A DNA stretch of 56,135 bases, counting the filler, from Sphacelaria rigidula (taxonomy: Eukaryota): the NCBI GenBank assembly GCA_964200075.2. It is 7 parts of 7 records of this genome, joined end to end, with 100 filler letters (N's around TTAATTAATTAA, not from the genome) between each part and the next. Parts side by side here need not be neighbours in the genome. Positions count along the whole stretch, not along the records: positions 48,203 to 56,135 come from CAXNAA020012932.1; 6 more parts are not named here. One strand, written 5' to 3'. Of the stretch, positions 1-56,135 are shown piece by piece. Under the pieces are notes generated by a model. That model was not told the origin of the DNA and did no database searches. It was given only the letters and a program-made list of their open reading frames with translations. Within the stretch, counting starts at the first letter, position 1. The number at the start of each line of letters is the position of its first letter. Made by a program: the position numbers and the translations under genes.

Positions 1-3000
1 CCCCCATCGTTAGCCTGGTCTTATGACTATGGCATGCATGATCATGAGGACAGACCCCCCCCCTCCCCCCCATCGTAGCATGACTGGCAAACACCATGTT
101 TTTGGGAGTCCGGTCCCCGGACGGTCCCCGGAGATTGGGTTGCACAGTACGCTCCGTATATTTGGACTCCTACAGGAAAGAGACCCAAAAAATAAGAGTG
201 CAACCCCTATCGTAGCATTGCTCTGTGACAACTAATAAATGTATGTTACCTTTGCTACTCCGCGCGCATATGGTAACTAACACTGCTGGAAGCTTTCGAG
301 GTCACATCTAGTGAAAACACTCCTTGTACGTGAACACGTCGCTGCGATTGCTGTCGTTATCATTCGTCGTCTTTTTTTCTCCCTATGTGTGTGTTTGTGT
401 GTTTGTGTGTTTGTGTGTTTAAAATTCCGCGTGGGTTTGCTGTTATTTCTTGTTGTTGTTCTTGCTTTCCCCTTTTTCATTGCTTTGTACGTGCTTTCGT
501 CGCTGTGCAAAAACTGTGTCTGTAAATGTCGTCGGTGGTGCGTGAGCTCGTAGCGAGAAGGTTGTACCGTACTAATAATGTGACGAATAATTTTTTGACG
601 TTAGGTTACTTATGTCTGTAACGTTCCTCAGGAACGTTCCATGAGCCGTCATGACGGTCCTTCCGTTCGAGAAACAAACCCGGACCCCGTACACGCTTTC
701 GCACCTGCCAAGACTCTTGCCAGTTCACGATCGGGGTAGTAGCTTGCTAGCTCCATTGCGTCTCACCTCTTCTTGTACAGATTCTCCTGAGAGATAACTG
801 CCTCTTTACGGCAATTGGGTATGTTTGCTCAACACTATGCACGTACTGCCTCCCAAAACCAATGTCCCTTCCGCGAGAGCCAGTCTTGAGTGGACATGTA
901 GTGTCCACGGACGCAGTCGTTACGCCATATTAAAATCGTTTTTTTTGCAAACGTAGGCACGATCAGGTGCAGAGTACCTGGTCACTTTCGCGCCGAAAAA
1001 TAGAAAAGGTACAGGCTCCAGCGGCCGAAATTGTATATACGACCCAGGTACAGTATACCTGGTCACTTTCGCGTCGATAAAACGAAGATGAAGGCACAGG
1101 CTTTATTTAGCGGCCGAAACTGTGGTTCGGTTTTGTTTCATGGGCAAACGGCACGATTAGGTATACCTGATATCACGTCGCTTTTAGCAAGACTGAAACA
1201 AGTGTAGAGACTCCACACCAGCTCCTAAGGCAAGCAACAAATGAGTACGTTCCCCCCCCAGCTGGAGCGTAAAAGCACAGTCAGACTACAGGTGTAGCGC
1301 GAAAAAGAGTGGACACGTTCTAAAATCTGTTCTAACATGGTGCTCTTCCTTTCATGCCAACGTCAAGTGGTAATTGTGTACAGGTGTTGATGTCATAAGA
1401 ATAACCATGTAACATTTTCATGTCTCAAATAGTTGATCGCCGGTTCGGTTCGGCTGGATACGCTTCGGTTCGTCCTTGTCCGGTCCGGTCCGGTCCGGTC
1501 CGGTTCGGTTGGTCGGTAGATTGTATTTTATTATTTCATTTGTCTTTCATTTTTTTTTCTCGTGTCGTATTTGGTTCGAATTCTACCCTTTTCTTCGGTT
1601 TCATCAGCAATTATTTATTCTTGGCAAAATCAGCCCCAACCATTTCCCCCGAGCGCACCCTCACTCCAGTCAGATAGATCTCTCTGCCCCCGCCTCCCTC
1701 GCGTCCTCTAGCCAGCCCGCCGCTCTCTCCCGAACATAACGGCGCCCTCATCCCGTCTGCGCTCGTCCGAACCGATCGCGAGTTTTCCCCAGATGTACAG
1801 CACGACGTAGGGATGCATTTTCCTCGGCTGTTGTATTCTTAACGGCTTGCAGCTGCGAACGCATCCCGGGCCTATTCTTCCGTCCGCTGCGCTGTTTGCG
1901 GAGCTGAAGCAGTAGTAGCCCCTTCATGACCATTTTCCCCCCGCTCTACAGTATGGGGATTGTGCCGCGTCATTCCTCCGACGATTGATTTGTTGCCGCG
2001 CGCATTTTTCGCCAACGACTGCCTCGCCGTTTTGAATTCCTCCTCTCTCCCACGTTTCTTGCCGAGGTTTGCGCGGATTGTGGCCGCATGCCCACCGCCG
2101 CGTCTGCCACCGTGTGTGCCTGCTATAGCAACAGGTACAGCACACGCCACTCGCTGTATTTTGCTGCCATTTGTTCGGTGTTTTCCCCCCCTCTGCTGTT
2201 GTTTGTTCCATCATAAAACACGGGAGCGCGGCGGATGGGGGGGGGGGAGTGGTGGTGGGGGGAGTTGTACTCATTTACTCATGATCATGCATGCCAAAGT
2301 CATAATTTGATATATGTTATCACTGAAATGATGGACGGGGATTGGTGGAAGGCCTTCGAATGAAGAATAAAACAAGAACAACAAATAGAAACTATGCATT
2401 TCATGTGTGTGAATGTGTTTGAACTGTTTTTTCGCTTTTGGGGTGGGGTAGGGACCAACACGGCAGGGTGAACTTTTCGTCTCGCATCGGACCTGGGCAG
2501 CGCCTTCCACTGTTGGAGGTGCTCCTCGGGGCAAAAAAAGTGACTGGGCTGTTCGAGGAAATCACAACGACCACGGACAAGAATTCCCCTTTTCCTTTTT
2601 GTCCTGGGATGCTCCGCCCGAATACACTTCTTTCTACAATCCTATCTGTTTACGGGTTGTTCGCAGGCGCAAGCAATGCCCTCCCTGTTCACACCCTACA
2701 CCCTGTTGCTCACCATCCATACGCACCCGATAGCAGCGGCCTTGTCCTCCTGCTTTGAAGGCGAACCCTCTGAACCTGAAAAAACATATAATTTGAATAT
2801 AATTTGGTCTTACTGATGGCTTACTGATCTAACCGCGGGACGTGCCCTGAAATGGGCACTGCAGTGTGATGCATTGGAATTGGGAGCACCAAACGCAACA
2901 ATCGGCACTCGAATCGCACACGTAACCGTGGAGAACCGCCCGGATTAAACTTATCAATCGATGGAGTACGTCCTGGGCAACGCACTATCCCCAATTGATC

Positions 3001-3915
3001 CAAGGGAAAAAATAATCACAGCCACGAGGGGCTCGGGGAGAAACGTCGGGGTGCAGATCTGAATCGGTCGCGGAGTAATTTCACTTCAGTGCGTACGCAC
3101 GTGCAAATATGATACCCTCAGACATTTTCTGCTGAGGAAAGCCTCGCCGCTTGTGTACACAGCCGCTCAAGGAATCCAAGGTGAAAAGCATTGCGTGTAC
3201 TGGAACAGACGACATCATGGTGACCGAATAGTGCTCTCTCTTCATCTGTGGTGTTGATTGTATTGGTACCGCCATGTTCGCCGTGCCGCATCTACAGCCT
3301 CCGTCCGCTGCGACTTGAGCTTTGTACATTGGTAATACACCGACAACTGTCTCTCACAATCCACTCAACCCAGGGTCAGGCATATGTCGTATCGGCTTAC
3401 GTTTCACTTGGAAAATGAGTGCAAAACCCAAATGACCTAAACAGGGGGTCGGAGAGTTCAACTTTAGAGCCGGGTATTTGTGGGAAGAGGCGACCGTCCC
3501 CAGATATTCTGACTTGAAAAATGAACACAAGACATCATCCTGGCGATCGAGCGTCGCTGTTAGAGCGGGCGGCAAGAGTGACGATCTCTAAAGGAGTAAT
3601 CCGATACTCGACGATTCCCACAGAAGAAGGGAGAAATGCGGCGGGGGGCACGGAGAAGATAGCATTGTACTATACTGCGCTGCGCTGTACTGATTGTACT
3701 GTACTGCACGGTGCACTTCGGCTTTATCTATTTACACAGAGAGCAGCCACCTCATGATGGGTCAGTTGTGTTTGTAATGGCAGAATTATTTACTTCAAAA
3801 AAGAATACCCACCACAACCCAAATACATTTTCTGCAATTACACGCAGGAAGGAATAACGGTGTTGGAGAGTTTCGTGTAGTCTGATCCTTGCTGATATCC
3901 ATAGACGAACGGAAC

Positions 3916-4180
3916 CACACGTCGGACAGATCATGATCATGATCTGTCTGAAACAACTCATCAAACAAGACTCTCGAATCCGTTGGTTCAAAAACACAAA
4001 ATATGTGACCACGGAGTCAGAAAAGCAAGACCGCAACCTTTGCGCTGCTCGGCGTGCTCGGCGTCCGGCGCTGTAAGGAGTAAAAGTGGAAAAGGGGGGC
4101 CAAGTGATCCGGATCATGATCCGGATCAGTATACTGAGAAGAAGTATTTTTCAGACAGATCATGATCTGTCCGACGTATG
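3916..4180. mobile_element. hAT-like MITE
   Basis: TIR CACACGTCGGACAGATCATGATC; perfect 8-bp TSD AACGGAAC (3908-3915, 4181-4188). Confidence 0.85.
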
Positions 4181-4957
4181 AACGGAACGAACGCAACGGG
4201 TGGGAGAGAGAAGACAACGCTGTACTGTAATGTAAAGCATTCCACTGCTGTACTCTACTGTGCGTTTTCGATTGACTTTGTCTCAACCTATATAGAGTGG
4301 CACCCTCAGGGCTGGTCATCCGTGTTGCATTGTCACAGTTTCGACGTGAAAATGAACGATGAATAGACCGTACCGGCGATGCAATGCAGCACGGACATGT
4401 GCGTGTCATGGGTGCAGATGGCCTTCTACGCTTTTTTTCCCAACCGACCGGGCGGCCCATTCGCTTCTTCGCCGATCGACTGTGCGTGTTATTACCATCT
4501 CATTGTCTTTTGCGATTTCCATCAGGAAGATCCGGACACTTTTTGCAAACATTTCCTATATATTCAGGCCCCGGTTAGCACCTCTAACTGTCATGGACCT
4601 ATCGGACGTGATTTGCATATATAATATATACATACCGTATATATACCCCGGTACGTCCAAGTAGCTCTGTAGGTTCCGGCGCCGTGCTAGTAAAAGCCAA
4701 GATCTCATTGCCCTGGGTTGCATCCAGGGGGGTGGTATCCAAGGTGCGGGTGATGCGTAGCGTACTATAAGGTGGTGCTCCTTTATCTTCAGGTACTGTA
4801 CATTGTTGCTTCTGCGTGGGCTAGTGGCATGTTAAACCTCTATTGGGTGCTTCTACTGTTCGGTACGAAACGATACGCACGGTACTATGCGATACGGTAT
4901 GATCCGGTACGATACGGTAGATCCAGAAACCGTCACTGTACGCTACGGTGCGCTACG

Positions 4958-5218
4958 GACACTTTCTATGATAGCCGCCCCAAAAGAAGTGCATGGTTTG
5001 GGGCGGCAAAAATTCACGTAAATCGCAATGCCAAAAGCCGAGCACAACGAGAAGCTGGAAAAATTCCACGCTTGGGTTCGTTCTCGCCAATGTCGCCAAT
5101 ATGAGGCGTTTCATGCGGCCTGAATCCAAACACCAGGCGCTGTATGACCGTTTTTTTTTGTGACACTTTTGGGGTGTTTTTGTTTTTGTTTGGGGAGGGG
5201 GCTATCGTAGAAAGGGTC
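4958..5218. mobile_element. MITE-like element, TIR CTTTCTACGATAG(C)n; second copy about 21978-22347
   Basis: Inverted CTTTCTAYGATAGCC and GGCTATCGTAGAAAG pairs at both loci; analogous GCCGAGATAG(C)n pair at about 43701-43960. Confidence 0.6.
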
Positions 5219-5609
5219 TACGGTACGCTACGTTTGATCCAGAAATCGTACAGCAGATCTATTTGTGTTGTTTTTCCTTGTGCGGACTTTTCTTCTCCCT
5301 TTGATTATTTTATTTTACCTTGCGGGCACGTTCTTGTCGTGTGGGACAAAAAGAGCGTCTTTCTCGCCTGGGGTTTTATGGTTATCGAGTCGGGTCGGAG
5401 GTGATGCACGATGGGGTACCTTTCATATGCCTAACAACAAGAGAACACACGAAGCGAGTCATGAAGAGAGTTTGTGCTACCGACAGTTTCGAGAGAGAGA
5501 AATGCACCGCTTGAAACCGCCTTCTGCGCGTCTGCAGGGTCGGGTCAGCGTTTTGCTGTGACGTTGCTGCCGTGCCTGTATGGCTTTCGTCTTTTGTGTT
5601 GTTTTGTTC

Positions 5610-5697
5610 TGTGACGATTTATAGGCAACCGATTAGACTACCGTATAGTCAGCGCTGACTGTACGGTAGTCTAATCGGTTGCCTATAAATCGTCACA
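5610..5697. mobile_element. Solo 88-bp palindromic repeat of the same family
   Basis: Palindrome with 1 mismatch, TGT..ACA, 4-bp TSD GTTC (5606-5609, 5698-5701); a diverged partial copy starts contig 3 at 16070-16145. Confidence 0.85.
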
Positions 5698-6182
5698 GTT
5701 CTTCCGTAGCAGGCGTTTGTAGAGAACATGCGTTGACGTACCCACTGACTGACTGAACTACACACGCTTTGACTTACTCATCGCTTGACCTGAACCAACT
5801 AAACTAAGTCTTACCTGTCTCGTTGTTTCACGTATACCCATCTTTTCTATCTCGCTTTTTCTTGTCTTTACTTTGGACAACATCATCGATGGGGGCTGCA
5901 CAATGACAACAACACCAACAAACATAAGGAACTTACCCCAGTACATGAGACCAGGTCGCCGCGTGCCAGCCTAGACGCTACACACGTGAGTGCTTCCGTT
6001 CTTCCGGTCTATTCGCTTTTGTTCGTGATCTATTTCACATTGTGATTTTCCTCCGAGCTGTAATCGGTAGAAGTTGGCACAGTTTTCCTCTCCTCGATCA
6101 CGACTACTTGTGATTCTTCCTTCCATCCCAGGTCCCGCGCTTCAAGGTGCCGCCGGGCGCTTCCTCTTTCTCGCCCCCCCGC

Positions 6183-6295
6183 CTGGTCCGGCGGAAACCC
6201 GGCGTGCTCCGTCCCGGCTTTGTAGGGATGCGAGGTCAATGATCTTATGACTGTGGCATGCATGATCATGAGTACACCCCCCCCCCACCGCCCCA
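6183..6295 (+). mobile_element. Short retroposon (related 3' end GCATGCATGATCATGAGTAC(C)n); copies at 15-70(+), 2235-2305(-), 32170-32290(-), 41007-41107(+)
   Basis: Shared CCGGCGAAAACCCGGCGTACTCCGTCC..GGGATGCGAGGTCAATG..GACTATGGCATGCA..ATCATGAGTAC followed by C runs. Confidence 0.75.
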
Positions 6296-6566
6296 ACCGA
6301 CGCCTCCCGCGCGTGCTTGCGTGAAACGTTGAATAACACACCCTCGAGACGAGTTTCGCGACACACTGGTTGTCGAATATTGCGTGCGTGACAGAAGTAA
6401 GTGCATGTCGCCGAGGAAAGGAATAGGATGCTGTTGCTGTCGCCATAAAGGCTGCCGCATGCAACCGCTTCGGACGTTATAGCTTGTAAATTTGGCTTAT
6501 TTTTTTATAATTGTTTCGAGAATTCGTGTTGAACATTCCACACCTAGCCCACAAACATCACAATAG

Positions 6567-6890
6567 GATGGACTCGCCCCCGAGTACGCCCCCCCCTCCC
6601 CTCGCCGAAGGGATGGCGAGCTACAATTGGGTCGCCGCTATGCGGTTGAGATGGGGGTTGCGCTCGCTATTCTACCGGGCAAGGTGAGGGTGCTTGAAGG
6701 CTTGCTGGGGCCAATTTGCGAACGCTACGGTATTGGTCCGGAGTACCCGAGGAAATTATGGCAAAACGCCAAAGCCCAAGTCGGCGCTACCCAGGAGGTG
6801 GACCTTTGGAACAACACAAGGGCTGAACGCCCATCGCCCCTCACGCCAAGAAAGGTGGCGGCGCTGAAGAACGTTGACAAGAAATCGGTC
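6567..6890 (+). pseudogene. Possible N-terminal HTH fragment of a Tc1/mariner-superfamily transposase
   Basis: GELQLGRRYAVEMGVALAILPGKVRVLEGLLGPICERYGIGPEYPRKLWQNAK resembles a transposase N-terminal HTH; no catalytic part follows. Confidence 0.3.
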
Positions 6891-6988
6891 ACTTTTTTTG
6901 CCCCTGAGAAAGGGGCGAACAAATACGGCCATTTTGGAGCCGACTGATTTTTTGCCCGTTCGGCCGCATAGTGCAACAGCGAGCTGCA

Positions 6989-7020
<32 letters not shown>

Positions 7021-7323
7021 GCTTCTAACTCAAAAACTAGTCGAGAAATAGAAAAAAGACGTCGACAATCGGACACGGGGAAGGGCTCGTACGAACATAG
7101 CCCACTAGACTTATGCGACAGAGGAAGTATAATACCATCATCCGGTTGCCGTCTGAAACTACTTCGAGTATTACATAATGCAGAATAGCCAGGTAATCTG
7201 CAAGCAATTGCCTGTTCGGTTCGACTTTCAACATCAGCTCATCGCGATGGCAGTTGATGATACTTAGTGCTCATTTTTTTTTTTCTCATTCCATTTATAC
7301 TATTCTATCAATGAGTATTTTAG

Positions 7324-7587
7324 ATGTCTGGCGGTGGCCTCATCCGAGGTAAGGTCACGGGAAAAGTGGTGGAGCGAGTCTTCGGCGACGTACTGCTCAA
7401 GACGCTCGACGATTTCCAGCGCAATCTTCTTGAGAGGCGGAAGTTCTCCCCCAAGGCGGGCACTGCGGGCTCCACCGCGAACAGAAGCAGTGGCGATGGC
7501 AACGGCGAAGACGACGACTGCGGTGATGATAGTGATGACTACCTGGAGGTACTGTGCGGCACGCAAGATTCCCCTGGGAAGCTGCAG
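7324..7587 (+). CDS. Probable internal exon of an unidentified protein
   Basis: TTTTAG acceptor, 88 GC3-rich open codons (..VVERVFGDVLLKTLDDFQRNLLERR..DDDCGDDSDDYLEVLCGTQDSPGKLQ), CAG|GTGTGT donor; no recognised domain. Confidence 0.5.
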
Positions 7588-7604
7588 GTGTGTGTGTGTG
7601 TGTG

Positions 7605-7800
7605 TGTGACATACTCCAATGCGTGTTTCATAGTTCTGTATCTGTCATATTCCAGTGTGGGCCATTCACCAGCGTGTGAGAGCTGTACTCCGATGTGTGG
7701 GTCACACTACGGTGCGTCTGTCATACTCCGATGTGTGGGTCACATTCCCATGTGTATGTCATACTCCAATTTATGTGTCATATTCCAATGCGCGTGTTTT
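7605..7800 (+). repeat. Minisatellite (GTCATAYTCCRATGTGT) following a (GT)n microsatellite
   Basis: Roughly 8 diverged 18-26 bp units. Other simple repeats: (CCGGT)n 1440-1515, (TA)n 6989-7020, (CA)n 44119-44154, poly-C 31996-32035. Confidence 0.75.
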
Positions 7801-7935
7801 CCATACACCAGTCAAGGGGCCTTACAGACTGGAAAACGGTTTATACCCCCCCCCTCCCCCCCCTCAAATGCGAGACGTGAACAAAGGTGGCATGAAATCG
7901 TTTGATGCACTAGACAGTAGGGAGAAAACGATGGC

Positions 7936-8035
7936 NNNNNNNNNNNNNNNNNNNNNNNNNNNNNNNNNNNNNNNNNNNNTTAATTAATTAANNNNNNNNN
8001 NNNNNNNNNNNNNNNNNNNNNNNNNNNNNNNNNNN
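7936..8035. other. Artificial contig linker (N44-TTAATTAATTAA-N44); identical linkers at 15970-16069, 24004-24103, 32037-32136, 40070-40169, 48103-48202
   Basis: Six identical 100-bp spacers containing an all-frame stop 12-mer; intervening segments are 7935, 7934, 7934, 7933, 7933, 7933, 7933 bp, i.e. size-sorted contigs. Confidence 0.97.
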
Positions 8036-8259
8036 CTTGGACCGCGGTGCCGGTAGTCCATCTGGACCACGTGTACTTTTTTCAAGTGAATATTGATGCC
8101 GATTCAGCAGGTGACCTACTCTCGTGGTCTAACGGTTAACTCCTCCTGCGGAATTTTGAGGAGGGAGATACTTTCGCTCTGTGTTACTTTTTCGTATCTT
8201 CCCTGCAATAGAGAAATACGACTTCAACCCCATTTTAGTGTTGAACCTCAAAATTTAAA

Positions 8260-8876
8260 ATCGGCTGTTATGCATGCTGACTACCTTTCACGACCGGACG
8301 CCACCAACTTGGTCGCAGGCCGCGGGGTTGCTATGCAGGCTAGTGGACGGAATGATGGCAGTGAAATAAATCAAGCAACGTGCTACCACTGCGGAAAGCA
8401 AGGTCACGTTAGGAGAACTTGCCCCGCCCGAAGTGCGACCCGAGCACTGACAGGAGGAGAGGGTCACGACGGGGGAAACAATGGGAATGTAGGCAAGTGG
8501 TGCTCTTTCCACAGGTCAACAACCCACAGCGAAGAAGAGCGCCGTTCCTTGCAACAGCGCAACCAGCAAACAGCCAATTTCGCACAATGATCAGGGTATC
8601 CACCAGCCACCGGTACAAGGGGGCACCCTCCCGCCGTCTCCTTTAATGCCCTAGGAGCGCCTAAAGCGAACCATCCCCAAGCGGACAACCTCTGGCCTTT
8701 CGCTCCAACGAACAAACCCGTTGCTTCTTCTGACAACAGCGGCCTCTTCGGCGCCTTCGAAGGAGCCGATGGAGAGGAGGCCGAGGGTCCGGGGTTCTGG
8801 CGCAGAGCTCGCAACCTACTACGGGGAATCAGGGAGACACTTTCTCCACTAGTGCGCGCGCTGGCCGTGATAGCCG
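8260..8876 (+). mobile_element. Older (host) copia element, gag part, interrupted by the inner element
   Basis: CYHCGKQGHVRRTC knuckle plus KWCSFHRSTTHS motif; frame continues past TGA 8588-8590 to the TSD. Confidence 0.85.
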
Positions 8877-9131
8877 TACTCCTTGGCTCAGGCACAGGGT
8901 AATGGTTCCAGATATTTTATTGAAGAGCACCCAAGTTCTACTATAACTTGGGAGAGTGCTGATGAGATTGTGAGTAGATGAAAGAGAATGAACAAAGGTG
9001 GCGGACTGCTCCGCTGCTCACAGCCGTACTGTACAACATGTGCACACACTTGACTGTCGGTACTCGTACGTCACCCCGACCCCCGGTTCTACGTAGATCC
9101 AGCATTACTGGGTATCTGAATCACTCGAACA
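8877..9131 (-). repeat. 3' LTR of inner copia element
   Basis: Matches the 5' LTR at 253/255 positions; preceded by the polypurine tract; ends GGAGTA next to the TSD. Confidence 0.93.
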
Positions 9132-9499
9132 CTCCCCCTGATCGGATACCTCAGCACTCAAAGGTCAAAAAGCAAATCAAGGAGAAAACTCGGCCTTCCG
9201 AGCAAAAACCCCATTTCACACAAACTCCACCGCTTGTGCTCAAAACAAACAGCCCTTTTTCGCAGACGCCCAGGCCAGGGCACCTGCACTCAACAACGGG
9301 AAACGCCCTACAAGCCCATTCCCCACAAAGTAGCGTGAGCGGCTTCACCCGATGTAAGTGCAGATGGATTACGGAAACCATGACCTGAAATATCTAGAGC
9401 TGGCAAATCGAAAGACACACACAAAACAACAGATGTGCCTACTTGCTGTCCCCAGCGTTCACCAAGGCGCGACGGTGCCTCTTGAACAGCTTGAATGAG

Positions 9500-12400
9500 T
9501 CTTTGTAACGATATCAGCGTGTTGCCACTCCGAATCCACATGAACGATCCTTACTGCTCCCGTCCTAACTAAGTCCCTAATAAAGTGCCACCTCACATCG
9601 ATGTGCTTACTTCGACCTGAGCTGAGAGGGTTGTCGGCTAGAGCTTTAGCCCCCTCATTGTATTCATAGAGAACCATACCGTACTCTACTTGTCGTCCCG
9701 GCACGACCTTTGATGGTAGGAAAGACAGTACCGACCTGACAAACATGCATTCGTTCGCCCCTTCTGCCATAGCTACGTTCTCGGCTTCGGTGGTCGACAG
9801 GGTAACGCAGTGTTGTGTTCGACTAGCACTTGATACTGCTATCCCCGCGTACATGATAGCTACACCGGAAACTGACCGCCGGTCTGTATCTTTCTTGGCG
9901 TAATCAGCGTCGAAATGGACTGAGAGCCTACTCTCCCCTGAGCTAAAAGTCAGACCGTAGTTTTTGGTCGTGTTGAGGTACGGCAGAACTTTCAACACCC
10001 CTCGCCAGTGTCTTTCACATGGGTCATGTGATTGTCGGGCCAGGTCTCGGGCTGCATTTGCTATGTCAGGCCTGGTTACCCCAGCCAACCACACATCAAG
10101 CCTCCCACGGCACTCCGGTATGGTCTATCTAAAGCCTTGTCTCCTTGCTTCACCGATCCTAAGTCTGCAGACACTGAGGCGGGAATATCAGAAAATTCCG
10201 TAACCTCGAAACGCTTCAGCACGGTGTCGACAAAGGTCGTCTGATTCACGTACATGGTACCTCTTTTCCAATTCCTATCTATGGCACACCCCGTATACCA
10301 CTTGATTTCACCTAAGTTGTTCGTCGGGAATCTATCGTTGAGGATATTACATACCCTCTTCACTCTTTTCGTTTCTCCCCCAATTAGGATGTCGTCCACA
10401 TACACAACAAGTATGACACACACATCCCCCCTTTCCTCCAGGCCGTACACACACGGGTCAGCCTTTCTTTGCGACATCACTACATCCTCCATCAGTGTTT
10501 TGTTCAGGAGGAGGGACCATTGCCTCCCTGCTTGTTTTACGCCGTATATAGATTTTTCTAGCCTAACCGTGCTACCTGTCAAGGGGCCACACCCTTCTGG
10601 GAGCTTCATGAACACGGTCGTGTCCATTTTGGCTCGTACAAAAGCCTGGGTAACGTCGAAGTGATATAGTGGCCATCCTCTTTGTACTGCCACGGCCATG
10701 ACTAATTGTATTGATGTCATGGCCGGGGTGGCTGCAAACGTCTCAAAATAGTCTACTGCGAATCTCTGGCCAAAGCCACGTGCCAATAATCTAGCTTTCG
10801 CTTTAGTTACAGTACCATTAGCGTCGGCTTTTCAAGTGAACACCCATTTGGTTGTGATATTGTTTACTCCTTTTGGAATTTCTCTTTTTGAGAATGTACC
10901 TGCGCTTTCATGCTCATTCAGTTCTGCACGCATGGCATTCAACCATACTCCCTTGTATTCCGACTTTTCTATGTCTTCTGCTGTTACGGGAGGAGTTTCC
11001 ACGTCTCTCACGTGCGGACCGATGGGGGAACGCAAACCAAAACTGGGCTCCTCCTCTGTCCCATTTTCGGCCGAAAAACAAAAATGCTCCTGCTCCGCAA
11101 AGATCTCTTCGATCAGCATGGCCGCGCTGCCTCCCACCTCTGGTCCGGCTGCTGCAGTGAGCAGCTCCGTCATTCTGCACTTATCCTCTGCCATTCCATA
11201 CAGCACAGTCTCCGCTTGAGCCTTCGCCTGGACCCTCGCCATCGCGCGGGAAAACAAATCGTTTCTTTCCCACGCCAGCATTCTCTCCAGTTCTTCTGCC
11301 GCCGAAGCTAGCTCGTTTTGGTCGGCTGCCGCTCTCGCCGCACTGCGCGTGCGACCTGCCATTTGTGGAGGCAGAGATAATTCATCGTCGAGTGCAAGAC
11401 GGCGTAGCTCCGTCCTTGGGATTTCGGAAGCTCCACCGCCCCCCCCGTCGTTGCGCTTGGGGGTGTCTACGGTTGTCGGCGTTGTGGCTGTCGGCGTTGG
11501 CGGCGACGATGTGGCTGTCGGCGTTCGCGGCGGTGATGTAGCTGCCGGCGGCGATGTGGCTGGCGGCGGCGATGTGCCTGTCGGCGTCGGTGGCGGTGAT
11601 GTAGCTGCCGGCGGCGATGTGGCTGACGGCGGCGGTGTGGAATTAGCGGCGGCGATGTTGGCGGCCGGCGGTGATCCCCCGTCATCAATGAGATGTCGGA
11701 CAGGGTTGCGTAAAATCCCGCGCCCCCCCCGCTTCTGCAAGGAGGCGGCGAGGTCATCTCACCCCCCCCGCCAATAGCGGGGCTCTGTTGTGCCGTGTCT
11801 GCGTCCAGCTCTGGGTTGGGGAGCAAGAACGACACGTGCCGTGAACCGCGGGGTAAAGCATGCGCCACCGGAGTTTTCCGTTCCGCGGACTTGCTGCCGG
11901 CCATCCCTCCCTCGATCTCGTCATCCCTCGCTCCGTCGGGCGTCGGGATCGCTTGCTGTGGGGCGGGGAGAGGAGTAGGGGGACATATGCCCATGTTACA
12001 TGCCTGGTCGTAATAGTTTGTCCTGTTTCCGTCATCACTCTCGTACCATCGCGCTGGTCCTGGGGCTGGGATAAGGTACCAGCATCTCTGAGCTTTTCGT
12101 TGTAACTTGTCTGTCCTCTGAGCCCTACAAAATCCTGGCTTCAGAAAAGGAAGAGGCTTGTTTTCCGGTGGTACTCCGTGCCACATTCCGTGTGGCGTCT
12201 TGTTTCCCGGGTTAGCCGAGGTTGCAGTACAGTTCAAAGCATGACATGCCCAGTTAGCTTGTTCCGCCCACAGATTCTTGCTAGTTGGGATATTCTGGTT
12301 CGGGTATATCTCCGATGCCTGAATTTTGGCTGCAAGGCCGGCCGACTCTATGAAGTCAATTGCCCGCTCCGCTACGCCGTTGGACTGTGGGGAGTCAGCA

Positions 12401-14843
12401 GTTATTTTCTCTTGTTTTATTTTCTCTCTATCACATAGCTCCTCGAACGCCCCCTCCGAAAACTCACCTCCACCATCCCTGCGGACCTTCTCGACTTTTC
12501 GCGGATGGATTTCTGCGATGTATTTACTAAAGTACTGTACGTACTCGTCCTTTGTGCGCAGAGGAAACAATCTGGTGTGTCGCGAGCAATCATCGCGTAC
12601 TATCATCATGTACGACTTTCCCCACCGAGATCTAACTGGTTTTGGGCCTGTGAGATCAACAAACACTCTGGAAGCTGGCTCAACTGCTCGTGTATGGGTC
12701 GATCTTAGGATGGGCTGCCGCAGTCCTTTTCCTTCCGAGCATCCTCGGCACGGTCTCAACTCGCCGCGCAGCTCCACTCCGAGCTGCTTGGCAGTCCGCC
12801 GGAGCAGGTCCTCGTGAACATGCGCGTGTTTGGAATGGATTTCATTTATGTCTTCAACTTGGGGGTTCGGAAGTTTCCCCGGGGCAATCACAGCGCATTC
12901 TGACGCATGCTTGTCATGACCATTCGGAGAGATGCGATGGACGTACATTATCAGTTGTCTGTGCTGACGGGGGATTTTCAGGGTATTGCCTGACTTCAAC
13001 TCAACCCGGAAGCCATTACTAGATCCAATGTAGGTGTGACCCGCGTTAGACATCGCGGTCAGTGAGAACAGATGGTGACGGACACAAGGTGCGTGGTTTG
13101 CATTTTTCACATGCAAGACCATATCGCGTCCGTAAGATCGTAAATATAGAGCCAAGTTTCTTCTTCCTACGATCGGGTAGGTACCACCGCCCGCACACCG
13201 TAGTACCCTTCCGCTGCATTTCCTATAGTCCGTCATCTTACTTGAAGCAGGAGAAAAGTGCGAAGTGGCCCCCGTGTCAAGTACCCACGGTTCGCCCCCA
13301 TCTGACTGCTCTACATCCCCCTTCACAGTTGCAAACACATACTCGTCTACGTTGATTTCGTCCACCGTCATGTCGAGGCTAGTGAACGCTTCTGCATCAG
13401 CATCCGGACAGACGGAGTCGTCGTCCACCACGTCTTCCGCCACGCCCATCACAATCGCCGCGTCCTCCACAGTGCTCTGACAGTCAATCAAACTATGTCC
13501 TGTCTTCCCGCACCTAACACAACGCCTGTCTGGACAGTCTCTCGCCCGATGTGTGGTCATCTTCTGACAAACGTGGCACCTCCACGTCGTCGCAGCCCCC
13601 GACTGGTTCGTTGACTATGAAGCCGGCGACGGGTTGTTTTTGCCCTGCCCCCCGTCACCTGCGCGACCTGGGTTCTGGGTCTTTCCCGGCTTACCTTTCC
13701 GGTGTGACCCGTTAGGTTTGCCGGGATGGACCTTGACAGCAAGGGCCCGGTCACTCGGGAAAGCCTTCGTCCCCTTGTCGAGTTCCTGCTTGAAAAGTGC
13801 CGATTCGAAACGTTTTCAAACCGATGTCACTACGACTTCCCTCGTGAGTGGACCTTCGCGCTCCTCCAACGCCTGTTTATGGTAGTTATACTCCCAAGGA
13901 AGCGCATTGACAAATTTGAGGAGGGTTTGCGCCTCCGTCAGGACGATGTTGGTGTAGTGTGATTGTAGTTCTCTAGCCACCTCTTCCATCTCGATTCTTT
14001 TTTGAACAGAATCATCGCGAACTCCAATCTTCACGTGATCATACTTCTCTAGAAGAGCTAATCTAGCTCCGTTGGTCTTGAGGCTGTAGAAATCGTTTAA
14101 CTCGCGCCACACGGCTGCTGGAGACGGAATTCGGAACAAAACATCCCGGTCCCGCTTATGTCGAGACTCGCCACCGACATTTGCCTCGCTCTCACGTTTG
14201 CAGCTACAGTGCCCTTTCCGTGTCTTGCTTCAAGATAACTTAAGGATATCGCCTTGTTTCCCACCTTCACATCGCATGCCCTATTTTCTGACATAGTTAA
14301 CACCCAATCAACTGCTTCACTTCTTGCGAACATAATTAGTTCGTGACTGTAGTGGTTGAACTCTGAACCCTTCCCAGAGACCTTAGGTACAGTTGCCTTG
14401 AAAACCGGTATCCCAGAAATATTTTGGACACTTTGTCGGTCGTGACCGAACATTGCGACGGACTCACTTGCGGGGTCTACACCCCTTGCTCCGTCGCTTG
14501 CTGTCCAGTGGTCGCTCCCGCTCGGAGCTCCCTGCTCTCCCTCTCGGCTACGTCTTCGGCCTTGAGGTATGCTTTGGTTGGCTGCGCTGTCAGCCCGGTG
14601 TTGTTGTGTTGCTTGATCCTCTTTGCTTTCGACAACGCCACTCCACCTCGCGCCTCCGGATTCTCGACCTTCGATGCCATCTACCCTACCCTGTATTACA
14701 GTCTGTGTAGATTGTACATCTCTAACCATCTCTGTCAGTGTGCTCAACTGACCCCTGAACAGACTCGTCATACTTTCAAGCTGACTCGTGAGCCCGTCTA
14801 ATCTTTCTTCTGAAGACGGAGCGTTACCATCGTTCCTAGCCAT
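9500..14843 (-). pseudogene. Copia gag-pol polyprotein, disrupted by several stops and frameshifts
   Basis: Zn knuckles CHVCQKMTTHRARDC and CVRCGKTGHSLIDC; protease WVLDTGATSHF; GAG-pre-integrase H..H..CRGC; integrase VFVDLTGP, RRDGGGEF, QSNGVAER; RT HFDVTQAF, KSIYGVKQAGRQW, VYVDDILI; RNase H DADYA..DRRSVSG, RSKHIDVRWHFIRD. Split across at least 7 ORF pieces. Confidence 0.95.
11470..11670 (-). repeat. Coding minisatellite (Pro/Thr/Ala-rich, PPAATSPP units) in the IN-RT spacer
   Basis: Tandem GGCGGCGATGTGGCT/GTAGCT variants translating to SATSPPAATSPPPTPTGTSPPPATSPPAATSPP. Confidence 0.85.
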
Positions 14844-14870
14844 ACTTGTCCAATCGATTGATCACTAGTG

Positions 14871-15125
14871 TATTCCTTGGCTCAGGCACAGGGTAATGGT
14901 TCCAGATATTTTATTGAAGAGCACCCAAGTTCTACTATAACTTGGGAGAGTGCTGATGAGATTGTGAGTAGATGAAAGAGAATGAACAAAGGTGGCGGAC
15001 TGCTCCGCTGCTCTCAGCCGTACTGTACAACATGTGCACACACTTGACTGTCGGTACTCGTACGTCACCCCGACCCCCGGTTCTACGTAGATCCAGCATT
15101 ACTGGGTATCTGAATCACTCGAACA
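14871..15125 (-). repeat. 5' LTR of inner copia element
   Basis: On the minus strand starts TGTTCGAG and ends GGAATA; gag ATG lies 28 nt downstream at 14843. Confidence 0.93.
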
Positions 15126-15130
15126 AGCCG

Positions 15131-15845
15131 TAGTCCACTACGTCTGGTTGATGTTCGGGAACTCATCATACCCCCGGGCCACGTCGAACCTCGACGACAC
15201 CGCTAAAACGTTTGGCGGAATCACCGATGCTGATGATGGGACGGCTCTCGCGGCAGGACCCGCTCTTGACAAGTGGACTGAGGGTAGCAATAGCCATGTC
15301 AGTGTCATGGTAGACAGTGGCGCGTCGGGACATTACTTCTACAATACCCTCATCCCGGGGCTACGGTATAAACTCGGTGAGTTTATTGGCAACGAGTTCA
15401 AGTCGTACTGCCGACAGATAGGCATATTGCTAGAGTTTGCAAGCACCAATACACCACAAGAAATCGGCCTGTCAGGACGCGTAGGAAGGACGCTTGCAGC
15501 CATGGTCCGGTGCATGCTTGCTGACAGTGGTTTATCGACTTTTCTCTGGGGCGAATTGATGTTAACAGCGGCCTATTTTGCATACAGATCACCGCATTCG
15601 GCGCTTGACATGCAGTCGCCTCATAAGATGCTGAAGGGGACAGAGCCGGATCTCGAACACCTTCGAGTCGTCGGAGCCTGGGCTTTCGTACATATCGAGC
15701 GGCATACTTCGAAACTTGCTCTCAAAGCAGTTGAAGGACGACTAGCCGGGTACAGTTATGACAGTAAGAGCCACCGACTCTACAATCCGGCCACGCGACG
15801 TATCATTGAGAGCAGGAATGTCGTCTTCATCGAGACTCCGACACA
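15131..15845 (+). mobile_element. Older (host) copia element, protease and integrase remnant
   Basis: VMVDSGASGHYF protease; GEF..NTPQEIGLSGRVGRTL..LWGE..RVVGAWAFVH..KL..GY..YNPATRRIIESRNVVFIE integrase C-half. In frame with the 8591-8876 segment once the inner element and one TSD copy are removed (LAVIA|VVHYVWLMFGN). Confidence 0.9.
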
Positions 15846-16464
15846 CCTTACCCCGACGGGAGAGCCACCACTTCGGATACACCCATTTTCACTTGGTGAG
15901 AGGCATCCTACGATAGGGGGGGGGTATTTGGTTGCCCGAAAAAAGAGGCTCATAAGTGTGTCAAACATCNNNNNNNNNNNNNNNNNNNNNNNNNNNNNNN
16001 NNNNNNNNNNNNNTTAATTAATTAANNNNNNNNNNNNNNNNNNNNNNNNNNNNNNNNNNNNNNNNNNNNACTGATAAAGTCAGCGCTGACTTGTCAGTAG
16101 TCTAGTTGGTTGTCTCTTAAACCGTCACAAAAGTTAGTCGTCACAGATCTAACGTCATTTTTTCAGACATTTTTTTTTCATAACCGTGGAGTGTGAATGA
16201 TTGCACACGACATCAACGCGTAATAGGTGGGTTATTTGGGGGGTATGAAAACGGAGGGAAATAACAAATACAGGCCACCTGACCAATATGCTACCGTACG
16301 TATGAGAAACGGGATGGCGTCACTCTGCACTTCGTGAATATTTGAAGATTTTCAAATTAGCGTTGTTGTGTCAAACGTTTCACAGCTAAGCCTGACATCG
16401 TATGAATAGGTATGGTCAAGTGTTCTACTGGTTCATGACCTGTGTCGCTGCATTCTGAAGAATG

Positions 16465-16692
16465 CAAGGGCAGGTCGAGCAGAGTATACTCATGGGACGA
16501 CAACACACTCAATGGCGGGGTATTTTGAAGGACGTACTCGAGGTACTCAAATTAGGGAAGAGTATTATTATAAAATTCGTACCCTGAAATAACTGGAAAG
16601 CGATCCCCAAAATGCTACCAACAGTTTGGGTACTTTGAGTACGACTTTCCGAATACCCCGCTATTGAGTATACTCTACTCGACCTGCCCTTG
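16465..16692. mobile_element. hAT/P-like MITE
   Basis: 28-bp TIR CAAGGGCAGGTCGAGYAGAGTATACTCA (1 mismatch); perfect 8-bp TSD GAAGAATG. Confidence 0.9.
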
Positions 16693-17293
16693 GAAGAATG
16701 CTTGCTAGGGCTGATGTCTCACCTGAAATATGTGTTTGGGGAGAAGGGATTCGCTCATGGGAAAGGGAGGTACCCGCCGCAACTTGCCACGGGACGTGCT
16801 CCCCGTCAGAAGTTGTGATGTTCATACGCTTTGTTTTTGCTGTTGACATGTTTTGCCCTTCGACCGAAGGGTGTGCATAATATAACGCCTAGCGCGGGAA
16901 ACATTTCACTTTACAAAGTTGCGATTCGATTCGATTGATTGATTCGTTGGATCATCGATTGATTGTCTCACCTTATCTACGAATATCCGAGGAATCTATT
17001 CAGGCTCACAAGATGGACGTTTCCAAAGACAAACAAAACGGGAACACTCACTCGATTGAGGGGCCGGGAAAAAGGAAATACGAAAAAAAAAAAAAAGGAG
17101 AAGAAAAAAAACAACCAGAGTGGAAAAGAACAAAAAAGGATGACCATAACAAAGAAGGGGGGAAAAGGAAAAGAAAGGGGAAGGAGAAAACCATGGAAAA
17201 TGCCCCTCAAGTATCTTGTAAATCAGCATTTTACCTTATTGATTTCCCAATTCTTTTTTGCAGTACGAACACCTGTCATGTGGCCCATCGTAC

Positions 17294-17359
17294 CTCGATC
17301 CCGCGTATTCCCAAGCAAGTGAGTTGGTCCGATATGCTGTATATCTGATTCGGGATGGC
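17294..17359 (-). CDS. PI-PLC X-box protein, exon 3
   Basis: CCCAG acceptor, AIPNQIYSISDQLTCLGIRGIE (NQxxSIxDQLxxGxRxxE motif), GTACGA donor; 66 nt, phase 0. Not visible in the ORF track. Confidence 0.85.
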
Positions 17360-17988
17360 CTGGGATGGGGTTTGAGGCGAGTGAGAGACGAGTCAACGAA
17401 TGAAGCAGATAGAGTAGGTGCTGCGGAAATAAAGGTGAATTCGACACCGCATGAGAGCACGATGCTCGCACTAAAGACTGCCAACAATCAGGGCCGTCTT
17501 GTTCCTTATTTCTTGCTTCGAAGTTCGGGGGTAAAATATGGAACGCACAGGCCATTTGCCGTAGCTGTCTTGAGGGTCGGCTCCGCTAACAAGCTACCGG
17601 ATTACCCGGTAGGCATTTCCACGCTCAAAAGAACAGATGCTCTACAAAGCACAGCATGTGCTTGATGGTACAGTATCACGCTATGTAGAGGCATCCTGCG
17701 AATATGGCGTTGACGGTTTGCGCCGAAAACTTTCTCACGATCGACAGAGATATCTCTCCTTTGGGTCAACAGTTTTTTCGCCTATGTTGACTTTGAAAAC
17801 ATGTTATGCAGACTTCACAAACTCAACGCCTGTGCAATCGATGCGTAAATCGAGTGGTGCAGCGGTACGAACAGTAAATTTCGCCCTTTACAAATTATCC
17901 GTCATTCTTATCCCGCTTTCTTCTTTTCTGTCACCGTCCACTCGTAGTAGGTAGTTGTTGCATTCGTAAGCAGGCTACAGAACCCCAC

Positions 17989-18073
17989 CTCCCAGCGGAT
18001 GCTTCCGCCCCCAACGCTGTTGAAGGAATTATGTGTCGCCAGCATCGGCACCTGGTCCAGCGGCATATCGTAC
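17989..18073 (-). CDS. PI-PLC X-box protein, exon 2 (catalytic His motif)
   Basis: TTCTTCAG acceptor, YDMPLDQVPMLATHNSFNSVGGGSIRWE, GTGGGG donor; THNS is the PI-PLC X-domain motif. Confidence 0.85.
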
Positions 18074-18821
18074 CTGAAGAAGCGGTTACGAGGTATCACG
18101 GGGGTGCTGCATCGTAGATCCGCGACGGTCGTCAGGGCGGTTTGCGTCGCGGAAACATCACCACTCGATTTCCTCCATTGTGGTGGTGTTCAGGGCATCA
18201 TAAGAATCTGCTTTCCGTTAACTCGCCAGTAAGTTCATTTACCCGAAGGGATGCGATAGGCAACATCCAGCTCGACGATTGCATTGTCAAGCGCTCGCCC
18301 AGCGTGTGCGCAGCGTGGGCAGCACCCGTTCTGGACTTAAAGTGGCGCTTATATCGGCGCTCAAATCGCCACCTCAGGCGCTGATTTGAGCCTAAACCGA
18401 CGCACACTTCGCTGCTGAGGACACGACAGATAACCTCGCAGCCCGAGGGTGTTCGATCTGCCTTCGGTCTGGGATTTGAGTTACGGTTAGCGTTGCGGAT
18501 TGACAAAACAACGTGTGTTCAACAGTCGGATTTCAGAACCGAGCTGGGATGGATCTGCCTCGTGTACGGACTCAAAATGACCTCGCCTTTCAAGCCAAAC
18601 TACCGTCGTCGGGAAAAAAAAATCCAGCACCCTACGAGTGGTATCTATGCGAACTTTCATCCCAGGTAACGCATACTAGGTTATCCCCGGTTATATTCCT
18701 ACCACACGTGCTCACTTACTTTATTCACTAACCCTAAACCCAAAATCAAGCCCTGAACCTCAAGGTACCTGCCCATACATGCATATTTTACGCCGGCACA
18801 CAAGCCTTCTCTCAAGCTTAC

Positions 18822-18988
18822 GATAAAAATCTCTCGAGAGTAGACGCGCGTAGCAGCCATATCGAGGTCCCAGGGACGATTGCAAAGACCGGCTCCGTCA
18901 AAATCCAGCCGCAGACGGCCAACGCGTAGAGCACGAAGAACGACAGCGAGGTGCGGGCGGGGAAATACCGACGACGATTGGCGCACAT
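18822..18988 (-). CDS. PI-PLC X-box (PLC-like phosphodiesterase) protein, exon 1 with signal/anchor
   Basis: ATG at 18988; MCANRRRYFPARTSLSFFVLYALAVCGWILTEPVFAIVPGTSIWLLRASTLERFLS; phase-2 donor GTAAGC matches the phase of the next exon. Confidence 0.7.
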
Positions 18989-21900
18989 TGCCCCGTTGTG
19001 CAAGGTGCCCTTCACTCCAAGCCTCTGCACCCTATTTTCCCGCTCGTCTGCCGGTGAGGGTGAATGTAGTGTTACCGTTGAGATGCAGTAAGGCATAATA
19101 TGTGAGATTAGACACTTCGTCGTGCTATGCTACGGTTTTGGGTGGTTGATGATATTGGCAAAATGGTCCTATTGTATAATCTATGTTTTCATGGGGGAAC
19201 CCGCTGCATCATCGGGATGTCCCGAGGTTCTCTTGGCTTCTCTGGACGACCCGGATGTCCACTTGCAAAACGAATGTTTCAGACTCATACGTGCACCATG
19301 GGGGGGCGTCCACGCTCCAAGTGAGGGGCACTAAACTATAGACGGAGTACATAACTTCACAATATCTTTAGATGCATAGCTTCCGCTGCACACGCAGGGC
19401 ATGAACCTTCGACTGCACGGGTGGGTCATCCGGGTCTCTTCCTCCTTTTTCAAGTAAAAATTATGCCCACGAAACGGACGGCCCACCCTGGCGCTCAAAG
19501 GGTTACGCATTCCTGTGTACATACATGATTTGGATTGCTTCTCTATGTATGACTGGCGCTTGAGGGTAACCTCTACGGAACACTATGGCCGGTGTTATCT
19601 CCTTGGCGTCTGTCCCCTCCGGTGCTCGAAATATCTGGCGAATCATTTCTTACTTGCGACAAGGGTGCGACATGTCAACGTGACTGGCGCCGTCTCGTCA
19701 GCGTCTGTTCTTGCGAGTATTGCTGGTGGGTGATAAAAATGCCACGGCAAAACGTTTTCTCATCTGCACCGAAGGTGAAGAATGAACGTCCATGCCGCGG
19801 TATTAGGACGCTCGTGTCATCTGATACTATAGGTGGAATATCACCATTGCACTGCTGTGTTTGAGGCAGCCAAGCCTTGGTTTGAAAGGCATGTGTACCC
19901 TGCGTGCCTCAGGTTGTGCGGTACAGTATGTGTATGCGGGCAGACGAGTCAACCGACAGTGGATACAGTATGTTGTACAACTAGATCACGCGCTGCAGTC
20001 GTTGCTCACCGCAGACTCTTGCAGACTCCACTGCTCCGAGGATGTGTAGGGATGCACCCCTATTTGAGGCGGCAAAGTTGCGTACTGACACCAAACGCAG
20101 CCCTGTTGCCCTTGGCGAAACATGAGGCGCGAACGGAAACGCGGGACTCTTTCAAACGCCACCAATTGGGATCGTCCGAGGAGTTACCCCGCAATATTCT
20201 TGCATTGCGACATGCACTTATGTCGGCGGTATCTTCAGCGGTATGCATGGCGTGACTATTTTATGTGGCAATGGGTGTATACTGCGTGGCCCGCCAGGGC
20301 TTTAGACGTCACCGCGGAAGACTTGTCGTGGTTTCGTTGTACACGTCCCGTATTGCCCGTAAGTTTGATACTGTGACACGACTTGTGCACTCACATGGAT
20401 CGTCTTTGCGGCACAATCATGACGTGAAAAATGATGCTCCCAATGCAGCGCAGCGCTACATTCCTCCTGCATTTGGGACCTCGAGAACGTGTGCGTATGT
20501 TTTTTCGGCCAAGTCCTGACCCCTGTCTCTTTGGTTCAGTCAAGTATGTGGTGCTGTCGCTACAAGACGCTCTGTGAAGCCTCGTATGACCGCGGGTCTG
20601 AGCAGCTGAAACCAATCCTCCACGCGTTGGACAATCATGACAACACCCAAAGGGGTAAGCTGCCAGGCTCCTGAAGCGTTGATGCGGTGCGCCGGGAGCT
20701 GGTCCATCCCTCACTTCCGACAGGATTTTCTTTCCCTTCCTCCGCATACAGTGCAGTGGCAGGCGGGTTCTACTGCATAGCAGGTGACAAATACAAACTG
20801 TAATGTTGAGCATGATGTTTGCGGCTGCACTAACCTACGGGACGGGGTACACCACCCCCCTTCACCGGCGATAGTATCAACGACGGCTTTGCCTAGACAT
20901 GACTCCGTTTTTCTAACTATTTTGGCAAAATATTTGACAAGACATTACTTTCGGTCAAATCATCTGCGGTTTCGCTCCCAAATTCATTGAAAAAGTCTAG
21001 AGTTGTTGAATGTTTGCCCCGGCGGGTGTTATACCGCATCACTCGTCAGCAGGTGGGAAGCGAGCCCTTCTGCTTGGCTGTAGGGCTACCGTATGTGTGT
21101 GGGTGTGCGTTGCAACATAGGTCTGCCCTCGGATGGCTAAACGCAGAATTATGAACGGCGTTCAGAGTATGTCGGTATTTGCATGTGTGACGACGGCTCA
21201 GTATAATGAACTTTACATGCAGAGTCACTCACAGATGCTGGTTTGTAAAACGGAAACCCCCACAGTACTGCAATGTAACGAGTACGTTGCAGTGACGGGA
21301 TCCCTAGAGGTACCGTACCGTTTGTTGCTGTAGAACCCTGTACTGGCTGTACTGAACTGTAGACTGGACCATTCTACTCTAGTCTACTCTATTCTCATTT
21401 CGCACAGTACGGTTTGATAGCATACTTGCTGAAATAATTGCATTCACCATCGTATAGGTGCTACAGTGCCGTAGCTGCTTGCAAGGAAGGACTCAGACGT
21501 GAAATTGGGTGCTGCGGACCGTCTATAGCTTTCGTAGCGCATGTCCGTTGCTGTGCATCTGCTTACATAAGCCACGGATAGGCGGTATCCGTAACTACAC
21601 AACTGCATTTGGCGCCTTTTCTTTCCACGGAAACGAAAAAAAAAACTAACATCACTCGCTGACCGTCTAACCTGCAGGAACAGAGTTGGTGCCTGGTAAC
21701 TTGCAGTATCGTCTGGACCACTTTCGGTGTGCACCAAAGTTCGACGGACTTTCCCCGTAAGAATGGTCAACGTCTTTTTTCGGCGGCGCAAAGTATTTCG
21801 CTTCGCCCATGACCGCATCTCACTTGCGGTACAAACCACACCCGCGAACAGAAACTTGCACCTGTACCGTCGGCGCTCAGGCTAGACCTTTATAGCGAGC

Positions 21901-22526
21901 TATTAATAGTGGAGCACTGAGAACTATACGCTGCACACAGAATACTGAATGCAGTCCCGCACGGAACAGTACCGAGTCTTTCTACGATAGCCCCCCCCCC
22001 CCCGCCCCGCCCCTCCCCAAACCAGCCGAAAACTGTCGCGAAGACAGTGGTCATACCGCGGCTGATGTTTGGTTTCAGGCTGCATGAAGCACCTCATATG
22101 TGCGACATTGGCGAAAACGAACCCAAGCGCGAGAATTCCCATCTGCTCGATGTGTTCAGCTTTTGTTATTTCGATTCACGTCTAGATTTTGCCTCCCCAA
22201 ACCAGCCACTTCTCCTTTTTTATAGGGGGCGTACTCATTTGTTGCTTGCCTTAGTCATTTGACCATTAACCACGCATCCCTTTCGAGACGGAGCACTGGT
22301 GAACCCGAGGAGATTTTTTTTTTAGGGGGGGGAGCTATCGTAGAAAAGCTCATCACAGTCAGTTTCCGGGTTAAAAATCACACACCCCGAAACCGCGCGG
22401 TTGACCTCACTCCATCCCGACTGTACGCATCGCGAACCGCGATCGACAACAAACGAACATCCCATTAGCGGGATTGTCGAGGGAGAGATGTTTTGATCCC
22501 TGGAGATACGGACTCGTTCCGAGGAC

Positions 22527-22995
22527 GGGGGAAGGGCGGGGGGAGCGTACTCATTTGTTGCTTGCCTTACGTCGTTTGACCATCGGCCACGCATACCTCT
22601 CGAGACCGAGCACCGTTCCTACTCCGAATAGAGACAACTCCAGCATTCGGGTGCACACTACGTTTTCCCCTTACGTTACACAAGGACAGTTGATATATCT
22701 TATCCCCGTCCTGTTTTGTCGTCTGTGGCCACCATTTTATCTCCTAGTATAGCCATCGTCTTCTCCCTACTATTTAACGATTTCATGCCACCTTCGTTCA
22801 CGTCCCGCATTTCCGCCTCTAGCACGTCCCGTTCCTCGTTATATAGTTTACGTTCTGCCACTATGAGTTCTGCTGCCTATTGCTTCGCCACAGGGGCAAT
22901 TATGTGCATCTAGTTCCTCCTCTCGATTACCGGTATATCTCTTTCTTTCTGGCAGGTCCGATTCCCCCACCCGGGATCGCAATTTCAACTTTTTC
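22527..22995 (-). mobile_element. Second LINE 3' fragment of the same family; further pieces at 7865-7935(+), 22225-22300(-), 1222-1259(+)
   Basis: KLKLRSRVGESDLPERKRY..CPCGEAIGSRTH; nucleotide similarity to 31540-31990; ends ATGAGTAC followed by a C-rich run. Confidence 0.75.
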
Positions 22996-25854
22996 GTCAA
23001 CAGTGTGATGGCAGAGAAAGAAAAAAATAGAGCTTGCCGAGTTACGGTATTCATTGTTGCGAGAGGATGGGCAATTAGCACCACCGCCTGGATTATGGCA
23101 CATCGATTGTCCCAAAATCTAGCCACGGTCACAAAAAAGGCTTCCACGCGGCTCATGCATGAACGGGAAATCTTCGCTCAAGAAAACCAGAGGAGAAAAA
23201 GGCCGTTTCGACCAACATTACTTTTTGGAGGTCGTGCTCTGTATGTAGGATATACCCAGTAGTCGGGGATTTTTGGTCGGCACCCTTCAGTTTTGCTTTG
23301 TCTCGGGTACATCTGCCATGTGACCGCGGATGGATTCCTGGAGGGTCAAGTAAAGTTCGACAACCAATCAATCAATCAAGCAATCCTAAACCGTACCGGA
23401 ATGTGTACCAAACATCCCGGTATGGTTCCGCGGTGTGTCGAGCCCTCTTCCAAACCCTCAGGTACAGATCGGGATGGCATTTACCGATAAATTGTCCCTT
23501 TGATACTTCTGCAAAGAGCAATGCTACGGTAGGGATGCGCAAAATATTGTCTGGTTCGGGGGCTCCTGAATGTGCTAGATGCACAAGAATATGGGTCAAG
23601 GCGTCCATCCCCGTTTGCAAATTAATTCGGGACATCCCTAGCACATTGAAATGGTAATCCTGGCGTACTCTTACATATTTCATAAGTCGTGTTTTGGGCG
23701 AGATGAAGGGCTCGTAACAACGCTAACCCAGAAAATGCTTGTGCACCCTTCCCGCAGCATCCCCCCCAAAACCCTACTTTTAGCCGGTACAAGCTACAGA
23801 AAACAACCTTGCTACTTTTTTTCTCGTCCATGCACAGAGTCTTCCGGGCGGGACGCGCATAGGCCTAATCCTGACTTTTGTTCTGAATGCATGAAAAATC
23901 CACAGGCACCGTAGGTAAGGTAGGTACCCGGTACCGGTATTTGGGGCATATGATACCCTACTGATACCGACCCAATCCGGTATTTTGAAATCTCATACCT
24001 ACGNNNNNNNNNNNNNNNNNNNNNNNNNNNNNNNNNNNNNNNNNNNNTTAATTAATTAANNNNNNNNNNNNNNNNNNNNNNNNNNNNNNNNNNNNNNNNN
24101 NNNGTAAGATCCAGTACGCTGCAGACTGCACGTGCAGCCGCCGCACGATACACTACAGATTGCACAGCGAAAACATGAGGCGTAATAATCAGGTGATCGA
24201 CAACCACATCACCGTCTGTGTTATGACTCTCACAACCATTTGCCTCTTATGCACTCCCGGTCCCTTCCGCCGTAGAGTAGGCATTATGAGTTGTGACAAA
24301 GAAATGATTCTGAACCCAAAAAGTGTAGTGTCTACCTCAGTCAACCAGCAGGGGGGTCGCTGTCTAAGGATTAAGGAGACACATGGAGGTTTTTAAAGGT
24401 GTCCTTATCCCGGGGAAGTGTCATTACGATTCAGGGGATCATAACTCACCATCCCTGGGGTCAGTGGAGGCATGCTATGGATCGAATTAAGCGTCTGGGA
24501 GAGGGGCATGAGTGGAACAAGAGAAAAGGCAGACAGCTTGCTGGGCAAATCATGTTACTGTATGTTGCTGGAAATAGTAAATGCTACAACCAAGATGTTT
24601 TATTGATTTGTTTCACTTTCGTGAATTTATGTGGGTATTGCAGAACTCTTGACGACTTCTGATCAGTCTACACAAATAAGACTATTCTGCGTTAGTCTCA
24701 TAATATTGTGGTGCATTCTAGACAGGCGCTTGCCTCAGCGACGACGTGTAGTTCGATACTGCAGGAGTTGACAACACGATTAACAAACACTACGACTTCT
24801 TCCACATATGGCGAAGAGTTGCCTATATCTCCCCCCAATCCTTAGCTCTACACTTGACCTGAGTTTCGCGGTACTCTCCTGAGAAAGCATAAGGACATTT
24901 CTGTCACTCAATTTCTGTTTTTGACTTGATCGTTTGTTACTGAATATGAAAGCTCGGGCAAAAGTAACGCTGTGACGTATGGAAAACGGAAAGGCGCTCT
25001 CGAATGGTGTCAACGAACAGACGAAGTCATTCACACGTGTCAACATCCGCTTTGTCGAGGTGTTGGTGCAGGTCTAAGGTTGATCGGCATAGTGGGGCGG
25101 GCGTGTATGATTGAGTTATGTCTCAGACATACATGCGGATGGATGCCGCATTCTTTTGATAGTACAATGTAGGCTGATGGCTTGAGGAAAAACGACGATG
25201 TATATCCCCGTGCGGGGATCCCTATATAAAAATAGTCCCGGAGAACCCCCGACCAGTTTTGACCCTGCAGTCAATTGCGTGCAGAGTCGGTATGTATGTG
25301 TGCTGTATGTCTTCACTGGATACAACGGCAAGATACAGTAGTATAAGTGTGACATCGCTCTCCACTGAACACAATTTACTGCATGCTGCTGATGCCTCTG
25401 CCCAGTGCTCAACAACAACACTCAAGACAGTGTGCAGCTATGCTGGCAGCACATACGGCGTCAGGCAGGCCGCGTAGACCACGAGCAGAATACAAAACAA
25501 GTTATTTGTACCCATGTAATCCATGGTTGATTTCCTATTACCAAAATGAGTCGCGGGGGTAGACAGCGAATTAGTCCAATGTAGTCCACCCGAACCGGAA
25601 GAACGTGCTCATTTTGACGACCATGATTGGTCGAATGGGCATTCCGCACCTCTCGAGCCTCGTGCACGGCTCATAATTCTTCGCGAGAAACTTCCAAACA
25701 CACATGATTGACTTGGTGAGCTTTTCGGCTCCTCTGCGGACAGACATCCTCGCCCTCAAAAACCACACCCCGCGGCCACTGGAAACCCTCGAATGTCTCC
25801 GGACCGTCAGCCTGTGAAACTGTTCCGAGGCGACGCTCGCTGTCTAGGGGTTAA

Positions 25855-25952
25855 CCCTTAGACCGCGAGGTTAGTCTTCTGTTGAATCGGCATCAATTTC
25901 AAGTGAAAAAAAGTATGCATGATCTAGAAAGACTCAACTCGCGGTCTAAGGG
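25855..25952. mobile_element. piggyBac-like MITE (98 bp); relatives at 8036-8135 and 47637-47743
   Basis: TTAA|CCCTTAGACCGCGAG ... CTCGCGGTCTAAGGG|TTGA: perfect 15-bp TIR; shared internal GATGCCGATTCA motif among copies. Confidence 0.8.
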
Positions 25953-26964
25953 TTGAGTGGGAAGTGTCCTTAATTTTGGTGTCCTTAAAGCGGGGTCGAC
26001 TGTATCCAGTACTTGGAGCGAACACATCCCAACTGCCAGTACCAGAGCTGCCGCGTGCGGTGTACTCATCCTTGAAAAAGGGCTGCAGCGACTATCTCTA
26101 TCCTGCAGCCCACGGTGCTGCTCAAACCTACGGCAGCCCCGAGCGAATGCATCCGTTCGACACACGTAGCTTGAGATTGTGCGTACAGAGCTTGTAAATG
26201 GTGTAAGAGCACCCCCAGGCGCTCTCGCTCTGGCAGTTGAGGTGCGCTGGCGCGTTGCGCTCGGCACACCAGGTACTACTCTCATCCACATACTCGTACA
26301 GCATGCCTACAAAACACGAAGCCCACAGCACACTTGGTCACGCAATGAAGAATAATAGCTGCACAGACAATACGAAGAGGCTCGCCCACGACGAAAATTA
26401 GTTTATGAACAGCGTGACTGTTGGTATGTGCCTCCAAGACAAGCAGCAAGGCATCGACCACAACACTCGCATTTGCGGGTTGTCTATGGTGAGCACAACG
26501 CGTTGGACACGGCCCCTGCCTCTAATAATCGGCGCACCTCCCACAGACAGGGGTAACTCAAAATAAATGGGAAGATTTTTGCGCGAAGCACGACTTTGGC
26601 CGAGCGTTTGAAAATCGGCACTCGGCAAAAATTGATGACCCGTCTGTAATCAGGGGAAGAAGTATCACAGAGGACTTGTCTTGTTTCACTGTGCTGCAGC
26701 ACAAACACACTCGCGCCCTCTCTCATGTACTGTGGCTGTCACTGCGCTGTGGTGTGTTGAGACATTTGCGAAGACGGTTTAATCTCCGCTGGGACTGCCT
26801 GAGTTGCTTTATTAGCATTACATTAGTCTCGCATAGAAAATAGCGTTGGGCGGCACGCAGTGTTGCTGCCTACACTGCTGAAAATTATCATGGCGTGTTG
26901 ACTGTTTCGTCTCCCGTCAAACGAACAAGGCGCTTCCCACAGCCATCATTTCTATATTCTAGTT

Positions 26965-27080
26965 GTCGGTCGCCCCGGTGGCTCAGTTGGTATCTTCAAA
27001 AGCTTCTGACGGTTGGATCGTGGGTTCAAATCTCGGAGCGATATGTTTTTTTTTCTCACACCATGCCCAACAGTTATGGG
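26965..27080 (+). mobile_element. tRNA-derived SINE head
   Basis: A box TGGCTCAGTTGG, B box GGTTCAAATC, no complete cloverleaf; homologous to 54686-54840(+) and 55300-55525(-); SINE body at 29030-29290. Confidence 0.7.
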
Positions 27081-29862
27081 TGGGACTGGGGCCGGATTTT
27101 TGGTACTATATTTCGGGAAAAAGGATCACGAACGCTAAATGCGTAAGAACTGGATCGTAATCAGGCAAATCATATCAATCAAAAATACATGCGTCACCTA
27201 GAAACAACGACCTGGCTCATATAAAATGTACTATTAAAACATGGTACATGTCTTCAAGCCTGTGAGTGCTCTGTGTTGAGATGATACTGTTCTTCCGGAT
27301 AACTCGCTCCAGATCAGTGGGTGTAAACTCTTGGTGCACTAGTGTTCATTTGCTGTACTACTCGGGAAGCGCACGCCCCCGAGCTGCCACCCCACGTTTG
27401 CCACCATTGCGAATATAACAAGACAAGAAGACGAATAGCAGCACTTGTGGCCGCCACACACCAACGCATCTGCAGTGAAAGGCGTGCCTGATATTGTGCT
27501 AGAACGAGAAAGTACGGAAATTTCAATACCATGAGCAGCAGCGTCGCGCATCCCTTGGGTTCTGTCTCGAAAACGTCTGCCACAAGACGGCCGTGTTTCG
27601 TCGGTGAACTCGTCCTCTACAAGCCAAGGGGTGAAAGAGCATTCGCTCATGATAAGTGAGGTTGTCCTTTGTACACATCCCCACAGAACAGAGCAGCACA
27701 TGGCGGATCGCCACCAAAGCAAAGCAAATGTCGTGACATTGGTGCCAAAAAATAGCATTTGTTCGAAGATGCAAGTTGGTGTAAATCGCATGGTTTACAT
27801 ATTATTTTCAGTATGGACAGGCAGGCAGTTGAAATATCGCGGCTCTGCTGACCTGCTCATACATAGTTAGTATAGAGTCTAAAATAAAAATCGCCCTTGG
27901 CGCCCTGGTTTCTCCGCTGGAACCCTCAGATCCAACAGCCGAAGTTCATGTGTTACGTCGCCCTCTGCAACTCAATACATGAAGGGTACTCGATGTTGAA
28001 AGGCTAATTTGCTCATTGTGCATAACCGTACAGAACGAAGCAGCACCTGGCGACACGCCACAAAGTGAAACACCGTCACACACTGTTCGCTGCAAGAAAA
28101 AAATATGCAGCCCAAAACGAAGCTGTCGACCGTCGCATATAGTTTGCATCTCATTCTTATATTAGCATATATAAACAGACAATTACTAAGTACATGATCA
28201 CAACAGTCGCCAGCAGATGTAAGGCAGTGCAAGTACTGTAATCGCTCTAGACGCCTCGGCTTCTGCACTGGAGCTCTGACACGAAGCAGCCGCCAGCCTT
28301 GTCTTTCTTCTGTGAACTCCCCCTCTGAAATTCGACACTTGAAGGGATACTCGCTATCGAAAAGCGAAATTGCCTTTTGTGCACAGCCGTACAGAACTAA
28401 GCAGCAGCGCCTGCCGACACGCAACCAAACTGCATGTCGTGACAACTTGCGGCGAGAAAAAACAACATGCGCACCGATTTTTTGGAATTTGCGATGTTGG
28501 ACCTCTAATAGCGCTAGATACCAATTTTCAACCCAAAAGTACCGATCGCGCAACGCGTAGAACTCGGCGACGAAGCAGAGGATTGGACTGCAGTTTCTTG
28601 CGTGCGCTTCCCACACACCCAAGCTAGGTTATCCTATTTCACTTTTTCGTTTGAGCGTGATACTGAGCCGCAACAAATCCAAACGTACAAAAATGAGGTG
28701 TATTGCGCTCTGGGAGGGGGGTTTCTCGCTGCTGGCGCGACGCCAGGAAAATGTGAAATATAATCGCCTAGATCTTGTGTGTATGCGGGGGGGGTGAAGT
28801 GCCGTGGGCTGGCTTGCTTCCTGTGTCTAGAACCGCGCAATCTCCCGTGCTAGAGCTGTCCCATAGTAAACCAAGTTTATAAGTGATGAGGCGTGCGTTC
28901 TGCTCGAGAGGGCCTCGGCACAGGTGCGACCACCTACTGACGTGTTCATTTTTCCTCCGCACTTATGTTTTTTTTTAGTTTGCCGCTGATTTTTGGTCGT
29001 TAGACCCTCCAGTCCCACCCCGTAACAATGGAGAGCGACAGTGTTGTGGGTACACAAAATTCGACTCAACGGGTGACGAGGGAAAGGGACTGCTGAACCC
29101 CTCTCGCGATAAAAAATAAAGGCAAGCACCGCAGAAGGAAGGTCGAGTACTAAAAACAAAGAAGAAAAAACTTCTGTGTTGACCCTCCTCCTGTGAGACC
29201 TCGGCTGGTGCGCCCACACATACCGAAAGGTGCAGACTGGCATCCAGAAGAGATGGGACGGCAACACAACACAACGCACACACACAGTTGTCGCTGTGTT
29301 TTTGTGCATATCAACACTCTACGACGAACATGGTGTGATGTTTGGTAGAGAGTGCCTGGACGGTTGTATTGCTGCATGCCGTGTTTCGGTCTGCACAGAA
29401 TTGGGGTGGGATCAAAGCGCTGTCTACACACACTTGAAACAATCACGTGACGGCTGTGCTGCTGTCTGTTGCCTCTTCTTTGGTACTTCAGTTGTAGTCG
29501 GGTGCAGTGATCGGGGAAGACACGCAAGGCGGGTGCGTGCAGGTTGGGGCAAACACGGAGTTGCTGTATACTCAACGATTGATGGTCGTAGTTGTCCGTC
29601 TTGCAGCGGCCCAATGAGTCAGCCGATCAATGTTATCGTGCCACTCATACGCGACTCGCTTCTCCCATGTGATTGGCGAAAGGTCGCCGCATTTTCGTAT
29701 ATTGAACGGCTCTGATTGGTGGAAAAACCCTGCCACTCATATTTCTTGCCCCTATCTGTGGGCCCTGTGCCCAGTAATTGGCATGTCACATTTGACCCCG
29801 ACATTTGCACCCCTTGGACTCTTGAGCGGTGCAAAAGTGAGGCAATTTGGCTCTGACATTCG

Positions 29863-30063
29863 CACACCCTGGACAACATATGGCCATTAGTTGCAACACT
29901 AAAAATTGTTCTGCGTGAAGTATAGACCAATTTCAACTATTGTCGTCAGTAGTTACAATAGAAAAACTATACAGCGTAAAGTATTCACCTGTTGCAACTT
30001 TTGTTTTCACGTAGTGCTATTTTTTCCTGTTACAACTTTTGACCATATATTGTCCAAGGTGTG
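29863..30063. mobile_element. hAT-like MITE, same family as 46434-46603
   Basis: TIR CACACCYTGGACAAYATATGG; TSD GACATTCG / GACATTTG (7/8). Confidence 0.85.
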
Positions 30064-31027
30064 GACATTTGACGACATGTGACGTTGACGAGATTTCCAC
30101 CAAAAAAGTACCTGCCATTGTAAGATAGTATGGCCGAAGGTTCACTTTTGGCGGCAGCGCAAATACGATAATCCTGGGTGCATAAGATGCTCAGCAAACC
30201 GTTCACACATTCTTGATTTTTCCCGTAATATTTGTAGGATAGCCAGGAGGTACCCCACGGCTTTTGACCCGTGAGGGTAAGTTTTATTGGGCAACTGAGG
30301 GCGCGTACGCGTACAGTGTACTCCATGTTTGTGCGAGATCAAAAATGAACATATTATCGAAAATTCCGACGGTATCCCAAAATCAAGAGTATCCATTTTG
30401 TGATTTTTTTCGTAATTGGCGATTTTCTTCGGCTCTTTCGCTTGCCACCGCTTATCACATTGGGGAGCTGAAGATACTTGTATCCACTCCACATTACAAG
30501 AAAACAGAATCATCTGCACTCGATATTGGGTGACTTACGGGCTAGCCGGTCATCGGGGATCCGGACACGTTTCAGCCCAGATTCTGACTCTTCGGTATTT
30601 TCGGTCGATCGAGACTGTCCCGAATCACATTTGTGAAGAAATGTGCAGTTAAAAAAAAAAAAACTGCGTGCTAATTGCACTAGAGCCGAAAAACTGTGTT
30701 TCACTGTCAAAAACACCCGCCTGATAAACGGTGTATCTACTCGTATCGCCCAGTGAACCAACTAACACTGACTCGGGCACTGGGAGGGAAAGATGATCTG
30801 TTCATTCTACCAAAATCTACCGAGGATAGCACTTTCGAGTTATATCGAAGAGTAGTCGCGAGAGAAAAAAAACGCTGAACAAAAAAATAGTTCAGGCGCC
30901 CAGTACTGTAGCGTACAAGTTTTGTGTCAGTATTTCAAAATACTCTATTTCGGCGATCGAACCGTTGTTTGGTCTAGCCCTGAACGCTAAAACACGATGG
31001 TGCTCTCTGATCGTTCGCATTTTGAAG

Positions 31028-31192
31028 GTATCCCAGCCGAGACGTGCACGAGCGGTCGATCAAGTGATCCAAGTCGGCGATGTGGTCATGGGAAGGGTCA
31101 CAAAGATAAGCACACGACAAGCGTGGGTGGAGATCTTATGTGTCGGAGAGACAGTTCTGCGAGAACCGTACCGGGGCGTCATTAGGAAAGAG
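31028..31192 (+). CDS. CSL4: Exosome complex component CSL4/EXOSC1, internal exon (S1-like domain)
   Basis: VSQPRRARAVDQVIQVGDVVMGRVTKISTRQAWVEILCVGETVLREPYRGVIRKE matches the CSL4 pattern (VG..V...V..I....A.V.IL.VG...L...FRG.IRKE); TTTGAAG acceptor, GTGCGT donor, 165 nt. Confidence 0.85.
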
Positions 31193-31523
31193 GTGCGTGT
31201 CTTGAGCGCATTCCATCGAAGAGAGAGAAAATCCCCTGCGGCTTACGACGCGTGATGAGCTGAATTCTGGTGTTGTCGGGTGCGTTTGTCGTGCACGTCG
31301 GGGATGGCAGGGGGAAGGGAGATTTGGGGTCGGGGCGAATGCGCTTCAGGTGTGATCTCACTCGTTGTTACTTTTGATACGAACCCTGATTGCGTATTCG
31401 GATCTTTCTTGACCACGATAACGAAAACATGCCGAAACATATGGGATGAACGAAGATAGGTACCCGGCAGTCTGCGTTGCGCATACCGACGCGAGAGCAT
31501 TGCACACAAGACTAAGAGTGTGT

Positions 31524-31994
31524 GGGGGGGGTACTCATTCGTTGCTTGCCTTAGTCGTTTGACCATTGACCACGCATCCCTTCCGAGACGGAGACCCGAT
31601 TCTACTCCTAGGAGAGATACCTCCAACATTTCGGCGCTCATTTAGTTTCTTCAACACATTACACAAGGCATTTTTACATATCTCATCCCCGTCCTGTTTC
31701 TCCGTCTGTGGACGCTGTATACTCCTAGTGTAGCCATGGTTTTCTCCCTGCCGTCTGATGCATCACACGATTTCATGCCACCTTCATTTTCTTCCCGCAT
31801 TTCCCCCTCTAGCACGTCCCGTTCCTCCTTGTACAGTTCACATCCTGCCAGTGTATGAGTTCTGCTCTCTGTTGCTCTGCCACAGGGGCAATTCTGCGCG
31901 TCTTTCGTCTCCACTCGACTACTGGTGAATATATTCCTTCTTTCTAGCAGGTCCAGGTCCCCCGCCTGAAATCACAATCTTACTCTTGTCTTGT

Positions 31995-31995
<1 letters not shown>
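31524..31995 (-). mobile_element. 5'-truncated non-LTR retrotransposon (LINE) ORF2 C-terminus with C-rich tail
   Basis: CPCG..ESRTH..C knuckle, ERDVLEGEMR..GDEICKNALCNVLKK..SRKGCVVNGQTTKASNE*, then GTAC(C)n. Confidence 0.75.
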
Positions 31996-32036
<41 letters not shown>

Positions 32037-35000
32037 NNNNNNNNNNNNNNNNNNNNNNNNNNNNNNNNNNNNNNNNNNNNTTAATTAATTAANNNNNNNN
32101 NNNNNNNNNNNNNNNNNNNNNNNNNNNNNNNNNNNNGGTTGGTGGGGGTGTGGGTGGGTGGGGGAAGGCTGTTGTGTGGTGGGGGGGGGTGGGGGGGGGG
32201 TACTCATGACCTTGAATCCTGTAGTCATGTGACCATTGACCTCGCATCCCTACAAAGCCAGGACGGAGTACGCCGGGTTTTCGCCGGGTGGAGGGGGGTC
32301 GCAAGATCAGATTCTGTCTCACACTCGCTTTATATGAAGTTTCTACTTTGGCGATTCGGTGCCGATTTTGGCCCCGTGAAGATGCTTGGCCAAGAAACTT
32401 CCTGCATTCTCCGAGAGGATTCCAGCGCACTTTGGCAAATTTTCCTACGATCAGTGCGACTTCGGCCCGGACAACTATGGCTATGTCTCCTACAACCAGA
32501 TATAAGCCAGAAACAATATGATATCATATTTATATGCATACTACCACAAAAAAAGGGGAAATCCTCACGAGAGTTCGTCGAGGGATCACCTTTCCACATT
32601 GGCGACACCATGAGGTAACTTTGTACGCCTCATGATCAAAACGTTTCAGGTTCGAACCCCGGCTATCACGAGAAGCGATCAAAGAATGAACGTCCCGAGT
32701 AAAGGGGGCAACAGCAAGAAGTCGTAAAAGTAGGTGGGGACCAAACAGCTGGTGAATGAGTAGCAAGCTTGGTTCACAAACTCATGAGGATATCTTCCCC
32801 GGGGATTATTGGCTTCGTAGCCCAACACACGCGTACAAGACACGTGGATGGAGGTGCACAAGTATCCTCACCGCTAGCTGGCGAAAGGAGATTACCTCTA
32901 CATACCTCTTCTCGTTTAAGAACGCATGAAGAGGGTTATGTAGAAGGAGGGGGTGATGATGTGGATACCACCGAGTAAAAGGGGGTGGGGGGGTGGGGAG
33001 GGGGGGATCCCACTGAGTGTCTGGCGAGGAAACCACATCTTCACATTCCTGTGAGTTTGGTATCATGTTTTGAGACCGAACCCTGAGGACTTCTGAGGTC
33101 GTGCGAGAAATCTTCAGTCCGGCTAGGACTCAATTTGGGTACACGAAATATGGGCAGCGTGCGCTGGGATCCTCTTGGAGAGTAAAGCAAACCTTTCAGA
33201 GGCCGCACGATTCGCCAAGCCTTCTGCGGGGGGACGAAATCGGCGCCGAATCGCCAAAATAGGCATCTTCAAATATATTTTGCATGCCCGTGAAAAGCGT
33301 CCTGGCGTCCACACTCGTTGATTGATTCATTGATCGTCGCGCTCTTAACTGATCCCCCATGGATCCAGCCATGGTTACATATTTGTGTCCAGCAAAACGA
33401 ATGAGTCTGCGTTGTCATACACGGATCGCGAAGCTCGCTCAAGGGTTCATCATGATGAAAAAACCTGGACAAATCTATCGTACAGTATCTCATCACTACG
33501 GCTGGATCCGGAGAGGATCCATGAATAATAATGTGTGCAACCATCAGTCGAATCGATCAAACGGTATCTCAGGGTGGCACTGCAACCCGCGACACCAACG
33601 AACAACACAAGATCAGGTGAGAACTGCAATACCACCGACTTCAAGGAGGTGAAGCGACTTTGCTCTAAAAACCGGAAAGACAATACTTGCAAGTTATCTG
33701 ACAATTTCGATTCTGTAGTTTCAAACGGTTACCGAATGGTACTGTATATTATGTGTAATTATGTGAAAAATACGAAATAAAATAAACTCAAATCCTCCTT
33801 TCCATTTATTTTTTTCCATGTTCTTGCATAACCATCACGCACGATGGTCAGTGGCATTTACGCACTGTATAGTACAGTACAGCAGTCCAGTCAAGTCAGT
33901 ATGTTCAAGTACCCACCACAGTAGAGAGGTGGAACCGTGTTAGGGCGGCAAACGTGGTGACAAGCAAAAAATTCCTGTCTTCCTCGTAGTTCCGTCTTGA
34001 CCCGGATTGAGGCGGACACCGCGTCTTATGCGGGTTTTGGTATACTGTACGTCACACTGCTGTTCTGCCGGTAAGGCGAGGCGGGGGTGGTCGCAGAATA
34101 AACAGAAAACCCGCCTTACTGTTAACCGGGGTCCGTGAAAACCCGGCTTGTTAGCGCGGGTCCGCATTAAAGATATCTCGAGCTCGAGGTTCCTGATTAT
34201 TCAACCCTTGGAGCGCCGGCACCCTCAGATCGCCCTTAGACTGAACTCCAAAAAACTGCGCGAAAAACGGCGACATCGGCCATATCAAAACGCTATACTA
34301 CGCGGGTGAGGGGTTCGGGACTCCGAATTCCTGCGGAAGGGAGTGTTATCAGGGATATGTGGATGAGATGAAAGAACACTAAAACCAAGATAGACCCAGA
34401 TCGATAACTTACTTGTGTTTTGAATGAGGCGATCTGGCAACTGCGGTGGTTACGGAGGAATCGAGCAAATTTGCCAACTTGTGCCACGTACGTCCAACAC
34501 CACGTTTGCTCATATTTGCAGCCACAGGCTCGTGTGCGAATGCTTTATGACAACAGTTCCCGGTGCAACTTCGACTGCGTGAGAGCGATGATGGAGAACA
34601 CCGCGCGGTTTCTTGTCCCGTATTCTCCAAAGAAGGGGGGACCCTGAGAAATGAGGTTGAACAAAAAACCGAACCTCAATCACCAAACAGTGCTTTTCCC
34701 ACACGAATAGGACTTAAGCCTCATGATTTGTCGGCCTGATGCCCCTCGATTGCGTGGAAACTGTTTCAGCGCCCTTCACTGACTGTGTAAGTCTGTAAGT
34801 CCACAGCGCTGAGCGAAAGCGTCACTTTCACCTGATGATGTGGGGGGTATTAATACTTCGGGAATTTGACGTTTTCGCTCAGCGCTGTGGGCTGCTTACA
34901 GAGTCGGTGGAAGGCACTGAAATACGTGGTTTCAACGCGATCGAGGGGCATTGAGCCAGTGATGCTACGATTAGGAGGCTCTGCGTGACGATGGATGGCC

Positions 35001-35574
35001 AGAAAAAGGGAGGGGGATGAACAGGGGAATAAGCGGAGAAAGGTCCAAAATGAGGATATACACGTAGCAATGCAGCCGAGGGGAGCAGGAGGGAGATAGC
35101 AGAACGTGTAGCCAGACATGTACAGGACTATACATGGAGGAGGTGAGGGATCCCCACCATCCCCGATATGTCTTTCTTTTTCGCACTAATTCCTGCCTTC
35201 CATTGCACCCTTTCCCCGAGGTGGTGTGTTTTTATGAGGTGTTGTTCCTGTTATCCTTTGTGTATTCGTACAGATGACTGTCCCTCGAAATATACAAGGA
35301 ACCATGTGATTCTTGTTGTCATGGTTAGTGATCTCTGGTTCCTGAGCTTGGCTCCATTTCTGTTTGCGGTATACGGCCTTGCGCGTGTCGAGTACGAACG
35401 TTGAGCTCTGCCTCCAGCAGTCCGAGTGGTCGTTGCGGCCCCGAAACTCGCGAGGTTAGCAATTTTCTCTTCTTTTGTATGAACGTCTGTGTGACTAATA
35501 GTTGCAATAGACCTATACTTTATCCGGTATACATTTTTGGTCTATTGAACCCATTGACCAAATAGTTGTTCAGC

Positions 35575-36120
35575 ATGTGGGGTACGGTTTCCTGTATACC
35601 TGGGGTATTTTGCCGGGTATTCATCGTACCCGGCAGTTCTGTGACTTCTGTAAGACTTTCATGCCGGTACCCGACAGTTCTGTAATCTCTGTAAGACTTC
35701 CATACCCTTACCCGATAGTTCTGTGATCTCTGTAAGACTATCGTACAGTTACCGGGGGGCACGGGTACGCTCTTGATAAGATACCTGATTGCGGGTACGA
35801 TTTTCCGTGCAACCTCCATACCTTACCCGACAGCTTCTGTGAGTTCTGTAAGCCTCCCATACCCTTACCCGACAGTTCTGTGAGTTCTGTATAGAATGTT
35901 CACCCGTACCCGGAGCGTGGGTATGCTCTTGAAGAAATACCCGATTGCCGGTGCCGGTTTTCTGTAGACCTCCTCTACCGTACCCGACAAGTTCTGTAAT
36001 TTCTGTAAGATTTTCATCCAGTACCGGTACCCGATAGTTCTGTGAGCTCTGTAATCCTCCCATACCCCTACCCGGAGTTCGGGTATACCGTTATAGAGAT
36101 ACCCGATTGCAGGTATGAGC
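35575..36120. repeat. Array of about 40-bp units (TACCCGAYAGTTCTGTGAGTTCTGTAAG..CCATACCC); second array at 36775-37100
   Basis: Multiple diverged tandem units with the same higher-order arrangement in both arrays; probably a non-autonomous TE. Confidence 0.8.
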
Positions 36121-38383
36121 ACAAGTATATACCTTGTCGAAGTACGGATATAGATCCAATCCAAACACAACATCATGACCTGAACATGTACCTCCCATCG
36201 ACCAACCCACCCAACTCCTTCATTCAAAACTGCACACCAACAATAATTCGAAAAGTTCTTTAGTTTGGGATCTGACGGGATACGAGGTACCGCTGAATGG
36301 GAACACGAAACATGATCAGCCCTGCAGACCGTCAGGATGGATCACCCCCAGACTCGCGCGTGGTGGCTCGAGCGGGGGTGGTTCATCTGCGCCACTAGAG
36401 GATCAAGTAGCAAGACGCACGCTATCGACGTTGATGGTGGTTGTGTCATGGTCATCGAACCCCTGGCCGTTATCGACATGTACAGCACAGAGTATATGAG
36501 GTGCCACCGAAAGTCGTCAAGGCCGTCGGCGATTTTGTCGCATGCCGAAGGGCTTCCAGAGAACGGGAAGCCTTGAATGCTCCTTCATGTACTCTATGAG
36601 AATGTTGTACGTGAAACCGATAGATGTTGACAATCCATGTACTACTGCGATTGTTCGTGTAGTCTTTCTCTTATCAACCCCGTGAAAGCCGTTCAGAATT
36701 TTCGTGAACTGCCATCTGTATTTTGCCAGTGTTGTAGTGGCGTAGGTCCCACCAAAGGGGTGATGATAATACCAAGGTCGTGTTCTGTAGGGTACGGTTT
36801 TCTGTATACCCGGGGTACCCGATAGTTCTGTAAACTCTGTAAGATTTCCATACAGGTACCCGACAGTTCTGCAATCTCTGTAAAAACCTTCATACCCGTA
36901 CCCGATAGTTCTGTGAGTTATGTAAGCCTCCCGTACCGTTGCCGGGGGGCACGGGTGTGCTCTTGATAAGATACCCGGTCGCGGGTACGGTTTTCTGTGC
37001 AACCTCCATACCCTACCCGACAGTTTCTGTGAGTTCTGTAAGCCTCCCATACCCTTACCCGATACTTCTGTGAGTTCTGTACAAAAACTTGACCCTACAA
37101 CAACGCACAGACTGTACTGTACTACTGTACCGTCCGTACTGCACCTAACTAATACAGCACATGGTCGCACATATAGTACAGTATCCAGCCGGTCTGTCAG
37201 CCGAAATATTACACCGAAAGGAGGCCGGCGCTCAAGGGGTCAACAACACTACCACCGTAGTAACTTAGTGTACTCTACTGTACTGTTGTTGAATGAAGCG
37301 GGCACCTCGAGTTCGAGTTCAAAAGTGGGTGATGGAGAACCACAACAAAATACGCCTTAGCAAATAGAAAGCTATGTCAAACTGAAAGTACCCGCCTTTT
37401 TTGGCAGTCCTGCCTTGTTGGTTGCCGTCTCGACACGGGCCCGTCACGGTTCAGTAGACTCCAACAAACTGCACCACTACTTACTGTCTGTGCTGAACCA
37501 TACTGCGGGGCATTTCAACACAAGTTGTGCAAACTCTCGGTACTAGACTGATTCCTCTGCTGCTGCGGTACCGTACTACAAGTGACTTGTAGCGCAGCAG
37601 GAGAGTCAGTACGGCATACACACATCGGCCGCATGCATCATGCACCGCGAATCCCTTTGTATTGAAGCCACCGGAGTACGGGTTGTTGTTTTACACCACC
37701 AGTATGGGGCATGGTCCCACGACGAAATGTGCACCGTTCGCTGTTCTTTGGAAAGATCTTGCGGGCGAATCTGTGCGCATCCGTCGATTGACACGCCTCA
37801 TGTCGCTTGCAGGACGGTCGTTGGTCGAGAGCAACGAATCAACATGCGACCGACAACCCTAACCTCGAACCAAGGTATACGACAGCCCGCGGGCACAAAG
37901 GGTGCAAAGGTTGTTGTAGGCAAAGTGTGCTTTGGCAGACCTGAGGCCAATGTAGACAGAAACACGATCTGGGCAAGATGGGAGCACCCGGGACTGTATG
38001 TCCCTCTGAAGATCCGAACGTCGGTGTTCAGTCTAAATCAAAGTAACAGTACGAGGATCAACCATTATACGATCAATCTTGGGTCAACCCGTAACCGTGC
38101 TCCGCTGATTCGAGGCTGACTGGGGTGTACAAAATGACAGATGGTCATCTCCACCCAAGAGTACCCTGGCTGACTATTTATTTTGTGACACTTTAGCCCC
38201 TGCCCTTCCTTGGCACGAGCCCGTGGTTTCAAGGGATCAACCCATCTCCGATACACGTCATACATTTTGATCTCACGGATTCAGTCAGTCCTGCCGCAAG
38301 GCGTTTAATTTCGTCAAACAAACTCAGCCAACCACATCTTGCTCACGCTTTCGACGCTGGGTATCAGATACTTTGCAGAAAAA

Positions 38384-38457
38384 GCCTCTGGCAGGAATCG
38401 AACCCTCGTCCTCTCCATCCTAAAAGGGTGCCCGTCGGACCATTAGACCACCGGGGC
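38384..38457 (-). pseudogene. tRNA-like pseudogene or SINE head
   Basis: GCCCCGGTGGTCTAATGG..GGGTTCGATTCC..AGAGGC followed by TTTTT; acceptor, anticodon and T stems contain mismatches. Confidence 0.55.
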
Positions 38458-40292
38458 GCGGCGGCTTTTGCAAGTGGTAAATATGTGGGACTACTCCGTG
38501 GGATCATACCGCACCAGCGGCTGCGGTGTTTCATCAGTCCATAAGTCAGATATCCCTTTTGCCTACTTGCAGTTCACCCGTCGTTGGCACGTATGTCGTT
38601 GTGCGGGTATTCCATACATCGACTATCACCGAATTTCAATGTCCTTCACTATACCAACCAAGACTTGAACTGGTGGACACACGCAGTTATCATGAGATAC
38701 TCGGCTGCCATCGTTACGTATTCAACATACCGGCTAGTACGACAGTACATAATATCCGTCACTGCAGTGATTTCCCACGATCCATTGCATATTCGGTACG
38801 TAGAGGAGATCAGGCCTCACCTTCTTCAGTCGAGAGCGGTACGTCGGAGATGCTGGGGTTTTAGAATGGCAAAAGCAGCGCCCTCTTGCGTCACCTCCGA
38901 GTCGGCTTCCACCTGTTGCAAACCAAGTTGTATGGCATGAATAATATGCACTGTATGCCGTATCCTTTGTTACAGACTAAAACTAACCCGTGATCGTTGG
39001 TTCGTTCAGGTTCGGAACGAAGGGGATAATCCCCTTTTTCAAGATCCCGTCTTTGAAAAAGGGCCGTTCATTGGTCGCTGCGGTACCACCATCCCCCCCA
39101 AAAATAAATAAATAAATCCCCTCAATGTGCACAGAAATCTCCGCTTCGCACCTCGAAGCGGAACATATATATATGTCCCGTTTGACAGGGGCACATGCAA
39201 AGGCTCATCACACAACCCAACAAGACCACAGCTAAACCTGAGGAACTTGGTGGCCCCGTAAATCAGGGACACACAGCTCAAGCCGTAGCTGCTCATCAGC
39301 TGTGCACGTTGTGCGTGGCCGTGCTCAAATCTGTCTGGATTTCATTGAGAAATGATGATTTGTGTGAGACGCGCGCGCAGCACACGCTTACAAAACGGTC
39401 AGCAACGACACGTTTTCGGTTGTTTTTTACACGTACGCGGCCGCCATTCGTCCAATACAGAACGGATTTCCGCCGAACATAGACTGACGTGTGTAGATTA
39501 GCAAGGGCTACCAGTGAAACTAATAATAATGCACGTGCGTGGTGAGTGTCCGTCTGTATGTTTTCGGGGCTTGGTGTGTAGGTGTTGTGTTGCCTTGTTG
39601 GATAATTAATATCTGCAGCATTACACAGACCCTTGGACTAACGCCACCTCCAGACCCGCCGCATTTCTGAACCTGCGTCTAGATCTGAGGTCCGATCTTT
39701 ACAAAATCTCTACAAAACTGCTTCTCGATTGGACTCAGGACTGGTCGTCATGTGATAAAAAAATATCCGTGGTACAGATGGACTATATAAATGGGGGTCT
39801 GAGGGTGGAAGATCCGGATTTCGCTGACTATACACTCAAATTACGTCGAACTCAAAATCAAAATCAACCATAGTATCCTTCCCAGTTGTAGACTATACTG
39901 TGTTGGATCTCATGACGGAGAAATGACGTAGAACCAGCGGTTGAACATGTGAAGTGTGACCCCCTTTGTTCCGAAGTGCGGGGGGAAAAAATTCATTTCC
40001 TTGTGTCACCTGTCTTTTCCTGTTTTTTGTCCTTTATTATCTTCTCTCTTCCTTTCTTTCAGTGTACAGNNNNNNNNNNNNNNNNNNNNNNNNNNNNNNN
40101 NNNNNNNNNNNNNTTAATTAATTAANNNNNNNNNNNNNNNNNNNNNNNNNNNNNNNNNNNNNNNNNNNNCCTCCCGGCGTTGTGGGGAGGCAAATCCAAT
40201 GGTATAAAGAGTATGGGGAGGATGGGCATGAGCGCCCCCCCCCCCCCGCCCCCCCTCCGTCCCTGCGGGCCACAACCCTTGGCATCCCTTAC

Positions 40293-40556
40293 CTGATGCA
40301 ATAGGTAGTCTCTCACAAGCGCACGCATGAGCGAAGGGCACACGGGGACCGCGTCCACGGCGGCCTGCTCGCGAGAATCCTCTTCGGCCACGCACGCCGA
40401 CACGTCGTACAGAAACGGCCGCTGCCCAAAGTTCAGCCGCACCGACTCGCCCCGGCTGTGAAGGCCCACGCAGGGGTACAGTCTCTCCGCATCTGGGCCG
40501 CATCGGATCCCCGGAAAGGCGGGGCAAAGGAGCTGCCCGTTGCGAGTCAAGAATGC
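40293..40556 (-). CDS. RanBP9/10-like SPRY protein, exon 4 (SPRY end and LisH start)
   Basis: AFLTRNGQLL..LYPCVGLHSRGESVRLNFGQRPFLYD..LMRALVRDYLLHQ; TAG and GTAAGG boundaries, 264 nt; gene runs off the contig end. Confidence 0.93.
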
Positions 40557-41520
40557 CTATGGGGTTTTGAGGTCGGCGAGTCGGGGACGGGGACGGGGAT
40601 GGGGACGACAGGGGAGAACGCGGGTGAGGTATCGATAGCATCTTCACGTTCCCGTACGATGCTGCGATACCCTCAACTGTTCTTGTGATTTTGTTACTCT
40701 CCATGTACACTACTGCGTGCGCCGAGAACTTTGTTTTTTATTTTCACAACTGCTTTTTGTGAACTGTGCTCCGACGAGGCAGGAAGTCAGATGTTGTGCA
40801 CCGTAGGCTCATCATACAAAGCCATACTATGACTTCATCTACTCCCCCACCCCAAGAGGCAGTGTAAAAGTCGTGGCTGTCTCGGGAAGTGGCGATACCA
40901 GAAAATGAAACAATTCATTGTAGGCTGTCATCTAGATGCAAGATAATCAGTAGGCTTCGNNNNNNNNNNACCACGGCGCTTCGCGCTTGGTGATTGAGTG
41001 CGAGTCTGGTCCGGCGAAAAACCGGCGTACTCCGTCCCGGCTTTGCAGGAATGCGAAGTCAATGGTCTCATGAATATGGCATGCAAGATCATGACCATGC
41101 CCCCCCACGAGACGGCGATCATGGGACGGTGATATGGACCCTGGATTGTTCAACTTATTCCATAACTACACCTTATTCTTTAATGGGAGAGTGTGTGCTG
41201 GGTGAGGGGCATGCTTGGGGATAATATGCGTTTCACGTCTCGTGTCATGGTACCGGATTACTTTTGTTGATGAGCATTCCGCCGGGGTTGTCCAGGAAGA
41301 GATGAGAGGTGAGATGGAGCAGGCGAAGAAGGACACGGGGCAAACGCATCGCTCGTCCAATACATTGACGATCGGTCTTGACAAAGCGGGTGGCAGATGG
41401 TGATCAACAAAAAGTGACAAGAGAACAGGAGAGCAAAGCATTACCCGACCACGACGCAGAATAGAGATTCGTTTGTTTATCAATCAATAATATATATATG
41501 TATATATACATACCAGTGTT

Positions 41521-42919
41521 CACACGTCGGACGAAAAAAAAACGTGATTCGTTCATGTCAGCTCTTGTGCGTATCAATCGTGTGATTCGTACACAAACTG
41601 TGATTCGTACGTGTTTGGCATTCGTGATTCGTGCGGCAGTACATGGAACATACACAATCCCGCTCGTCATTCACACGGTACACCCTCGAAGGCAATATCC
41701 CCCCCCATTTGTTTATCACACGGTGTCTGCTTCCAGTCCCCGAAATGTCGCCTGCAGCACCAGAACTTATGAGGTCAGCAGTATTTTCCTACTTTCCATT
41801 TTTTTTTGTTTTTGTATCGCATCTGGGTGAAAAATTCTGGGCCCGATTTTTTTTTTCCCTTCTTTCCCTTATACCTTATCTTGGGTAGTCTGCCTGTGAC
41901 CACGGAAGGCGTCGGCATCAGATGCCCAGTACAAAGCACTGCGCAGATATCGGAACGGTTTTCAATGCAGGGGCAGCCACAACAACATCGGTATGAATCA
42001 TCATACGTGTTTCTCATTGTCCGTCCATGCGACATGGACGATACGTACATATTTCCCGCCTTGCATTCATACGGCATGAATCAAGTGTAGACACTTCCAC
42101 ACGGTCAGTCGTAGGACGCGACTCATGCATACATAATTTCCAACTGTCATCCATGAGCATGAATCAAACGAACTTCTCCCTCGCCCATCAGTTGCGCGAC
42201 ATGAAACAAACGCATATTACCCTGGCCACTATTTTATGCGACAGGGCCCTGTTATTGGTACATTTTCTGAAGCTCCCGTTCATGAGGCACGGCCCTTTCT
42301 TCAGTTCATCTCCTGCCTTCTCAATTCGTGGGGCACGACTTTCGCGCATTGTCGTGAACCTACGAGAGCGTGAATTCGTTCTCGCTCCCCACCGGTGGTT
42401 CATACTGTGACATGGATCGAACGTACATATCTTTCTAACCTACCATACATGCGGCATGAATAATGCGTACATGTTCCCCACCTGTCACTCGTACGGTATG
42501 AATGAAGCGTGCATGTTTCCTACCCGTCAGCCGTACGGCACGAAGCATGCATGCTCACGGACTGCCACTCATACCGCATGAGTCATGAGTGAATGTCTCC
42601 CGACTGTCATGCACATGGGATGGATCCAGCGTACCTATTTCTCACACGCGACTCGTGCGGGAGGCAAGGTTACATTTTCCATCTCGTCAATAATTCGTAC
42701 AAGAACTGTGATATCGTGCATGTATCGTACTCTTGATTCGTGTGACATTATTCGCAAGCGTACACAAAAATCTCATTCGTCGTCACCCGTGCGATACCGC
42801 CTCGCACGGCGTATAATTTTCTTGTCCATGACACATTACACGATGACTCGTTGATACACGAACCGCACTCGACAAACGACACGAATCAACTCGTGCATTA
42901 TTGATCCGTCCGACGTGCT
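41521..42919. mobile_element. About 1.4-kb non-autonomous hAT-like element in intron 3 of the SPRY gene
   Basis: Ends CACACGTCGGACG and CGTCCGACGTG, related to the TIR at 3916; flanks CCAGTGTT / CAAGTGTT; internal repeats GTGATTCGTAC and TCATACGGCATGAAT. Confidence 0.65.
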
Positions 42920-44115
42920 CAAGTGTTGCAAGGTTGTGTTTAGCAGCATATACCCGCTAAAATTCGGATATTTACCGAAGTATAAAAGAGACATTTTCAT
43001 CGGTGAATGCCCTAAATGTTCGGTACACATTCCTGCATGACTTGGTATACCAACCAAGAAGCCCCCACTTCCAGATACACCCTACACAACAAAACCTTGC
43101 ACGAGTATGCACTGTGTTTTTTTCTCCCCATTTCCTAAATTTCTGAGCCTGCCGCATTCGTGTCAGTCGTGTAATCCCCTTTCTGCAGAGTTGCCGGCTG
43201 AGAGTTGCTCCCGAATAGTGCGGGCTCCGAACACAGCTGGGTCATAATCTGCTTCCATGGCCTTCTTTTTTGTGCCGCCTCTGTGCATAGAGTCCCGGCA
43301 GGGACCTGTGGGGATTTGCTCGAGACCGGTAGGAGCTCTCACCCTGGCGTCGACGTCACTTCAGTATGTCTCTTTTCCCCCCTAGTCTCGAGTTTCCTCT
43401 AGCGAATTTTAACGTTCGTTTACCCCCAGTACGTCCATTTCACGAGGACAGTTGGATTCGTAGCGAATCCGATAGTCTTGACGAAATCGATTATTCTTGA
43501 TCCACGGGTCGCTGGTTCGTATCAACAATTCCGCGATTTCCGAGGCAGACTGATTTCTCGAAAAGAGAGGGAGAACACGATGACCGCGGATTAAGAACGT
43601 ATCTACACACACTTTGCTCTTTCGTGCCTGCGGTGCGCGTACCTGGGGTACAACGCTGCTAAAAGAAGCCCAAGGATTGAATCGTACGGTGCGGATCAAT
43701 TGCGACTGCTGCCGAGATAGCCCCCCCCCCGAACCGGCCCAAAACGTGCACGGAGGTGATGATCATAAATGCCGTTAGAGCTGGTTTCGTGCTGCACGGC
43801 GCGACTCATTTTGGCGGTAGAGTTGATTGCGGACTGCTACACGCCCATCATGTGGGCAAAATTGCTGCAAACGAGTCCAATCGTGGGATCGCAGCCAGTT
43901 TGTCGGATGGTCTCCGGTGCACTTTTTGTGGGGGGGGGCTATCTCGGCATTAGTCTCGCATAAAATGCAAGTAGTTGTTGGGCGAACCCTCAATCATCGC
44001 TCATCCGAGACTTGAAATCAATAAATCAAATCGATCAACAAGAAACAGAACATTTGCGGGGTTCGGCCCAACACCGCATATCCCCCTCTTCGACCTTAGT
44101 CCGCTCACCAACGAT

Positions 44116-44155
<40 letters not shown>

Positions 44156-44158
44156 CAC

Positions 44159-44287
44159 CTCCATCTTCTTGAAGTTGATGCCAAGCCCCACTGTGTCCCC
44201 CGTGGAGAACGTACTTCCGATTCCCCGTCCACGGACGCTCCCATTGTAGACCATACCTTGAGAACCTTCGTAGCCGTAAGACCCCGC
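44159..44287 (-). CDS. RanBP9/10-like SPRY protein, exon 3
   Basis: AGSYGYEGSQGMVYNGSVRGRGIGSTFSTGDTVGLGINFKKME; CAG and GTGATG boundaries, 129 nt. Confidence 0.92.
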
Positions 44288-44779
44288 CTGGTGTGTTGGC
44301 GCGGTGGGCACCATTTTCGGTTGGTGTAAACGAAAGATCAACAAGAATGTGGAGCAAGTGATGAGCAGGCAGTGATGACGGAGGACGAGATCAGCGAACA
44401 GGGCGGGGGAAGAGGAGGAGGAGGAGGATTAGGCGAACGAGACATTGAATGAGTAAATGAAAACACCTGCTTGATCACGAGTAAGATGATATGATGAATA
44501 TTCTCGGAACAATTTCAAACTCCCAACAGCTAAGGCGGGACAAGACATGAGGACGTCCCGCAACCGGACCGGAACACATCAATGGCTCACGCATTTGCCT
44601 AATAGAATGTATATCACTTTCCCTTCACACAGGGAGCATGTGATCGGATATTATACCCCGAAAAACCATGGGTGCGAAACAAGACAACAAAAGCAAAGCA
44701 CATACAGCCGGTCGGTTCTCCTTCACCACACCACCCCCGAGGTTTCTTCCTCTTCCCTTCGCTGACAGCAAGTACGCAC

Positions 44780-44986
44780 CTGAGTACCCGGCTGCATGGT
44801 CATCCGAAACGACTCGTTCACAAGCCCGACGGTGATGCTAGCCTGCTCGCCGGCCGACACGACGGTCACTTCGAAGTAGAACATGCGCCGGCGCTTGGGG
44901 AGGGGGTGGTTCGCGCGGACGCTGCCCCAGTCGGCATTGTGGTTGGAATTGCCCCGGTACCGCACGCTCAGCTTGTCGCGGTCGAT
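44780..44986 (-). CDS. RanBP9/10-like SPRY protein, exon 2
   Basis: IDRDKLSVRYRGNSNHNADWGSVRANHPLP..MFYFEVTVVS..ITVGL..MQPGTQ; CAG and GTGCGT boundaries, 207 nt. Confidence 0.92.
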
Positions 44987-45704
44987 CTGGGACAGGTAGA
45001 AGAAACGCGGGCGAGTGTGAAGATGAATGTTGGCACCCCGCCGAATGCTAACACTCAACCAGCTGCTTGCATGTATGATCGGACAATCCAGTATAAAGAA
45101 CAACGAGTACTGAACGCGATTGATGATGAAGAGAGACGGAGCGTGGCCGCCCTCGTGACTTCACGATGACTTGGTTAGCGATCGTAAAAGCGCACACCCA
45201 GCTAAACAAGGCCGACCAGCATTCGCAAGAAATCCAATATGAGGTATTTCGTGATGGCGTATATCACAACCCTGGGGTACTATTCCATGCAACTCAGGCG
45301 CGTCACGGTCCAGTGGTCAATCAGAAGTCTACATGAGTGCACGGAAAAAATTGGCTCAAGAGAAAAGTGAAATCAGTGCGAGGATTTGTGTGCGAGAAGA
45401 CAAAAAAACTCTCAAATGTACGCGAAGCAAGAGCGTTCCGTGGATGTTTTGCACAAATCCTAACTGCCCTCAGTGAGAAATGACTCAGGCACATTTCGAT
45501 ACCAAACGCGAGGAGAACCCAAGCTACAAATTCGGACGCCGCACGAGCACACGCCGCTCATCGCTCACGTTCACCTTCATTTCGGGCTCCATCCATATCA
45601 ACGAAATCGACCACCGAAATGGCAACAACTCAAGCGTCGACGTACTTACTGTGAACATACTTATTCTCTGTCTGTCTGTGTCTCTGTTTCTGTGCCTCTC
45701 TCAC

Positions 45705-45860
45705 CGCGGCGTAGTATGACTCCTGTGTGGTATCTATTGCGAACGGGAAATACTCTCCGTTTTCGAAAAATGCATCATCGTGTTCTTCCCTTGCCGCCGT
45801 CCAGTGCTTGGCTCCCCCCCTCGTGCCCGCCAGTGCAGGGCACACACCTGGCACACACAT
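45705..45860 (-). CDS. RanBP9/RanBP10 (RanBPM)-like SPRY-LisH protein, putative exon 1
   Basis: Ends FFENGEYFPFAIDTTQESYYAA at a GTGAGA phase-0 donor; the start (ATG 45860) is uncertain. Confidence 0.65.
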
Positions 45861-45909
45861 CACGGCGCGAGGAAGCGTTGCAGCGCCGAACGGAGAACAT
45901 GATGCACAC

Positions 45910-46261
45910 CACAGGCACCGTGGGGAAAGTAGGTACCGGTACCGGTATTTGGGACATCTCATACCCTACCGATACCGATTCAATCGGGTATTTTCAAAAG
46001 TCTTACCTACGATACCTACGATACCATGGTATTTCGAGAAACCAGTACCTACCGTACCCGCTCAATCGGGTATTTTCAACTGTTGCACCTACGATACCTA
46101 CAATACCACGGCATTTCGAGATACCAGTACCTCCCCGTACCCGCTCAATCAGGTATCTTCAAAACTCATACCTACGATACTCACGCATACCACGGTATAA
46201 TGTACCCCGGTGAAAATTCCGGCGGTACGCTCGGTACGGTACCTCACCTACGGTTCCCGTG
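45910..46261. mobile_element. MITE with GGTACC/GATACC subterminal repeats; truncated second copy at 23901-24003
   Basis: TIR CACRGGMACCGTAGG..GTACCG; flanks ATGCACAC / ATACACAT (6/8); the left end recurs at 23901. Confidence 0.7.
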
Positions 46262-46433
46262 ATACACATGGAGGTCAAAAGCAACCTTCTTTAATTTATT
46301 TCCTTGAAGGAAAGAGAAAAGCTGGCCCAACACTTACTCCGCGAGCGGGTTCGTGTGCCGATTATCCGGAAGCTCGGCGAGATCGCCCCACGGTAGTCAT
46401 GTGGGATAGGCGCCTCAAGCGTTCGAAAAGCTT

Positions 46434-46603
46434 CACGCCCTGGACAATATATGGTCAATAGATGCAATAGACGAAAAGTATACTGCATGAAGTATAGGCC
46501 TATCGCGACTTTTGTCGGCCGACAATAGTCGCGATAGGCCTATACTTCATGCAGTACACTTTTTATCTATTGCATCTATTGACCATATATTGTCCAGGGC
46601 GTG
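46434..46603. mobile_element. hAT-like foldback MITE (170-bp near-perfect palindrome)
   Basis: TIR CACGCCCTGGACAATATATGGTCAA extends to the centre; perfect 8-bp TSD AAAAGCTT. Confidence 0.92.
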
Positions 46604-46949
46604 AAAAGCTTTGCTCAAGACAGTGCGGAGGTTGAACCCACTAAAGTCCGCGGTCAGCTTGGCGCATTGCACGCGCCGCACTACTCCTGTAAGCTTCGTC
46701 TCCAAGGCGAAAGAAACAAACATACATGCAATCGGATACACGCTCGGTTCTGCTGTAGGTTTCCTGTCACGGCCGGGGATATTCGATGCTGAGAGCGCCT
46801 CCTGTACGAAATGCTGATGGAGGATACGATTTCTCTATCCCATCCCGTCAAATGAAAATGCGTCACGCTGCTGGCGATGCTTGATCATACCCGATCAACT
46901 TCTCTCCATTATTGTTCTTGTTAGCATTCAACATGTTCACACGTAGGAC

Positions 46950-48090
46950 AGCTCATGAGCTAGTTCATCTGCGGGCGGTAGCTCACTTGTAGTCAAACAT
47001 GTACATGTGAGCTACATCCGATAGCTCAACACCAGGTAAACGTGCGCTGATGAGCTACGAGTTGGTAGCTCACCAATCGCAAACGTGCGTAGCTCATACA
47101 GATCCCATAGCTCACTCAGGGCGAATACGAGCTGATGAGCTACGGGTTGATAGCTCACCCAGGGCAAACATGTGCAGCTCATGTAGCTCTCACAGCTCAC
47201 CCATGGAAAACGTATGGGATGAGCTACGCTCGATAGCTTACCCAAAGCAAACATGAGCGGATGAGCTACGCCCGGTAGCTCACCCCAGGGGCACATGGTC
47301 GTGGCTCACTTACGCCACATGCCTAGCTCGCCGCTGGCCAACCCCGTGTCGCTAACGATGTAACATTCTTGTTCGAACGGATGGCGCCACATATCATTAG
47401 GTCGTGATGTTTTGCCTCACTCTTCGCGATAGGAAGAAAAGAAGCCAACACATATCCTCGTTCGCTTGGTCGGATGGTTAAAAAAAAATAATACCCAGTG
47501 TCTACAATAGTCGACCGATTCATTTCTTCTGATCGGTTGGCCGCGAGGGTACGAGTACATCTGGTCATGCATACGTTTTTCAAGTGAAGTTGGAGCCGAT
47601 TCAACAGATGACTTCTGCTCGTCGTCAAGGGGTTAGCCCTTTGACCGAGAGGGTTGCCGATCTGATAAATCAGCATATCTCACTTTATTTTTCGAGTGTG
47701 AATGATGCCGATTCAGAGAACTCCTACTCTCGCGGTCAAAGGGATACGCAATCGTAGCTCTCACAGCTCTCGTAGCTCATCCAGGGCAAACATGTGTGGC
47801 TCATGCATCTCTCATAGCTCATCCGGGGCACACATGCGTAGTTCATGCAGCTCTCATAGCTTACCCGCAGCTAATATGATCTGGCGAGCTACGGGTTGGT
47901 AGCTCATCCAGGGGAAACATGCGTAGCTCATGCAGCCCTCATAGTTCACCCAGGATAAATCTGAGCTGATGGGCTACGGGTTGGTAGCTCACCTATCACA
48001 AACATGCGTGGCTCATACAGCTCTCATAGCTCACCCAGGACGAATATGAGCTGATGAGCTACAGGATGGTAGCTCACCTAACATAAACAT
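46950..48090. repeat. AGCT-rich repeat array (TGAGCTACGGGTTGGTAGCTCACCCAGG), interrupted at about 47320-47745
   Basis: Many diverged units, each with a TGAGCTAC..GTAGCTCA hairpin. Confidence 0.8.
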
Positions 48091-49654
48091 CCCTCGTTCA
48101 TCNNNNNNNNNNNNNNNNNNNNNNNNNNNNNNNNNNNNNNNNNNNNTTAATTAATTAANNNNNNNNNNNNNNNNNNNNNNNNNNNNNNNNNNNNNNNNNN
48201 NNTACGTCGTTGTTTAACTGGCCTGCACTGCCTTGCGGGCGGGCATGCTGGTTGACGGAGATCGGGTTGCTGTGCGTGCCTCCGGCTTGTGGTGCCGAGG
48301 CTCGGCGTGGTTCCCTTCCTGCGGTCCTTCCTTCTTTTGCCCCTGCCGATGCTCGAGCTCCTGCTGTGCTGTGGGGGTGTTGGCCTTGGCTTTGCGAAGC
48401 TGCTCCTCCCGCTGCTGCTGCTGCTGCTGCTCCCGATGTTGGTGTGTTGTCCATTGTAAAATCGATCAAGTGCCAGGGACTACTGTACTACTGAGACTGC
48501 TGGCGTGTCGCTGCCTGTTCAACTGGTCTCGAGTGATACTGTCTGCTTCTTCGGTGCTCTTGCACCAGACCAGTCTCGCCCGCTTGAAGCAACTCTGCGG
48601 CGTTTGCGCCTTGGACACGCGATCCCTTATATCTTATATCAACTTCGGCATACGCCAGAGTACATCCCTTATAACTCATCATCCGCCAACACAAACCTCG
48701 TATTCATACTGAATACACCCAGATCCACTGTGCTTGAGGTACTGTATATATCTCAAACCCGAGAAAGACGGTTGAATATACTGGGAACCTCCAGTCTGAG
48801 ACACCTCACCTGAGAGGGGACACCCCAATGAACCACAGAGGACCTATCAAAGCGGTCGAAGTTTCAATCGTCTGAAAACGAAGATCTTGAGCTTTTTTTC
48901 TATATGATGCTTGTCACGGCAAACATAAATCGAATCATGCACAAAAGTGGTGCCTGACTGATGGAGTGCTCACCTGTCAAACGTCCTATCCTTCAATCCA
49001 ATCCGCCTTTGGCGATTTTAGTGACTGTATGAGGATGTCTACTAAAGCATATTGGAGGGCAAAGTTCACATCGGAACCTGGTGAAGGCAGACCCTGTTGA
49101 TGGGAGAGATTATTTAGACTTCGAACTAGTGAACGTTCGCTGGTTCGAGGTTCAAACGCCCGCTCTCTGAACAAAAAGTAAAATGGTACAGCTTCACGCT
49201 GCTAACAACCGCCCTGGCGATAAATATAGTGAAAATGAGGGTCTTATTGGCCTCATTTTCATCCATTTTCATCCACATTCATCTCCACTGATTGGTAAAA
49301 ATGGATGAAAAGTATTAAAGTGAGAGTAAAAGTCAGTGTTCCGCCAAGAACAAAATGTAAACATAGATACGGATTTCGCGTACCAGAGCCATCGTATGAA
49401 ATACCAGCTTAGAGGATCCCCAAAGTAGGTATAATCCACACGCATCCACTTTGTATAGCTATACGTAGCGCATATGCCACGCTAACTCTGCACGTGTAGA
49501 AGCACGACATGGTACTGCCCTGCACGGTATTGTACAGTCCAGTATACAGCACCAAACCGCGTGATGTATTGCCATCAAAGTACAGTGTAAACAGCGAGCA
49601 GAATTTGTCGGGTTTTGAATCGAGAAAAATACTTTGGTTTCAACTTCGTAGACC

Positions 49655-50128
49655 TGTGACGATTTACAGGCAACCGATTAGATCACCGTATAGTCAGCGC
49701 TGACTGTACGGTAGTCTGATCGGTTGCCCATAAATCGTCACAAACGTTAGTCGTGGGGGTTCGATCCCCGTCACTTTCACTCCGAGGAGAGCGACTCCCC
49801 TTGCCAGCACTGTTCAACTGTTGGCGCTCACGGTATCGGTCTAATGTTGCCACACGTATCCATTCGGAGTTACTCGTCTCCCCCACTCATTTCAGAGTGT
49901 GTGCACTGGGGTCCCTCTCCGGGATTGGACTCTCCCCCATCACCCTCTGTTTTTTACCGCAGGTGAAGTTTTCCTCTTTTCGAAGAAAGTGCGTCCGACG
50001 GGAATCGAACCAGTGGCTAACTTTTGTGACGACTTCCAAGTGTGACGATTCAAAGACAACCGCTTAGGCTACCGTGAAGTCAGCGCTGACTGTACGGTAG
50101 TCTGAGCGGTTGCCTATGAATCGTCACA
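49655..50128. mobile_element. 474-bp non-autonomous element with palindromic 88-bp terminal repeats
   Basis: Terminal palindromes 49655-49742 and 50041-50128 centred on AGCGCT, TGT..ACA ends, 4-bp TSD GACC (49651-49654, 50129-50132). Confidence 0.85.
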
Positions 50129-51149
50129 GACCATGGACTACGGGGTTTTCAGAACCTGTATGTATACTTGACCGAGATATAATCCCATTGCCATACCCAC
50201 CAGCTAAAGCTGTACTGCACGGCTGTGGGAACATACACTCGCTATCAGTGTACGGGATTCGAATATGGCGAAGGCTGTGAAAAAATTCAAAGGTAGCTCG
50301 AGTAGGGTAATAAGCAGAGGTTACACAGTAGTATGTAGTAGTCAAACCACTTGCTTCTGCTGTAGACAGAAAGGCAACGGAGACTAAAATGGTGTTTGGG
50401 ACGCTTCACTTCGGCCGAACAAAATCGAGGCAGTCTCTTTTGCAGAGTTCTGAGGAAATGAAGAAAAGCTGGGTAAGCTTGGGAGAGTGATTGCAAGGGC
50501 AATAGGAACCACCGATTACAAACATGCTCAATCCTGGAAGAATAACCCCGCTACTGGTAACGCGGTAGCCTTGTCAGTTCTTTATCTTGGATCAACTGCA
50601 AACTTGCACACAAAATATGTTTCAGCTTACGTGGTCTATATACTCTGCTAGAGTGTCCTTCATTGACAAACCATGGCAACACGCCTACTCCAGCAATATC
50701 TTACTTGAAGCGTCATTCAAACAGGTGAGCTATAAATCAACACAAGAGAGGTACTCTTCGTGAAAAGGATACTCATGAAGCGGTCTTACATGGTTCGTTG
50801 TTTCGTTGAACCGTAATGGATTGTACCGCTATCTTTAGTTGCAACGGCTTCATTCAAACGCAATGAATATAGACTGTATCGTCTACATTTTTGCAACATT
50901 ATAATGAGATGTTTTCTACCCCCTCCTCCCACCTCCACACGAAATTTTCACCACAATCGACAATGACTACGAGAACGATGTGGTACAGAGGAGTACGTAG
51001 TACGTCGAGTACCGGATGGTACGCACAGCACCGGCACCACCTCTAATGACGGTACTTGCAACACCTCTGTAGAGAGTGTAGACAACACCGCTATAAAGGT
51101 TAAGTGCAACCAACAGAATACGCCGAGACAGCAATGAGCAGGCAACCGC

Positions 51150-51810
51150 CAAGTGCTGTGTTGGATAAGAATGCACGAGAATAATCCCGTTTCAAACGCA
51201 GCATGACTGCGAACAGTCGAACAACCCTTCACAGCAACAACTGCCTCTGGCTCTAGCTTGAGACGCATCTGTTGTATGACATCAACGGAATATCTCTCAA
51301 CAGACTGTACATCACCCTTTTCGTCAGTGTTCCATATGTGGTCGGTTGCTGGCTTCTCCTTGTCCGCGTAGTGCTGTAAGGCCGCATAAAAACTCCCACC
51401 TGCGATCTTCCTCGTCAGCCACCACCCTGTCAGCCTCGTCGATGTGGCTGCTGCGCTCCGCTAGCCGCTGGTACCGCCGAAGGAACGAATCGAGCCATTT
51501 CCGATTTGGGCCTTCTGCCGGGTCCCATGGCACCGGTCGGCGGGTACGCCCCTGTGTCAGATCATCTCTGTTCAAGCCCAGTTGACGAGCTGCAACAAAG
51601 TTCAGCGTAGCTTCGATGGAATTTGTTCCCTGCGTCGACAGCACGGTACGCGAGCCAACCTCGCCAGCTTTGCCCACGCTGCCGCTGACACTCTTGGACA
51701 GCGAAGCAACGACGATATCAGAGGTCTTTGCAGCAGCACGGGAGGTCATTCGACCACTGCGCACCGCTTCTATGGCCTTTGCTGCACGTTCTAGGTCCGC
51801 CCTTACTCTC
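51150..51810 (-). pseudogene. pogo/Fot1-like DDE transposase remnant
   Basis: psq-like HTH (AIEAVRSGRMTSRAAAK), CENP-B-like GPNRKWLDSFLRRY, then after a frameshift DHIWNTDEKG (first catalytic D, about 51310-51345) and VVAVKG; degenerate downstream. Confidence 0.75.
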
Positions 51811-53542
51811 TGCACGCTTGGGAGCCAATCGACCAAAAGCTGATATTGGAGAAAGACATACACCCGCTCATTCGTGTGCTGTGGGATGCTGTTTTCTGAC
51901 GCTTTAGGTATGTACAGAAGCTCAATCAAAAGCGCTGTGCTCTTGTGCACACACAGCAAGAAACAGAATGGAAATCAAACAACTTTTATGCTAACTGGTA
52001 CTGTGCCTGAATAGGGACATTTACTTTATGCCATTGATAGCCCTGGTGAATAGGTTGATGACGTGTAGCCGTAAGCACACGACATTGTTACAGGAAGCAC
52101 ACACATGAACAATGAAGATTAGATCAAGTTGGAGTGAATCGTCGAACTCACTCGTAGTCAACTACTAGCTCTCAATCTGGGGATAGAGTCGTTCAATGCC
52201 CCCGTGGTCAAGATCTCTAAACGCGAAACAGTGAAGAGCTGGGCGGATGGCCGTCGACGTGGTGGCGTCAGTGAAATTGAGTACTCTGAGTGCCTCTCCG
52301 CCCCCGTCAGCTGCAGTTAGAAGCGGGAATGCTTGGGGTTTCCCTCCGCGTAGAGTACAACACTGGCTCTTTGTTGCAGTGAGATACTGTATGATTTTGA
52401 GTAGTATCAACTTGAGGCTAAATTTTCGGATTCTCACAAGCAACCAGATGCGATAGCTTGCACAAGATAACAAGAGGTTCGCGATTGTAAAAAGCTGGCG
52501 AAGAGATGAAGCTTAACGCGAAACTGAAGTTGATGAGTTCATGTGATACATGGTATCCAAGACATGACTACTCATGACGAACTCGCGGGATTATCGCGAC
52601 CGCGTTCCGCGTGGAGTATACCACCAGTATAGGCTGTAGCTTATACTTGAACGTTTGTTGCAAATCTCAATATCACCCCACTACTCCGTCTACTATCGAT
52701 ACAGTGCCGGCCCGCACTTAGGAACCTCCTATTTTGAGCGAGGCTCACTTCTTGGAGGCTTCCCCAACCCTAGCACCAGTTCTTATTTGCCAAGTTATTA
52801 TATCGTCGTCCAGTTTTCCTCCAGAAATGGGGTTCTTGTTCTTATTTCAACACCGATTGCTCTGTTATTGGTTTGCGTATCACATGACGACGTACTTTGA
52901 TGGCTCTCAACTGCACTTGGCGGAGTGCTCAACATGAGAAACACTGCTGTTTTTGTTTGGTACAAAAAAACACCAAGGCATGGAGGAACTGCTGTCAACC
53001 TTCTCTGTGCACAAGGGTGACGTTGGGGGTGCGTACCCTTCCCGCTCTACTGACGCTCTGTATAGACATGGAACATTTTGGCGTGGTGAGGGGTGATATA
53101 GGGACGCCTCTTCTCTTGAGGAGATACAAGTCCATACGACACGAGATACAAGTCCATACGACACGAAGTTGGAGCATATGTGCCTTGATGCCAACCCCCC
53201 TACATAATCAAGAGTGTGTGGGACCGGCGAGGGCGGCGGAAACACGACAGCGAGGAACAGCAGCAGTCTTGAACGCCCGTACCACGGCACCAGCGCAACA
53301 TCTAATGTAGACGGTACAGTTAGTAGTGCCCAGGGTCAGTACAACACACGCTACAGTAAATACAAGATTTAATTTCTACAGTACTGTCGCAGCTTGCATG
53401 ACTATCGTGCTCTCCTGTCTGTATTGAAGCATGCCGCGGTGCGGTACTGTCTGTATGTTGACCATGTACAAAAGTAGCGGGGTCGGCTGCCTGACAAGCG
53501 TATATGTGATGATGTGAACGGCTGCTGCTCTTTTGCCACTAG

Positions 53543-54481
<939 letters not shown>

Positions 54482-54544
54482 TGAGTTCACGACTGTTGAT
54501 CGCACTATGTAGAGGTATGATCGAGGCGCCGTATATAGTTCCCC

Positions 54545-55525
54545 CCACGTGTATCTGTTCTGCGTTGTCATCCCATCAATTCTGGACGCCAGCCTACACG
54601 TTTCGATGTATGTGGGTGCATCAGCCGGGGCCACACACGTGTAAGACCAGCACAGGACTTTCCTAATTCATGTTCGTGTGCTGATCGCCAGGGTGGCTCA
54701 GTTGGTAACCTCGGAACCCTCTGACGGTTGGGTCTCGAGTCTCGGTGCAGTCACACCATATGTTTTTTTTCTCTCACCAAGCTAACAGTGGAGAGCGACT
54801 ATGTCGTGGGTGCTGTGGCGAAATCACGCCGTCACGGTTGAGTGTATAGTGGATCCTGGATGATGACCAGGGGACAAGGGCATCCTGTGGATGATGACCC
54901 TTGCTGTGTAGCCCAGGCTTGTGGCACGGGGCTACAGACGTTTACTCCGAATAATGATGAGGTGTTGTAAAGGCTGACAGCTGAGACCTTGAGGCCAGTG
55001 GAGCTGGGGAGTCCCTCAACAGCATTTAGACGCTGCAGTACTAGCAAACCTGCTAGCGTCACATTGCGCAAAAATTCGACCTCATGGTCGACGAGGGAAA
55101 AGGACCTTAAAACCCCTCTCTCGTAATAGGTCAGGCAAGCACCGCAGAAAGGAGATAAGGTACTAAAAACGATAGAACATGAACACTTTTTCTGTGTTGG
55201 CCTTATTCCTCACGTGTGATTCCGGCTGATGCCTCCGGATATACACCGGAATGTATACGTACACTGGCGCCCAGAATAGCTGGGATGACAACACACATAC
55301 TCCACCTTCCTTCTGCACTGCTTGGCCTTTTTTATCGTCAGAGGGGTTCCAGCAGTCTCTTTCCCTCGTCAACCGTGGCGTTGAGTTTAGTATTTTAACG
55401 ACGCAGTCGCTTTCCGCTGTTGGGCGTGGTGTGAAAAATGAACCCAAATCGCGTGATAGTACCGAGATTCGAGCCCACGACCAACCGTCGAAAGAGGTCC
55501 AACTGAGTCACCGGGCGACCGACCA
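54545..55525. mobile_element. Cluster of tRNA-SINE copies in alternating orientation in the katG intron
   Basis: 3' body on - at 54545-54665, head on + at 54686-54840, body on + at 55060-55300, head and body on - at 55300-55525; shared GACGAGGGAAA..GCAAGCACCGCAGAAGGAAGG and CCGGCTGATGC motifs. Confidence 0.7.
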
Positions 55526-56135
55526 GTCTTCATAGTGACACCAACTGCTCTATTTGTACACTGAACATATTTTGAGATTTTTAAGTAAATGGGGGGTTGT
55601 AAGTTCGCATCAAATGACCATTATATGCCAGGTGCTGTGTTTGGATGCATATTCATGCGCAACTCAAAGCATGTGACACTGGTCAGTTTGGGTCCCGGGT
55701 TATCTGCCTCTACAGCGTTCAGGTCGCTACTAGGCTCGAGCCCACACATGATACGGAATTACTAAGGGTCGGGCGAATCATCGCTGTTTCGAATCACCAA
55801 ATCTACGACTTCTGACTTCTCTGATTGCTCGAAAGAGAGAAAATCGTCGACCGTGGGTCACAATATTCTCTGCGAAAGCTTTCGCCTATTCCATGGGTCC
55901 GGGGTGCGGGCACCTGGGGTACAACGCTGAAAACAAACTCAAGGATTGCTTTGTACGGTGCGACTCAGCCCAACGGAAAGCATGCATTGTTGGACAAGTA
56001 ATGTTTTTTTCCGAGTATTGAAAACTACTCATACACAGCCATGACCTAGTCGTGAATTTGTTTATCACGGGAATGCACTAGTACTGCCTTTCCTGATTCT
56101 GTTCAGCATGTACATTCCATGTTCCACATACTTAT

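What the first reader, a model, noticed from the sequence alone, without database searches (positions are those of the whole stretch)
49655..50128. Miniature element whose terminal repeats are 88-bp palindromes (both LTR-like and TIR-like), with 4-bp TSD and inward-facing Pol III-like boxes
Seen: both ends are the same 88-bp palindrome centred on AGCGCT, so they are direct and inverted repeats at once. Ends are TGT..ACA and the flanks duplicate GACC. Reading inward from either end gives an A-box-like TAGYCTRANCGG and then a B-box-like GGTTCGATYCC (about 49757 on +, about 50001-50011 on -). Known: TG..CA ends with 4-bp TSDs indicate a retroviral-type integrase (gypsy LTR elements, TRIMs, Ginger DNA transposons); Cassandra TRIMs carry Pol III promoters in their LTRs. 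Inference: a non-autonomous family between TRIM and Ginger-MITE that could give convergent or hairpin transcripts. I do not recognise it as described, but cannot exclude that it is already in repeat libraries.
Basis: partly seen in the sequence, partly recalled or inferred. Interest (0 to 1): 0.72.

Follow-up and report, generated by a model that had tools for sequence, protein, structure and literature searches.

The report
Mini-retroelement family with palindromic ends
This is a real, multi-copy, 470-base non-coding jumping element of a brown alga whose two terminal repeats are each a perfect hairpin carrying part of a tRNA-type promoter; it lacks the usual priming signals of such elements and may copy itself in an undescribed, self-primed way.

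Summary
Observation confirmed. Window 49655-50128 is an inserted element: two 88-bp palindromes around a ~290-bp internal part, with a GACC duplication. Five of five uninserted paralogues of the host repeat carry a single GACC. The host is a brown alga. The element belongs to a group of at least six families (A-F) sharing a 16-bp central core (278 exact hits), TTT|TGT...ACA|AAA junctions and a tRNA-like head reading inward. Families A/B make 4-bp duplications, C/E/F 5-bp, the lengths of Ectocarpus Gypsy and Copia. Solo palindromes and tandem trimers occur. No primer-binding site or polypurine tract was found, so it fails strict TRIM/Helenus membership. Palindromes repair themselves in place (32 mirrored changes against 5.6 expected), so their perfection does not prove a replication mechanism. 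Best reading (0.6): a Pol III-transcribed, LTR-integrase-inserted mini-retroelement, probably self-primed by its own 3' end. Main rival (0.25): a composite-like DNA MITE moved by a Ginger-type transposase. No RNA evidence and no autonomous partner were found; an uncurated library entry cannot be excluded.

The parts
49651..49654 (.). left target-site duplication GACC
   Evidence: single GACC in 5 of 5 empty paralogues
49655..49742 (.). left palindromic terminal repeat (family A, 88 bp, TGT..ACA, centre between 49698 and 49699)
49712..49723 (+). A-box-like motif in the inner arm of the left palindrome
   Evidence: head more tRNA-like than 199 of 200 shuffles for a family A copy
49743..50024 (+). 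internal region; its first and last ~30 bp are inverted repeats of each other (first 11 nt identical in the family consensus); no PBS, no PPT
49758..49768 (+). B-box-like motif, at tRNA-like spacing from the A-box
49781..49812 (+). part of a block nearly identical between families A and B, with a copy-like version of the central octamer; function unknown; not detected by a profile built from the C/E/F motif
49950..49955 (+). T6 run, which would stop a plus-strand Pol III transcript (inferred)
50000..50011 (-). B-box-like motif reading inward from the right end
50025..50040 (+). 16-bp insertion private to this copy; begins like the palindrome's first 8 nt
50041..50128 (.). right palindromic terminal repeat (88 bp, centre between 50084 and 50085); carries two mirrored private changes
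   Evidence: reproduced without a difference in one public contig
50060..50071 (-). A-box-like motif in the inner arm of the right palindrome
50129..50132 (.). right target-site duplication GACC
5610..5697 (.). solo family A palindrome with its own 4-bp duplication GTTC
16075..16141 (+). partial family B palindrome plus the start of the internal part, cut by an assembly gap

Best explanation
A non-autonomous LTR-type mini-retroelement (TRIM-like, with a tRNA-derived Pol III promoter) whose LTRs are perfect palindromes. SHOWN: it is a mobile insertion family with TG..CA ends, fixed-length duplications (4 bp in A/B, 5 bp in C/E/F), solo repeats, tandem trimers, a tRNA-like head starting at the palindrome centre, no PBS or PPT, and palindromes that self-correct and collapse after insertion. 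INFERRED: (1) Pol III starts at or just before the centre of one palindrome, using the A-box in the inner arm and the B-box in the internal part. (2) The RNA ends at the T4 formed at the far internal/LTR junction. (3) That 3' end is complementary to the A4-led 11-12 nt directly behind the first LTR, folds back and primes reverse transcription at the LTR edge, replacing tRNA and PBS. (4) The cDNA end folds back at the conserved self-complementary core and rebuilds the palindrome, so no R-region jump is needed. (5) A Gypsy integrase (A/B) or a Copia integrase (C/E/F) inserts the product. The RNA intermediate with steps 1 and 5 carries the stated confidence; steps 2-4 are a specific proposal at about 0.3.
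For: Duplication length splits by family. All 17 Gypsy rows with a stated length in the curated Ectocarpus table are 4 bp and all 23 Copia rows are 5 bp. In this genome one Gypsy has TGTG..CACA LTRs with a 4-bp duplication and the window's Copia has a TGTT start with a 5-bp duplication; A/B start TGTG and C-F start TGTT. tRNA-like heads persist in families whose internal parts are otherwise unalignable to A (9 of 12 heads at or below 5 of 200 shuffles; one D head matches the full tRNA model at 21.8 bits, starting 3 nt past the centre). Junction TTT|TG and CA|AAA in all six families. Solo repeats with duplications and direct trimers. The two repeats of one A copy share variants in direct (5 vs 1.75 expected, p=0.036), not inverted (2 vs 2.1), orientation. 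No clean loss of a palindrome among 151 junctions, apart from one unclear case (the ten lowest rows read by eye). 28 of the 30 best integrase zinc-finger loci have RT or RNase H upstream. A and B internals alternate 92-100% and ~50% blocks, as recombination would give.
Against: No PBS and no PPT. No sequence shared with 50 Gypsy loci; no autonomous partner found. Ginger2/Tdd also make 4- or 5-bp duplications with TGT ends. Direct sharing is weak and absent in B and C and could be gene conversion. Mirrored changes are confined to one palindrome of a pair, so they argue for in-place repair and do not support four-arm copying at transposition. The lack of T-runs on the minus strand of A, B, D, F is not significant, and C and E have an internal T4-T7 on that strand. 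The one Gypsy duplication seen (TAAA) does not fit RNNY.
Confidence: 0.6

Rival explanations
1. A composite-like DNA MITE. Each 88-bp palindrome is a minimal transposon (two 44-bp TIRs with no spacer) for a Ginger2/Tdd- or IS481EU-type transposase. Two of them flank a captured tRNA/SINE-derived piece and move together or alone; multimers arise by unequal crossover, as proposed for KolobokP.
For: TGT..ACA ends with 4- or 5-bp duplications fit Ginger2/Tdd. KolobokP has the same monomer, solo and multimer spectrum with a DNA mechanism. Whole-element TIR of about 118 bp. Many internally deleted copies keep both ends. No PBS or PPT. In-place repair explains the palindromes without RT.
Against: Target preference RNNY (18 of 20) matches neither Ginger1 (CCGG/CCGT) nor Ginger2 (RTATAY). 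No autonomous Ginger in the curated Ectocarpus table (only one 'possible Ginger?' non-autonomous entry) and none among 30 integrase loci checked here (a biased sample of 30 of 150 scored hits). No clean excision. It gives no reason to keep a tRNA head, or the TTT/AAA junctions, across six families.
Confidence: 0.25
2. An ordinary TRIM/Helenus whose PBS is unrecognised (half-tRNA or another small RNA primer) and which follows the standard LTR pathway. The palindrome is a side effect of an old fold-back event, kept perfect by in-place repair.
For: Helenus shows the same Gypsy-4/Copia-5 split, and fungal Helenus uses anticodon-loop priming. The tRNA set tested was incomplete (24 nuclear sequences of 13 isotypes). 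In-place repair is demonstrated.
Against: Best complement to any of 62 tRNA sequences is 6-8 nt; there are only 7-10 purines in the 20 nt before either LTR on either strand. The position of a PBS is occupied by a sequence mirrored at the other end. The B-box lies outside the LTR.
Confidence: 0.12
3. The palindromes or their mirrored changes are assembly artefacts.
For: Short-read assembly in 27,214 contigs; 10 of 32 mirrored changes in A lie in palindromes with no unmirrored change.
Against: 22 of 32 mirrored changes lie in palindromes that also have unmirrored changes. The right palindrome is reproduced exactly in a public contig (possibly the source sample). Duplications and empty sites are exact.
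Confidence: 0.03

Closest known systems
Helenus / TRIMp3 (Kojima 2024, PMC10886601)
   Same: Under 1 kb, non-coding, two terminal direct repeats, tRNA-derived A/B boxes, solo LTRs, families with 4-bp or 5-bp duplications attributed to Gypsy or Copia.
   Different: Helenus has PBS and PPT, carries the tRNA piece inside the LTR, and is reported from fungi, animals and one plant; the words palindrome, inverted, brown alga and self-priming do not occur in the paper. Here the LTR is a spacer-free palindrome, the promoter is split across LTR and internal part, heads face inward from both ends, and PBS and PPT are missing.
Cassandra and Ajax TRIMs (as described in PMC10886601)
   Same: Pol III promoter tied to the LTR; transcription starts inside the 5' LTR.
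   Different: Derived from 5S rRNA; non-palindromic LTRs; PBS/PPT-type internal part.
Ginger1 and Ginger2/Tdd DNA transposons (Bao et al. 2010, PMC2836005)
   Same: TGT..ACA ends, TIRs of 40-270 bp, 4-bp (Tdd 5-bp) duplications, non-autonomous derivatives.
   Different: Target preferences CCGG/CCGT or RTATAY versus RNNY here; no direct repeats, solo ends or trimers in the passages read; no such transposase found here.
KolobokP composite-like DNA transposons (Kojima and Bao 2022, PMC9587614)
   Same: Terminal direct repeats each with their own inverted ends; monomers, solos and (repeat-internal)n-repeat multimers.
   Different: KolobokP repeats are 450-660 bp with TIRs up to 18 bp, encode a transposase and nuclease, and show excision of single repeats; none of that was seen here.
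Tf1/sushi self-primed LTR retrotransposons (recalled, no call)
   Same: Reverse transcription primed by the element's own RNA.
   Different: Tf1 primes with its cleaved 5' end on a PBS; the proposal here is priming by the uncleaved 3' terminator end.

Membership tests
TRIM / Helenus | under 1 kb, no coding capacity, two terminal direct repeats with TG..CA | tested here: met
   470-bp consensus; no ORF of 150 aa or more overlaps it
TRIM / Helenus | 4-6 bp target-site duplication | tested here: met
TRIM / Helenus | primer-binding site behind the 5' LTR | tested here: not met
   longest complement 6-8 nt to 62 tRNA sequences, both orientations, six families; tRNA set incomplete
TRIM / Helenus | polypurine tract before the 3' LTR | tested here: not met
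   7-10 purines in 20 nt, ending in TTT in 11 of 12 ends tested
TRIM / Helenus | tRNA-derived A and B boxes inside the LTR | tested here: not met
   A-box in the LTR, B-box outside it in the internal part
TRIM / Helenus | LTRs identical in direct orientation at insertion | tested here: inconclusive
   direct sharing 5 vs 1.75 in 15 A copies (p=0.036); none in 4 B and 6 C copies
TRIM / Helenus | RNA intermediate, Pol III transcription | not testable with these tools
   no run on record as RNA; contigs only
Ginger MITE | TGT..ACA termini and TIRs of 40-270 bp | tested here: met
Ginger MITE | target preference CCGG/CCGT (Ginger1) or RTATAY (Ginger2) | tested here: not met
   20 exact duplications, none CCGG, CCGT or TATA; RNNY in 18 of 20
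Ginger MITE | autonomous RT-less integrase element sharing the ends | tested here: inconclusive
   28 of 30 integrase loci have RT/RNase H upstream, 2 undetermined; only 30 of 150 scored hits examined; no palindrome or core near them
KolobokP-like composite transposon | solo repeats and multimers | tested here: met
KolobokP-like composite transposon | excision of a single terminal repeat | tested here: not met
   151 junctions: 114 keep 25 bp or more, 27 keep a remnant, 10 flagged as none, of which 9 show repeat sequence by eye; sample biased to repeat-bearing loci
Already catalogued Ectocarpus family | entry with these termini, length and duplication | tested here: inconclusive
   none among the curated rows of PMC12477816 supplement 3; the FASTA libraries with the uncurated REPET families could not be read; Repbase and Dfam not available

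The most novel reading that the evidence does not exclude
A new kind of LTR-machinery parasite that needs neither tRNA primer, PPT nor R-region strand transfer. A Pol III transcript primes itself with its oligo-U end at the LTR edge and rebuilds palindromic LTRs by fold-back at a conserved core; sister families have switched between Gypsy and Copia integrases.
Probability: 0.3. Interest if true: 0.87.

Novelty: new variant of a known kind. Interest (0 to 1): 0.7.

Why it matters
If the RNA route holds, this is an LTR-type element that has dropped both standard priming signals, which would show another way to initiate and complete LTR reverse transcription, testable on a 470-bp unit. One conserved architecture with two duplication lengths would show helper switching between Gypsy and Copia. 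Independently of mechanism, hundreds of dispersed spacer-free palindromes give a natural assay of palindrome self-repair in a eukaryote (about a fifth of substitutions in family A are in mirrored pairs). They may also confound palindrome-based miRNA calling in brown algae, a strategy used in PMC12867755.

Tried and rejected
ARAGORN finds no tRNA in the window. Rfam gives only sub-threshold miRNA-hairpin matches for this copy and no ribozyme or SRP match in nine D/E/F loci. Core-pattern scans: 0 in viral contigs, 1 partial hit in metagenome contigs. No RNA holder listed; laid contigs say nothing on expression. Strand asymmetry of T-runs as proof of one transcription direction: not significant. 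An internal motif that looked shared by all families in alignment A1 is significant only among C, E, F (z 4.1-7.7); a profile from those did not find it in A, B or D; RNAalifold gave only 3 pairs. Four-arm copying as the cause of mirrored changes: rejected, since they are not shared between the two repeats. An A-to-G strand bias: absent (45 A>G vs 43 T>C). A single ancestral tRNA isotype: best hits differ by family. LTR pairs around Gypsy integrases: one clean pair in 10 contigs. Duplication length of family D: not determined. Literature searches for this architecture: (0 papers) returned nothing describing it.

Full report
Observation. The flank is itself a dispersed repeat (40 matches scored). 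The five best paralogues fetched run straight through a single GACC where this copy has the element, so the element is an insertion with a true 4-bp duplication.

Host. A catalase-peroxidase exon in the window is 84-89% identical over about half the query to proteins of Scytosiphon, Ectocarpus and Sphacelaria. The genome is 244 Mb in 27,214 contigs. I treat it as a brown alga and compare with the Ectocarpus TE survey.

Family A. A search with the element gave 383 candidates, 40 scored, with many full-length copies at 80-84% identity. The majority consensus of 36 palindrome copies is a perfect 88-bp palindrome; the consensus element from 13 copies is 470 bp. Forms seen are paired copies, solo palindromes with their own duplication (window 5610-5697, L043, L127), trimers with both internal parts in the same direction and the duplication outside (L009, L011), and internally deleted copies keeping both ends.

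A larger group. The central 16-mer occurs 278 times exactly, the reversed control 0 times. Of 40 listed sites fetched, 3 were family A, 20 a second family B and 17 others. B (90 bp, 19 copies) and C (78 bp, 35 copies) also have perfect palindromic consensuses; arm identity is 36 of 45 for A-B and 26 of 44 for A-C. Families D, E and F have the same build. All six keep TTT|TGT at one side of a repeat and ACA|AAA at the other, and an inward-reading A-box in the arm followed by a B-box in the internal part. One young F copy (L230) carries the same subfamily changes in all four arms.

Duplications. Among insertions with both outer ends recognised, A/B gave 20 of 33 exact 4-bp, 28 of 33 within one mismatch and no 5-bp; C gave 4 of 8 exact 5-bp, 7 of 8 within one mismatch and no 4-bp. 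Copies lacking a recognisable outer end were left out of these counts. In E/F, read by eye from 20 loci, L225 and L232 have exact 5-bp duplications, L223 one beside a damaged end, L220 and L233 one mismatch, and L218 is a G-run. D is undetermined. The A/B target is RNNY in 18 of 20 (p about 2e-9 against 0.25). In the curated Ectocarpus table Gypsy rows list 4 bp and Copia rows 5 bp. Here one Gypsy with 378-bp LTRs, PBS and PPT has TGTG..CACA ends and a 4-bp duplication TAAA, and the window's Copia starts TGTT with a 5-bp duplication. These are single examples, and TAAA does not fit RNNY.

tRNA-like heads. Reading inward from the centre, 9 of 12 representative heads scored against the genome's nuclear tRNAs at or below 5 of 200 shuffles, including both of A (1 and 0 of 200). 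The left heads of C and E and the right head of the E copy used did not. One D head matches the whole Rfam tRNA model at 21.8 bits, below the 29-bit cut-off, starting 3 nt past the centre. A strict B-box pattern was found on the left in 10 of 13 A copies and 1 of 3 B copies but in none of 17 C-F copies, and on the right in 10 of 13 A, 1 of 3 B and 12 of 17 C-F copies; the left/right orientation of D was set by eye. That these boxes are used is inference.

Missing signals. No junction has more than 8 nt complementary to any of 62 tRNA sequences, and no purine tract precedes either repeat (the nuclear set covers only 13 isotypes). Instead the two ends of the internal part mirror each other, the first 11 nt exactly in consensus A. 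An RNA starting near one centre and ending at the far T4 would therefore have a 3' end able to pair exactly behind the first repeat. This is the basis of the self-priming proposal. Against it, the strand free of T-runs in A, B, D and F is expected by chance, and C and E have an internal T-run on that strand.

Palindrome dynamics. Substitutions mirrored within one palindrome number 32 against 5.6 expected in A (72 copies), 10 against 2.2 in B (19) and 24 against 6.5 in C (35), with 0 of 5000 permutations reaching these values. They are mostly private and are not shared with the partner repeat; 22 of the 32 sit beside unmirrored changes. The simplest reading is template-switch repair in the chromosome (mechanism recalled; PMC5941160 seen as a search listing only). 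It removes the need for a special mechanism to keep the palindromes perfect. Sharing between the two repeats of one copy is weakly direct in A (5 vs 1.75, p=0.036; inverted 2 vs 2.1; 15 copies) and not significant in B or C. Lost repeats leave remnants rather than clean excisions.

Helper. Of the 30 best integrase zinc-finger loci, 28 have RT or RNase H upstream (54 of 103 ORFs submitted; 150 hits scored of 1829 candidates). No similarity to A, B or C and no core motif was found in 50 such loci. A Ginger-type gene is thus neither found nor excluded.

Comparison with known elements. It works most like Helenus/TRIMp3, but is not filed there because PBS, PPT and an LTR-contained promoter were tested and not met. 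It shares ends with Ginger but fails the target preference, and shares the monomer, solo and multimer spectrum with KolobokP but shows no excision.

Papers seen. PMC10886601: abstract, introduction, methods and results to 3.7 (parts 1-3 of 6) and a term search. PMC12477816: abstract, section 5, term search, supplement 3 whole and supplement 4 part 1 of 2; the FASTA supplements were unreadable and may hold this family as an unnamed entry. PMC2836005 and PMC10045372: passages. PMC9587614: abstract and section 8. PMC12867755: two passages. Searches that found no description of palindromic LTRs or of this architecture; the library lacks most subscription papers, Repbase and Dfam. Tf1 self-priming, Pol III box consensus and terminator rules are recalled. 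Earlier scan notes list Helenus-like elements in other genomes, none described as palindromic; they are unchecked leads.

Verdict. Real, multi-family and not matched to a description. Retro-type Pol III mini-element 0.6, composite DNA MITE 0.25, ordinary TRIM with a cryptic primer 0.12, artefact 0.03. New variant of a known kind; interest 0.7.

Noticed in passing
window 8876-15125 (-): Copia element with 256-bp LTRs 99% identical and a 5-bp duplication CGGCT; its LTR starts with the same six bases as family D palindromes; frames are broken.
   Followed up: partly
window 49520-49654 and 50129-50260: The element sits in another dispersed repeat (40 matches scored) of unknown class.
   Followed up: partly
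window 50948-51974 (-): Two open frames that look by eye like a decayed pogo/Tc1-type transposase; no Pfam hit.
   Followed up: partly
window 53543-54484 (+): Catalase-peroxidase exon, closest by identity to brown-algal proteins.
   Followed up: yes
window 15970-16070: N gap with a TTAATTAATTAA linker; the window joins several contigs (only 1-7935 map to one contig; the element lies on another), so long-range adjacency is uncertain.
   Followed up: partly
families A and B, internal part: Blocks of 92-100% identity alternate with blocks near 50% (B consensus from 3 copies), suggesting recombination or strong constraint.
   Followed up: partly
L237, L238: Family D copies whose outer flanks are inverted repeats of each other rather than a direct duplication.
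   Followed up: no
L226-L229; L051, L058: Copies sharing flanks, apparently carried passively inside larger repeats.
   Followed up: no
L050:4255-4345: The central core followed by a tRNA-like head without a mirrored arm; a possible SINE-like precursor or a rearranged copy; no Rfam tRNA hit.
   Followed up: partly
L137, L230, L233, L082: Partial tandem duplications of one arm at element ends, like the 16-bp insert of the focal copy.
   Followed up: no
L166:1-45: One metagenome contig starts with the core plus an A-box; organism not determined.
   Followed up: no
G000:C1768 (402-575 and 14827-15000): Two integrase zinc-finger hits of equal score in inverted orientation on one contig.
   Followed up: no
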